Source: a virus (Duplodnaviria; Heunggongvirae; Uroviricota; Caudoviricetes). Taken from it: 9,063 nt of DNA. Of the stretch, positions 1 to 9,063 are shown piece by piece. Both the position numbers and the translations under genes were made by a program. The notes beneath the pieces were generated by a model that saw nothing but the letters and a program-made list of their open reading frames with translations, ran no database searches and was not told where the DNA came from. How positions within the stretch are numbered: position 1 is the first letter of the stretch; every line of letters starts with the position of its first letter. The stretch lies in the IMG/VR virus record IMGVR_UViG_3300029121_000075; one strand, given 5' to 3'.

Positions 1-465
1 GTGTCCATTAAAAATGATGGACATTATTTTTGTAGAGCCGGAGGAAACAGACCAGACGGTTTAAATGAGCCGGTTACGTTGATGCGTGATATTCAGATGG
101 TTCTTGAGCGTTGGGGAGCGTGGGCGGCTAATAATCATGAAGATGTGACCTGGTCGTCCATTGCCGCCGGTTTTAAGGGATTAATTACTTCAAAAGTAAA
201 ATCTCGCCCGCAATGTTGTGACGATGACGCGATGATCATTTGCGGGTGCATGGCCCGTCTGAAAAAGAACAACAGCGATTTGCACGATTTATTAGTAGAT
301 TATTATGTAGTCGGTATGACATTCATGTCACTGGCAGGTAAGCATTGCTGCTCTGATGGTTATATCGGGAAAAGGTTACAGAAGGCTGAGGGCATAATTG
401 AAGGGATGTTAATGGCATTAGATATCCGGTTAGAGATGGATATCGTTGTTAATAACTCTAATTAA
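1..465 (+). CDS. Late-gene antitermination protein Q (lambdoid, DLP12 QuuD-like type). Drawn from the GTG at the window edge; a more probable start is ATG 82 (127 aa).
   Basis: Frame is open from position 1. Cys-rich segments ([20 protein letters not shown]) fit a Q-type zinc-binding region. Sits immediately upstream of a convergent porin gene and the lysis cassette, as in DLP12 (quuD then nmpC). Identification is from memory of the family, not a search. Confidence 0.7.
19..77. repeat. Left arm of an exact 59-bp inverted repeat (partner 9005-9063)
   Basis: I reverse-complemented 19-77 by hand and it equals 9005-9063 base for base. Identity stops at 78 vs 9004. Possible extension into 1-18 cannot be tested because the partner would lie beyond 9063. 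Confidence 0.95.
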
Positions 466-490
466 TACGCCAATTATTTACTAAAAGTTA

Positions 491-516
491 TTAAAAATGG
501 GGCGTTGAAACGCCCC
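491..516 (-). terminator. Candidate intrinsic terminator for the porin gene (minus strand)
   Basis: GC-rich hairpin GGGGCG(499-504)/CGCCCC(511-516). On the minus strand the hairpin is followed by AUUUUUAA (complement of 491-498). Lies about 140 nt downstream of the porin stop. Confidence 0.45.
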
Positions 517-604
517 CAAAAATAAAGGGTAATATATAACAGAAGGTTTGTATAGTTAGAAGCAAGGTTGTGCTTCTAAAGGAAGTGGCTTGAGGGAGCC
601 ACTT

Positions 605-645
605 ATATGTTGGGGAGGCAAAGCCTCCCACAACATATCTTTTAG
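605..645 (+). terminator. Long imperfect hairpin, possible plus-strand terminator between convergent Q and porin genes
   Basis: ATATGTTGGGGAGG / CCTCCCACAACATAT palindrome (core GGGAGG-CAAAG-CCTCCC) followed by CTTTTAG. The U-tract is short, so function is uncertain. Confidence 0.3.
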
Positions 646-653
646 TAATCAAA

Positions 654-1736
654 TTAGAACTGGTAAACCATACCTACAGCAACGATATCATCGGTAGCAA
701 CGCCAGATGCTTTCGTGAAATCGCTCTTATCAATCAGGTTGATTTTGTAGTCAACAAAAGTGGACATATTTTTGTTGAAGTAATAGGTTGCACCTACATC
801 AACATATTCAACCAGGTCCTGATCACCCCAAACACCCAAGTCTTTTCCTTTAGAATGCAGGTAAGCAACGGATGGACGCAGGCCGAAGTCGAACTGATAT
901 TGTGCAACAGCTTCGAAGTTTTGTGCTTTGTTGGCAATATGGTTATTACCAAAAACAGTCATGTTCTGGGTTTCAGAATAGGTGGTGGCCAGATAGATGT
1001 TGTTCGCATCATATTTCAGACCAGCTGCCCATACTTCAGCATTTTGACCAGAAGCATTCAGACCGTTGTTACCGTAGATAACCTGATTATTAGTGCGATC
1101 AGATTTAGCATAGGTTGCACCCACGCCGAATCCTTCATACTCATAAGTAGTTGAGAAACCGAAACCATCGCCATTAGCTTCAGTTACTTCATTTCGGTCA
1201 TTTTTGCCCTGATACTGAGCTGCAAAGTTCAGGCCATCAACCAGACCAAAGAAGTCGTTGTTACGATAAGTTGCAACACCTGTGGTGCGACCAGTCATGA
1301 ATACATCTGTTTGGGTCCAGGTATCGCCACCGAATTCTGGCAGAACGTCAGTCCACGCACCGATGTCGTATGCTACACCGTAGTTACGGCCGTAATCGAT
1401 TGAGCCGTAGTCACCGAATTTCAGGCCTGCAAATGCAAGACGGGTTTTGTCTTTGGAGGAACCTTGAGATTCAGCGCGGTTGCCTTTGAATTCATATTCC
1501 CACTGACCGAAACCAGTCAGTTGATCGTTGATTTGGGTTTCACCTTTGAAGCCAAGACGGGCATAAGTAGTATCACCATCATCTGCATCATTAGAGGAGA
1601 AGTAGTGCTTAGCATTAACTTTCCCGTACAGATCCAGCTTGTTACTGTCTTTATTATAAATTTCAGCTGCCTGAGCAGACATCGCCATCAGTACTGATGC
1701 AGCTACAGCAGAAATTGCCACTGTTAATTTTTTCAT
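654..1736 (-). CDS. nmpC: Outer-membrane general porin, OmpC/OmpF/PhoE family (prophage-borne NmpC/Lc/OmpD type)
   Basis: 360-aa ORF. N-terminal signal peptide [23 protein letters not shown] then AEIYNK. Porin hallmarks [32 protein letters not shown], and C-terminal aromatic end ...VGMVYQF. Placement between Q and the holin on the opposite strand matches DLP12 nmpC and phage PA-2 lc. Confidence 0.92.
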
Positions 1737-2324
1737 CGTGAGCCCTTTTTTTTGAACTATTATTAAAAAATGATGTCACTGCGCGATAAATATTCATCTA
1801 ATCAATGTGATTATTTCAAGATGTAAGTTTTAGTTTCTCATTTAATTTGTGAAGTAGATCTCTATTTTTATCTGAACTTTTTCTATCGAAACCTATTTAT
1901 GGCTCTTATTTGAACAAAAATAAACCTATTAGCTAATTTATATTAATGGCTGTTATTTATGGGGGTTCTATAATTCGGCAGTTTAATTTAAATCAACTAA
2001 AAATAACGTCTGAAATTATTTATTGGTTATTTGTTGAGGTTTTCTTATGTATTTGTGGTGGAGTTTTGAACACTCGGTAGCATTCTCATAAATATCATTC
2101 AGTGGTTTACGTACGTAAAAAATTGGTTATGCTGTTAAGAGTGGTTACTTCGTCACACAGCTTAAACCCGCCGTCGAGCTGGTTTTTCCATTTTTTGAGT
2201 CTCGATATTAGCTGATAACTCAATACCTGAGTTATTCACTGACTCCGAGTCTGTTACGTTTCTGCTTTTTTGCGATACGTTGTATTCCCTCAATTTACAC
2301 CCGCTTTGTCTGCGAGGTGGGGTT

Positions 2325-2540
2325 ATGAAATCCATGGATAAGTTAACAACGGGTGTCGCCTATGGCACCTCAGCAGGTAGTGCCGGTTACTGGTTTTTAC
2401 AGCTGCTCGATAAAGTCACGCCCTCACAGTGGGCAGCAATAGGTGTGCTGGGTAGCCTGGTATTTGGCCTGCTGACGTACCTGACAAATCTTTATTTCAA
2501 GATTAAAGAAGACAGGCGTAAGGCTGCGAGAGGAGAGTAA
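2325..2540 (+). CDS. Class II holin (pinholin), phage 21 S21-like, with dual-start motif (Met1 antiholin, Met4 holin)
   Basis: 71 aa starting MKSMDK, near-identical in pattern to S21 ([13 protein letters not shown]...[12 protein letters not shown]...[19 protein letters not shown]). Shine-Dalgarno GAGGTGGGG lies 6 nt upstream of ATG 2325. The ORF-track start at 2280 is a non-ATG upstream extension. Confidence 0.92.
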
Positions 2541-2544
2541 TCCA

Positions 2545-2852
2545 ATGACTCAAGACTATGAACTGGTTGTGAAAGGAGTCCGTAATTTTGAGAATAAAGT
2601 TACGGTAACTGTAGCCTTACAGGACAAAGAACGCTTTGACGGTGAAATTTTTGGCCTGGATGTCGCCATGGACCGTGTTGAAGGAGCTGCGCTGGAGTTT
2701 TATGAGGTAGCAGCCAGAATGAGCGTCCGGCAAGTCTTCCTGGAAGTAGCAGAAAAATTGTCAGAAAAAGTTGAGTCTTATCTGCAGCATCAGTACTCCT
2801 TTAAGATTGAAAATCCTGCCAATAAGCACGAGCGTCCTCATCATAAATATCT

Positions 2853-2856
<4 letters not shown>
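2545..2856 (+). CDS. ydfR: YdfR-like protein (DUF1327), unknown function, inside the lysis cassette
   Basis: 103 aa, no predicted transmembrane segment. Starts 5 nt after the holin stop behind SD GAGAGGAGAG and overlaps the endolysin start (ATGA). Same size and position as ydfR between essQ and rrrQ in the K-12 Qin prophage. Confidence 0.8.
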
Positions 2857-3880
<1,024 letters not shown>

Positions 3881-4130
3881 ATTAATATTAAATCGGATTA
3901 TTTTTAGCGCTGAATGTGAAATTTAAATAAAAAGGACTCTTCCATGAGTCAAAATCCTTGAAATCTTAAGGGTAAGATAAAAGGTCATTAGACAGAATGA
4001 CACGTTTTATTAATAAATAAAGCTATTGTTTCATTCGTGTGTTTTTCTTTACAAAAGTAATCCTTGCTATGGTTGGTTAATCATGCGTTAATGGTGTTCT
4101 GGTTTGTTACAAAATTATCTGAAGCAGTCA

Positions 4131-4243
4131 TTGTTATAATTTTATTATTTGTACCTCTTGAGATTTCCTTGTTGGTTTTTCTCTCTGATATTTTTTTTCG
4201 GACCATTCTGCCCAAGGGCTAACTTCTTCAAAAGGTAATAATG
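4131..4243 (+). promoter_or_regulatory. Candidate promoter and 5' UTR of the cold-shock gene
   Basis: Extended -10 TGTTATAAT at 4132-4140 in an AT-rich upstream region. UTR segment GCCCAAGGGC...AAAGGTAATA resembles the cspA upstream box plus SD. No transcript data. Confidence 0.3.
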
Positions 4244-4456
4244 ATGTCTAACAAAATGACTGGTTTAGTGAAATGGTTTAACCCTGAAAAAGGTTTTGGT
4301 TTCATCACGCCGAAAGATGGTAGCAAAGATGTGTTTGTGCATTTCTCAGCTATTCAGAGCAACGATTTCAAAACGTTAACTGAGAATCAGGAAGTCGAAT
4401 TTGGTATTGAGAACGGACCTAAAGGCCCTGCAGCTGTTCATGTAGTGACACTTTGA
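4244..4456 (+). CDS. cspI: Cold-shock protein, CspA family (CspI-like)
   Basis: 70 aa [38 protein letters not shown]... with RNP1 (KGFGFI) and RNP2 (VFVHF) motifs. SD AAAGG upstream. The ORF track begins one codon earlier at ATG 4241. Confidence 0.92.
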
Positions 4457-4660
4457 GGTAGAAAATATTACAAACCATATTCACTTTAGATGCCCGTGTT
4501 GCCATGGTTCTCAGTATAGAACATCATCTTTTGATGTTTCTGACAGAAATCCTTTCGGGGCAAAATGTATCTTTTGTAAATCAATGATGATTACATTTGA
4601 TAATATTTCACAATACTTAAATGTTAGCCATCTGTCGTTAGATTTAAGAAAGTGAAAATG

Positions 4661-4684
4661 AAGGCTCCTTCGGGAGCTTTTTTG
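4661..4684 (+). terminator. Intrinsic terminator (UUCG tetraloop hairpin plus U-tract)
   Basis: GGCTCC-TTCG-GGAGCT stem-loop (4663-4678) immediately followed by TTTTTT. Lies about 200 nt after the cspI stop and before the ynfN-like ORF. Confidence 0.6.
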
Positions 4685-4802
4685 CTTAGTGTCTAGTCGA
4701 TGGATACTCACATATTACGGTAACATTATGAAAAAAATAATAGTTTTTTTTAACTCTGAACCAGCAATGGTAGTGCCAGTGATGACCGGAGTTAACACCA
4801 TC

Positions 4803-4958
4803 ATGCGTGAATATCCAAATGGCGAAACAACACACCTCACTGTAATGGCTGCAGGGTTTCCATCTCTGACCGGAGATCATAAAGTCATTTATGTAGCAGC
4901 GGATCGACATGTAACTTCAGAAGAAATTCTGGAAGCAGCAATGAGACTCTTGAATTGA
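4803..4958 (+). CDS. ynfN: YnfN-like small prophage protein (51 aa); start uncertain
   Basis: 51-aa MREYPNGETTHLTVMAAGFPSLTGDHKVIYVAADRHVTSEEILEAAMRLLN matches my recollection of Qin YnfN in size and sequence pattern. GGAG lies 11 nt upstream. The frame stays open upstream to ATG 4728 (MKKIIVFF...) and GTG 4689. Confidence 0.6.
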   Translation: MREYPNGETTHLTVMAAGFPSLTGDHKVIYVAADRHVTSEEILEAAMRLLN

Positions 4959-5130
4959 TTTGATTCTAATGCATTGATAATAAATGATAATCATCTTTAT
5001 CTGTTTGTGTGAAATTTAGACCGTCGTATGTTGATTATTGCGATGTTTCATCTTATCTTTTATACGTTTGCTCCATATAATTGACACTACTGTGTACCAG
5101 GACAGTCATAACAGACTAAAAGAGGAAATG

Positions 5131-5304
5131 ATGAACATTGAAGAGTTAAAAACAAAAACAGAAGCAGATATTTCTGAATATATAACAAAAAAAATCATTG
5201 AGCTTAAGAAAAAGACCGGGAAAGAAGTTACCAGTATCCAGTTTACTGCACGGGAAAAAATGACTGGTCTTGAAAGCTATGATATCAAGATTGATTTAAT
5301 CTAG
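5131..5304 (+). CDS. gnsB: GnsA/GnsB-family small protein (57 aa)
   Basis: MNIEELK...KTGKEV..I.FTAREKMTGLESYD.KI is the Gns family signature. SD GAGG at 5122-5125. The TTG-initiated extension back to 5038 in the ORF track is not supported. Confidence 0.85.
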   Translation: MNIEELKTKTEADISEYITKKIIELKKKTGKEVTSIQFTAREKMTGLESYDIKIDLI

Positions 5305-5366
5305 CATGTTTATAGTATTAGCATCAATTTCTCATCAGATGCTATTCAACAATACAAATTACCCAT

Positions 5367-5392
5367 AAACCTCGTTTTTACGGGGTTTTGTT
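5367..5392 (+). terminator. Candidate intrinsic terminator downstream of the gnsB-like gene
   Basis: Hairpin CCUCG-UUUUUA-CGGGG (5370-5385), extendable by A:U pairs, followed by UUUUGUUAUAUUU. Confidence 0.35.
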
Positions 5393-5599
5393 ATATTTAA
5401 ACATTACCGAATAGATATAAATCTCGATTGTCGATGGTATTGGTTGTGTGACAATACCTAGTCTTTCCGGTATGCCTGAAGAGAATACAAACGACAGATT
5501 ATGTAAGGGAAACGCGCTGAAACTTTCACTCTTTCATGCTGAGTGATTTGACGTTATATTTTTAGCCGCAAGTGAAGAGCAAACGAATGGAGCGACAAA

Positions 5600-5806
5600 A
5601 TGCATAAAGATCAATACACTGATGCCCCCTCCCAGGAGCAGGTTCGTGTAAAAACTATGCTTAATAGCACCATTTCGATGGGTTACCCGGATGTTGTAAT
5701 TGCATGTATAGAACATCAAGTATCTCTGGAAGCATTCAGGGCAATTGAGGCCGCGTTAGTAAAGCACGATAAGAATACGAAGGATTATTCCCTGGTGGTT
5801 GACTGA
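5600..5806 (+). CDS. Hypothetical protein (68 aa), orphan ORF upstream of cos
   Basis: ATG preceded by GGAG at 5589-5592 (7-nt spacer). No transmembrane segment or recognisable motif. Positionally equivalent to the ydfO region of Qin, but I cannot confirm homology. Confidence 0.5.
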
Positions 5807-6175
5807 TCACCATAACTGCTAACCATTCTGACCATTTCACAAGTGACAGAGTCAATATCGTATTCTGTCACTGTAAGGCTAATACAGTACTGCAATTCAA
5901 CTACAGCAATGCCTCGTATTTAGGTGAATTTACAATATCGTCCAGTTCGGATGCCGGCTGCATTTCTGAAGATAAGGCATTTCGGTTCGCGTATTTTCCC
6001 CTCATGCTCGTCAGTCCTGCGCGTAGTAAGAAACAGGACACTCACACTAATTTGTGTGGGCATGCTGTGATGTCCTTCTGAATTATCCCCATGCCATTAT
6101 GTAACGCTCTGTTTCAGATGCTCGTCACGGTTGTCAGGCTGTCGGGTCCTCCCAGTGGGGGTCCCTGCCACGGGG

Positions 6176-6200
6176 CGGGAGCGTCGCGGAAAAAGGCTAG
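6176..6200. other. cosN-like cohesive-end site (terminase nicking site); predicted 12-nt overhang GGGCGGGAGCGT at 6183-6194
   Basis: ACG-GGGCGGGAGCGT-CGCGG aligns ungapped with lambda cosN ACG-GGGCGGCGACCT-CGCGG (13 of 17 core positions identical). Downstream GCTAGTTTTTGAAATTTC...TTCGTCAT parallels lambda GCTATTTATGAAAATTTTC...TTCGTCAT. Lies about 165 bp upstream of the small terminase start, as in lambda. Confidence 0.55.
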
Positions 6201-6237
6201 TTTTTGAAATTTCATTCGTCATCACCACCACTGTAAT

Positions 6238-6265
6238 AGATTGATATTACAGTGGTTTTATTTTT
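6238..6265. repeat. Perfect 11-bp inverted repeat with 6-bp spacer inside the AT-rich cosB-like region
   Basis: CCACTGTAATA-GATTGA-TATTACAGTGG read directly, followed by TTTTATTTTTATGG. Possible terminase small-subunit or IHF binding site, or an RNA hairpin. Confidence 0.8.
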
Positions 6266-6358
6266 ATGGTGTCGATTTTGATTGTTTTTTGTTCATCACT
6301 AACACCGTTTGCCTAAAGTTGTTCGCGAGATGCATGTTTAAAACATTCTGGAGCGGGT

Positions 6359-6853
6359 ATGGATCGAGAGTTAAAAAATCTGACGCTGAATATCAGTCAA
6401 CTGGCGGCACTGTCAGGTGTACATCGCCAGACTGCTGCGGCAAGGCTGCAAAATCTACCCGTTGCAGGGGGGCATGAAAGCAACCTCAAGCTTTATCGGG
6501 TGGTTGATATTGTGTCGGCATTTCTGGCATTGCCACCGCCGGTTGCAGAAGGCGAAATGGACGCGCATGAGCGCAAAGCCTGGTATCAGTCTGAACGTGA
6601 GCGTCTTAAGTTCGAACAGGAAACGGCACAACTCATTCCGGCCAGTGATGTCAGACGGGAGTTTGCCATCTGGGCAAAAGCGGTCGTGCAGGTGCTGGAG
6701 ACATTACCGGATATTCTGGAACGTGACTGCGGTCTGCAGCCTGCCGCTGTGAGCCGTGTTCAGTCCATTATTGATGATCTGCGCGATCAGATAGCCCTGC
6801 GGGTGACTGAAGCAGGTGCGGATGATGAGGAGGAATTACAGCAGGAGGAGTAA
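6359..6853 (+). CDS. Terminase small subunit (Nu1-like, winged-HTH DNA-binding)
   Basis: 164 aa. N-terminal HTH-like LNISQLAALSGVHRQTAAARLQNLPVAGG parallels lambda Nu1 (QLADIFGASIRTIQNWQEQGMPVLRGGG). Acidic C-terminus. SD GGAG 5 nt upstream. Stop overlaps the terL ATG (TAATG). Confidence 0.8.
   Translation: MDRELKNLTLNISQLAALSGVHRQTAAARLQNLPVAGGHESNLKLYRVVDIVSAFLALPPPVAEGEMDAHERKAWYQSERERLKFEQETAQLIPASDVRREFAIWAKAVVQVLETLPDILERDCGLQPAAVSRVQSIIDDLRDQIALRVTEAGADDEEELQQEE

Positions 6854-9063: not shown

What the first reader, a model, noticed from the sequence alone, without database searches (positions are those of the whole stretch)
466..2324. Convergent porin gene between Q and the lysis genes implies a displaced late promoter
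In lambda the Q-dependent promoter pR', qut and tR' lie immediately downstream of Q. Here the interval after Q holds terminator-like hairpins (499-516, 605-638) facing a minus-strand porin gene. Any Q-modified late transcript must either start downstream of the porin, in the AT-rich 1737-2324 region, or read antisense through it. A candidate lambda-pR'-like promoter is TTGAAC (2066-2071), 17-bp spacer, TAAATA (2089-2094), with a T-rich stretch at 2180-2200. The porin is a plausible lysogenic-conversion gene (Lc of phage PA-2, NmpC of DLP12).
Basis: partly seen in the sequence, partly recalled or inferred. Interest (0 to 1): 0.4.

Follow-up and report, generated by a model that had tools for sequence, protein, structure and literature searches.

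The report
Prophage late promoter displaced by porin

Summary
Q (82-465, +) is followed by a cluster of hairpins, a convergent intact porin gene (654-1736, -), an AT-rich spacer and an S21-type lysis cassette. The window is about 97% identical to the E. coli K-12 DLP12 nmpC-essD intergenic region. The inference that the late promoter is displaced downstream of the porin is supported. The conserved block at 2105-2187 is homologous to the PR' region of Shiga-toxin phages. Their Q is 77% identical, and their PR' start was mapped by dRNA-seq. By homology, PR' here has -35 TTTACG (2106-2111), -10 TATGCT (2128-2133) and +1 at A2140. Q acts in trans, so 1.64 kb of cargo between Q and PR' is tolerated. 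In 62 of 95 related loci, cargo separates Q from PR'. The layout is already known. One side lead may be new: a dyad-symmetric element centred at -27.5 changes sequence together with the Q helix-turn-helix and is a candidate Q-binding site.

The parts
82..465 (+). Antiterminator Q (QuuD type, 127 aa), Q21/Q933W family
   Evidence: Pfam PF06530 at E 3.5e-53. Q21 PDB chains match at E 7.5e-7. 77% identical to the Stx-phage Q933W-type Q. 100% identical to Q in 79 of the 80 IMG/VR loci kept, 99% in the other. Homology to the Stx Q ends near 446.
499..638 (.). Cluster of four hairpins between the convergent Q and porin genes (499-516, 556-579, 583-604, 605-638). On the minus strand, 516-499 carries a U tract and is the likely porin terminator. 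On the plus strand, 605-638 is followed by CUUUU.
   Evidence: fold z = -7.4 / -8.1. The same roughly 189-bp Q-to-porin spacing is seen in K-12, and the first ~100 bp after Q (window 466-560) align almost identically with K-12.
654..1736 (-). Intact OmpC-family porin (NmpC/Lc type, 360 aa), the cargo gene
   Evidence: Porin_1 at E 3.6e-152. 91% identical to K-12 NmpC fragment 1, with differences clustered in two segments. Annotated as porin OmpC/OmpD/NmpC in phages ev099, ev243, PhiR68_2 and others.
1737..2105 (.). AT-rich porin upstream region, right-hand part of the cargo cassette. The porin promoter is not located.
   Evidence: GC 25-29%. About 97% identical to the K-12 nmpC-essD spacer. 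The K-12 counterpart is listed as an H-NS-bound 'promoter island' (PMC3661553).
1754..1786 (+). Inferred sigma-E-type promoter GAACTA-16-TCACT with +1 at about A1786. This appears to be the '+1' used for the DLP12 lysis cassette in the literature.
   Evidence: The Pasqua 2021 primers for '-121 to +650' map to window 1664 and about 2450, which puts +1 at K-12 position 576,874 = window 1786. The motif reading is my own inference.
2066..2094 (+).
   Evidence: Hexamers are altered in K-12 and in most relatives. It lies outside the cross-lineage homology block. It fails the scan and ranks 22nd by PWM.
2106..2119 (.). Perfect 14-bp palindrome TTTACGT|ACGTAAA centred at -27.5, overlapping the -35 element; candidate Q-binding element
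   Evidence: In 8 of 9 Q helix-turn-helix groups the longest dyad in -57..-8 sits at -27.5 or -28, with arms of 4-7 bp. The chance of that is about 0.019 per sequence. Dyad sequence maps one-to-one onto the Q helix-turn-helix motif.
2106..2140 (+). Late promoter PR': -35 TTTACG 2106-2111, 16-bp spacer, -10 TATGCT 2128-2133, +1 A2140
   Evidence: Homologous to the Stx-phage PR' TTTACG-16-TATCAT. In strain Sakai the dRNA-seq start falls on the aligned A. I derived this from the 258-nt distance to the tR' 3' end and from the RNase E site at +173 (PMC7547250). TA at -12/-11 is kept across diverse lineages. The block is invariant in 75 of 76 prophages with identical Q; the exception (L040) carries an insertion in the PR' spacer.
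2141..2156 (+). Highly conserved initial transcribed region (GTGGTTAC...CAC), possible small hairpin. Presumed to hold the pause and Q-loading signals, which are not resolved.
   Evidence: No convincing -10-like element was found.
2164..2196 (+). Promoter-proximal terminator-like hairpin (AAACCCGC-CGTCGA-GCTGGTTT) with T tracts 2183-2187 and 2191-2196; candidate tR'. T2180 weakens the stem in this window.
   Evidence: Detected as a terminator in K-12 and Sakai but not here. Fold energy is -8.4 kcal/mol here against -14.1 in K-12. Other lineages have different stems plus a U tract at the same position. The T variant occurs in 23 of 76 close relatives and in phage ev099.
2325..3880 (+). Late lysis cassette: S21-type holin 2325-2540, DUF1327/YdfR 2545-2856, lysozyme 2853-3386, Rz-like 3383-3880
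   Evidence: Pfam PF04971, PF07041, PF00959, PF10721.

Best explanation
The window is the Q-to-late-operon junction of a DLP12/PA-2-type lambdoid prophage.

A cassette of about 1.66 kb (roughly 447-2105) sits between the Q gene and Q's cognate late promoter. It holds a minus-strand porin gene, the porin's AT-rich upstream region and its 3' hairpins.

The late promoter PR' is TTTACG-16-TATGCT (2106-2133) and starts transcription at about A2140. The transcript runs through a conserved leader with a terminator-like hairpin and U tract (2164-2196), then into holin, endolysin, Rz and the packaging genes.

Q is made from the early rightward transcript. It is a diffusible protein that loads onto RNA polymerase at PR'. 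It therefore needs no physical adjacency, which is why cargo can be lodged between Q and PR'.

What is shown: the gene order, homology of 2105-2187 to an experimentally mapped PR', the conservation pattern and the hairpin structure.

What is inferred: that PR' is active and Q-dependent in this element, that the 2164-2196 hairpin is the terminator Q overrides, and that the porin is expressed from its own promoter in the lysogen.
For: Gene content and families.

Identity with K-12 DLP12 quuD-nmpC-essD.

Window 2105-2187 matches the DNA immediately after Q in about 290 Stx-type phage records, where it is annotated as putative PR' plus terminator.

The Q proteins are 77% identical.

The Sakai PR' start mapped by dRNA-seq (PMC7547250) falls on the base aligned with window 2140. 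I checked this through the 258-nt distance to the tR' T tract and the GU|AUU site at +173.

In every cargo-bearing lineage examined, homology resumes just upstream of the -35 element.

In 95 loci that have both Q and this PR' block, the Q-to-PR' gap is either 16 bp or less (33 loci) or 0.6-3 kb (62 loci).

The leader hairpin plus U tract is kept with different stem sequences in different lineages.

The literature states that the DLP12 lysis operon is under the control of the phage Q-type antiterminator (PMC7918800, citing Rueggeberg 2013).
Against: - There are no transcription data for this element or, in what I could access, for K-12 at the predicted start (genome position 577,229).
- The -35 and -10 elements each match consensus at only 4 of 6 positions. 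A motif search alone does not single them out.
- No convincing sigma-dependent pause element (a -10-like hexamer) was found in +1..+25.
- In this window the leader hairpin carries a stem mismatch (T2180) and fails the terminator scan.
- In Stx phages the constitutive PR' transcript ends at a second terminator 258 nt downstream, so the first hairpin is not a complete block there.
- The published '+1' of the DLP12 lysis cassette appears to be a different, upstream start at window position 1786.
Confidence: 0.85

Rival explanations
1. The reader's TTGAAC (2066) / TAAATA (2089) pair is the Q-dependent late promoter.
For: The hexamers exist with a 17-bp spacer. They lie upstream of the conserved leader.
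Against: - The -10 lacks the -7 T and matches consensus at 3 of 6 positions, so it fails the scan.
- In K-12 DLP12 the hexamers read TTCAAT / CAAATA, and likewise in about 50 of 76 prophages with identical Q.
- The pair is absent from the Stx, SfII, PhiR55_1 and phiP27 homologues, whose similarity begins at 2105.
Confidence: 0.04
2. The late promoter remains right after Q (466-650), and late transcripts read antisense through the porin.
For: Lambda and the Stx phages place PR' at the end of Q. Weak PWM hits exist at 505-535. Early N-modified transcripts probably do read through this interval (my inference).
Against: - Nothing after position 446 is homologous to the Stx PR'.
- The interval is filled by four strong hairpins.
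- The cognate promoter block is found intact at 2106.
Confidence: 0.03
3. The lysis genes are also, or in a domesticated prophage mainly, driven by a Q-independent sigma-E-type promoter at 1754-1780 (+1 about 1786). Its transcript would pass through the PR' region.
For: The published DLP12 reporter spans '-121 to +650'. Its primers place +1 at window 1786, directly downstream of GAACTA-16-TCACT. The literature states that RpoE regulates the DLP12 lysis cassette.
Against: - I could not read the primary paper, and the motif assignment is my own.
- Such a transcript would still meet the 2164-2196 hairpin.
- This does not replace PR', which is conserved across phages that lack this upstream region.
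Confidence: 0.45
4. The module is decaying: PR' or its terminator no longer functions as a Q switch in this element.
For: The stem mismatch at T2180 lowers hairpin stability. One relative carries a 768-bp insertion, apparently IS1, in the PR' spacer. K-12 DLP12 is defective.
Against: - The same T2180 allele is present in Escherichia phage ev099, a 47-kb record deposited as a phage genome.
- Q, porin, holin, lysozyme, Rz and both terminase genes are intact here.
- The promoter is invariant among relatives.
Confidence: 0.12

Closest known systems
E. coli K-12 cryptic prophage DLP12 (quuD - nmpC - essD/rrrD/rzpD), the qsr' region
   Same: - Same gene order and orientation.
- The 1700-2330 region is about 97% identical.
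- The porin is 91% identical.
- Same Q length and the same Q-to-porin spacing.
   Different: - The porin is intact here, whereas K-12 nmpC is split by IS5.
- This window has T2180 in the leader hairpin, where K-12 has G.
- This window has 16 extra bp at 2263-2278.
- A DUF1327 gene sits between holin and lysozyme.
- The downstream genes differ (cspA-like gene, terminase).
Phage PA-2 lc porin, and porin-carrying temperate coliphages (ev099, ev243, PhiR34_1, D2 and others)
   Same: Q, then a convergent porin, then an S21-type holin. ev099 is 99.3% identical over window 75-2541. That the porin acts as a lysogenic-conversion gene rests on established knowledge of PA-2 Lc, recalled from memory.
   Different: The PA-2 sequence itself was not in the searched collections, so the link to Lc goes through NmpC and annotation only.
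PR'-tR' late regulatory region of Shiga-toxin phages (933W, Sakai Sp5/Sp15, H-19B type) and its StxS RNA
   Same: - Q of the same family, 77% identical.
- Homologous -35, spacer, -10, start site, initial transcribed region and first hairpin.
- The promoter start is experimentally mapped (PMC7547250).
   Different: - In Stx phages PR' overlaps the Q stop codon (gap -14), and cargo (tRNAs, stx) lies downstream of PR'/tR'. Here cargo lies upstream of PR'.
- The Stx leader continues to a second terminator at +258 (StxS). That segment is absent here.
- The central two bases of the dyad differ (GA|TC against GT|AC).
Phage 21 Q-dependent cassette (Q21, QBE, SDPE; solved structures 6P18, 6JNX)
   Same: Same Pfam family (PF06530). 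A sigma-70 late promoter, with the presumed Q site lying between or over the -35 and -10 elements. S21-type holin downstream.
   Different: - Only distant sequence similarity (E 7.5e-7).
- The Q21 QBE is a direct repeat (TGAGCA x2 at -21/-13; PMC6606751), whereas the conserved element here is a dyad centred at -27.5.
- Q21's PR' abuts Q.

Membership tests
Q-dependent late regulatory cassette, Q21/Q933W family | Q protein of Pfam PF06530 | tested here: met
   E 3.5e-53 over the full profile. Matches Q21 PDB chains. 77% identical to Q933W-type Q.
Q-dependent late regulatory cassette, Q21/Q933W family | Sigma-70 late promoter PR' upstream of the lysis and morphogenesis genes | tested here: met
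   Met by homology only. Window 2106-2140 aligns with the dRNA-seq-mapped Stx PR'. There are no expression data for this element.
Q-dependent late regulatory cassette, Q21/Q933W family | PR' immediately downstream of, or overlapping, the Q gene | tested here: not met
   The gap from the Q stop codon to the -35 element is 1,640 bp. This is the 'displacement'. The same holds in 62 of 95 related loci, so adjacency is not obligatory in this branch.
Q-dependent late regulatory cassette, Q21/Q933W family | Q-binding element within the promoter | tested here: inconclusive
   No Q21-type direct repeat is present. A dyad at 2106-2119 changes together with the Q helix-turn-helix. Binding was not tested.
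Q-dependent late regulatory cassette, Q21/Q933W family | Sigma-dependent pause element (-10-like hexamer) in the initial transcribed region | tested here: inconclusive
   +7..+12 reads TACTTC here and TACATT in Stx phages. Positions 4-6 vary between lineages, so no assignment was made.
Q-dependent late regulatory cassette, Q21/Q933W family | Intrinsic terminator between PR' and the late genes | tested here: inconclusive
   A hairpin with a U tract is conserved at +25..+57 across lineages, with different stems, and is detected in K-12 and Sakai. In this window the stem has a mismatch and fails the scan.
Q-dependent late regulatory cassette, Q21/Q933W family | Q-dependent read-through in vivo or in vitro | not testable with these tools
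   Requires reporter or transcription assays.
Lambdoid porin cargo gene (NmpC of DLP12 / Lc of PA-2) | OmpC-family 16-strand porin with a signal peptide | tested here: met
   Porin_1 covers residues 29-360 at E 3.6e-152. 91% identical to NmpC.
Lambdoid porin cargo gene (NmpC of DLP12 / Lc of PA-2) | Located between Q and the lysis genes, transcribed opposite to the late operon, with its own terminator | tested here: met
Lambdoid porin cargo gene (NmpC of DLP12 / Lc of PA-2) | Expressed in the lysogen and alters outer-membrane composition or phage sensitivity | not testable with these tools
   Known for PA-2 Lc (recalled from memory). Not tested for this allele.

The most novel reading that the evidence does not exclude
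The perfect palindrome TTTACGT|ACGTAAA (2106-2119) may be the Q-binding element of the Q933W/QuuD branch of the Q21 family. That would make it a dyad-symmetric site centred at -27.5, unlike the direct-repeat site of Q21.

At least eight specificity groups exist. In each, a different palindrome at the same position is paired with a different Q helix-turn-helix sequence. This pairing holds whether Q and PR' are adjacent or separated by cargo.

A corollary is that the interval between the Q stop codon and this dyad is a dedicated cargo hotspot. In relatives it carries candidate anti-phage defence genes (PDC-S20, PDC-M53A, an OLD/HEC-04-like ATPase), and here it carries a porin.

I found no description of this element in the papers I could search, but I could not read the DLP12 Q papers.
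Probability: 0.45. Interest if true: 0.5.

Novelty: already known. Interest (0 to 1): 0.25.

Why it matters
For the finding as stated, little is new. The Q-porin-lysis layout is the textbook DLP12/PA-2 arrangement, and the Stx-phage homologue of this late promoter has been mapped.

Three points have practical value:

1. **Annotation.** The late promoter of this very common E. coli prophage type can be placed precisely at 2106-2140 rather than guessed from hexamers in an AT-rich 'promoter island'.
2. **Cargo site.** Because Q acts in trans, the Q-to-PR' gap is a permissive cargo site. In relatives it holds candidate defence genes. This complements the better-known cargo site downstream of PR' that carries stx.
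3. **A testable handle on Q specificity.** The dyad that changes together with the Q helix-turn-helix offers a way to study Q specificity, and hence which Q can switch on which late operon, including stx operons in strains with several prophages.

Tried and rejected
- **Motif-only promoter search.** The built-in scan found no promoters in 400-2400 against 5.5 expected by chance. A crude PWM ranked many AT-rich decoys above both candidates. I rejected this as a way to decide.
- **Rfam search of the whole window.** It returned only the cspA 5'UTR and nothing in the late leader.
- **Q21-type QBE.** I looked for direct repeats of TGAGCA and found none.
- **Sigma-dependent pause element.** I looked in +1..+25 and could not make a convincing assignment.
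- **Primary DLP12 papers.** I tried to read Rueggeberg 2013 and 2015; neither is held.
- **K-12 start-site data.** I looked for a mapped start at 577,229 in the supplements of an in vitro transcription study and in the Thomason 2015 paper. Nothing was found or held.
- **Regex extraction of the Q recognition helix.** My first attempt failed for most sequences. I replaced it with a MAFFT-based column extraction.
- **Off-by-one error.** The start index was wrong by one and was corrected from then on.
- **Palindrome as a divergent -35 for the porin.** TTTACG also occurs on the minus strand, paired with GATATT at 2096-2091. This cannot be general, because other lineages have unrelated palindromes at the same position.
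Full report
**1. What is in the window**

ORF listing and Pfam scans give this order:

| Coordinates | Strand | Feature |
|---|---|---|
| 82-465 | + | Q-type antiterminator, PF06530; the ORF is open from base 1 |
| 654-1736 | - | 360-aa OmpC-family porin |
| 2325-2540 | + | Phage-21-type holin |
| 2545-2856 | + | DUF1327 (YdfR-like) gene |
| 2853-3386 | + | Lysozyme |
| 3383-3880 | + | Rz-like protein |
| 4241-4456 | + | cspA-like gene; its thermoregulator 5'UTR (Rfam cspA match) spans 4086-4502 |
| 6359-6853, 6853-8955 | + | Small and large terminase genes |

BLAST against complete E. coli genomes and phages shows this is the DLP12/PA-2-type late region.
- The annotated features under the hits are quuD, porin, essD and lysozyme.
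- Temperate phages such as ev099 are 99.3% identical over window 75-2541 and have the same Q-porin-holin order.
- K-12 DLP12 has quuD, nmpC (split there by IS5) and essD in the same order and with the same spacing.
- Its nmpC-essD spacer aligns with window 1700-2330 at about 97% column identity.
- The porin is 91% identical to K-12 NmpC, with the differences clustered in two segments.

**2. Checking the observation**

- The 499-516 hairpin is called a minus-strand terminator-like site.
- The 605-638 hairpin is one of four tandem hairpins (499-516, 556-579, 583-604, 605-638). Their combined fold is far more stable than shuffled sequence, with z about -7 to -8.
- GC content falls to 25-29% over 1700-2100.
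- The hexamers TTGAAC (2066-2071) and TAAATA (2089-2094), and the T-rich run at 2180-2200, are as written.

It does not pass the scan, which found no promoter-like sites where shuffles give 5.5. In this AT-rich stretch, hexamer matching cannot discriminate: a crude PWM puts many decoys above either candidate.

**3. Where the late promoter is**

A sensitive BLAST of 1737-2324 against phage records gave the key result.
- Close relatives match along the whole length.
- About 290 Shiga-toxin phage records match only window 2105-2187.
- In those phages the matching DNA lies at the very end of Q. It is annotated as the putative late promoter PR' followed by a possible rho-independent terminator.
- The Q proteins are 77% identical.
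- Per the structural literature, PF06530 is the Q21/Q933W family, with a distant match to the Q21 structures.

The annotated Stx promoter is TTTACG-16-TATCAT. It is the only plus-strand promoter-like site the scan finds there.

Sy et al. 2020 (PMC7547250) mapped the PR' primary start in strain Sakai by dRNA-seq. It lies 258 nt upstream of the tR' 3' end, with an RNase E site GU|AUU at +173. Their coordinates do not fit the current Sakai record, so I located the start from the sequence itself. Counting 258 nt back from the tR' T tract gives L006:746. The GUAUU motif then falls exactly at +173. That base is the A seven nucleotides after TATCAT.

In the alignments this A corresponds to window A2140, TATCAT to TATGCT (2128-2133) and TTTACG to TTTACG (2106-2111).

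**4.

The -35, spacer, -10 and leader are invariant, apart from one hairpin position.
- Across lineages whose Q is only 46-84% identical (PhiR55_1, phiP27, SfII), similarity to the window begins at the -35 region. The -10 keeps T-12, A-11 and T-7 while its middle positions vary.
- A pattern search recovered 116 further examples with 58 distinct upstream sequences. TA at -12/-11 holds in nearly all of them. Caveat: the -7 T and the first 12 transcribed bases were fixed by the search pattern, so their invariance in that set is by construction.

**5. Why displacement works, and how general it is**

Homology between this Q and the Stx Q ends near window 446, inside the last codons of Q. It resumes at 2105. 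The cargo cassette is therefore about 1.66 kb, and the gap from the Q stop codon to the -35 element is 1,640 bp.

In 95 loci where I could find both a Q homologue and the PR' block, the gap falls into two classes:
- from -31 to +15 bp in 33 loci, including all Stx-type loci at -14;
- 0.6-3.0 kb in 62 loci.

The sample is the first rows of a capped scan, so these proportions are not population estimates.

In the displaced class the cargo is mostly on the minus strand and differs between lineages:
- the porin here;
- two genes in SfII;
- a 148-aa gene in PhiR55_1;
- a plus-strand GIY-YIG gene in phiP27.

Some cargo proteins match PADLOC candidate defence families: PDC-S20, PDC-M53A (SfII gene 50) and an OLD/HEC-04-like ATPase.

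That Q acts as a diffusible factor which loads at its binding site in PR' is established knowledge for Q proteins. It explains why adjacency is dispensable. I infer that in lytic growth N-modified early transcripts also run antisense through the porin, but they are not the late transcript.

**6. The leader and terminator**

From +25 the transcript can form AAACCCGC-CGTCGA-GCGGGUUU followed by U tracts.
- In K-12 and Sakai the scan calls this a terminator. In K-12 it is the only such site between nmpC and essD.
- In this window position 2180 is T instead of G. This breaks the central C-G pair.
- The minimum free energy rises from -14.1 to -8.4 kcal/mol, and an alternative 6-bp stem (2158-2163 with 2175-2180) takes over. 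The scan does not call the site here.
- The T allele is in 23 of 76 close relatives and in phage ev099, so it is a common variant rather than an error.
- In more distant lineages the same position carries hairpins with different stems (for example CCUCGC-UUCG-GCGGGG) followed by U tracts. This is structural conservation with sequence turnover.

I therefore read 2164-2196 as the terminator that Q overrides.

There is one caveat. In Stx phages the constitutive PR' RNA extends to a second terminator at +258. The first hairpin is thus not a complete block there, and short RNAs may have escaped those libraries.

**7. A second, Q-independent start**

The literature says the DLP12 lysis operon is controlled by the Q-type antiterminator, by RpoE and by Hha. 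I could not read the primary papers.

A later study cloned '-121 to +650' of the operon and listed its primers. The forward primer maps to window 1664 and the reverse primer to about 2450. This gives the stated 771 bp in K-12 and places that '+1' at K-12 576,874, which is window A1786. Directly upstream is GAACTA-16-TCACT. I read this as a sigma-E-type promoter, which is my inference.

So the AT-rich region probably holds at least two plus-strand starts plus the porin promoter, which I did not locate. The K-12 counterpart is listed among H-NS-bound 'promoter islands'.

**8. Side lead: a dyad that tracks Q specificity**

The -35 of PR' is the left arm of a perfect 14-bp palindrome, TTTACGT|ACGTAAA (2106-2119). 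The same position holds a palindrome in other lineages:

| Lineage or group | Palindrome at the same centre |
|---|---|
| This window / K-12 | TTTACGT\|ACGTAAA |
| Stx phages | TTTACGA\|TCGTAAA (a symmetric double change) |
| SfII type | GCGT\|ACGC |
| phiP27 | GGAA\|TTCC |
| Other groups | GCGG-T-CCGC, TTCGT-T-ACGAA, TGTTA\|TAACA, TGTCA\|TGACA |

- In 8 of 9 groups the longest dyad anywhere in -57..-8 is centred at -27.5 or -28, with arms of 4-7 bp.
- The ninth group (PhiR55_1) is a one-mismatch derivative of the Stx type.
- Shuffles give about 0.019 per sequence for arms of 4 or more at that spot.
- After aligning the Q proteins, each dyad type pairs with one version of the predicted helix-turn-helix segment. 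Examples are [11 protein letters not shown] here, CSDTCIGKRL(H/Q) in the Stx type and CSDGTIRKELQ in the SfII type.
- The pairing holds whether PR' is adjacent to Q or displaced.

This fits a Q-binding element, but it differs from the direct-repeat site of Q21.

Shared ancestry of Q and promoter could produce part of the correlation. Binding was not tested.

I could not assign a sigma-dependent pause element.

**9. Verdict**

- It is wrong in detail: the promoter is at 2106-2140, not 2066-2094, and the Q family is Q21/Q933W, not lambda.
- The layout is already known from DLP12, PA-2 and related phages, so the finding itself is ordinary.
- The dyad/Q co-variation and the cargo hotspot between Q and PR' are the only parts that might be new.

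Noticed in passing
window 2106-2119; related loci L087-L208: A perfect 14-bp palindrome overlaps the PR' -35 element. Other lineages carry different palindromes at the same centre (-27.5/-28), each paired with a distinct Q helix-turn-helix sequence. It is a candidate Q-binding element.
   Followed up: partly
window 2180 (hairpin 2164-2185): T here replaces the G of K-12 and breaks the central C-G pair of the leader terminator stem (-8.4 against -14.1 kcal/mol). The allele is shared by 23 of 76 close relatives and by phage ev099. It might make late-gene expression leakier.
   Followed up: partly
window 1754-1786: Sigma-E-like GAACTA-16-TCACT with +1 at about 1786 on the plus strand, only about 50 bp from the porin start codon. 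Primer coordinates in PMC7918800 imply this is the published '+1' of the DLP12 lysis cassette.
   Followed up: partly
L040 6145-6912 (IMG/VR prophage with identical Q): A 768-bp insertion sits inside the PR' spacer (window equivalent 2119-2126, with an 8-bp duplication) and separates -35 from -10. I identified it as IS1 from memory of its end sequence. It may be a natural knockout of the late promoter.
   Followed up: partly
Loci L089, L111, L118 and others, between Q and PR': In relatives the Q-to-PR' gap holds mostly minus-strand cargo. Some of it matches PADLOC candidate defence families: PDC-M53A (SfII gene 50), PDC-S20, and an OLD/HEC-04-like ATPase.
   Followed up: partly
window 499-638: Four tandem strong hairpins lie between the convergent Q and porin genes. 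U tracts sit at opposite ends on the two strands, so the two 3' UTRs would overlap by about 140 nt.
   Followed up: partly
window 4086-4502: A cspA-like cold-shock gene (4241-4456) with a full-length match to the Rfam cspA thermoregulator 5'UTR (107 bits) sits in the late region after Rz.
   Followed up: no
window 2545-2856: A DUF1327 (YdfR-family) gene is inserted between holin and lysozyme. It is absent from K-12 DLP12 and ev099 but present in some relatives.
   Followed up: no
window 2263-2278: A 16-bp segment (CTGCTTTTTTGCGATA) in the late leader is present here and in ev099 but deleted in K-12 DLP12.
   Followed up: no
window 4500-6350: An AT-rich stretch (31-43% GC) with only short ORFs lies between the csp gene and the small terminase gene. 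I did not examine it.
   Followed up: no

What the first reader, a model, noticed from the sequence alone, without database searches (positions are those of the whole stretch)
2545..2856. Soluble DUF1327 (YdfR-like) gene between holin and endolysin
The canonical S-R-Rz cassette is interrupted by a 103-aa acidic protein with no membrane segment, tightly coupled to both neighbours (5-nt gap upstream, ATGA overlap downstream). Stoichiometric co-expression with a pinholin and a SAR endolysin, whose activation depends on membrane depolarisation, makes it a candidate lysis-timing regulator.
Basis: inference. Interest (0 to 1): 0.45.

Follow-up and report, generated by a model that had tools for sequence, protein, structure and literature searches.

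The report
ydfR: optional gene in prophage lysis cassette
The small gene between the holin and the lysozyme is ydfR, an already catalogued, optional E. coli prophage gene of unknown function; comparison with related phages argues against a dedicated lysis-timing role, and the only experimental lead is that the protein binds the host RNA-cutting enzyme RNase E.

Summary
A 103-codon ORF (2545-2856, +) lies between an S21-type holin (2325-2540) and a 177-aa SAR-type lysozyme (2853-3386). The upstream gap is 4 nt, not 5, and the downstream ATGA overlap is real. The protein is soluble and mildly acidic (pI 5.55), and it matches Pfam DUF1327 (E 7.6e-51). It is 100/103 identical to E. coli K-12 YdfR from the Qin cryptic prophage, so the gene and its arrangement are already known and annotated.

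The lysis-timer idea is not supported by comparison. Only about 100 of 438 phage records with this holin type carry DUF1327. Phages cdtI and Stx2 II have S directly followed by R. Only the first ~72 residues are conserved, and everything after them is hypervariable. More distant members sit after an unrelated HP1-type holin, after Rz, or inside tail operons. What these positions share is late co-transcription, not lysis.

The family is tiny (56 clusters in 1.84 billion representatives) and confined to Escherichia/Shigella phages. No significant structural relative was found. A 2026 paper shows that K-12 YdfR(1-72) binds the RNase E/G catalytic half and co-purifies with RNA. The best reading is an accessory late protein acting on host RNA metabolism. 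Interest is low to moderate.

The parts
1..465 (+). Late antiterminator Q (3' part or all; the ORF starts at the window edge). It drives the late transcript that contains the lysis genes.
   Evidence: PF06530 Phage_antitermQ, E 6.7e-53
654..1736 (-). OmpC/NmpC-like porin gene on the opposite strand between Q and the holin. It is a lysogenic-conversion insert and is context only.
   Evidence: PF00267 Porin_1, E 3.6e-152. Phage D2 has the same arrangement.
2325..2540 (+). S21-type class II holin of 71 aa, with the dual-start motif Met1-Lys2-Ser3-Met4 and a basic cytoplasmic tail [13 protein letters not shown].
   Evidence: PF04971, E 1.2e-35; phrog_9876 and phrog_20 holin; sequence
2531..2535 (+). 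AGGAG Shine-Dalgarno for ydfR, inside the last codons of the holin and 9 nt before the ATG. In phages without DUF1327 the same element serves R.
   Evidence: Read from the sequence. Junction alignment of window, L001-L005 and L093.
2545..2856 (+). ydfR (DUF1327), 103 aa: the finding itself.
   Evidence: PF07041, E 7.6e-51. 100/103 identical to K-12 YdfR b1555.
2545..2760 (+). Conserved N-domain, residues 1-72: three beta-strands (5-14, 18-27, 34-43) packed on a long helix that starts at residue 50. This is the only part shared by the whole family, and it is the part reported to bind RNase E/G.
   Evidence: Alignment A1. AF2 blockwise pLDDT 80-96 over this stretch. dN/dS 0.2-0.45. PMC13232886.
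2761..2853 (+). Form-specific C-terminal tail, residues 73-103: basic, 37.5% GC. The helix continues to about residue 83 and the rest is predicted disordered. Other family members have unrelated sequence here.
2853..3386 (+). Endolysin R of 177 aa, a T4-lysozyme-type muramidase with an E35-x8-D44-x5-T50 triad and a Gly/Ala-rich N-terminal SAR-like segment. It has no Shine-Dalgarno of its own and starts in the ATGA overlap with ydfR.
   Evidence: PF00959, E 6.2e-24; phrog_7 endolysin. KD19 maximum 1.67 at residue 9. Leader comparison.
3383..3880 (+). Rz-type inner-membrane spanin subunit (rzpQ-like).
   Evidence: PF10721 DUF2514, E 3.6e-38; phrog_312 Rz-like spanin
3576..3830 (+). Rz1-type outer-membrane lipoprotein spanin subunit, embedded in the +1 frame of Rz (rzoQ-like; lipobox LTSC).
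   Evidence: ORF list. phrog_11621, E 4.7e-8. Same size and position as rzoQ in K-12.

Best explanation
The ORF is ydfR, the DUF1327 gene of a Qin/DLP12-type lambdoid prophage of E. coli. It encodes a soluble cytoplasmic protein made of a conserved ~72-residue beta3-alpha domain plus a 31-residue form-specific tail.

It is transcribed as part of the Q-dependent late operon. Its translation starts from the Shine-Dalgarno that lies in the end of the holin gene. In this compact form it passes ribosomes on to R through the ATGA overlap.

It is an optional accessory gene that occupies the S/R junction, not a component of the holin-endolysin-spanin machine. Its most likely activity is the one shown for the 97%-identical K-12 protein: the N-domain binds the catalytic half of RNase E (and RNase G), and the protein carries RNA. 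On this reading it acts on host RNA metabolism late in the lytic cycle. Any effect on lysis timing would be indirect, through translational coupling to R.

Shown: identity, anatomy, optionality, positional promiscuity, domain limits, and RNase E/RNA binding (from the literature).

Inferred: that RNase E is the physiological target, and what the consequence of binding is.
For: Identity:
- PF07041, E 7.6e-51.
- 100/103 identical to K-12 YdfR, with the same essQ-ydfR-rrrQ-rzpQ order.

Optional gene:
- The holin occurs in 438 phage records and DUF1327 in about 100. By phage type the counts (holin / DUF1327) are Stx1a 47/41, Stx2c 17/15 and Stx2a 124/2.
- S abuts R directly in cdtI and Stx2 II.

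The shared feature is late co-transcription, not lysis:
- In 267 loci the gene is always on the strand of the flanking late genes, 3-41 nt behind the upstream gene.
- That upstream gene is an S21 holin in 252 loci, an HP1-type holin in 4, Rz in 2, tail L in 3 and tail I in 4.
- No promoter-like site occurs in 1700-4400.

Domain limits:
- Only residues 1-~72 are conserved, and minimal members are 71-76 aa long.
- The AF2 model is confident for strands 5-43 and the helix from residue 50. The tail is disordered.
- This matches the YdfR(1-72) fragment that was isolated three times in a two-hybrid screen and is sufficient for binding RNase E/G.
- Strep-YdfR co-purified Rne(1-598) and DNase-resistant nucleic acid (PMC13232886).

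Real protein: dN/dS of the N-domain is 0.2-0.45.
Against: - The RNase E link rests on one study. The full-length fusion was two-hybrid positive only with Rne1-597. The co-purification came from lysate and could be bridged by RNA. Overproduction changed few transcripts and did not affect growth.
- About 94% of sampled loci are at the S/R junction, so a lysis-linked role for that subgroup cannot be ruled out.
- Sampling is biased towards relatives of the queries.
Confidence: 0.45

Rival explanations
1. Lysis-timing regulator. A soluble cytoplasmic protein binds the pinholin's basic C-terminal tail, or the SAR endolysin before its release, and advances or delays triggering. The analogy is the cytoplasmic antiholin RIII of phage T4.
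For: - The gene sits at the S/R junction in 252 of 267 sampled loci, with an invariant 3-4-nt spacing behind the holin.
- The acidic N-domain (pI 4.6) could in principle contact the basic holin tail [13 protein letters not shown].
- Translation is coupled to R.
- Soluble lysis regulators exist, for example T4 RIII (abstract of PMC8385771).
- The Keio ydfR mutant is listed in the supplement of an envelope-defect screen.
Against: - About three quarters of phages with this holin type lack the gene.
- The same holin and R177-type lysozyme are directly adjacent in Stx2 II.
- Members follow an HP1-type holin with an unrelated 50-aa tail, and others lie in tail operons or after Rz.
- Two N-domain types that are only 44% identical pair with nearly invariant holin tails and SAR segments, and they mix freely, so there is no co-variation.
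- Overproduction in K-12 gave no growth phenotype.
- The screen hit is unvalidated. It could be a polar effect of the resistance cassette on rrrQ (my inference).
Confidence: 0.12
2. Half of a mobile two-gene cassette. The ancestral unit is a minimal DUF1327 gene, a GC hairpin, and a convergent gene expressed in the lysogen. The DUF1327 protein works with or against that partner, for example as a late-expressed antidote or regulator. The window copy would be an orphan that lost its partner and gained a read-through tail.
For: - Every architecture with more than 230 nt between DUF1327 and R contains a convergent ORF.
- The same partner family accompanies DUF1327 at different genome positions, with correlated divergence. 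For F98 (after S, after Rz, after tail I) the identities are DUF1327 65/39/36% against partner 85/61/61%. For F182 (tail L/K and after Rz) they are 28% against 44%.
- One AGCGGC-N-GCCGCT hairpin sits at or next to the DUF1327 stop codon in all 20 loci that carry it: every 71-76-aa form with an F98, F182 or F104b partner, at four genome positions.
Against: - The partners belong to at least nine families with no detectable relationship. A specific protein-protein pairing is therefore unlikely.
- The commonest forms, including the window, have no partner. These are the 103-, 114- and 116-aa forms, 172 of 267 loci.
- No partner matches any Pfam, PADLOC or NCBIfam family.
- A simple insertion hot spot downstream of DUF1327 would explain part of the pattern.
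Confidence: 0.15
3. No activity of its own. The ORF is a tolerated filler at a recombination-prone junction, and its only effect is to set how many ribosomes reach R (a translational spacer or coupler).
For: - R has no Shine-Dalgarno of its own here and starts in the ATGA overlap. In phages without DUF1327, R uses the Shine-Dalgarno that ydfR uses here.
- Frameshifted 129-aa versions occur, for example in Shigella flexneri L105.
- The family is tiny and confined to one genus.
Against: - dN/dS is 0.2-0.45 over the N-domain across lineages down to 28-44% identity.
- A confident compact fold is predicted.
- The same domain is kept in tail-operon positions, where no coupling to R exists.
- Specific binding partners have been reported.
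Confidence: 0.08

Closest known systems
YdfR (b1555, UniProt P76160) of the E. coli K-12 Qin cryptic prophage; Pfam PF07041 DUF1327 / NCBI 'YdfR family protein'
   Same: 100/103 identical. The flanks are the same (essQ-ydfR-rrrQ-rzpQ/rzoQ-cspI), as are the 4-nt gap and the ATGA overlap.
   Different: There are three amino-acid changes (G37D, V55A, M59R). Here the cassette sits behind a DLP12-like Q gene and porin gene and in front of apparently intact terminase genes, so this prophage may be less decayed than Qin.
Phage 21 / Stx2-phage S-R-Rz/Rz1 pinholin-SAR endolysin cassettes
   Same: The holin family and dual start are the same. The 177-aa lysozyme is 89% identical to that of Stx2 II. Both have embedded spanins.
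   Different: Those cassettes have S directly followed by R, with a 4-nt gap or an overlap. Here an extra gene occupies that junction.
Phage proteins that bind host RNase E: T4 Srd, phiKZ Dip (PMC4980113), T7 gp0.7
   Same: A small phage-encoded protein is reported to bind RNase E. Like T4 Srd it targets the N-terminal catalytic half (my recollection of the Srd work; YdfR data from PMC13232886).
   Different: No sequence or fold similarity was detected; no such protein appears among the fold-search hits. No effect on RNase E activity has been shown. This gene is expressed late from a temperate phage, not early from a virulent one.
T4 RIII, a cytoplasmic antiholin
   Same: A small soluble cytoplasmic phage protein that would act on a holin.
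   Different: No homology is evident. RIII acts on holin T in lysis inhibition, and nothing comparable has been tested for YdfR. The comparative pattern argues against an obligatory holin partnership.
Morons of lambdoid phages (extra genes inserted between conserved neighbours)
   Same: The gene is inserted between two genes that are adjacent in related phages. Its GC content is lower than that of its neighbours (43.3% against 48.6% and 50.4%). Presence is patchy.
   Different: It has no promoter or terminator of its own and is translationally coupled to both neighbours. The classic moron features belong instead to the convergent genes that follow DUF1327 in other phages.

Membership tests
DUF1327 / YdfR family (PF07041) | Match to the family HMM above the gathering threshold | tested here: met
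   170.7 bits against a cut-off of 25, E 7.6e-51, profile positions 1-93 of 93
DUF1327 / YdfR family (PF07041) | Conserved N-domain core (Y5, L50, Y53, E54, A57 invariant; E6, L7, V9, K10, G11, G47, E51, F65 nearly invariant) | tested here: met
   Alignment A1 of 22 members down to 30% identity
S21-type pinholin / SAR-endolysin lysis cassette (context of the gene) | Class II holin of the P21 S family with a dual-start motif | tested here: met
   PF04971, E 1.2e-35; MKSM start; 71 aa
S21-type pinholin / SAR-endolysin lysis cassette (context of the gene) | Endolysin with an N-terminal signal-anchor-release domain that is exported by Sec and released on depolarisation | tested here: inconclusive
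   Sequence features fit: a Gly/Ala/Ser-rich weakly hydrophobic segment at residues 8-25, KD19 1.67, and an E-x8-D-x5-T triad. Membrane release itself cannot be tested here.
S21-type pinholin / SAR-endolysin lysis cassette (context of the gene) | DUF1327 is a regular component of such cassettes | tested here: not met
   438 phage records carry the holin and about 100 carry DUF1327. In cdtI and Stx2 II, S is directly followed by R.
Antiholin / lysis-timing regulator | Binds the holin or endolysin and changes the time of triggering | not testable with these tools
   Requires genetics or biochemistry. No paper holds both 'ydfR' and 'holin'.
Antiholin / lysis-timing regulator | Genomic association restricted to lysis cassettes of one holin type | tested here: not met
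   Members occur after an HP1-type holin (PF16080), after Rz, between tail L and K, and between tail I and J.
Phage-encoded RNase E-binding proteins | Physical binding to RNase E | not testable with these tools
   Reported for K-12 YdfR: two-hybrid with Rne1-597, fragment 1-72 sufficient, and co-purification of Rne1-598-FLAG (PMC13232886). Not re-tested here.
Phage-encoded RNase E-binding proteins | Sequence or fold similarity to a known member (Srd, Dip, gp0.7) | tested here: not met
Phage-encoded RNase E-binding proteins | Measurable change in RNase E activity or RNA stability | not tested
   The published overexpression RNA-seq showed only a few changes. No in vitro assay has been reported.
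Moron | Inserted between genes that are adjacent in related phages | tested here: met
   S and R are adjacent in Stx2 II and cdtI.
Moron | Own promoter and terminator that allow expression from the prophage | tested here: not met
   No promoter-like site in 1700-4400, against 6.4 expected from shuffles. No terminator near the gene. The gaps are 4 nt and -4 nt.

The most novel reading that the evidence does not exclude
The ~72-residue DUF1327 domain is a new kind of phage late protein that docks on the catalytic half of RNase E/G. Its ancestral form is a mobile unit made of the DUF1327 gene, a hairpin terminator and a convergent lysogen-expressed gene. On this reading it controls the decay of the colliding sense and antisense transcripts, or of the long late mRNA, wherever the unit lands: the S/R junction, after Rz, or the tail operon. 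The window's ydfR would be a partner-less derivative that keeps the RNase E-binding module.
Probability: 0.12. Interest if true: 0.6.

Novelty: already known. Interest (0 to 1): 0.25.

Why it matters
ydfR-type lysis cassettes occur in most E. coli genomes. The 1.7-kb cassette query matched 5153 of 5426 complete genomes, and 2064 of them covered at least 80% of it. Stx1a and Stx2c phages nearly always carry a DUF1327 gene, while Stx2a phages almost never do. The gene's function is still unknown.

If the protein really modulates RNase E during prophage induction, it would add a temperate-phage example to the few known phage effectors of the RNA degradosome. It could also influence late-gene expression in toxin-converting phages, including Shiga toxin, which is transcribed from the same late operon.

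If instead it tunes lysis, it would be a new soluble regulator of pinholin systems.

As it stands, the finding re-identifies a catalogued gene. The comparative data speak against the proposed lysis role.

Tried and rejected
- **Single-sequence AlphaFold:** the model was useless (pLDDT 44.8). A 22-sequence alignment was needed to reach pLDDT 80.6.
- **Giant-protein hit:** the phmmer hit to a 3128-aa repetitive protein (P0149, E 9.7e-7 summed over 6 repeats) looks like a repeat-inflated chance match. I did not pursue it.
- **Phage D2:** I first took it as an example of an identical holin without DUF1327. Reading the junction showed it keeps the first 48 nt of ydfR, fused out of frame to an R21-type lysozyme. 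I dropped it as a counter-example.
- **Envelope screen:** the screen cited for ydfR lists it only in supplementary tables. I treat that as unvalidated and possibly polar on rrrQ.
- **Convergent partner genes:** they had no Pfam, PADLOC or NCBIfam matches, and hhalign found no relation among families. A common partner superfamily is not supported at this depth.
- **Holin/endolysin co-variation:** it was uninformative, because the putative contact regions are nearly invariant.
- **IMG/VR scans:** the P0158 query found nothing. The P0140 and P0153 queries found 1 and 3 loci.
- **Literature:** the searches 'ydfR'+'holin' and 'essQ'/'rrrQ' gave nothing on lysis.

Full report
**What is in the window.** The window is the late-gene region of a lambdoid prophage of E. 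coli.
- It carries antiterminator Q (1-465), an opposite-strand porin gene (654-1736) and a 71-aa holin (2325-2540).
- Next come the 103-aa ORF in question (2545-2856) and a 177-aa lysozyme (2853-3386).
- These are followed by Rz (3383-3880) with an embedded Rz1 frame (3576-3830), a cold-shock gene (4241-4456) and the small and large terminase genes (6359-6853, 6853-8955).
- Megablast of the 1.7-kb lysis region found matches in 5153 of 5426 complete E. coli genomes. The genes under the best matches are annotated essD, ydfR ('DUF1327 domain-containing protein'), rrrQ and rzpQ.

**Check of the observation.** The ORF is as described.
- The holin ends with TAA at 2538-2540 and the ORF starts at 2545, so the gap is 4 nt, not 5.
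- An AGGAG Shine-Dalgarno lies at 2531-2535, inside the holin's last codons.
- The lysozyme ATG (2853) overlaps the ORF's TGA (2854-2856).
- The protein matches Pfam DUF1327 over the whole model (E 7.6e-51).
- It has pI 5.55 and net charge -4. Its most hydrophobic 19-residue stretch scores 0.70, against 1.7-2.3 for the holin, lysozyme and Rz.
- The acidity is confined to residues 1-74 (pI 4.6). The last 29 residues are basic (pI 9.2).
- The holin is of the phage-21 S family (PF04971, E 1.2e-35) and has the MKSM dual start.
- The lysozyme has a Gly/Ala-rich N-terminal segment and an E-x8-D-x5-T triad, as expected of a SAR endolysin. Membrane release cannot be tested here.

**It is a known gene.** K-12 MG1655 has the same cluster in the Qin cryptic prophage: essQ, ydfR (b1555), rrrQ, rzpQ/rzoQ, cspI. 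The window protein is 100/103 identical to K-12 YdfR. The DNA from the holin through the lysozyme is 97% identical, including both junctions.

**Size and range of the family.**
- A full HMMER pass over 1.84 billion representative proteins found only 56 clusters.
- The word-indexed search of 5.8 billion clusters found 187.
- A scan of one genome for each of 185,579 species found the gene only in E. coli, E. ruysiae, E. albertii and Shigella. Two further hits were in metagenome bins labelled Veillonella and Bacillota, which carry near-identical E. coli-type prophage DNA and are probably mis-binned.
- All 100 phage records with a match are Escherichia or Stx phages.

**Only the first ~72 residues define the family.**
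- The hit sequences share residues 1 to about 72. After that they continue with unrelated sequence of 0 to more than 200 residues.
- Minimal members are 71-76 aa long.
- With a 22-sequence alignment, AlphaFold gives a confident model (mean pLDDT 80.6). It has strands 5-14, 18-27 and 34-43 packed on a helix at 50-83, and residues 88-103 are disordered.
- The N-domain evolves under purifying selection, with pairwise dN/dS mostly 0.2-0.45 down to 28-44% identity. It is a real protein, not a chance ORF.

**Test of the proposed link to pinholin/SAR cassettes.** I ran an approximate version of it.

1. *The gene is optional.*
   - The holin type occurs in 438 phage records, and DUF1327 in about 100.
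   - By phage type the counts (holin / DUF1327) are Stx1a 47/41, Stx2c 17/15 and Stx2a 124/2.
   - Nine records appear in both printed lists. In all nine the DUF1327 match begins 8 nt after the last matched holin codon, which is the same 4-nt gap.
   - In phage cdtI the holin (98.6% identical) overlaps an R21-type lysozyme directly.
   - In Stx2 phage II the holin is followed after 4 nt by a lysozyme 89% identical to the window's. That lysozyme uses the Shine-Dalgarno that ydfR uses here.
   - The same holin and lysozyme types therefore operate without DUF1327.
2. *The gene is not restricted to this holin, or to lysis cassettes.*
   - P0132 (72 aa, 53% identical) follows an HP1-type holin (PF16080). 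That holin's 50-residue cytoplasmic tail is unrelated to the S21 tail.
   - P0140 (71 aa) follows Rz.
   - P0158 (76 aa) lies between tail genes L and K.
   - P0153 and its relatives lie between tail genes I and J.
   - Across the 267 loci gathered (a redundant, query-biased sample), the gene is always on the strand of the flanking late genes and 3-41 nt behind the upstream gene.
   - What the positions have in common is late co-transcription.
3. *The connection to R is hypervariable.* At least 40 architectures were seen. The lysozyme carries its own conserved leader...gataaatatcc-ATGA, which lacks a Shine-Dalgarno, in those other architectures. In the window's 103-aa form the ydfR frame simply runs into that leader, and this creates the ATGA overlap.
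4. *There is no co-variation.* Two N-domain types that are only 44% identical pair with nearly invariant holin tails and SAR segments, and they mix freely.

**What experiments say.**
- No paper in the library holds both 'ydfR' and 'holin'.
- One 2026 study (PMC13232886) screened for partners of the RNase E N-terminal half.
  - A fragment comprising YdfR residues 1-72 was isolated three times, with RNase G as bait. It gave two-hybrid signals with RNase G, full-length RNase E and Rne1-597.
  - The full-length short-linker fusion was positive only with Rne1-597.
  - Strep-YdfR co-purified FLAG-tagged Rne1-598 and large amounts of DNase-resistant nucleic acid.
  - Overproduction changed few transcripts and did not slow growth.
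- The interacting fragment coincides with the conserved domain defined here from comparative data alone.
- The envelope screen cited there lists the ydfR deletion only in supplementary tables. A polar effect of the resistance cassette on the downstream SAR lysozyme would explain it, but that is my inference.

**Most likely explanation.**
- ydfR is an optional late gene lodged at the S/R junction. It is translated from the Shine-Dalgarno in the end of S and, in this form, passes ribosomes on to R.
- Its conserved domain most likely acts in the cytoplasm on RNase E/G and RNA, not on the membrane lysis clock.
- My confidence that it is not a core or dedicated lysis component is about 0.8.
- My confidence that RNase E is the physiological target is about 0.35-0.4.
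- For the combined statement I give 0.45.
- The rivals are a lysis-timing regulator (0.12), a function tied to a convergent partner gene (0.15) and a passive translational spacer (0.08). The remaining probability covers functions not listed here.

**A side observation from related loci.**
- When more than 230 nt separate DUF1327 from R, the interval always holds a convergent ORF of 74-210 aa. These ORFs belong to at least nine unrelated, uncharacterised families.
- The same partner family accompanies DUF1327 at different genome positions, with correlated divergence.
  - One 98-aa family follows DUF1327 after the holin, after Rz and after tail I. The identities are DUF1327 65/39/36% against partner 85/61/61%.
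  - A 182-aa family occurs between tail L and K and after Rz.
- A GC hairpin, AGCGGC-N3-7-GCCGCT, occurs once per locus at or next to the DUF1327 stop codon in 20 loci. These are the 71-76-aa forms with F98, F182 or F104b partners, at four genome positions. On the opposite strand it is followed by a U-run, so it looks like the partner's terminator.
- The window has neither the hairpin nor a partner.
- This suggests that the ancestral unit was a small mobile cassette and that the window's 103-aa form is a partner-less derivative with an added tail.

**Novelty and interest.** The gene, its family and its position have been annotated in K-12 for decades, so the finding is already known. The function is open. 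The lysis-timer hypothesis is testable, but comparative evidence is against it. The RNase E lead and the cassette pattern are the parts a specialist might find worth following. Overall interest is 0.25.

Noticed in passing
L005:2501-3040, L108:1229-1765, L109:3501-4048, L086:4001-4821, L094:503-1328 (related loci, not the window): Minimal DUF1327 genes (71-76 aa) travel as a unit with a convergent gene. A 98-aa family (phrog_25324) or a 182-aa family (phrog_18578) follows them at four different positions in phage genomes, with correlated divergence of the two genes.
   Followed up: partly
L005:2720-2737, L086:4222-4239, L094:719-736, L109:3721-3738 and 16 more loci: A conserved GC hairpin, AGCGGC-N3-7-GCCGCT, sits at or next to the DUF1327 stop codon in 20 loci with a 71-76-aa form, once per locus. 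On the opposite strand it is followed by a U-run, which makes it a likely terminator for the convergent gene. It is absent from the window.
   Followed up: partly
interval between DUF1327 and R in L003, L004, L104, L112, L119, L219 and others: The S/R interval is a hypervariable hot spot. At least 40 architectures and at least nine unrelated families of small convergent ORFs were seen. None has a Pfam, PADLOC or NCBIfam match.
   Followed up: partly
L091:2216-2290 (Escherichia phage D2): The holin is 100% identical to the window's. It is followed by the first 48 nt of ydfR, joined out of frame to an R21-type lysozyme that lacks its start and part of its SAR segment. This is a deletion or recombination scar, and the lysis cassette may be defective.
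   Followed up: no
window 2840-2856 and the ~45 nt upstream of R in L001, L003-L005, L096, L104, L107: The 177-aa lysozyme genes share a conserved leader, ...ttaacatatccagggatt..gataaatcctgataaatatcc-ATGA, with no recognisable Shine-Dalgarno. How R is translated in those phages is unclear.
   Followed up: no
window 654-1736 (-): An OmpC/NmpC-like porin gene lies on the opposite strand between Q and the holin, as in DLP12 and phage D2. The window therefore combines a DLP12-like Q-porin segment with a Qin-like lysis segment.
   Followed up: no
window 1700-4400: The consensus scan found no sigma-70 promoter-like site, against 6.4 +/- 2.8 expected from shuffles. The AT-rich stretches 1737-2324 (33% GC) and 3881-4240 (30% GC) flank the lysis genes.
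   Followed up: no
window 4241-4456 and 4689-5806: Downstream of the spanins lie a CspI-like cold-shock gene and several small Qin-type ORFs, ahead of terminase genes that look intact (6359-8955). This suggests a prophage less decayed than K-12 Qin.
   Followed up: no
phage records: DUF1327 presence follows Stx phage type. By phage type the counts of holin-bearing records / DUF1327-bearing records are Stx1a 47/41, Stx2c 17/15 and Stx2a 124/2.
   Followed up: no
L101 (Veillonella parvula MAG) and L103 (Bacillota MAG): Two metagenome-assembled genomes of Firmicutes carry E. coli Qin-type lysis cassettes at 83-96% protein identity. Contig mis-binning is the most likely cause.
   Followed up: no
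L105:4001-4390 (Shigella flexneri) and six IMG/VR loci (e.g. L007, L009, L012, L052): These are frameshifted 129-aa ydfR variants that read into the +1 frame across the start of R. They indicate decay of the gene in some cryptic prophages.
   Followed up: no

Follow-up and report, generated by a model that had tools for sequence, protein, structure and literature searches.

A Qin-type cspI-ynfQ-ynfN-gnsB cold-shock cluster and a separate ybcW module between the spanin genes and cos of a lambdoid prophage

The Qin prophage of Escherichia coli K-12 carries, directly after rzpQ/rzoQ, the genes cspI, ynfQ, ynfR, ynfN, and gnsB (b1552, b4724, b4749, b1551, and b1550), and a paralogous E. coli layout, cspG-ymcF-ymcE-gnsA, is found on the chromosome and not on a phage. 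There, too, the csp gene has a promoter and UTR of the cspA type; 10 nt after it comes a CxxC small protein that starts with AUU, and a gns gene lies further on. The 5'UTR of K-12 cspI is an RNA thermometer (PMC13271884), and induction of the gene on temperature downshift is credited to Wang 1999 in PMC7406224 and PMC13271884. Induction reaches 6.5-fold for cspI, 5.9-fold for ynfQ, and 5.8-fold for ynfN, and the three are alike in their dependence on LexA and SspA; ynfQ is listed as cold-shock induced, and the set co-induced with cspI does not include gnsB or ybcW (PMC11228462). In long-term stationary phase, the profiles of cspI and ynfN are near-identical, and cells with cspI knocked out are outcompeted (PMC7406224); the phenotype of the K-12 knockout could be polar on ynfQ and ynfN. 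For the gns genes, PMC10607373 and bioRxiv 2024.03.27.586906 describe more unsaturated fatty acids on overexpression of K-12 gnsA/gnsB and suppression of fabA6(Ts) and of a cold-sensitive secG null mutation. Plasmid clones of gnsA and gnsB rescue cold growth (bioRxiv 2024.03.27.586906), and gnsA restores 16:1/18:1 levels (bioRxiv 2024.03.27.586906; Sugai 2001, as cited in PMC10607373); the phenotypes of GnsB are known from overexpression only (PMC10607373). Among functional lambdoid phages, the block is present in Tritos (E. coli LF82, OV696610) and in the infant-gut phage mEp460_ev081. In the Tritos lysogen, transcription exceeds the prophage background 93-fold for CspI and 27-fold for YnfN, both of them morons by experiment, and gnsB and ybcW are absent from the Tritos genes at at least 5-fold background (PMC9928086). 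Gene content and order, regulation by cold shock, and moron status can all be found in the annotation of K-12 and in recent publications. The right end of lambda and DLP12, finally, reads Rz-bor-ybcV-ybcW-cos, with accessory genes expressed in the lysogen in the slot between spanins and cos.

The locus described here lies in a 9,063-nucleotide stretch of DNA from a tailed phage (IMG/VR record IMGVR_UViG_3300029121_000075), called the window below. It is a cold-shock cluster already known from Qin-type lambdoid prophages, cspI-ynfQ-ynfN-gnsB, after which comes ybcW. The cluster, cspI-ynfQ-(ynfR)-ynfN-gnsB, occupies 4049-5392 at 91% DNA identity to E. coli K-12, and gene order and orientation are as in Qin, with the same 91% identity over window 3883-5441. 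The gene identities, the anatomy of promoter, UTR, and terminators, and the module limits established in the present analysis are as follows.

4012-4092, plus strand: cspI promoter, in a block conserved with the upstream regions of K-12 cspI, Tritos cspI, and K-12 cspG
4086-4243, plus strand: cspI 5'UTR, a cspA-family RNA thermoregulator (RF01766 match running through the CDS to 4502)
4244-4456, plus strand: cspI, 70-aa CspA-family cold-shock protein (PF00313, 108.4 bits, residues 6-70)
4467-4655, plus strand: ynfQ (YmcF-like), small protein of 62 aa, CxxC...CxxC, start codon ATT (RefSeq annotation; PF23641)
4658-4696, plus strand: ynfR remnant, 12 aa here and 21 aa in K-12, overlapping t1
4661-4683, plus strand: terminator t1, AAGGCUCC-UUCG-GGAGCUUU hairpin and U run, fold energy -14.5 kcal/mol
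4728-4958, plus strand: ynfN, 76-aa protein (phrog_3425), with a T8 run at 4744-4751
5031-5081, plus strand: candidate gnsB promoter region (TTGATT 5031-5036, 17 nt, TATCTT 5054-5059; perfect TATAAT 5076-5081)
5131-5304, plus strand: gnsB, 57 aa, GnsA/GnsB family (PF08178, 112.6 bits)
5367-5392, plus strand: terminator t2 after gnsB, 9-bp stem and T run
5434-5441, no strand: recombination joint at which the Qin-type module meets the ybcW module of lambda/DLP12 type; blastn segments overlap by 8 bp
5600-5806, plus strand: ybcW homolog, 68 aa, a separate module beside cos (phrog_657)
6173-6184, plus strand: cosN, where the accessory region stops on the right, with GGGCGGGAGCGT as candidate cohesive end (from the Tritos genome ends)

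The first-pass annotation of this DNA had described four small ORFs; all four are real and lie where it placed them, but the count falls short, since ynfQ was missed and the cassette comprises five genes and the ynfR remnant. The CspI-like and GnsB-like labels were borne out by their Pfam matches (108 and 113 bits). Genes downstream of the block differ from Qin, which continues with ydfO-ynfO-nohA in K-12, whereas the window has ybcW, cos, and a small terminase gene of the DUF1441 type. The cspG-ymcF-ymcE-gnsA paralogs are more distant (CspG 80%, YmcF 69%, and GnsA 63% identity), and that layout lacks ynfN and has instead a short spacer with ymcE, whose product is unrelated to YnfN (17% identity). 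Tritos and mEp460_ev081 share with the window the lysis genes, the cold-shock block, ybcW, and the cos sequence; mEp460_ev081 is 99.7% identical and Tritos 91% and 85% identical in the cold-shock and ybcW modules, respectively, with divergence of Tritos from the window setting in about 35 nt to the right of cos.

The promoter of cspI consists of an AT-rich upstream block, AATAAATAAAGC, at 4012-4023, a -35 element TTGCTA at 4064-4069, a 17-nt spacer, and an extended -10 element TGcGTTAAT at 4084-4092, and corresponds to the promoter of its own that had been suspected for the cassette. A generic sigma-70 scan missed it because its -10 hexamer is GTTAAT; by analogy with the K-12 ortholog, it is probably active. 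The match of the 5'UTR to RF01766 reaches 107.4 bits (gathering score 78, E 2.5e-27; Rfam), and no Rfam family besides this cspA thermoregulator was found anywhere in the 9 kb window. Few substitutions separate the UTR from the experimentally probed K-12 cspI UTR, and its minimum-energy fold at 37 °C, one long stem-loop in which the SD/AUG region is paired, agrees with the structure published for the K-12 cspI thermometer at that temperature (PMC13271884). A 52-aa ORF within the UTR was rejected, having no family matches and being interrupted by stops in Citrobacter. CspI is a single cold-shock domain, with RNP1 (KGFGFI) and RNP2 (VFVHF) readable in the translation, and is 98.6% identical to K-12 CspI and 80% to CspG; it scores 139.9 bits on the NCBIfam CspG model, slightly under the equivalog cut-off of 144, and 127 bits on the CspA model.

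ynfQ follows 10 nt past the cspI stop, with an SD sequence GAGGT at 4455-4459. This spacing is kept in 88/88 loci and in K-12 ymcF, and the ATT start is found in the same 88 loci, K-12 ymcF, and a distant chromosomal copy (L094). YnfQ, 93.5% identical to K-12 YnfQ, matches PF23641 over its full length at 118.5 bits, its homolog bears the RefSeq product name “cold shock small protein YmcF,” and it contains the motifs CPCC and CIFC and is predicted to be zinc-ribbon-like; a PDB sequence search with YnfQ returned nothing meaningful. An AUU-start gene such as ynfQ is of a type overlooked by ORF finders. The next ORF, ynfR, has 12 aa in 79 of the 88 loci and is without ATG in Citrobacter, and therefore the ORF is probably not the selected feature but a by-product of the terminator, whose hairpin is retained in Citrobacter with another loop and one altered stem pair. 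YnfR, an ORF overlapping and extending past t1, was reported as cold-induced (PMC6001520).

The product of ynfN had been taken for a 51-aa protein, which is the frameshifted form of K-12; YnfN has 76 aa here and in 87 of 90 loci. The K-12 form, annotated at 51 aa, arose from a 1-nt deletion that shortens the T8 run to T7, so that what the K-12 reference gives as YnfN is the frameshifted version of a protein of 76 aa. That strain, as the frameshift shows, can do without the full-length form. The protein matches phrog_3425 over positions 1-76 of 76 (E 1.1e-55) and has the family pattern VFFN...YP(N/D)G...A(S/A)DR...E(I/V)..A. A HMMER profile search of 1.84 billion representatives gave 46 family clusters at the 50% identity level, all of about 75 aa, and recovered stand-alone proteins only, with no fusions or named domains. 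A diverse YnfN alignment is without any conserved stretch of 7-10 residues. The structural model is confident (pLDDT 89) and has a beta-sheet-plus-helix fold with no solved relative, no fold match having been obtained and nothing meaningful in a PDB sequence search.

Upstream of gnsB, the TTGATTATTG box is invariant among gnsB, Citrobacter gns, and chromosomal gnsA, and the promoter proposed there is a candidate by resemblance to the consensus. GnsB is 93% identical to K-12 GnsB and 63% to GnsA, and it matches the GnsA crystal structures 4XO1/4XO2 (E 8e-20). Profile and structure comparison of the small proteins, as the first-pass annotation had proposed, placed GnsB by family and structure and gave YnfN and YbcW family matches without a function. 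The roles of the genes, which had been called essentially undefined, are so for YnfQ, YnfN, and YbcW and not for CspI and GnsB. The terminator t2 is the functional end of the cold-shock module; it lies just outside the Citrobacter homology (4049-5304) and within the Qin/Tritos homology (3883-5441). Together with t1, it accounts for the expectation of at least two terminators, each being a hairpin with a T run (4661-4683 and 5367-5392).

What had been regarded as a single cassette is better divided into module A, cspI-ynfQ-(ynfR')-ynfN-gnsB at about 4012-5392, and module B, ybcW at about 5434-5951. The blastn segments that meet between them, 3883-5441 and 5434-5951/6172, leave 5434-5441 as the recombination joint, and ybcV/ydfO (DUF1398) is missing from the window at this very place. 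ybcV stands upstream of ybcW in Tritos, the lambda-type phage 4W, and DLP12, and Tritos keeps it between gnsB and ybcW at the joint. The 68-aa ORF previously considered an orphan is YbcW, 79% identical in amino acids to the lambda/DLP12 protein (81% in DNA over window 5434-5951), matching phrog_657 over positions 1-68 of 68 (E 4.6e-48) and having 1336 homologs. Its AF2 model, three helices at pLDDT 66, is of low confidence, and a PDB sequence search gave nothing meaningful; for neither YnfN nor YbcW were informative structural or sequence relatives found. ybcW is on the late strand, 367 nt to the left of cos, and adjoins cos in lambda, DLP12, and many relatives whatever their terminase type, while its presence or absence is independent of the cold-shock block. 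An FNR site has been reported upstream of DLP12 ybcW; the FNR consensus was not found upstream of ybcW in the window. The linear Tritos genome has its last base at window 6172 and its first at 6173, which places cos at 6172/6173, and the location originally given to the cassette, between spanins and cos, is therefore correct; the 12-nt length of the overhang is our assumption by analogy with lambda. Compared with lambda and DLP12, the window has the same slot, lacks bor and ybcV, and has the cold-shock module in the place of bor; by analogy with published homologs, its accessory genes too would be expressed in the lysogen. Since a lambda-type phage has bor and ybcV, and also ybcW, between spanins and cos, the description of lambda as carrying bor and little else there does not hold.

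The cassette is self-promoted and ordinary among E. coli prophages. A query of 3900-6360, which is wider than the cold-shock cluster at 4049-5392, found matches in 3339 of 5426 complete E. coli genomes, and a genome in which RefSeq annotates ynfQ is 100% identical to the window over 3900-6360. All the genes already have annotations in E. coli K-12 or lambda, and the idea of an undescribed accessory cassette must be abandoned. Among the 167 related loci collected (87 fetched through YnfN and 80 through YnfQ), cspI-ynfQ-ynfN-gnsB is intact wherever the contig permits in nearly all of the former and in 80/80 of the latter, and one YnfN-fetched copy is decayed, with in-frame stops and a split gnsB (L013). 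The YnfQ-seeded metagenome scan returned near-identical E. coli prophage copies only and thus informs synteny statistics, not distant contexts. Downstream of the block, the content varies (ybcW, ybcV-ybcW, or ydfO-ylcI-nohA) and two terminase types occur. A scan of genome contigs yielded only 7 loci.

The chromosome of Citrobacter amalonaticus carries the four genes cspI-ynfQ-ynfN-gnsB between a methyltransferase and an aminotransferase gene, with no lysis genes within 4 kb. Because this copy, identified in the present study, stands outside any prophage, the cassette in phages most probably derives from a host cold-shock operon that was captured. An icd-carrying contig has a csp-ynfQ-ynfN triad that is chromosomal and more distant, again without a canonical ynfQ start. 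Comparison with the Citrobacter copy also revealed purifying selection, with pN/pS between 0.07 and 0.26 (cspI 0.07, gnsB 0.13, and ynfQ 0.25), and ybcW gave 0.40 against a lambda-type phage. Minus-strand ORFs at 4511-4711 and 4686-4910 were rejected, being without family matches and having stops in Citrobacter. With the antisense frames broken there, the families matched, and selection evident, the ORFs of the cassette are therefore real genes.

We consider it probable, at roughly 0.8, that the region comprises a host-type cold-shock operon carried as a moron (module A) and a separate ybcW module (module B), i.e., two independent accessory modules and not one unit between Rz/Rz1 and cos of a lambdoid prophage. 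The slot is differently filled in relatives, and the insert has its own promoter, terminators, and a deviant base composition, the GC content being 30-38% in the cold-shock module versus 47-55% in the flanks, all of which are marks of a moron. Expression of such an insert from the prophage independently of the late operon, as the first-pass annotation had anticipated, is supported by this anatomy and, by analogy, by close homologs (PMC9928086, PMC13271884, PMC6001520). Its observation was on the whole partly confirmed and its interpretation partly supported, in that the moron with its own promoter stood and the novelty did not. For cold induction, the thermometer, lysogen expression, and the lipid effect of GnsB, the following scheme draws on the literature. 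The cspG/cspI-type promoter would fire independently of the phage late promoter, and the cspI 5'UTR of about 145-150 nt would act as an RNA thermometer that hides SD and AUG at 37 °C and exposes them in the cold. The first cistrons would yield CspI, an RNA chaperone, and the zinc-ribbon-like YnfQ, whose output might be held low by the AUU start. The weak t1 hairpin after ynfQ would be partly read through, perhaps by Csp antitermination, to give YnfN, and GnsB, whose mRNA would come from continued read-through, from a promoter of its own, or from both, would shift membrane lipids toward unsaturated fatty acids. As a net effect, the lysogen would presumably fare better in the cold and in long stationary phase, a fitness benefit that the phage-borne copy may confer. 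During lytic growth, Q-antiterminated late transcription would also cross the cold-shock module. Module B would supply YbcW, a small helical protein beside cos.

The last point leads to the alternative that the cassette mainly serves the phage, being transcribed from the Q-antiterminated late operon and aiding lytic growth, e.g., translation or packaging at low temperature, with the cspI promoter incidental. The genes, situated between Rz and cos, are codirectional with the late operon, and late transcripts must therefore cross the cassette; moreover, no strong plus-strand terminator exists between Rz and cspI, and the position of the block is constant in the 167 loci. We nevertheless regard this as unlikely, as the four genes and the promoter region also occur at the non-phage Citrobacter site, published data show transcription without induction in lysogens of Tritos and of Qin, the latter a cryptic prophage, and a thermometer UTR with internal terminators makes sense only with autonomous transcription. 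Benefits to phage and to lysogen are, besides, compatible and not exclusive. Very improbable, in our opinion, is a toxin-antitoxin module stabilizing the prophage, with GnsB as toxin and YnfN in place of YmcE as antitoxin, even though PF08178 is named “GnsA/GnsB family addiction module toxin,” the RefSeq product is “addiction module toxin,” and ymcE-gnsA is among the listed type II pairs of E. coli (PMC8484670). YnfN is unrelated to YmcE, of which tblastn found no homolog in the window or the 167 loci, and PADLOC gave no match for GnsB or YnfN. The position of ynfN immediately upstream of gnsB, and the 2.6 kb between a YnfN homolog and a gns gene in another chromosomal island, might suggest pairing, but the terminator-free 172-nt spacer with its own promoter-like box is unlike tight type II coupling. 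K-12, furthermore, keeps gnsB intact despite its frameshifted ynfN, and overexpressed gnsA/gnsB rescue growth and do not kill.

Prophage moron slots often house defense genes, and CspI shows weak matches to the effector of retron Se72 (50 bits against a cut-off of 82) and to PADLOC CSD_V (54 bits), which might hint at an anti-phage or superinfection-exclusion system around a cold-shock-domain effector. This seems scarcely credible, the least so of the explanations considered, given that the CspG and CspA models give CspI 140 and 127 bits, that CspI is nearly identical to its K-12 counterpart, that no reverse transcriptase, msr/msd element, or other defense partner is nearby, and that the other four cassette proteins have no PADLOC match. 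Nor do we give much credence to the notion that ynfQ, ynfN, and ybcW are annotation noise or decaying functionless remnants, a highly improbable one in our estimation. They are indeed very short and without known function, ynfQ has no canonical start, K-12 has a frameshift in ynfN, most copies of ynfR are cut short, and the YbcW model is of low confidence. The three genes, however, have pN/pS of 0.25-0.40 at pS 0.23-0.59, and their copies in Escherichia, Citrobacter, and a genome further removed agree in length and start codon. The uniform length throughout the 46 YnfN clusters and the confident YnfN model also speak against decay, as do the RefSeq name of YmcF, its Pfam family YmcF-like (PF23641), and the cold-shock induction of ynfQ (PMC11228462).

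An extension of the preferred reading, a host-type cold-shock operon as moron beside a separate ybcW module, is that the three genes csp-ynfQ-ynfN form a functional unit conserved in Enterobacterales, with the Csp protein governing the partners encoded downstream of it: CspI, as transcription antiterminator and RNA chaperone, would melt t1 and so time YnfN to acclimation, and the AUU start would tie YnfQ output to the level of IF3. We consider this possible, though doubtful. If it were true, YnfQ and YnfN would count as cold-shock effectors of a new kind, and this kit, together with the membrane-fluidizing GnsB, would be passed among E. coli strains by lambdoid phages as a measurable fitness factor in the cold and in stationary phase. 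YnfQ, YnfN, and YbcW are in any case widespread and clearly selected and make fair targets for small-protein work.

The first-pass annotation, which described a four-gene moron cassette at 4104-5806, is partly confirmed by the present analysis, and the new points are modest: corrections to the gene count and gene models, a two-module structure, and an apparent chromosomal origin of the larger module. The 9-kb window represents the late region of a lambdoid E. coli prophage and is organized as follows.

1-465, antiterminator Q, C-terminal part
654-1736, minus strand, intact NmpC/OmpC-type porin, 360 aa (PF00267, 507 bits)
2280-3880, P21-type holin, DUF1327 (ydfR), lysozyme, and Rz (DUF2514) with embedded Rz1
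4064-4092, predicted cspI promoter (TTGCTA at 4064-4069, 17-nt spacer, TGcGTTAAT at 4084-4092), conserved with the cspG promoter region
4244-4456, cspI (PF00313, 108 bits)
4467-4655, ynfQ, 62 aa, with CPCC and CIFC motifs (Pfam YmcF-like, 118.5 bits)
4658-4696, ynfR remnant
4661-4683, first terminator, hairpin and T run after ynfQ (-14.5 kcal/mol)
4728-4958, ynfN, 76 aa (phrog_3425, E 1e-55)
5131-5304, gnsB (PF08178, 113 bits)
5367-5392, second terminator, hairpin and T run after gnsB
5600-5806, ybcW, 68 aa (phrog_657, E 5e-48)
6359-6853, DUF1441 small terminase
6853-8955, large terminase

The four ORFs named in that annotation (cspI, ynfN, gnsB, and the 68-aa ORF) are present where it placed them, and their family matches and low pN/pS values show that they are not chance ORFs. 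When measured against the copy in Citrobacter amalonaticus, which is 72-91% identical, pN/pS was 0.07 for cspI, 0.25 for ynfQ, 0.26 for ynfN, and 0.13 for gnsB, and that of ybcW against a lambda-type phage was 0.40; all four ORFs are under purifying selection. Overlapping antisense ORFs, which are interrupted by stops in Citrobacter, were rejected as genes. The count of four was wrong, because a fifth gene, ynfQ, annotated by RefSeq in a genome 100% identical across 3900-6360, had been overlooked. Its start is an ATT codon 10 nt past the cspI stop with a GAGGT Shine-Dalgarno sequence ahead, and this start is kept in 88/88 related loci and by ymcF, its paralogue in K-12; the ynfQ-like gene of a distant copy (L094) again lacks a canonical start and has only ATT ATT. 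Nor was the length of 51 aa given for YnfN borne out, since the protein has 76 aa here, in 87/90 loci, and in Citrobacter. In the cryptic prophage Qin of K-12, one T is missing from the T8 run of ynfN (window 4744-4751), and the resulting T7 disconnects the true ATG, so the reference 51-aa YnfN is a frameshift allele of the 76-aa gene. YnfN of the temperate phage Tritos is also annotated as 51 aa despite an intact gene. The ynfR ORF of K-12 encodes 21 aa, and its tagged product is induced by cold there (PMC6001520), but the ORF is cut to 12 aa here and in 79/88 loci and is without an ATG in Citrobacter. Because it overlaps the first terminator hairpin, which is the conserved feature, ynfR may be a by-product of read-through.

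CspI belongs to the CspA family of RNA chaperones, and YnfQ looks like a zinc ribbon. As reported (bioRxiv 2024.03.27.586906; Sugai 2001 via PMC10607373), plasmid clones of gnsA and gnsB rescue cold-sensitive growth, and gnsA expression increases 16:1 and 18:1 fatty acids; crystal structures of GnsA exist (4XO1 and 4XO2).

The proposal that the cassette has its own promoter and at least two candidate terminators agrees with the cspG-like promoter block upstream of cspI and with the two hairpins followed by T runs. An Rfam match to the cspA thermoregulator starts at 4086 (107 bits versus a gathering score of 78), and the predicted 37 C fold of the cspI 5'UTR is a single long stem-loop in which the Shine-Dalgarno sequence and AUG are paired, as in the published structure of the K-12 cspI thermometer at 37 C; the K-12 element opens at 10 C (PMC13271884). 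Under AZT, cspI, ynfQ, and ynfN are induced 6.5-, 5.9-, and 5.8-fold with like dependence on LexA and SspA (PMC11228462), the profiles of cspI and ynfN are near-identical in long-term stationary phase (PMC7406224), and CspI and YnfN stand 93- and 27-fold above the prophage background in the Tritos lysogen (PMC9928086). These published values are consistent with a single cspI-ynfQ-ynfN transcript that is partly terminated. Because antitermination is a known activity of Csp proteins (PMC11228462), we infer that CspI might promote read-through of the first terminator. In the published sets, gnsB is absent both from the genes co-induced with cspI and from the Tritos morons. Upstream of gnsB lie a conserved TTGATTATTG box (5031-5040) and a perfect TATAAT; the box is invariant ahead of gnsB, of gnsA on the chromosome, and of gns in Citrobacter, while the surrounding spacer has diverged, and could serve as a -35 element or as a site for a regulator.

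Pairwise blastn divides the cassette into two segments overlapping by 8 bp at 5434-5441. The left segment (3883-5441) is 91% identical to Qin and Tritos, and the right (5434-5951) is 81% identical to lambda and the DLP12 prophage, with the Tritos match extending to 6172. GC content is 30-38% across 3800-5600 versus 47-55% in the flanks. The 68-aa ORF, previously called an orphan, is YbcW; it shares 79% identity with its counterparts in DLP12 and the lambda-type phage 4W, and DNA homology to lambda records covers 5434-5951. The Rz-cos slot, said to hold bor and little else in lambda, is occupied in a lambda-type phage by three genes, bor, ybcV, and ybcW. The ybcV gene (DUF1398), which precedes ybcW in Tritos, 4W, and DLP12 and lies at the 5434-5441 joint in Tritos, has been lost from the window. 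The last base of the linear Tritos genome corresponds to 6172 and the first (GGGCGGGAGCGTCGCGG...) to 6173; cos is therefore placed at 6172/6173, and the location between the spanins and cos was correct.

Among loci fetched through YnfN (87) and YnfQ (80), cspI-ynfQ-ynfN-gnsB is intact and 3' of Rz in nearly all where the contig allows, the exceptions being a decayed locus (L013) with in-frame stops and a split gnsB and the Citrobacter locus without lysis genes. The block is followed by ybcW in some loci and by ybcV-ybcW or ydfO-ylcI-nohA in others, and ybcW is therefore a separate unit; the small terminase in these loci is of the DUF1441 or Nu1 type.

The four-gene block is best interpreted as a host cold-shock operon that was captured, because the same genes are chromosomal in Citrobacter, more distant YnfN homologues lie at other chromosomal loci, and E. 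coli has a paralogue, cspG-ymcF-ymcE-gnsA, which lacks ynfN. In C. amalonaticus, the genes (L012, 3322-4613) lie between a methyltransferase gene and aminotransferase and NhaC genes with no lysis genes within 4 kb, a chromosomal, non-prophage context, and the homologous stretch of the window begins at 4049, just 5' of the -35 hexamer, and ends with the gnsB stop at 5304. The distant chromosomal L094, whose contig also has icd, carries two YnfN paralogues (3037-3264 and 4001-4228; 35% and 59% identical to YnfN of the window) flanking a csp and ynfQ-like pair, the 59%-identical one coming after that pair. Yet another YnfN homologue (49% identical) has HSP20, Mn-catalase, and gns genes as neighbours in a stress island.

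Late transcription necessarily crosses the block, and the cassette might thus benefit the phage rather than the lysogen; this is unlikely, however, because the copy in Citrobacter and expression of the block from Qin, a cryptic prophage, show that the unit works on its own, as the moron interpretation, with expression independent of the late operon, had rightly held. That GnsB is the toxin of a toxin-antitoxin module is highly improbable and fails on what defines such a module: YmcE has no homologue here and bears no relation to YnfN, gnsB is tolerated in K-12 despite the broken ynfN, and its overexpression restores growth instead of killing. A role in anti-phage defence, for which weak CSD matches are the sole support, is less credible still, given that CspG and CspA models far outscore them. 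Nor does the cassette, already known and very common, represent an undescribed accessory function.

FNR ChIP has identified ybcW as a target in K-12, where deletion of pdhR lowers ybcW mRNA 8.9-fold, a change that the authors read as activation by PdhR; the FNR site of K-12 ybcW was not found in the window. The YbcW model is a three-helix fold of low confidence (pLDDT 66) with generic matches. Many listed YbcW homologues are on ~3.5-kb ENA contigs, and one is labelled a plant (Dovyalis caffra) protein; such matches are probably lambda control DNA contaminating public assemblies. This E. coli prophage region also occurs, with a 93% identical YnfN, on a contig binned as "MAG: Veillonella parvula", probably through a binning error.

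None of the complete E. coli genomes in the collection held the window at ≥80% coverage in one place; the best reached 78%. The individual parts are common, but their combination here (porin, Qin-type lysis genes and cassette, DUF1441 terminase) is accordingly an uncommon mosaic. Situated between Q and the holin gene, the porin gene resembles a second moron; many related loci have in its place one or two extra csp matches 5' of the lysis genes (compare cspB/cspF in Qin). A perfect 12-bp hairpin with a T run (6227-6256; -21.7 kcal/mol, z -5.2) lies ~45 nt right of cosN and ~100 nt ahead of the small terminase gene, and the Tritos sequence departs from the window in this interval; the hairpin could be a cosB-like site, a terminator, or a protein binding site.

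Follow-up and report, generated by a model that had tools for sequence, protein, structure and literature searches.

The open reading frame (ORF) that precedes the cohesive-end site (cos) in the stretch of DNA analysed here (9,063 nucleotides in full length, hereafter called the window) is an orthologue of lambdap79 of phage lambda and of ybcW of Escherichia coli K-12, and it belongs to a gene common in lambda-like E. coli prophages. We regard it as virtually certain that this is a real gene and that its family assignment is secure; purifying selection, genomic position and fold class are established by the analyses below. The first-pass annotation had presented the ORF as an orphan without a known family, but its product proved to be a full-length member of PHROG 657, 79% identical to lambdap79/YbcW. 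The gene is thus already known and very common among lambdoid prophages, while still being formally 'hypothetical'. The finding is mainly an annotation correction, as the supposed orphan is among the commonest small genes of E. coli prophages and is found in lambda too. 

Family membership and coding evidence

Profile searches, which had been proposed as a check, yielded a PHROG 657 match from end to end (residues 1-68 of 68 positions, E=4.6e-48, 162 bits). The absence of a known family therefore held for Pfam and NCBIfam, which have no models for this family, and not for PHROG. Scans of the ORF against Pfam, NCBIfam and PADLOC gave no credible family: an XFP_C match (E=0.043) was below threshold and was rejected, DUF3950 (Pfam PF13132) gave no match, and the PADLOC models returned 0 families for the ORF and for its two divergent homologues, P0208 and P0146 (see below). 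A PDB sequence search with the family profile gave no match either.

Using tblastn against phage genomes, we found a match in lambda at 47738-47941 with 79% identity, which corresponds to lambdap79 (NP_597782.1; 47738-47944), the final annotated ORF ahead of lambda's right cohesive end. Further homologues are present in HK629/HK630, mEp460, Tritos and others, and several of the records carry the label 'YbcW'. The protein encoded by ybcW in the DLP12 prophage of K-12 (b0559; locus L003, 5881-6087) is identical to lambdap79, and YbcW is therefore also 79% identical to the window protein, whose RefSeq entry is WP_000548593.1 (hypothetical). The core motif YPDVV(I/K)ACI...S(L/I)E(A/T)F(R/S)AIEA is present in the window protein.

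We found the DNA of the ORF in 2008 of 5426 complete E. coli genomes (37%), at 2159 places. The genuine hosts are Escherichia, to which the NCBI name lines add Shigella. Only two members are truly divergent, P0146 (63 residues, 56% identity) and P0208 (68 residues, 39% identity, from Salmonella Glostrup), and 23 invariant alignment columns are kept in both of them as well. Searches for deeper homologues with P0208 and P0146 as queries returned only these two members, and scans of IMG/VR and metagenomes seeded with them found nothing further.

The first-pass annotation had hesitated between a complete small gene and the remnant of a larger one. Homologue lengths, surveyed in the best 120 of 1336 close relatives, peak at 67-69 residues, and genuine homologues span 63-69 residues, in keeping with the former and not with the latter. 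Alignment to part of a longer conserved protein, named beforehand as the sign of decay, was sought exhaustively with phmmer in 1.84 billion representative proteins; none of the 122 matches was a genuine longer protein with the domain, and the remnant reading is thereby refuted.

Entries of 92-110 residues consist of a normal sequence followed by frameshifted read-through and come from ~3.5-kb contigs, which we presume to represent the control amplicon used in nanopore sequencing and derived from the right end of lambda. Nearly all 'divergent' or 'long' homologues (92-179 residues) were rejected on inspection as error-ridden copies of lambda sequence. Such reads populate the protein databases (P0027-P0101 and P0121-P0236 in our collection; loci L010-L043). 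The lambda ybcW allele also turned up in 'genomes' of Pseudomonas, Streptomyces, Cohnella, Flavobacterium, Bradyrhizobium and others; in the scan of species-representative genomes, these off-host alleles sit on 48.4-kb or ~3.5-kb contigs, and we take them to be contamination by lambda control DNA. The presence of this DNA, with its read errors, in deposited genomes accounts for the spurious long and divergent database homologues.

On the + strand, the ORF consists of an ATG, 68 codons and a TGA, and the translation given in the first-pass annotation was reproduced exactly. Its Shine-Dalgarno sequence was likewise as described, GGAG being followed by cgacaaa and then by the ATG; the segment CATGGAGCGACAAAATG, which contains this GGAG, is unchanged in six out of six aligned phage or prophage copies. 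With 56 ORFs of at least 40 residues in the window, ORF length alone carries little weight, and the reality of this one follows from its conservation, i.e., the PHROG 657 match, the open frame and the dN/dS of the core. Reading frame +1 is the sole frame open across all seven homologues. An antisense ORF at 5534-5719 was rejected, as stops break it in the homologues.

Variable sites in the core fall mostly on third codon positions (11, against 4 on first and 3 on second positions). We calculated dN/dS ratios by the Nei-Gojobori method with the seven phage or prophage copies and the two divergent ones. For codons 16-68, the ratio is 0.08-0.3 in most close pairs and 0.5-1.1 in the three least-diverged pairs, each of the latter resting on at most 6 substitutions. 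For codons 1-15 (5600-5644), it is ~1. In comparisons with the two divergent copies, each of which has its own Shine-Dalgarno sequence, dS is saturated and dN is 0.3-0.5. The helical core is under purifying selection (dN/dS 0.1-0.3), and the first ~14 residues change freely. Codons 1-15 occur as a few distinct allele types with intermediates, the remainder of the protein being nearly invariant.

Genomic setting and expression

The window derives from the late operon of a lambdoid, Qin-like E. coli prophage, and its positions 5400-6300 are 100% identical to NZ_CP151161. Along the window, the features are Q, porin, holin, DUF1327, lysozyme, DUF2514, cspI, ynfN, gnsB, the ORF, cos, TerS and TerL (Table 1), with a P21-type holin and an Rz-like DUF2514 gene in the group upstream of cspI. 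The porin gene, between Q and the holin gene, occupies the position of nmpC in DLP12, where that gene is disrupted by IS5. The ORF itself is found where the family is expected, on the strand of the late genes, after the lysis/moron region and ahead of cos.

Table 1. Coordinates of the main features of the window and of the 68-residue protein
Feature	Position	Strand	Remarks
Q antiterminator	1-465		
Porin moron	654-1736	-	Porin_1, E=3.5e-152; full-length general porin
cspA thermoregulator leader of the cold-shock gene cspI	4086-4502		RF01766, 107 bits
gnsB	5131-5304		After ynfN
Intrinsic-terminator-like hairpin	5367-5388	+	3' of gnsB; divides the ORF from the upstream moron genes
Conserved 5' leader	5436-5599	+	Homologous to the regions upstream of lambdap79 and ybcW
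Shine-Dalgarno GGAG	5589-5592	+	7 nt 5' of the ATG, within invariant CATGGAGCGACAAAATG
ybcW/lambdap79-family gene	5600-5806	+	68 residues plus stop
Conserved 3' flank	5807-5950	+	Kept with the ORF in lambda, DLP12, PhiR63_1, PhiR30_1, Tritos and an O55:H7 prophage
Hairpin GTGACAGA-N13-TCTGTCAC	5843-5871	+	8-bp stem invariant and loop variable in seven phage or prophage copies
cos	6144-6184	+	cosQ-like GGGTCCT at 6144-6150; cosN cut between 6172 and 6173
Small terminase subunit, DUF1441 type	6359-6853	+	Next + strand gene after the ORF
Large terminase subunit, gpA family	6853-8955	+	GpA_ATPase and GpA_nuclease
Predicted helices of the protein	residues 12-21, 30-38, 43-63		

The location just upstream of cos, noted at first pass, was confirmed, the cut being 366 nt past the stop codon of the ORF. 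The ends of the linear Tritos record (right end ...CCCTGCCACG, left end GGGCGGGAGCGTCGCGG...) align exactly to this cut, and the layout with the cosQ-like motif is as in lambda's right end. By analogy, the 12-nt cohesive end is presumed to be GGGCGGGAGCGT, at 6173-6184.

We considered 80 IMG/VR loci with a 99-100% identical allele. The upstream neighbour is gnsB in 77 of them; downstream, there is a DUF1441 TerS in 67 and YlcI with a Nu1-type TerS in 4. As it is found beside both DUF1441 and Nu1 TerS, the allele does not co-vary with the family of the small terminase subunit. A gpA-type large terminase subunit and a lambda-like cosQ/cosN are common to all contexts.

Alignment with lambda, DLP12, PhiR63_1, PhiR30_1 and Tritos showed that the ORF is part of one conserved unit, which extends in the window from ~5436 (164 nt before the ATG) to ~5950 (144 nt after the stop). 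The hairpin at 5843-5871 is devoid of a T-run; its stem shows no covariation and Rfam gave no match, the single, weak compensatory pair of the consensus fold lying outside the stem. For lack of stem covariation and of an Rfam match, we make no claim of an RNA element. These features nonetheless bear on the idea that the ORF is non-functional, either as the decay remnant of a larger gene or as a frame kept only by a cis-acting DNA or RNA element near cos, since among close relatives the two flanks are about as conserved as the ORF and the hairpin after the stop is invariant. We consider this idea barely credible. It is opposed by the absence of longer homologues among the 1.84 billion representative proteins and of an Rfam match, by a core dN/dS well below 1, by the maintenance of the frame at saturated dS in two divergent copies with their own Shine-Dalgarno sequences, and by the report that the lambda ORF expressed alone activates the Vulcan defence system (bioRxiv 10.64898/2026.09.04.749371).

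FNR and PdhR boxes of the ybcV-ybcW divergent region, whose positions we took from PMC1802558 and PMC7660256, are present upstream of the gene in lambda, DLP12, PhiR30 and Tritos. They are absent from the window and from PhiR63_1, both of which join straight to the gnsB terminator region in the alignment, and the conserved leader of the window begins just past the point where the lambda and DLP12 boxes lie. A promoter scan found no + strand promoter before the ORF. Given the missing boxes and the lack of such a promoter, the window copy is probably expressed mainly from the Q-modified late transcript, which would be expected to read through the hairpin at 5367-5388.

The literature on K-12 ybcW consists of omics-level data only. 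The gene has an FNR ChIP site upstream (PMC1802558) and is classed as FNR-activated. It is activated by ArcA (PMC3798270), bound by PdhR and down 8.9-fold in a pdhR mutant (PMC7660256), bound by Hha and induced 17-fold with Hha in biofilms (PMC2408971), and up 1.79-fold under microaerobic conditions (PMC8910356). As the K-12 orthologue has its own host-regulated promoter, the family is not exclusively 'late'. The gene might then be a lysogenic-conversion moron, expressed from the repressed prophage under host control in anaerobiosis through FNR and ArcA and benefiting the lysogen as bor does. In addition to the K-12 data, its neighbours, the known morons bor, ybcV, csp genes and gnsB, are consistent with such a role. 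We nevertheless find it unlikely, because the window copy, like most loci with this allele, has lost the FNR/PdhR operator region and is preceded by the gnsB terminator with no + strand promoter in the scan, because a satellite copy is part of a late operon for capsid proteins (see below), and because the literature reports no lysogen phenotype.

In the CRISPRi map of lambda (PMC10695390), p79 is non-essential and lies within the 27-kb pR' late mRNA; its scoring as essential in CRISPRi is explained by the roadblock being polar within this mRNA.

Structure and proposed function

The AlphaFold model of the protein is a small acidic three-helix bundle. Residues ~1-11 are predicted to be disordered, and residues 1-14 are variable. 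The structure-based search that had been suggested was run on this model and returned generic fold matches only. We found neither an HTH or RHH profile or fold match nor a basic surface; the protein is acidic and has no match to a DNA-binding fold.

The lambda orthologue is described in a September 2026 preprint as the trigger of Vulcan, an NAD-depleting abortive-infection system (a NIR-HEAT NADase). In all seven lambda-vir escapers of Vulcan, lambdap79 had been deleted, Qin being the probable recombination partner; toxicity resulted when lambdap79 and Vulcan were expressed together, which identifies lambdap79 as the activator (bioRxiv 10.64898/2026.09.04.749371). The Qin prophage of K-12 is devoid of ybcW, which fits a loss of lambdap79 by recombination with Qin. 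MG1655, the host in the Vulcan study, encodes a protein identical to lambdap79 in DLP12 and is not intoxicated by Vulcan alone. From this tolerance, we infer that DLP12 ybcW is essentially silent under the aerobic, 25 °C conditions of that study. The window allele has the helical core of lambda's in common and differs in the N-terminal tail. Prophages with this allele are predicted to be visible to Vulcan; as 9 of the 14 N-terminal residues differ from those of lambda, recognition should not be assumed.

On balance, we lean towards a dispensable accessory protein, produced late in this prophage, that binds a partner and whose binding surface is also seen by the HEAT sensor of Vulcan. The gene is complete and would be translated and non-essential; in lambda-type prophages with gpA terminases, it is the final one on the + strand ahead of cos. 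The window copy, on the late strand downstream of Q, holin, lysozyme and the Rz-like gene, would be made from the Q-antiterminated late transcript that runs across cos into the terminase genes. Its product is expected to be a cytoplasmic, acidic protein of 7.7 kDa, folded into a three-helix bundle and preceded by an N-terminal tail that is floppy and evolves fast. Catalysis or DNA binding would not be its mode of action; instead, it would bind a partner protein, probably one of the host, and the surface involved would expose it to HEAT-repeat immune sensors, e.g., Vulcan. Dispensability, membership of the late transcript and activation of Vulcan come from the literature on orthologues and would extend to the window copy by analogy. 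As the fold matches are generic, neither sequence nor fold points to a partner protein.

The position of the gene suggests another role, that of an accessory factor of packaging or head assembly that would assist or tune gpA-type terminases at cos and hence be kept by packaging-hijacking satellites. In all cases, no further + strand gene intervenes between it and cos, it shares a transcript with the terminase genes, and gpA-family TerL and lambda-like cosQ/cosN occur in all its contexts. Further support comes from divergent P0208, whose gene is flanked by E- and D-like capsid genes on one side and by cos-Nu1-gpA' on the other, in a ~10.2-kb element of Salmonella Glostrup (10,219 bp, L130) that is probably circular. 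The first part of this element harbours genes for an integrase, an AlpA-like protein, DUF4222, a DUF927 primase and PerC. They are followed by the capsid genes, one E-like (46% identical to a prophage major capsid protein) and one for a D-like decoration protein (38%), and by the YbcW-like gene, with a lambda-like cosQ/cosN ~45 nt past its stop. After cos come two ORFs that together make up a split Nu1 homologue (66% identity), and an ATPase-only fragment of gpA. Phage-inducible chromosomal islands (PICIs) of the EcCICFT073 cos type carry capsid and decoration homologues (PMC6092414), and the P0208 element matches their published description.

The satellite copy could reflect a functional link with packaging, or equally hitch-hiking on a captured ybcW-cos-Nu1-A' fragment, as the split Nu1 and truncated gpA of the element allow. 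Moreover, lambda without the gene still forms plaques, and the gene is missing from K-12 Qin, which has the Nu1-type nohA, and from a related E. coli PICI (L133, between roxA and phoQ), in which both the YbcW-like ORF and the YbcW-cos-Nu1 block are absent. An identical allele is found beside the two unrelated TerS families (DUF1441 at 67 loci, Nu1 at 4), and an acidic protein with no DNA-binding fold match does not readily fit such a role. We therefore deem a packaging function distinctly unlikely.

The other divergent copy, P0146, is on a Logan contig, with AlpA and Rep-like genes nearby. The E. coli matches to its DNA were rejected as satellite copies, being ordinary prophage ybcW genes; the copy in CFT073 was similarly rejected as PICI-borne, as it lies in a normal prophage.

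A more speculative proposal, which we regard as a long shot, is that the protein, far from being inert cargo or an arbitrary moron, might be a packaging-linked or counter-defence factor of lambda-type (gpA/cosQ-cosN) systems that PICIs purposely retain beside cos; the dN/dS of ~1 in its tail, against 0.1-0.3 in the core, might then reflect an arms race against Vulcan and similar immune sensors.

Comparison with known relatives

YlcI/YnfO proteins (DUF3950) resemble the window protein in being small and encoded beside cos, often adjoining ybcW in lambdoid prophages, but their sequences are unrelated, and their genes are on the opposite strand and absent from the window. In lambda, DLP12 and Qin, they are encoded by ORFs of their own on the minus strand, and Qin YnfO was accordingly rejected as a homologue. 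Between lambdap79 and cos, the minus strand of lambda harbours an unannotated 64-residue ORF (NC_001416 48109-48303; L002 3110-3304) that matches DUF3950 (YlcI/YnfO, E=1.9e-20) and has no counterpart in the window.

With PHROG 657, which is devoid of functional annotation, the match is full-length and we noted no difference. YbcW of DLP12 belongs to the same family and is encoded at the same place, before nohD; its gene is, however, part of a defective prophage and has a host-regulated promoter (FNR, ArcA, PdhR, Hha), whereas the window lacks that promoter region.

The surroundings of the gene in lambda differ from those in the window, with DUF1398 (lambdap78) and the FNR/PdhR boxes upstream, the DUF3950 ORF downstream and a Nu1-type TerS, against gnsB upstream and a DUF1441-type TerS in the window. 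The two proteins differ at 9 of their first 14 residues. Nevertheless, lambdap79 also has 68 residues and is near-identical to the window protein from residue 15; its gene has the same Shine-Dalgarno sequence, leader and 3' flank, and it is the last late-strand ORF before cos, as in the window.

What the first reader, a model, noticed from the sequence alone, without database searches (positions are those of the whole stretch)
6120..6358. Lambda-like cos site with a variant cohesive-end sequence
The GC-rich core ACGGGGCGGGAGCGTCGCGG followed by AT-rich DNA is colinear with lambda cosN-cosB. The predicted 12-nt overhang GGGCGGGAGCGT would differ from lambda GGGCGGCGACCT at 4 positions. Together with a Nu1/gpA-type terminase about 165 bp downstream, this marks a cos-packaging phage. 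A variant overhang would restrict which helper or satellite DNAs this terminase can package.
Basis: partly seen in the sequence, partly recalled or inferred. Interest (0 to 1): 0.55.

Follow-up and report, generated by a model that had tools for sequence, protein, structure and literature searches.

The report
Known lambda-type phage cos site
This is the DNA-cutting and packaging site (cos) of a very common E. coli lambda-like prophage; its 12-base sticky end is a natural variant that already stands at the ends of sequenced phage genomes, so the feature is real but ordinary.

Summary
CCACG|GGGCGGGAGCGT|CGCGG is at window 6168-6189, with the 12-mer at 6173-6184. The termination signal cosQ (GGGTCCT) lies 22 bp upstream. 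An AT-rich cosB with lambda's R3-IHF-R2-R1 layout follows, and terS starts at +187 (lambda: 191).

GenBank phages cdtI and Tritos begin with exactly this 12-mer, and Tritos ends at ...CCACG. The plaque-forming phage phi458 carries the same cosN and cosB. About 39% of complete E. coli genomes match the region.

The overhang differs from lambda only at positions 7, 8, 9 and 11. Published work describes that right half as naturally variable and functionally tolerant. It is one base from the Gifsy-1 overhang.

The large terminase is gpA-type (24% identical to lambda gpA). The small subunit is Pfam DUF1441, not Phage_Nu1, and is at best a remote relative of Nu1.

The idea that the variant overhang restricts what the terminase packages is not supported. 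The same cosN allele sits next to at least four cosB/TerS types and on terminase-less satellites, and closely related TerLs use many alleles. Specificity lies in cosB, TerS and the TerL N-terminus.

Verdict: real, functional, already known. Nick positions are inferred by homology, not measured here.

The parts
6144..6150 (+). cosQ (GGGTCCT), the packaging-termination signal. It lies 22 bp left of the top-strand nick; in lambda the gap is 23 bp.
   Evidence: Direct reading. It is invariant in an alignment of 8 cosB types. It is described as highly conserved among lambda-like phages (PMC4669245).
6171..6186 (+). cosN, written CG|GGGCGGGAGCGT|CG. The predicted nicks are top strand 6172/6173 and bottom strand 6184/6185. 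These give 12-nt 5' overhangs: GGGCGGGAGCGT at the left end and ACGCTCCCGCCC at the right end.
   Evidence: The cdtI and Tritos records start at the base equivalent to 6173, and Tritos ends at the base equivalent to 6172. The left half GGGCGG and both flanking CG dinucleotides are invariant. Nicking itself is inferred, not measured.
6185..6207 (+). Conserved spacer between cosN and cosB (CGCGGAAAAAGGCTAGTTTTTGA). It is shared with cdtI and Tritos. Similarity between cosB types ends at about +35.
6216..6226 (+). R3-like TerS site, TCGTCATCACC (+44 to +54).
   Evidence: It sits at the same position as lambda R3 (bp 50-65) and N15 R3 (48-60) (PMC9026076). It is invariant among 36 variants of this cosB type. 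Four of the ten TCRHCAYC matches in the 9-kb window fall within 6216-6275.
6227..6256 (+). Perfect 12-bp inverted repeat (ACCACTGTAATA / TATTACAGTGGT, 6-nt spacer) that encloses the IHF core. With the T-run it resembles an intrinsic terminator.
   Evidence: RNA fold -21.7 kcal/mol, z = -5.2. Covariation is weak and inconclusive.
6234..6246 (-). IHF core consensus (I1 equivalent): TATCAATCTATTA, matching WATCAANNNNTTR. An A-tract lies 5' of it on the same strand (+ strand T-run 6256-6267).
   Evidence: See: 2 matches in the window against 0.56 expected. TTGA is invariant and stays at the same position in all 8 cosB types. The A-tract plus core layout matches strong IHF sites such as lambda H'; that comparison rests on established knowledge, not on a tool result.
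6268..6275 (-). R2-like TerS site, inverted (minus strand TCGACACC, +96 to +103).
   Evidence: A minus-strand R octamer at +96 to +98 is seen in 4 of the 5 TerS helix-turn-helix groups of the clade. It is complementary to R3 in the fold. It is conserved within the type.
6293..6300 (+). R1-like TerS site, TCATCACT (+121 to +128).
   Evidence: A plus-strand R octamer lies at +121/+122 in every group, wherever terS starts (+130 to +197). Its sequence changes with the TerS helix-turn-helix variant.
6359..6853 (+). terS, the small terminase subunit (164 aa, Pfam DUF1441).
   Evidence: See (E 2.7e-41). It is 100% identical to TerS of phages phi458, Ayreon and vB_EcoS-569R4.
6853..8955 (+). terL, the large terminase subunit (700 aa, GpA_ATPase plus GpA_nuclease).
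   Evidence: It is 24% identical to lambda gpA over about 620 aa (E 5e-18). It is 88% identical to cdtI TerL from residue 21 onward, with an unrelated N-terminal 20 aa.

Best explanation
Window 6144-6300 is the cohesive-end site of a lambdoid E. coli prophage of the mEp460/phi458/Ayreon packaging type.

Inferred mechanism, by analogy with lambda: TerS (DUF1441) dimers bind the R3, R2 and R1 octamers of cosB. IHF bends the DNA at the core between R3 and the inverted R2. This anchors the gpA-type TerL on cosN. TerL then nicks the top strand between 6172 and 6173 and the bottom strand between 6184 and 6185, giving 12-nt 5' overhangs GGGCGGGAGCGT. DNA is packaged rightwards, starting with terS. 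Packaging ends at the next cos, using cosQ plus cosN.

The four differences from lambda lie in the tolerant right half of cosN. They define only the sequence of the sticky ends. Packaging specificity is set by the exchangeable module made of cosB, terS and the first ~20 codons of terL.
For: Shown here:
- The composite cosQ-N22-cosN signature is unique in the window and absent from 200 shuffles.
- Two GenBank phage records start with this 12-mer, and one ends at ...CCACG.
- phi458 forms plaques and was imaged by electron microscopy (PMC9701743). It has identical cosN and a cosB with one substitution, and an identical TerS.
- The Ayreon assembly is broken and mis-filled exactly at +4 to +15 of cosN.
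- cosQ, CACG|GGGCGG, CGCGG, the R3 region and the IHF TTGA are conserved across 8 cosB types, while the right half varies.
- R octamers hold fixed positions and a +/-/+ orientation across the clade, and they change with the TerS helix-turn-helix variant.
- terS starts at +187, against 191 in lambda.
- TerL carries both GpA domains.

From the literature:
- Right-half variation is common; cosQ and the flanking CG are conserved; terminase is not cosN-specific (PMC4669245).
- The R3-I1-R2-R1 architecture is described in PMC9026076.
- Relatives with DUF1441-type TerS: LLS/mEp213 are inferred to have 12-nt 5' ends GGGCGGCGCGCT (PMC12315714; GenBank feature). The cyanophage Cr-LKS3 is reported to have 5' cohesive ends beginning GGGC (PMC9303873; TerS homology).
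Against: - No direct end-mapping for this cosB/TerS type was found in accessible papers. The Ayreon paper says only that cos is expected within 1 kb upstream of terS.
- I could not read how the cdtI and Tritos record starts were chosen. Asakura 2007 and Vahanian 2017 are not held.
- TerS and IHF binding to the named sites is inferred from pattern, position and covariation only.
- The 9-kb window cannot show whether the rest of this prophage is intact.
Confidence: 0.9

Rival explanations
1. The site is a relic. The cos sequence is intact, but it belongs to a defective prophage that no longer packages DNA, so it is functionally silent in this genome.
For: - Only 9 kb is visible.
- Many E. coli lambdoid prophages are cryptic.
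- Related loci show decay. In L011 the terL next to a window-type cos is truncated at aa 331 by an inserted element.
Against: - terS and terL here are full-length. TerS is 100% identical to that of plaque-forming phages.
- cosQ, cosN and cosB match phi458 apart from one base.
- The upstream Q, lysis and moron genes are intact ORFs with Pfam matches.
Confidence: 0.1
2. The cos site is real, but the nicks are not 12 nt apart at 6172/6173 and 6184/6185. The DUF1441/gpA-like clade may cut with a different stagger, as in the 9-nt ends reported for Cr-LKS3.
For: - TerL is only 24% identical to lambda gpA.
- A distant DUF1441-clade phage has a 9-nt overhang, GGGCTCGCG (PMC9303873).
- The ends of the E. 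coli members appear to be inferred rather than measured in what I could read.
Against: - The CG|GGGCGG...|CG frame with exactly 12 bp between the conserved flanks is invariant across both terminase clades.
- Records for cdtI, Tritos and LLS all use the 12-nt frame.
- Gifsy-1, with a lambda-clade terminase, has a nearly identical cosN.
Confidence: 0.06
3. The 12-bp hairpin plus T-run at 6227-6267 is, also or instead, an intrinsic transcription terminator. It would shield terS and terL from read-through out of lysogen-expressed moron genes (csp, gnsB). Q-modified polymerase would override it during lytic growth.
For: - The consensus scan calls it terminator-like.
- The RNA fold is -21.7 kcal/mol with z = -5.2.
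- Homologous morons are strongly expressed in Tritos lysogens (PMC9928086 Table 1).
- The path C-G to U-G to U-A is seen at one stem pair.
Against: - Covariation is weak: 90.3% of cells are paired against 89.5% in shuffles, and only 2 cells change on both sides.
- The outer stem is the most variable part of cosB, whereas R3, the IHF core, the T-run and R2 are the invariant blocks.
- Other cosB types lack a comparable stem.
- The T-run is explained as the A-tract of an IHF site.
Confidence: 0.15
4. It is a chance GC-rich sequence, and the phage packages by a headful (pac) mechanism.
For: None beyond the fact that the 12-mer with up to 2 mismatches is not rare by chance (0.38 expected).
Against: - The composite signature has 0 matches in 200 shuffles.
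- The 20-mer recurs in at least 119 viral contigs at the same place relative to terminase genes.
- TerL is gpA-type.
- Phage records begin at the site.
Confidence: 0.01

Closest known systems
Bacteriophage lambda cos (cosQ-cosN-cosB; Nu1/gpA terminase)
   Same: - cosQ is GGGTCCT.
- The ACG|GGGCGG......|CGCGG frame is shared.
- A 12-bp stagger is predicted.
- cosB has R3-IHF-R2(inverted)-R1.
- terS starts about 190 bp from the end.
- TerL is gpA-type.
   Different: - The overhang differs at positions 7, 8, 9 and 11.
- cosQ is 1 bp closer to the nick.
- The R sequences are unrelated (TC[A/G]NCA[C/T]N against lambda CGTTTCC...).
- TerS is DUF1441 with no BLASTP similarity to Nu1.
- TerL is only 24% identical to gpA.
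Ends of phages cdtI (AB285204) and Tritos (OV696610)
   Same: - cosN is identical, and so are the first ~35 bp of the left end.
- cosQ is the same; for Tritos the right arm is about 90% identical (H14).
- TerL is 88% identical.
   Different: - cosB beyond +35, TerS (42% identical) and the first 20 aa of TerL are a different module.
- The situation parallels lambda versus phage 21.
Phages phi458, Ayreon and mEp460 (same packaging module)
   Same: - TerS is 99-100% identical.
- phi458 has identical cosN and a cosB with one substitution.
   Different: - None of functional note.
- In the papers I could read, their cos was not mapped or named.
Gifsy-1 cos (Salmonella)
   Same: - The overhang GGGCGGCAGCGT differs from the window's at position 7 only.
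- cosQ is present.
- Feiss lists it as lambda-like, differing from lambda at 8, 9 and 11.
   Different: The terminase is of the lambda Nu1/gpA clade, and cosB is different.
mEp213 / LLS cos (DUF1441-clade TerS)
   Same: - Same terminase clade: TerS 57-58% identical, TerL about 79%.
- Same R3/R2/R1 positions.
- A 12-nt 5' overhang is annotated.
   Different: - The right half is CGCGCT.
- terS starts at +130, so R1 overlaps the start codon.

Membership tests
Lambda-like cos site (as defined by Feiss: 12-nt 5' ends with significant identity to lambda, plus cosQ and cosB) | cosN has a conserved left half GGGCGG and conserved CG dinucleotides flanking both nick positions, 12 bp apart. | tested here: met
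   CCACG|GGGCGGGAGCGT|CGCGG. Identity to lambda is 8/12, and all differences lie at bp 7-12.
Lambda-like cos site | A 7-bp cosQ (GGGTCCT) lies about 23-30 bp left of cosN. | tested here: met
   It is at 6144-6150, which is -29 to -23; in lambda it is -30 to -24.
Lambda-like cos site | cosB lies to the right of cosN. It has TerS-binding R repeats (R3, inverted R2, R1) and an IHF site between R3 and R2. | tested here: met
   The sequence pattern and positions are met. Actual protein binding is not testable here.
Lambda-like cos site | The site lies immediately upstream of terS-terL, with the left end about 190 bp before the terS start. | tested here: met
   The terS ATG is at +187; lambda Nu1 starts at 191 and cdtI terS at 185.
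Lambda-like cos site | Virion DNA carries 12-nt 5' single-stranded complementary ends generated at this site. | not testable with these tools
   Only indirect evidence exists: GenBank record starts and ends and the Ayreon assembly break.
gpA-type large terminase | An N-terminal GpA ATPase domain and a C-terminal GpA endonuclease domain. | tested here: met
   PF05876 at E 8.6e-72 and PF20454 at E 6.1e-85. BLASTP against lambda gpA gives E 5e-18.
Nu1-type small terminase (Pfam Phage_Nu1) | Sequence membership in the Nu1 family. | tested here: not met
   The only Pfam hit is DUF1441. BLASTP against Nu1 finds nothing.
Nu1-type small terminase (remote homology or analogy) | [quoted passage not shown] | tested here: inconclusive
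   hhalign aligns 135 colinear columns with probability 48.7% and E 1.8e-4, using shallow profiles. The single-sequence AlphaFold model is too poor to use (pLDDT 65.9, N-terminal domain 43-66).
Headful (pac) packaging | A pac-type terminase and no defined cohesive ends. | tested here: not met
   TerL is gpA-type, and a cos signature is present.

The most novel reading that the evidence does not exclude
The GAGCGT right half may mark an 'end-compatibility group'. One cosQ-cosN allele is shared by at least four TerS/cosB packaging specificities. It is also shared by terminase-less satellites that copy a helper's entire cosQ-N-B and carry their own capsid genes (L226, L011). Under this reading, the four mismatches to lambda-type ends would lower cyclization of hybrid-ended chromosomes. 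That would partly isolate this Escherichia phage-satellite network from lambda-allele phages. The cosB hairpin might in addition act as a Q-overridable terminator guarding the terminase genes.
Probability: 0.2. Interest if true: 0.35.

Novelty: already known. Interest (0 to 1): 0.12.

Why it matters
- **Annotation.** RefSeq labels this small terminase 'DUF1441 family protein' and leaves cos unmarked, even though about 39% of complete E. coli genomes carry a match to the region. Marking the site would fix the correct linear ends for these phages. It would also flag assembly artefacts at cos, such as those in the Ayreon and mEp460_4F5 records.
- **Biology.** The site adds nothing unexpected. It fits the published picture of a conserved cosQ and cosN left half, a freely drifting right half, and modular cosB-TerS specificity.
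- **Satellites.** The shared cos on terminase-less satellites is the one lead that might repay further work.

Tried and rejected
- **Literature search for the 12-mer.** It returned only two unrelated eukaryotic papers.
- **Key papers not held.** Vahanian et al. 2017 (cosN natural history) and Asakura et al. 2007 (cdtI phage) could not be read. I therefore could not establish whether the cdtI ends were measured.
- **Phage papers.** The papers on Tritos, phi458 and Ayreon contain no end-mapping.
- **TerS structure.** The single-sequence AlphaFold model had pLDDT 65.9 with a poorly defined N-terminal domain. I ran no fold search because matches would be meaningless. A PDB sequence-profile search gave only a weak HTH regulator hit (E 0.033).
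- **Hairpin covariation.** The test on 36 variants was inconclusive.
- **Rfam.** No RNA family was found in the cos region.
- **Species-representative genomes.** The exact 20-mer occurs with phage context only in Escherichia and in mis-binned E. coli phage contigs. The hits in Sphingomonas, Streptomyces and Treponema lack cosQ, and I take them as chance matches.
- **Rejected readings.** I rejected chance, headful packaging and 'new overhang variant'.

Full report
**1. Observation**

ACGGGGCGGGAGCGTCGCGG occupies 6170-6189, and the predicted overhang GGGCGGGAGCGT occupies 6173-6184.

The 12-mer alone, allowing two mismatches, would not be remarkable (0.38 expected). The composite signature GGGTCCT-N20-25-GGGCGG-N6-CGCGG is different. 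It matches once (6144-6189) and never in 200 dinucleotide-preserving shuffles.

GC content drops from 0.555 to 0.35 across the site. The overhang matches lambda's GGGCGGCGACCT at 8 of 12 positions and differs at 7, 8, 9 and 11.

An ATG-initiated ORF of 164 aa begins at 6359, followed by a 700-aa ORF at 6853.

**2. What the surroundings are**

The window is the late region of an E. coli lambdoid prophage. It is 100% identical to a stretch of the chromosome of strain 20220828076. In order it contains:

- a Q antiterminator;
- a porin gene on the opposite strand;
- a lysozyme and an Rz-like gene;
- cold-shock and GnsB-like morons;
- the cos region;
- terS and terL.

TerL carries both Pfam gpA domains (GpA_ATPase E 8.6e-72, GpA_nuclease E 6.1e-85). 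It aligns with lambda gpA over about 620 residues at 24% identity (E 5e-18).

The small subunit is Pfam DUF1441 (E 2.7e-41), not Phage_Nu1, and BLASTP finds no similarity to Nu1. A profile-profile comparison of six DUF1441 TerS sequences with six Nu1-family proteins gives a colinear 135-column alignment. In it the N-terminal helix-turn-helix regions are superposed. The support is only moderate (probability 48.7%, E 1.8e-4). A single-sequence structure prediction was too poor to settle this.

'gpA-type' is therefore confirmed. 'Nu1-type' holds as a functional analogy and possibly as a remote homology.

**3. Related sequences show it is a phage end**

- *Record boundaries.* A megablast of 5900-6900 against phage records shows several records breaking at this site. 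Phage cdtI (AB285204) and phage Tritos (OV696610) both begin GGGCGGGAGCGTCGCGGAAAAAGGCTAGTTTTT. The Tritos record ends ...CCCTGCCACG, the equivalent of window 6172.
- *Viable phages.* Tritos forms plaques and has been imaged (PMC9928086). phi458 was also plaque-purified and imaged (PMC9701743). It has identical cosN, a cosB differing by one base, and a TerS 100% identical to the window's.
- *Assembly artefacts at cosN.* The Ayreon record has the same TerS. About 140 bp of chimeric sequence replaces +4 to +15 of cosN. This is what a scaffolder and gap-filler would do at a physical DNA end. The Ayreon paper states only that cos was expected within about 1 kb upstream of terS (PMC5764929). The mEp460_4F5 record was opened 5 nt left of the nick and lacks 2 nt of cosN.
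In 2108 of 5426 complete E. coli genomes there is a match to 6100-6360, and 1444 of them cover at least 80% of it.
- *Host range.* Among one-genome-per-species representatives, the 20-mer has phage context only in Escherichia and in mis-binned E. coli phage contigs.

**4. Anatomy**

- *cosQ.* GGGTCCT is at 6144-6150, 22 bp from the nick. The gap is 23 bp in lambda and Gifsy-1.
- *cosN.* An alignment of eight cosB types was made. cosQ, CACG|GGGCGG, CGCGG and much of the +18 to +33 block are invariant in it. The six right-half positions vary.
- *cosB layout.* To the right, cosB follows the lambda plan:

| Element | Window coordinates | Strand | Position from nick |
|---|---|---|---|
| R3-like TCGTCATCACC | 6216-6226 | + | +44 to +54 |
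| IHF core, perfect match TATCAATCTATTA | 6234-6246 | - | +62 to +74 |
| A-tract of the IHF site (T-run on + strand) | 6256-6267 | - | +84 to +95 |
| R2-like, inverted (TCGACACC on minus strand) | 6268-6275 | - | +96 to +103 |
| R1-like TCATCACT | 6293-6300 | + | +121 to +128 |

- *Within-type conservation.* Among 36 variants of this cosB type, R3, the TTGAT core, the T-run and R2 are the invariant blocks.
- *Across the clade.* In the DUF1441 clade the octamers hold fixed positions: R3 at about +44 to +54, a minus-strand copy at +96 to +98, and a plus-strand copy at +121/122. This holds whether terS starts at +130, +173, +187 or +197. Their sequence changes with the TerS helix-turn-helix variant:

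| TerS helix-turn-helix variant | R octamers |
|---|---|
| ...SGVHRQTAAARL | TCGACAC(C/T), TCATCACT |
| ...SGLHRQTVVARL | TCGACAT(A/G), TCGACATC |
| ...AGICRQTAAARL | TCAACATA |
| ...TGVHRQTVA(A/T)RL | TCGACATC, TCACCATC |

This matches the R3-I1-R2-R1 arrangement, with R2 inverted, described for lambda, 21, phi80 and Gifsy-1 (PMC9026076). Binding itself is inferred.

**5. The module structure answers the specificity question**

The window and cdtI/Tritos are identical from cosQ through about +35. They then diverge completely through cosB and terS (42% protein identity), and through the first 20 residues of TerL. After that the TerLs are 88% identical, and nearly identical in the C-terminal half. 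The exchangeable unit is therefore cosB plus terS plus the TerS-binding tip of TerL. This is the same unit that distinguishes lambda from 21 and N15 in the experiments of Feiss.

The same cosN allele is joined to at least four such modules. Several loci carry cos but have no terminase gene within 1.5 kb downstream; the two examined in detail (L011, L226) encode satellite-type integrase or replication genes next to it.

I also ran a degenerate scan, ACGGGGCGG-N6-CGCGG.

- The lambda allele CGACCT travels with the Nu1/gpA clade.
- TerLs 76-81% identical to the window's sit beside CGCGCT, CTGGCT, CAGCGG, CGGACT, GAGCGG and GAGCGT.
- Gifsy-1, with a lambda-clade terminase, has GGGCGGCAGCGT, one base from the window's overhang.

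This agrees with published genetics (PMC4669245):

- Differences at bp 7-12 are common among lambda-like phages.
- cosQ and the flanking CG dinucleotides are conserved.
- Lambda TerL nicks right-half variants efficiently.
- Lambda and N15 terminases are not cosN-specific.
- A two-base end mismatch costs only about fourfold in yield.

At most, the allele affects annealing of hybrid-ended chromosomes.

**6. The hairpin**

A perfect 12-bp inverted repeat at 6227-6238/6245-6256 encloses the IHF core and is followed by the T-run. The consensus scan flags it as terminator-like, and it folds well as RNA (z = -5.2).

Covariation among 36 variants is weak. Cells are 90.3% paired against 89.5% in shuffles, and only two cells change on both sides. 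The outer stem is the most variable part of cosB. Other cosB types lack such a stem.

I treat a terminator role as a minor, untested possibility. The T-run is sufficiently explained as the A-tract of the IHF site.

**7. Comparison with what is known, and novelty**

The site meets every sequence-level criterion for a lambda-like cos:

- conserved cosN left half and flanks;
- cosQ;
- cosB architecture;
- distance to terS.

The one defining feature I cannot test is the physical 12-nt 5' overhang.

The allele is not new:

- It is the first 12 bases of a 2007 GenBank record and of a second phage record, OV696610 (Tritos).
- A one-base neighbour (Gifsy-1) is discussed in print.
- The sister cos of LLS/mEp213 is annotated in GenBank as a 5'-extended cohesive site.
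- A dedicated survey of cosN variation exists (Vahanian et al. 2017, cited), although I could not read it.

What I did not find in print is an explicit description of the cosB of this particular TerS type. That would be a new member of a known kind, not a new kind.

**8. Verdict**

The feature is real, almost certainly functional, and ordinary. Confidence is 0.9 that this is the cos site, with nicks at 6172/6173 and 6184/6185. The residual doubt concerns the exact stagger and whether this particular prophage is still active. Interest is low (0.12).

The one lead worth recording is that terminase-less, satellite-like elements carry complete copies of this cos, including window-type cosB, next to their own capsid genes.

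Noticed in passing
L226 (cos at 11171, + strand); L011 (cos copies at 93, 8228, 10764); also L182, L059, L066, L099, L125: Several elements have no terminase gene within 1.5 kb of a complete cosQ-cosN-cosB of this family. L226 has a D5-primase-like gene, SSB, a window-type cos (overhang GGGCGGGAGCGG), then major-capsid (Phage_cap_E) and decoration (HDPD) genes. L011 has a window-type cos with terS and a terL truncated at aa 331. After that come a P4-like integrase, Bro-N, an AAA_25 replicase, SSB, a second cos (cdtI-type cosB) and a ClpP-protease/capsid fusion gene, then a third cos with a DUF1441 terS. They look like PICI-type satellites that copy the helper's whole cos rather than only cosQ-cosN.
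   Followed up: partly
L235 (Ayreon MF807953, record 44379-44570): The GenBank record of phage Ayreon has about 140 bp of chimeric sequence replacing +4 to +15 of cosN. The inserted pieces come from terS and from a late-regulator gene. This is probably a scaffolding or gap-filling artefact at the physical DNA end.
   Followed up: partly
L238/L241 (mEp460_4F5, LR595868): The record is opened 5 nt left of the predicted nick. It reads GGGCGGGAGCG-CGG, which is 2 nt short of the cosN seen everywhere else. An assembly error at the cohesive end is likely.
   Followed up: no
window 6853-6912 compared with L001 733-792: The first 20 residues of TerL are unrelated between the window and phage cdtI. The remaining 680 residues are 88% identical and nearly identical from residue 381 onward. 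The recombination boundary of the specificity module therefore lies inside terL.
   Followed up: partly
window 6153-6162 and 6224-6233: The sequence CAGTGGGGGT, between cosQ and cosN, is 90% complementary to the R3 region ACCACCACTG. It is a reverse R-like sequence to the left of cosN and is reminiscent of lambda's R4; that comparison is from memory and was not checked.
   Followed up: no
window 4086-4502: An Rfam cspA thermoregulator (107 bits, E 2.5e-27) precedes the prophage cold-shock gene at 4241-4456.
   Followed up: no
window 1700-2200: A very AT-rich stretch (GC 0.26-0.29) lies between the porin gene (654-1736, minus strand) and the lysis genes. It is presumably the late promoter and Q-utilisation region.
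   Followed up: no
L247 (Veillonella parvula MAG), L249 (Bacillota MAG): Contigs binned to non-enterobacterial MAGs are 89-99.9% identical to this E. coli prophage region and are probably mis-binned. Exact 20-mer hits in Sphingomonas, Streptomyces and Treponema contigs lack cosQ; I take them as chance matches.
   Followed up: partly
L229 (IMG/VR locus): This cos has a left arm typical of the DUF1441 clade (GGGTCCT plus 22 bp...GGTGGCCTGCCACG). It is joined to the lambda overhang allele CGACCT and a lambda-like right flank. This suggests recombination within cosN between the two terminase clades.
   Followed up: no

What the first reader, a model, noticed from the sequence alone, without database searches (positions are those of the whole stretch)
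6238..6279. Perfect 11-bp palindrome plus T-tract between cosN and terS
CCACTGTAATA-GATTGA-TATTACAGTGG followed by TTTTATTTTTATGG is the strongest dyad symmetry in the window. In lambda this interval holds direct R-site repeats and an IHF site, so a single perfect palindrome suggests a different terminase-recognition architecture, or an RNA hairpin attenuating read-through into the terminase genes.
Basis: seen in the sequence. Interest (0 to 1): 0.4.

Follow-up and report, generated by a model that had tools for sequence, protein, structure and literature searches.

The report
Palindrome over cos-site IHF bend
The palindrome plus T-run lies inside a prophage DNA-packaging site, over what looks like the binding site for the host bending protein IHF, so it is mostly an ordinary lambda-like feature, but the palindrome itself varies unusually fast between strains.

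Summary
The dyad is real, but it lies at 6227-6256 (perfect 12-bp arms, 6-nt loop) with the T-run at 6256-6265, about 10 nt left of the reported coordinates. It sits 55-84 bp inside the left cohesive end (cosN 6173-6184, one base different from Gifsy-1's), which is where lambda has its IHF site I1.

Its centre is a perfect IHF core (TATCAATCTATTA, minus strand, 6234-6246). The T-run is where IHF sites carry their A/T-rich element. (CAY)n blocks flank it in a direct/inverted/direct order, like lambda R3-I1-R2-R1.

The IHF core recurs at the same place and orientation in relatives whose TerS is only 42-70% identical. The palindrome does not, and a sister phage (PhiR47_1) lacks it. So a novel palindromic terminase-recognition architecture is not supported. 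A plus-strand terminator is possible but has only pattern-level support.

One result was unexpected. Among prophages with identical TerS, the dyad is a hypervariable island: pi 0.126 against 0.02 at flanks and synonymous sites, and up to 7 differences in 43 nt between copies whose 638-nt flanks are identical. The window's perfect form is a rare haplotype. Template-switch mutagenesis is a plausible but untested cause.

The parts
6144..6150 (+). cosQ-like heptamer GGGTCCT, 23-29 nt upstream of the nick
   Evidence: The same heptamer lies at the equivalent place in the right ends of lambda and Gifsy-1. It is nearly invariant in close relatives.
6173..6184 (+). cosN: predicted 12-nt 5' cohesive end GGGCGGGAGCGT
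   Evidence: It aligns with lambda GGGCGGCGACCT, and the flanking ACG and CGCGG are conserved. The cdtI and Tritos records start exactly with this 12-mer. It differs by one base from Gifsy-1's GGGCGGCAGCGT.
6185..6219 (+). Conserved block CGCGGAAAAAGGCTAGTTTTTGAAATTTCATTCGT, at the position of lambda I2
   Evidence: Almost invariant in 74 close variants. Conserved as AAAACGGCTAGTTTTT in distant relatives.
6220..6231 (+). (CAY)4 run CATCACCACCAC, the putative R3-equivalent TerS site (bp 48-59 from the left end); overlaps the left arm of the dyad
   Evidence: A (CAY)3-4 run is conserved at this place across Enterobacterales relatives. Lambda R3 is at bp 50-65 (PMC9026076). Assignment as a TerS site is inferred.
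6227..6256 (.). The palindrome: arms 6227-6238 and 6245-6256, loop 6239-6244
6234..6246 (-). Perfect IHF core consensus TATCAATCTATTA (WATCAANNNNTTR), bp 62-74 from the left end; I1 equivalent
   Evidence: A core lies at the same strand and position in lambda (bp 79-91, 1 mismatch) and cdtI (bp 64-76, perfect). It sits at a fixed register in 22 of 50 distinct relatives with 1 mismatch or fewer. TAAT and ATTGATATT are invariant within the hypervariable island.
6256..6265 (+). T-run TTTTATTTTT: the A/T-rich 5' element of the IHF site on the minus strand, or the U-tract of a terminator on the plus strand
   Evidence: On the minus strand it ends 9 nt upstream of the core. In lambda attP H' the A6 tract ends 8 nt upstream. 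It is invariant in close variants. A T-rich tract is retained in L084 and PhiR47_1, which lack the hairpin.
6228..6268 (.). Hypervariable island; hottest columns 6229, 6238, 6239, 6254, 6255 and 6266-6268
6266..6275 (-). ATGGTGTCGA: inverted (CAY)2 copy plus the conserved TGTCGA block; putative R2 equivalent
   Evidence: Conserved as (A/G)TGATGTCGAA in relatives and as GATGATGAT in VT1-Sakai. It pairs with 6220-6224 in the fold. Function inferred.
6291..6299 (+). GTTCATCAC: direct (CAY)2 copy; putative R1 equivalent
   Evidence: The TGTTCA(C/T)CATCAT block is conserved in relatives, where it overlaps the terS start codon. Function inferred.
6359..6853 (+). terS, small terminase subunit (DUF1441, 164 aa)
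   Evidence: Pfam PF07278, E 2.7e-41. The model has an N-terminal beta-alpha-alpha-wing-alpha domain. Weak fold and sequence resemblance to MerR-type/gpNu1-type winged helix.
6853..8955 (+). terL, large terminase subunit of the gpA type (700 aa)
   Evidence: Pfam GpA_ATPase and GpA_nuclease.

Best explanation
The palindrome plus T-run is the IHF-bending module (the I1 equivalent) of a lambda-like complex cosB. Host IHF binds the minus-strand core TATCAATCTATTA (6234-6246) together with the A/T-rich tract 9 nt upstream of it (6256-6265 on the plus strand) and bends the DNA sharply. The bend brings the (CAY)n block on the left (6220-6231, at the R3 position) next to its inverted copy on the right (6266-6275, at the R2 position). 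A dimer of the winged-helix TerS can then dock and position TerL to nick cosN, 50-90 bp away. The dyad symmetry is not the recognition signal. It is a lineage-specific, fast-changing overlay on this spacer. The window's perfect 12-bp form is a rare haplotype, plausibly made by template-switch correction of an imperfect inverted repeat. It may also act as a terminator for RNA polymerase that is not Q-modified. Shown here: the sequence features, their positions, and their conservation or variation. Inferred: IHF binding, TerS binding to (CAY)n, and the mutational origin of the symmetry.
For: (1) Position. cosN at 6173-6184 is homologous to lambda's, and two phage records start there. The dyad therefore spans bp 55-84 and the IHF core bp 62-74. 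Lambda's only IHF core with 1 mismatch or fewer lies on the same strand at bp 79-91 (I1), and cdtI's perfect core at bp 64-76. (2) Core statistics. There are 2 perfect cores in the 9-kb window against 0.56 expected, and one sits exactly at the dyad centre. The A/T tract is spaced 9 nt from the core, against 8 nt in lambda attP H'. (3) Conservation follows the IHF consensus and not the dyad. Inside the hypervariable island, TAAT, ATTGATATT and the T-run are invariant, while the NNNN positions (6238-6239) and the stretch between core and A-tract (6249-6255) vary most. L082, L084 and PhiR47_1 lose the dyad but keep TTGAT and a T-rich tract. (4) Family-wide pattern. A core with 1 mismatch or fewer sits at a fixed register after the (CAY)n run in 22 of 50 distinct loci, against 1 of 50 in the opposite orientation. 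The core persists in cdtI/Tritos, where TerS is 42% identical and the R3-position element is a different repeat, (GGC)n. That is the behaviour expected of a host-factor site. (5) Layout. The (CAY)n direct / (RTG)n inverted / (CAY)n direct order around the core matches the published R3-I1-R2-R1 plan with R2 inverted (PMC4669245 and PMC9026076). (6) The TerS N-terminus is predicted to be beta-alpha-alpha-wing-alpha, with MerR-type and Rpp/TerS-study matches, and it aligns weakly to the Gifsy-1 Nu1-type HTH. (7) The dyad is dispensable and variable: 49 versions in 85 sequences, mEp460 and 4F5 are imperfect, and PhiR47_1 has none.
Against: There are no binding data, so IHF occupancy is inferred from a consensus that is degenerate and A/T-rich. 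The IHF model does not need, and does not explain, a 12-bp perfect dyad. The conserved stem core CTGTAAT/ATTACAG extends beyond the IHF consensus positions. The (CAY)n blocks are short and of low complexity, and the R2- and R1-like copies in the window are only 6 nt of repeat, so calling them R sites is tentative. Fold matches for TerS are weak (best E 0.038, pTM 0.37). Pasteurellaceae relatives have the (CAY)n run but no IHF core. G.U mismatches outnumber A.C in the stem (50 versus 12 cells), and spacer hairpin potential recurs in other clades. Both observations hint at some selection on a plus-strand RNA or single-strand structure.
Confidence: 0.55

Rival explanations
1. Intrinsic (factor-independent) terminator or attenuator on the plus strand. 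The 12-bp hairpin followed by UUUUAUUUUU would stop RNA polymerase that lacks Q modification, for example read-through from the moron genes or the small ORF upstream. This would keep the terminase genes silent in the lysogen, while Q-modified polymerase reads through during lytic growth.
For: The consensus scan lists it as the second-ranked terminator-like site, on the plus strand only. The hairpin is -16.1 kcal/mol with 9 of 10 U after it. The minus strand has no U-run. No other terminator-like site lies between 5388 and 6227 on the plus strand. A Q gene is present at 1-465. Most variants keep an 8-12 bp stem. G.U mismatches outnumber A.C, 50 to 12 cells. Other clades carry unrelated hairpins in the same spacer, with mean z = -1.4 on the plus strand.
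Against: Pairing is kept no more than column composition predicts: 91.2% against 90.7% in shuffles, with 3 double-sided changes. Several variants break the stem, with energies of -5 to -7.5 kcal/mol. The sister clade (L084, PhiR47_1) keeps the T-rich tract but has no hairpin. The spacer hairpins of VT1-Sakai, the Citrobacter types and others are not followed by a T-run, and cdtI has no comparable dyad there. The 3' half of the loop (ATTGAT) is invariant, which a terminator does not require. By position rather than by cell, the G.U excess is only 6 against 3. There is no Rfam match.
Confidence: 0.2
2. Palindromic operator for a dimeric protein. In the first reader's version this is TerS, recognising a single symmetric site in place of lambda-type R repeats.
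For: The symmetry is perfect and well beyond chance. TerS has a predicted winged-helix domain of a kind that usually dimerises. The stem core CTGTAAT/ATTACAG is largely conserved among close variants.
Against: Prophages with 100% identical TerS carry 49 versions of the segment, and the outer arm positions are among the most variable columns. Relatives with TerS 42-86% identical have no dyad at this position, but they do share the (CAY)n blocks and the IHF core. The conserved half-sites are 15 bp apart centre to centre, which puts them on different faces of the helix. The LexA-like half-sites have the wrong spacing, CTGT-N14-ACAG against N8.
Confidence: 0.05
3. A structure-prone mutational hotspot with no sequence-specific role for the symmetry. 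The spacer between R3 and R2 tolerates change, and template switching or hairpin-associated replication errors repeatedly create, perfect and scramble short inverted repeats there.
For: Diversity peaks only at 6230-6260 within the conserved stretch 6170-6950. Pi is 0.126 with 10 of 30 multi-allelic columns, against 0.020 and 0 of 83 at terS four-fold sites. Copies with identical 638-nt flanks differ at up to 7 of 43 positions. If 7 changes fell at random among 681 sites, the chance that all land in the island is about 4e-9 (my arithmetic). The cdtI-type clade, which has no dyad over I1, shows no peak under the same sampling. The VT1-Sakai clade has its own dyad in the spacer and does show a peak. 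Template switching is reported to perfect imperfect inverted repeats and to make multi-base changes in one event (PMC8794818 and PMC5941160).
Against: Template switching homogenises the arms and does not obviously explain the hottest columns in the loop (6238-6239) or beyond the T-run (6266-6268). No loop-inversion haplotype was seen. The link between dyad and hypervariability rests on three clades. Short-patch recombination with diverged alleles was not excluded: some variants share bases with the L084 type. This explanation is compatible with the best one and is not exclusive of it.
Confidence: 0.15

Closest known systems
Lambda cosB site I1 (the IHF site between R3 and R2)
   Same: Same strand, and nearly the same distance from the left cohesive end: bp 62-74 here, bp 79-91 in lambda, which has a 12-nt insert. 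Flanked by a direct and an inverted repeat, then a third direct copy before terS. gpA-type TerL.
   Different: The core here is a perfect consensus match; lambda's has 1 mismatch. The flanking repeats are (CAY)n and unrelated to lambda's 16-bp R sequences. TerS is DUF1441, not Nu1 (Pfam). The site is embedded in a 12-bp perfect palindrome followed by a long T-run, and lambda's I1 has neither.
Lambda attP H' IHF site
   Same: Three-part anatomy: an A/T tract, then an 8-9 nt gap, then WATCAANNNNTTR.
   Different: The context is site-specific recombination rather than packaging. H' has no dyad symmetry.
Gifsy-1 cos
   Same: The cohesive end differs by one base: GGGCGGCAGCGT against GGGCGGGAGCGT. 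cosQ GGGTCCT is shared. There is a T-rich I1 region between inverted R-type repeats (PMC4669245, PMC9026076).
   Different: Gifsy-1 TerS is Nu1/21-type, only 25% identical over 93 aa, E 0.034. Its R sequences are CAGATCC-type, not (CAY)n.
Rho-independent terminators
   Same: A stem-loop of -16 kcal/mol directly followed by a run of 9 U in 10, on one strand only.
   Different: The stem is A/T-rich, with 4 G-C pairs in 12. The loop sequence is conserved while the stem ends vary. The arrangement is not conserved in sister clades. There is no evidence of a transcript end.
Quasi-palindrome (template-switch) mutation hotspots
   Same: Clustered multi-base differences confined to an inverted repeat, with both perfect and imperfect versions in the population (PMC8794818, PMC5941160).
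   Different: The hot columns extend into the loop and beyond the T-run. No direct evidence for the mechanism was obtained here.

Membership tests
Lambda-like complex cos (cosQ-cosN-cosB with R3-I1-R2-R1) | 12-nt 5' cohesive end similar to lambda's, with conserved flanking CG steps | tested here: met
   GGGCGGGAGCGT matches lambda at 8 of 12 positions, and ACG...CGCGG is conserved. The cdtI and Tritos records begin at this base. The physical ends of this particular prophage were not determined.
Lambda-like complex cos (cosQ-cosN-cosB with R3-I1-R2-R1) | Conserved cosQ heptamer upstream of cosN | tested here: met
   GGGTCCT at 6144-6150 is shared with lambda and Gifsy-1.
Lambda-like complex cos (cosQ-cosN-cosB with R3-I1-R2-R1) | IHF site between R3 and R2 | tested here: met
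   Met at the sequence level only. A perfect core at 6234-6246 lies between the (CAY)4 run and its inverted copy and is conserved in relatives. Binding was not tested.
Lambda-like complex cos (cosQ-cosN-cosB with R3-I1-R2-R1) | Three related TerS-binding repeats, the middle one inverted | tested here: inconclusive
   The order (CAY)4 at 6220-6231, inverted ATGGTG at 6266-6271 and CATCAC at 6294-6299 fits, and it is clearer in VT1-Sakai and L091. The repeats are short and of low complexity, and the repeat finder reported no direct family.
Lambda-like complex cos (cosQ-cosN-cosB with R3-I1-R2-R1) | TerS with an N-terminal winged helix-turn-helix; gpA-type TerL | tested here: inconclusive
   TerL is clearly gpA-type. 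TerS is predicted as beta-alpha-alpha-wing-alpha, with weak MerR-type and 6hn7_B matches (E 0.04 or more) and a weak alignment to Gifsy-1 TerS. A PDB sequence search found nothing.
IHF binding site | Core WATCAANNNNTTR | tested here: met
   TATCAATCTATTA with 0 mismatches.
IHF binding site | A/T-rich element about one helical turn 5' of the core | tested here: met
   AAAAATAAAA ends 9 nt upstream of the core. In attP H', A6 ends 8 nt upstream.
IHF binding site | IHF protection and bending of the DNA | not testable with these tools
   Requires EMSA, footprinting or ChIP.
Rho-independent terminator | Stable stem-loop immediately followed by a U-run on the transcribed strand | tested here: met
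Rho-independent terminator | Stem pairing maintained by compensatory change, and the hairpin plus U-run conserved in homologous loci | tested here: not met
   Pairing is 91.2% against 90.7% in shuffles, with only 3 double-sided changes. Hairpin plus T-run is absent from L084/PhiR47_1, cdtI, VT1-Sakai and the Citrobacter types.
Rho-independent terminator | Transcript 3' ends at the U-run | not testable with these tools
   Requires Term-seq or 3' RACE on a lysogen that carries this cos.
LexA (SOS) box | CTGT-N8-ACAG spacing | tested here: not met
   The half-sites resemble LexA halves, but the spacing is N14.

The most novel reading that the evidence does not exclude
The packaging site of a very common E. 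coli prophage family contains a genuinely hypermutable or diversifying 40-bp element. On this reading, the palindrome over the IHF site changes several-fold faster than synonymous sites for one of two reasons. Hairpin or cruciform formation there may provoke template switching or structure-specific processing. Alternatively, variation in IHF/terminase assembly at cosB may be selected, for example in competition among co-resident prophages or cos-hijacking satellites. The recurrent, unrelated hairpins in the same spacer of other clades would then be products of the same process.
Probability: 0.2. Interest if true: 0.6.

Novelty: new variant of a known kind. Interest (0 to 1): 0.4.

Why it matters
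About a quarter of complete E. coli genomes carry this cos type (1,466 of 5,426), and RefSeq annotates nothing in the interval. Three things follow. First, reading it as a lambda-like R3-I1-R2-R1 cosB with (CAY)n repeats and a perfect IHF core gives a testable map of packaging recognition for the DUF1441 small-terminase family. That family includes Stx- and Cdt-converting phages, and I found no published cosB description for it. Second, it warns against calling every hairpin plus T-run a terminator, or every palindrome a protein operator. Third, the hypervariable island inside an otherwise near-invariant packaging site is a natural case for studying palindrome-associated mutagenesis, or selection on a host-factor site, in finished genomes.

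Tried and rejected
- **TerS operator.** Rejected because the dyad varies while TerS stays identical, and because it is absent in relatives.
- **LexA box.** The half-sites look LexA-like, but the spacing is N14, not N8.
- **Sigma-70 promoter TTGATA-18-TATGGT at 6241-6270.** Its -10 hexamer lies in the hypervariable columns 6266-6268 and is destroyed in many variants.
- **Known RNA family.** No Rfam match in 5300-6500 at E up to 1.
- **Solved homologue of TerS by sequence.** None found.
- **Covariation as proof of an RNA stem.** Weak. The G.U over A.C excess is suggestive only.
- **Hypervariability as a general property of I1 sites.** Rejected by the cdtI-type control. The VT1-Sakai clade does show a peak, but it also has its own spacer dyad.
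- **Hypervariability as an assembly artefact.** Unlikely. The same haplotypes recur in independent assemblies, isolated phages differ from one another, and finished genomes mostly fall at 95-99% identity.
- **Family-wide hairpin potential of the R3-R2 spacer.** Only moderate: mean z is -1.4 against -0.7 for a control segment, and the loci are not independent.
- **terL synonymous baseline.** The first attempt was confounded by mosaic or misaligned loci, so terS four-fold sites and a sliding window were used.
- **Failed call.** One MAFFT run timed out.
- **Gifsy-1 as the same TerS family.** Rejected: it is Nu1/21-type.

Full report
**Observation.** The palindrome exists, but it is about 10 nt to the left of the reported coordinates. 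The arms are ACCACTGTAATA (6227-6238) and TATTACAGTGGT (6245-6256): 12 bp, perfectly complementary, with a 6-nt loop. TTTTATTTTT follows at 6256-6265. It is the longest perfect inverted repeat in the window. Only 2 of 300 first-order Markov simulations reached 12-bp arms. The plus-strand RNA fold of the 61-nt context is -21.7 kcal/mol (z = -5.2), and the hairpin alone is -16.1 kcal/mol. A simple scan lists it as terminator-like on the plus strand only.

**Context.** The window is the late region of a lambdoid prophage. It holds Q (1-465), a porin gene on the minus strand, a lysis cassette, cold-shock and GnsAB morons, then a DUF1441 small terminase (6359-6853) and a gpA-type large terminase (6853-8955). 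The sequence ACG|GGGCGGGAGCGT|CGCGG at 6170-6189 aligns with lambda's ACG|GGGCGGCGACCT|CGCGG. The GenBank records of phages cdtI and Tritos begin exactly with GGGCGGGAGCGT. Gifsy-1's end differs by one base, and the cosQ heptamer GGGTCCT is shared. The left cohesive end is therefore at 6173, and the dyad occupies bp 55-84 of the chromosome.

**What lies at the dyad centre.** The top strand reads TAATAGATTGATA. On the minus strand this is TATCAATCTATTA, a perfect match to the IHF core WATCAANNNNTTR (6234-6246). There are two matches in the window against 0.56 expected. On that strand the A-rich tract AAAAATAAAA ends 9 nt upstream of the core; in lambda attP H' the A6 tract ends 8 nt upstream. 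Lambda's own cos has its only core with 1 mismatch or fewer on the same strand at bp 79-91, which is I1. cdtI has a perfect core at bp 64-76. According to the Feiss laboratory papers, lambda-like cosB sites are organised R3-I1-R2-R1, with R2 inverted and R3 at bp 50-65 (PMC4669245, PMC9026076). Here CATCACCACCAC occupies bp 48-59. An inverted copy within ATGGTGTCGA lies at 6266-6275, and a direct copy, GTTCATCAC, at 6291-6299.

**Relatives.** I collected 66 loci from species-representative genomes (TerS 37-100% identical), 80 close loci from IMG/VR, and named phages. Enterobacterales relatives share one layout: cosN, AAAACGGCTAGTTTTT, a (CAY)3-4 run, an IHF-like core, a variable spacer, (A/G)TGATGTCGAA, and TGTTCA(C/T)CATCAT. 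The core sits at a fixed register in the same orientation, with 0 mismatches in 7 and 1 mismatch in 15 of 50 distinct loci. In the opposite orientation only 1 of 50 has 1 mismatch or fewer. VT1-Sakai shows the plan most clearly: TCATCATCATCAT, TAACTTGTTGTTT, and the inverted GATGATGAT. In cdtI and Tritos, TerS is 42% identical and the R3-position element is a different repeat ((GGC)n), yet the core is perfect. A site that persists while terminase specificity changes behaves like a host-factor site. The palindrome is not shared. The sister clade (L084 and phage PhiR47_1, TerS 86% identical) has no dyad there but keeps TTGAT and a T-rich tract. mEp460 and mEp460_4F5 carry imperfect versions, and phi458 carries the perfect one.

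**TerS.** The AlphaFold model (mean pLDDT 78, pTM 0.37) has an N-terminal beta-alpha-alpha-wing-alpha domain. Foldseek matches are weak (best E 0.038) but are mostly MerR-type winged helices, and they include 6hn7_B from the E. coli PICI Rpp/TerS study (probability 0.99). A pairwise alignment to the Nu1-type TerS of Gifsy-1 covers the HTH segment at 25% identity (E 0.034). This fits a lambda-like docking model but does not prove it.

**The unexpected part.** The window plus 84 close loci (83 of them with TerS 99-100% identical) carry 49 different versions of the 55-nt segment 6218-6272. Nucleotide diversity is 0.126 in the dyad, with 10 of 30 columns having three or more alleles. It is 0.020 at terS four-fold sites (0 of 83 multi-allelic) and 0.016-0.020 in the flanking cos DNA. 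A sliding window shows one isolated peak at 6230-6260 inside a conserved stretch from 6170 to about 6950. Copies with identical 638-nt flanks differ at up to 7 of 43 island positions. If 7 changes fell at random among 681 sites, the chance that all land in the island is about 4e-9 (my arithmetic). Within the island the IHF consensus positions and the T-run are invariant. The hot columns are 6229-6230, 6238-6239 (the NNNN of the core), 6249-6255 (between core and A-tract) and 6266-6268. The window's perfect dyad is a minority form. Most copies have T at 6229, giving a T.G pair. Only 68 of about 1,350 complete-genome copies are 99% or more identical to the window over 6173-6358.

**Is pairing selected?** On 45 variants, 91.2% of cells pair against 90.7% in column shuffles. 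Only three cells show a change on both sides, and the covariation score is reached by 9 of 500 shuffles. G.U mismatches outnumber A.C by 50 to 12 cells, but by only 6 to 3 positions. This is weak evidence for a plus-strand RNA stem.

**Controls for the hypervariability.** The same sampling of the cdtI-type clade, which has no dyad over I1, shows no peak (pi 0.007-0.019). The VT1-Sakai clade does show a peak in the spacer between core and R2 (pi 0.317). That spacer carries its own fast-changing dyad, TTTTTAATG...CATTAAAAA. Several other relatives have unrelated dyads in the same spacer. Across 34 distinct loci the spacer folds better than shuffles: mean z is -1.4 on the plus strand, -1.1 on the minus strand and -0.7 for a control segment. 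This is a moderate tendency and the loci are not independent. Most of these hairpins lack a following T-run, so they are not generic terminators. Template switching is reported to perfect imperfect inverted repeats and to make multi-base changes in a single event (PMC8794818, PMC5941160). It is a plausible source of both the clustering and the rare perfect haplotype. I did not demonstrate it, and it does not obviously explain the hot columns in the loop or beyond the T-run.

**Verdict.** The segment is best read as the IHF-bending module of a lambda-like cosB belonging to the DUF1441/gpA terminase family. The T-run serves as the A/T element of the IHF site (confidence 0.55). A palindromic TerS operator is very unlikely. 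A plus-strand terminator remains possible, perhaps as a secondary role, with pattern-level support only. The dyad symmetry is lineage-specific, dispensable in a sister phage, and sits in a hypervariable island whose cause is unexplained. That island is the one aspect a specialist might find surprising.

Noticed in passing
L099, L086, L105, L106, L109 (about 175-195 nt upstream of terS); L235:240-259 (mEp043); L236:240-259 (VT1-Sakai): A near-perfect palindrome of the AATGATAATCATTATCATT type lies immediately upstream of cosQ in several relatives but not in the window. From memory it resembles the Fur-box consensus. Function unknown.
   Followed up: no
window 6291-6358: In relatives the R1-like block overlaps the terS start codon (GTTCACCATCATGG). 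In the window clade that ATG is gone (GTTCATCACTAAC), and terS starts about 55 nt further on, at 6359. The clade has therefore gained an extra leader between cosB and terS.
   Followed up: partly
window 6144-6172: The 20 nt between cosQ and cosN (for example CCCAGTGGGGGTCCC against CCCGGTGGGGTGGCC) are also multi-allelic (pi 0.115). This stretch marks the start of the highly mosaic right arm (pi 0.3-0.5 left of 6140).
   Followed up: partly
L237-L282 (VT1-Sakai-type cosB, spacer between the IHF core and GATGATGAT): A second hypervariable spacer carries its own A/T-rich dyad, TTTTTAATG...CATTAAAAA, with apparent G.T to G-C changes.
   Followed up: partly
window 6173-6358, compared against complete E. 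coli genomes: This cos type is present in 1,466 of 5,426 complete genomes, with up to 5 places per genome. RefSeq annotates no feature over it.
   Followed up: partly
window 6333 (equivalent position in JQ182728 and MF807953): The mEp460 and Ayreon GenBank records end inside the cosB-terS interval and not at cosN, so those records are arbitrarily linearised.
   Followed up: no
window 654-1736 (minus strand), 4241-4456, 5038-5304, 5367-5388: Cargo genes lie in the late region: a porin between Q and the lysis genes, then a cold-shock protein and a GnsAB-family gene followed by a terminator-like hairpin.
   Followed up: no
window 6153-6162 and 6224-6233: CAGTGGGGGT to the left of cosN is 90% complementary to ACCACCACTG at the start of the dyad, so CAGTGG/CCACTG occurs on both sides of cosN. 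This is probably chance; it was not tested.
   Followed up: no
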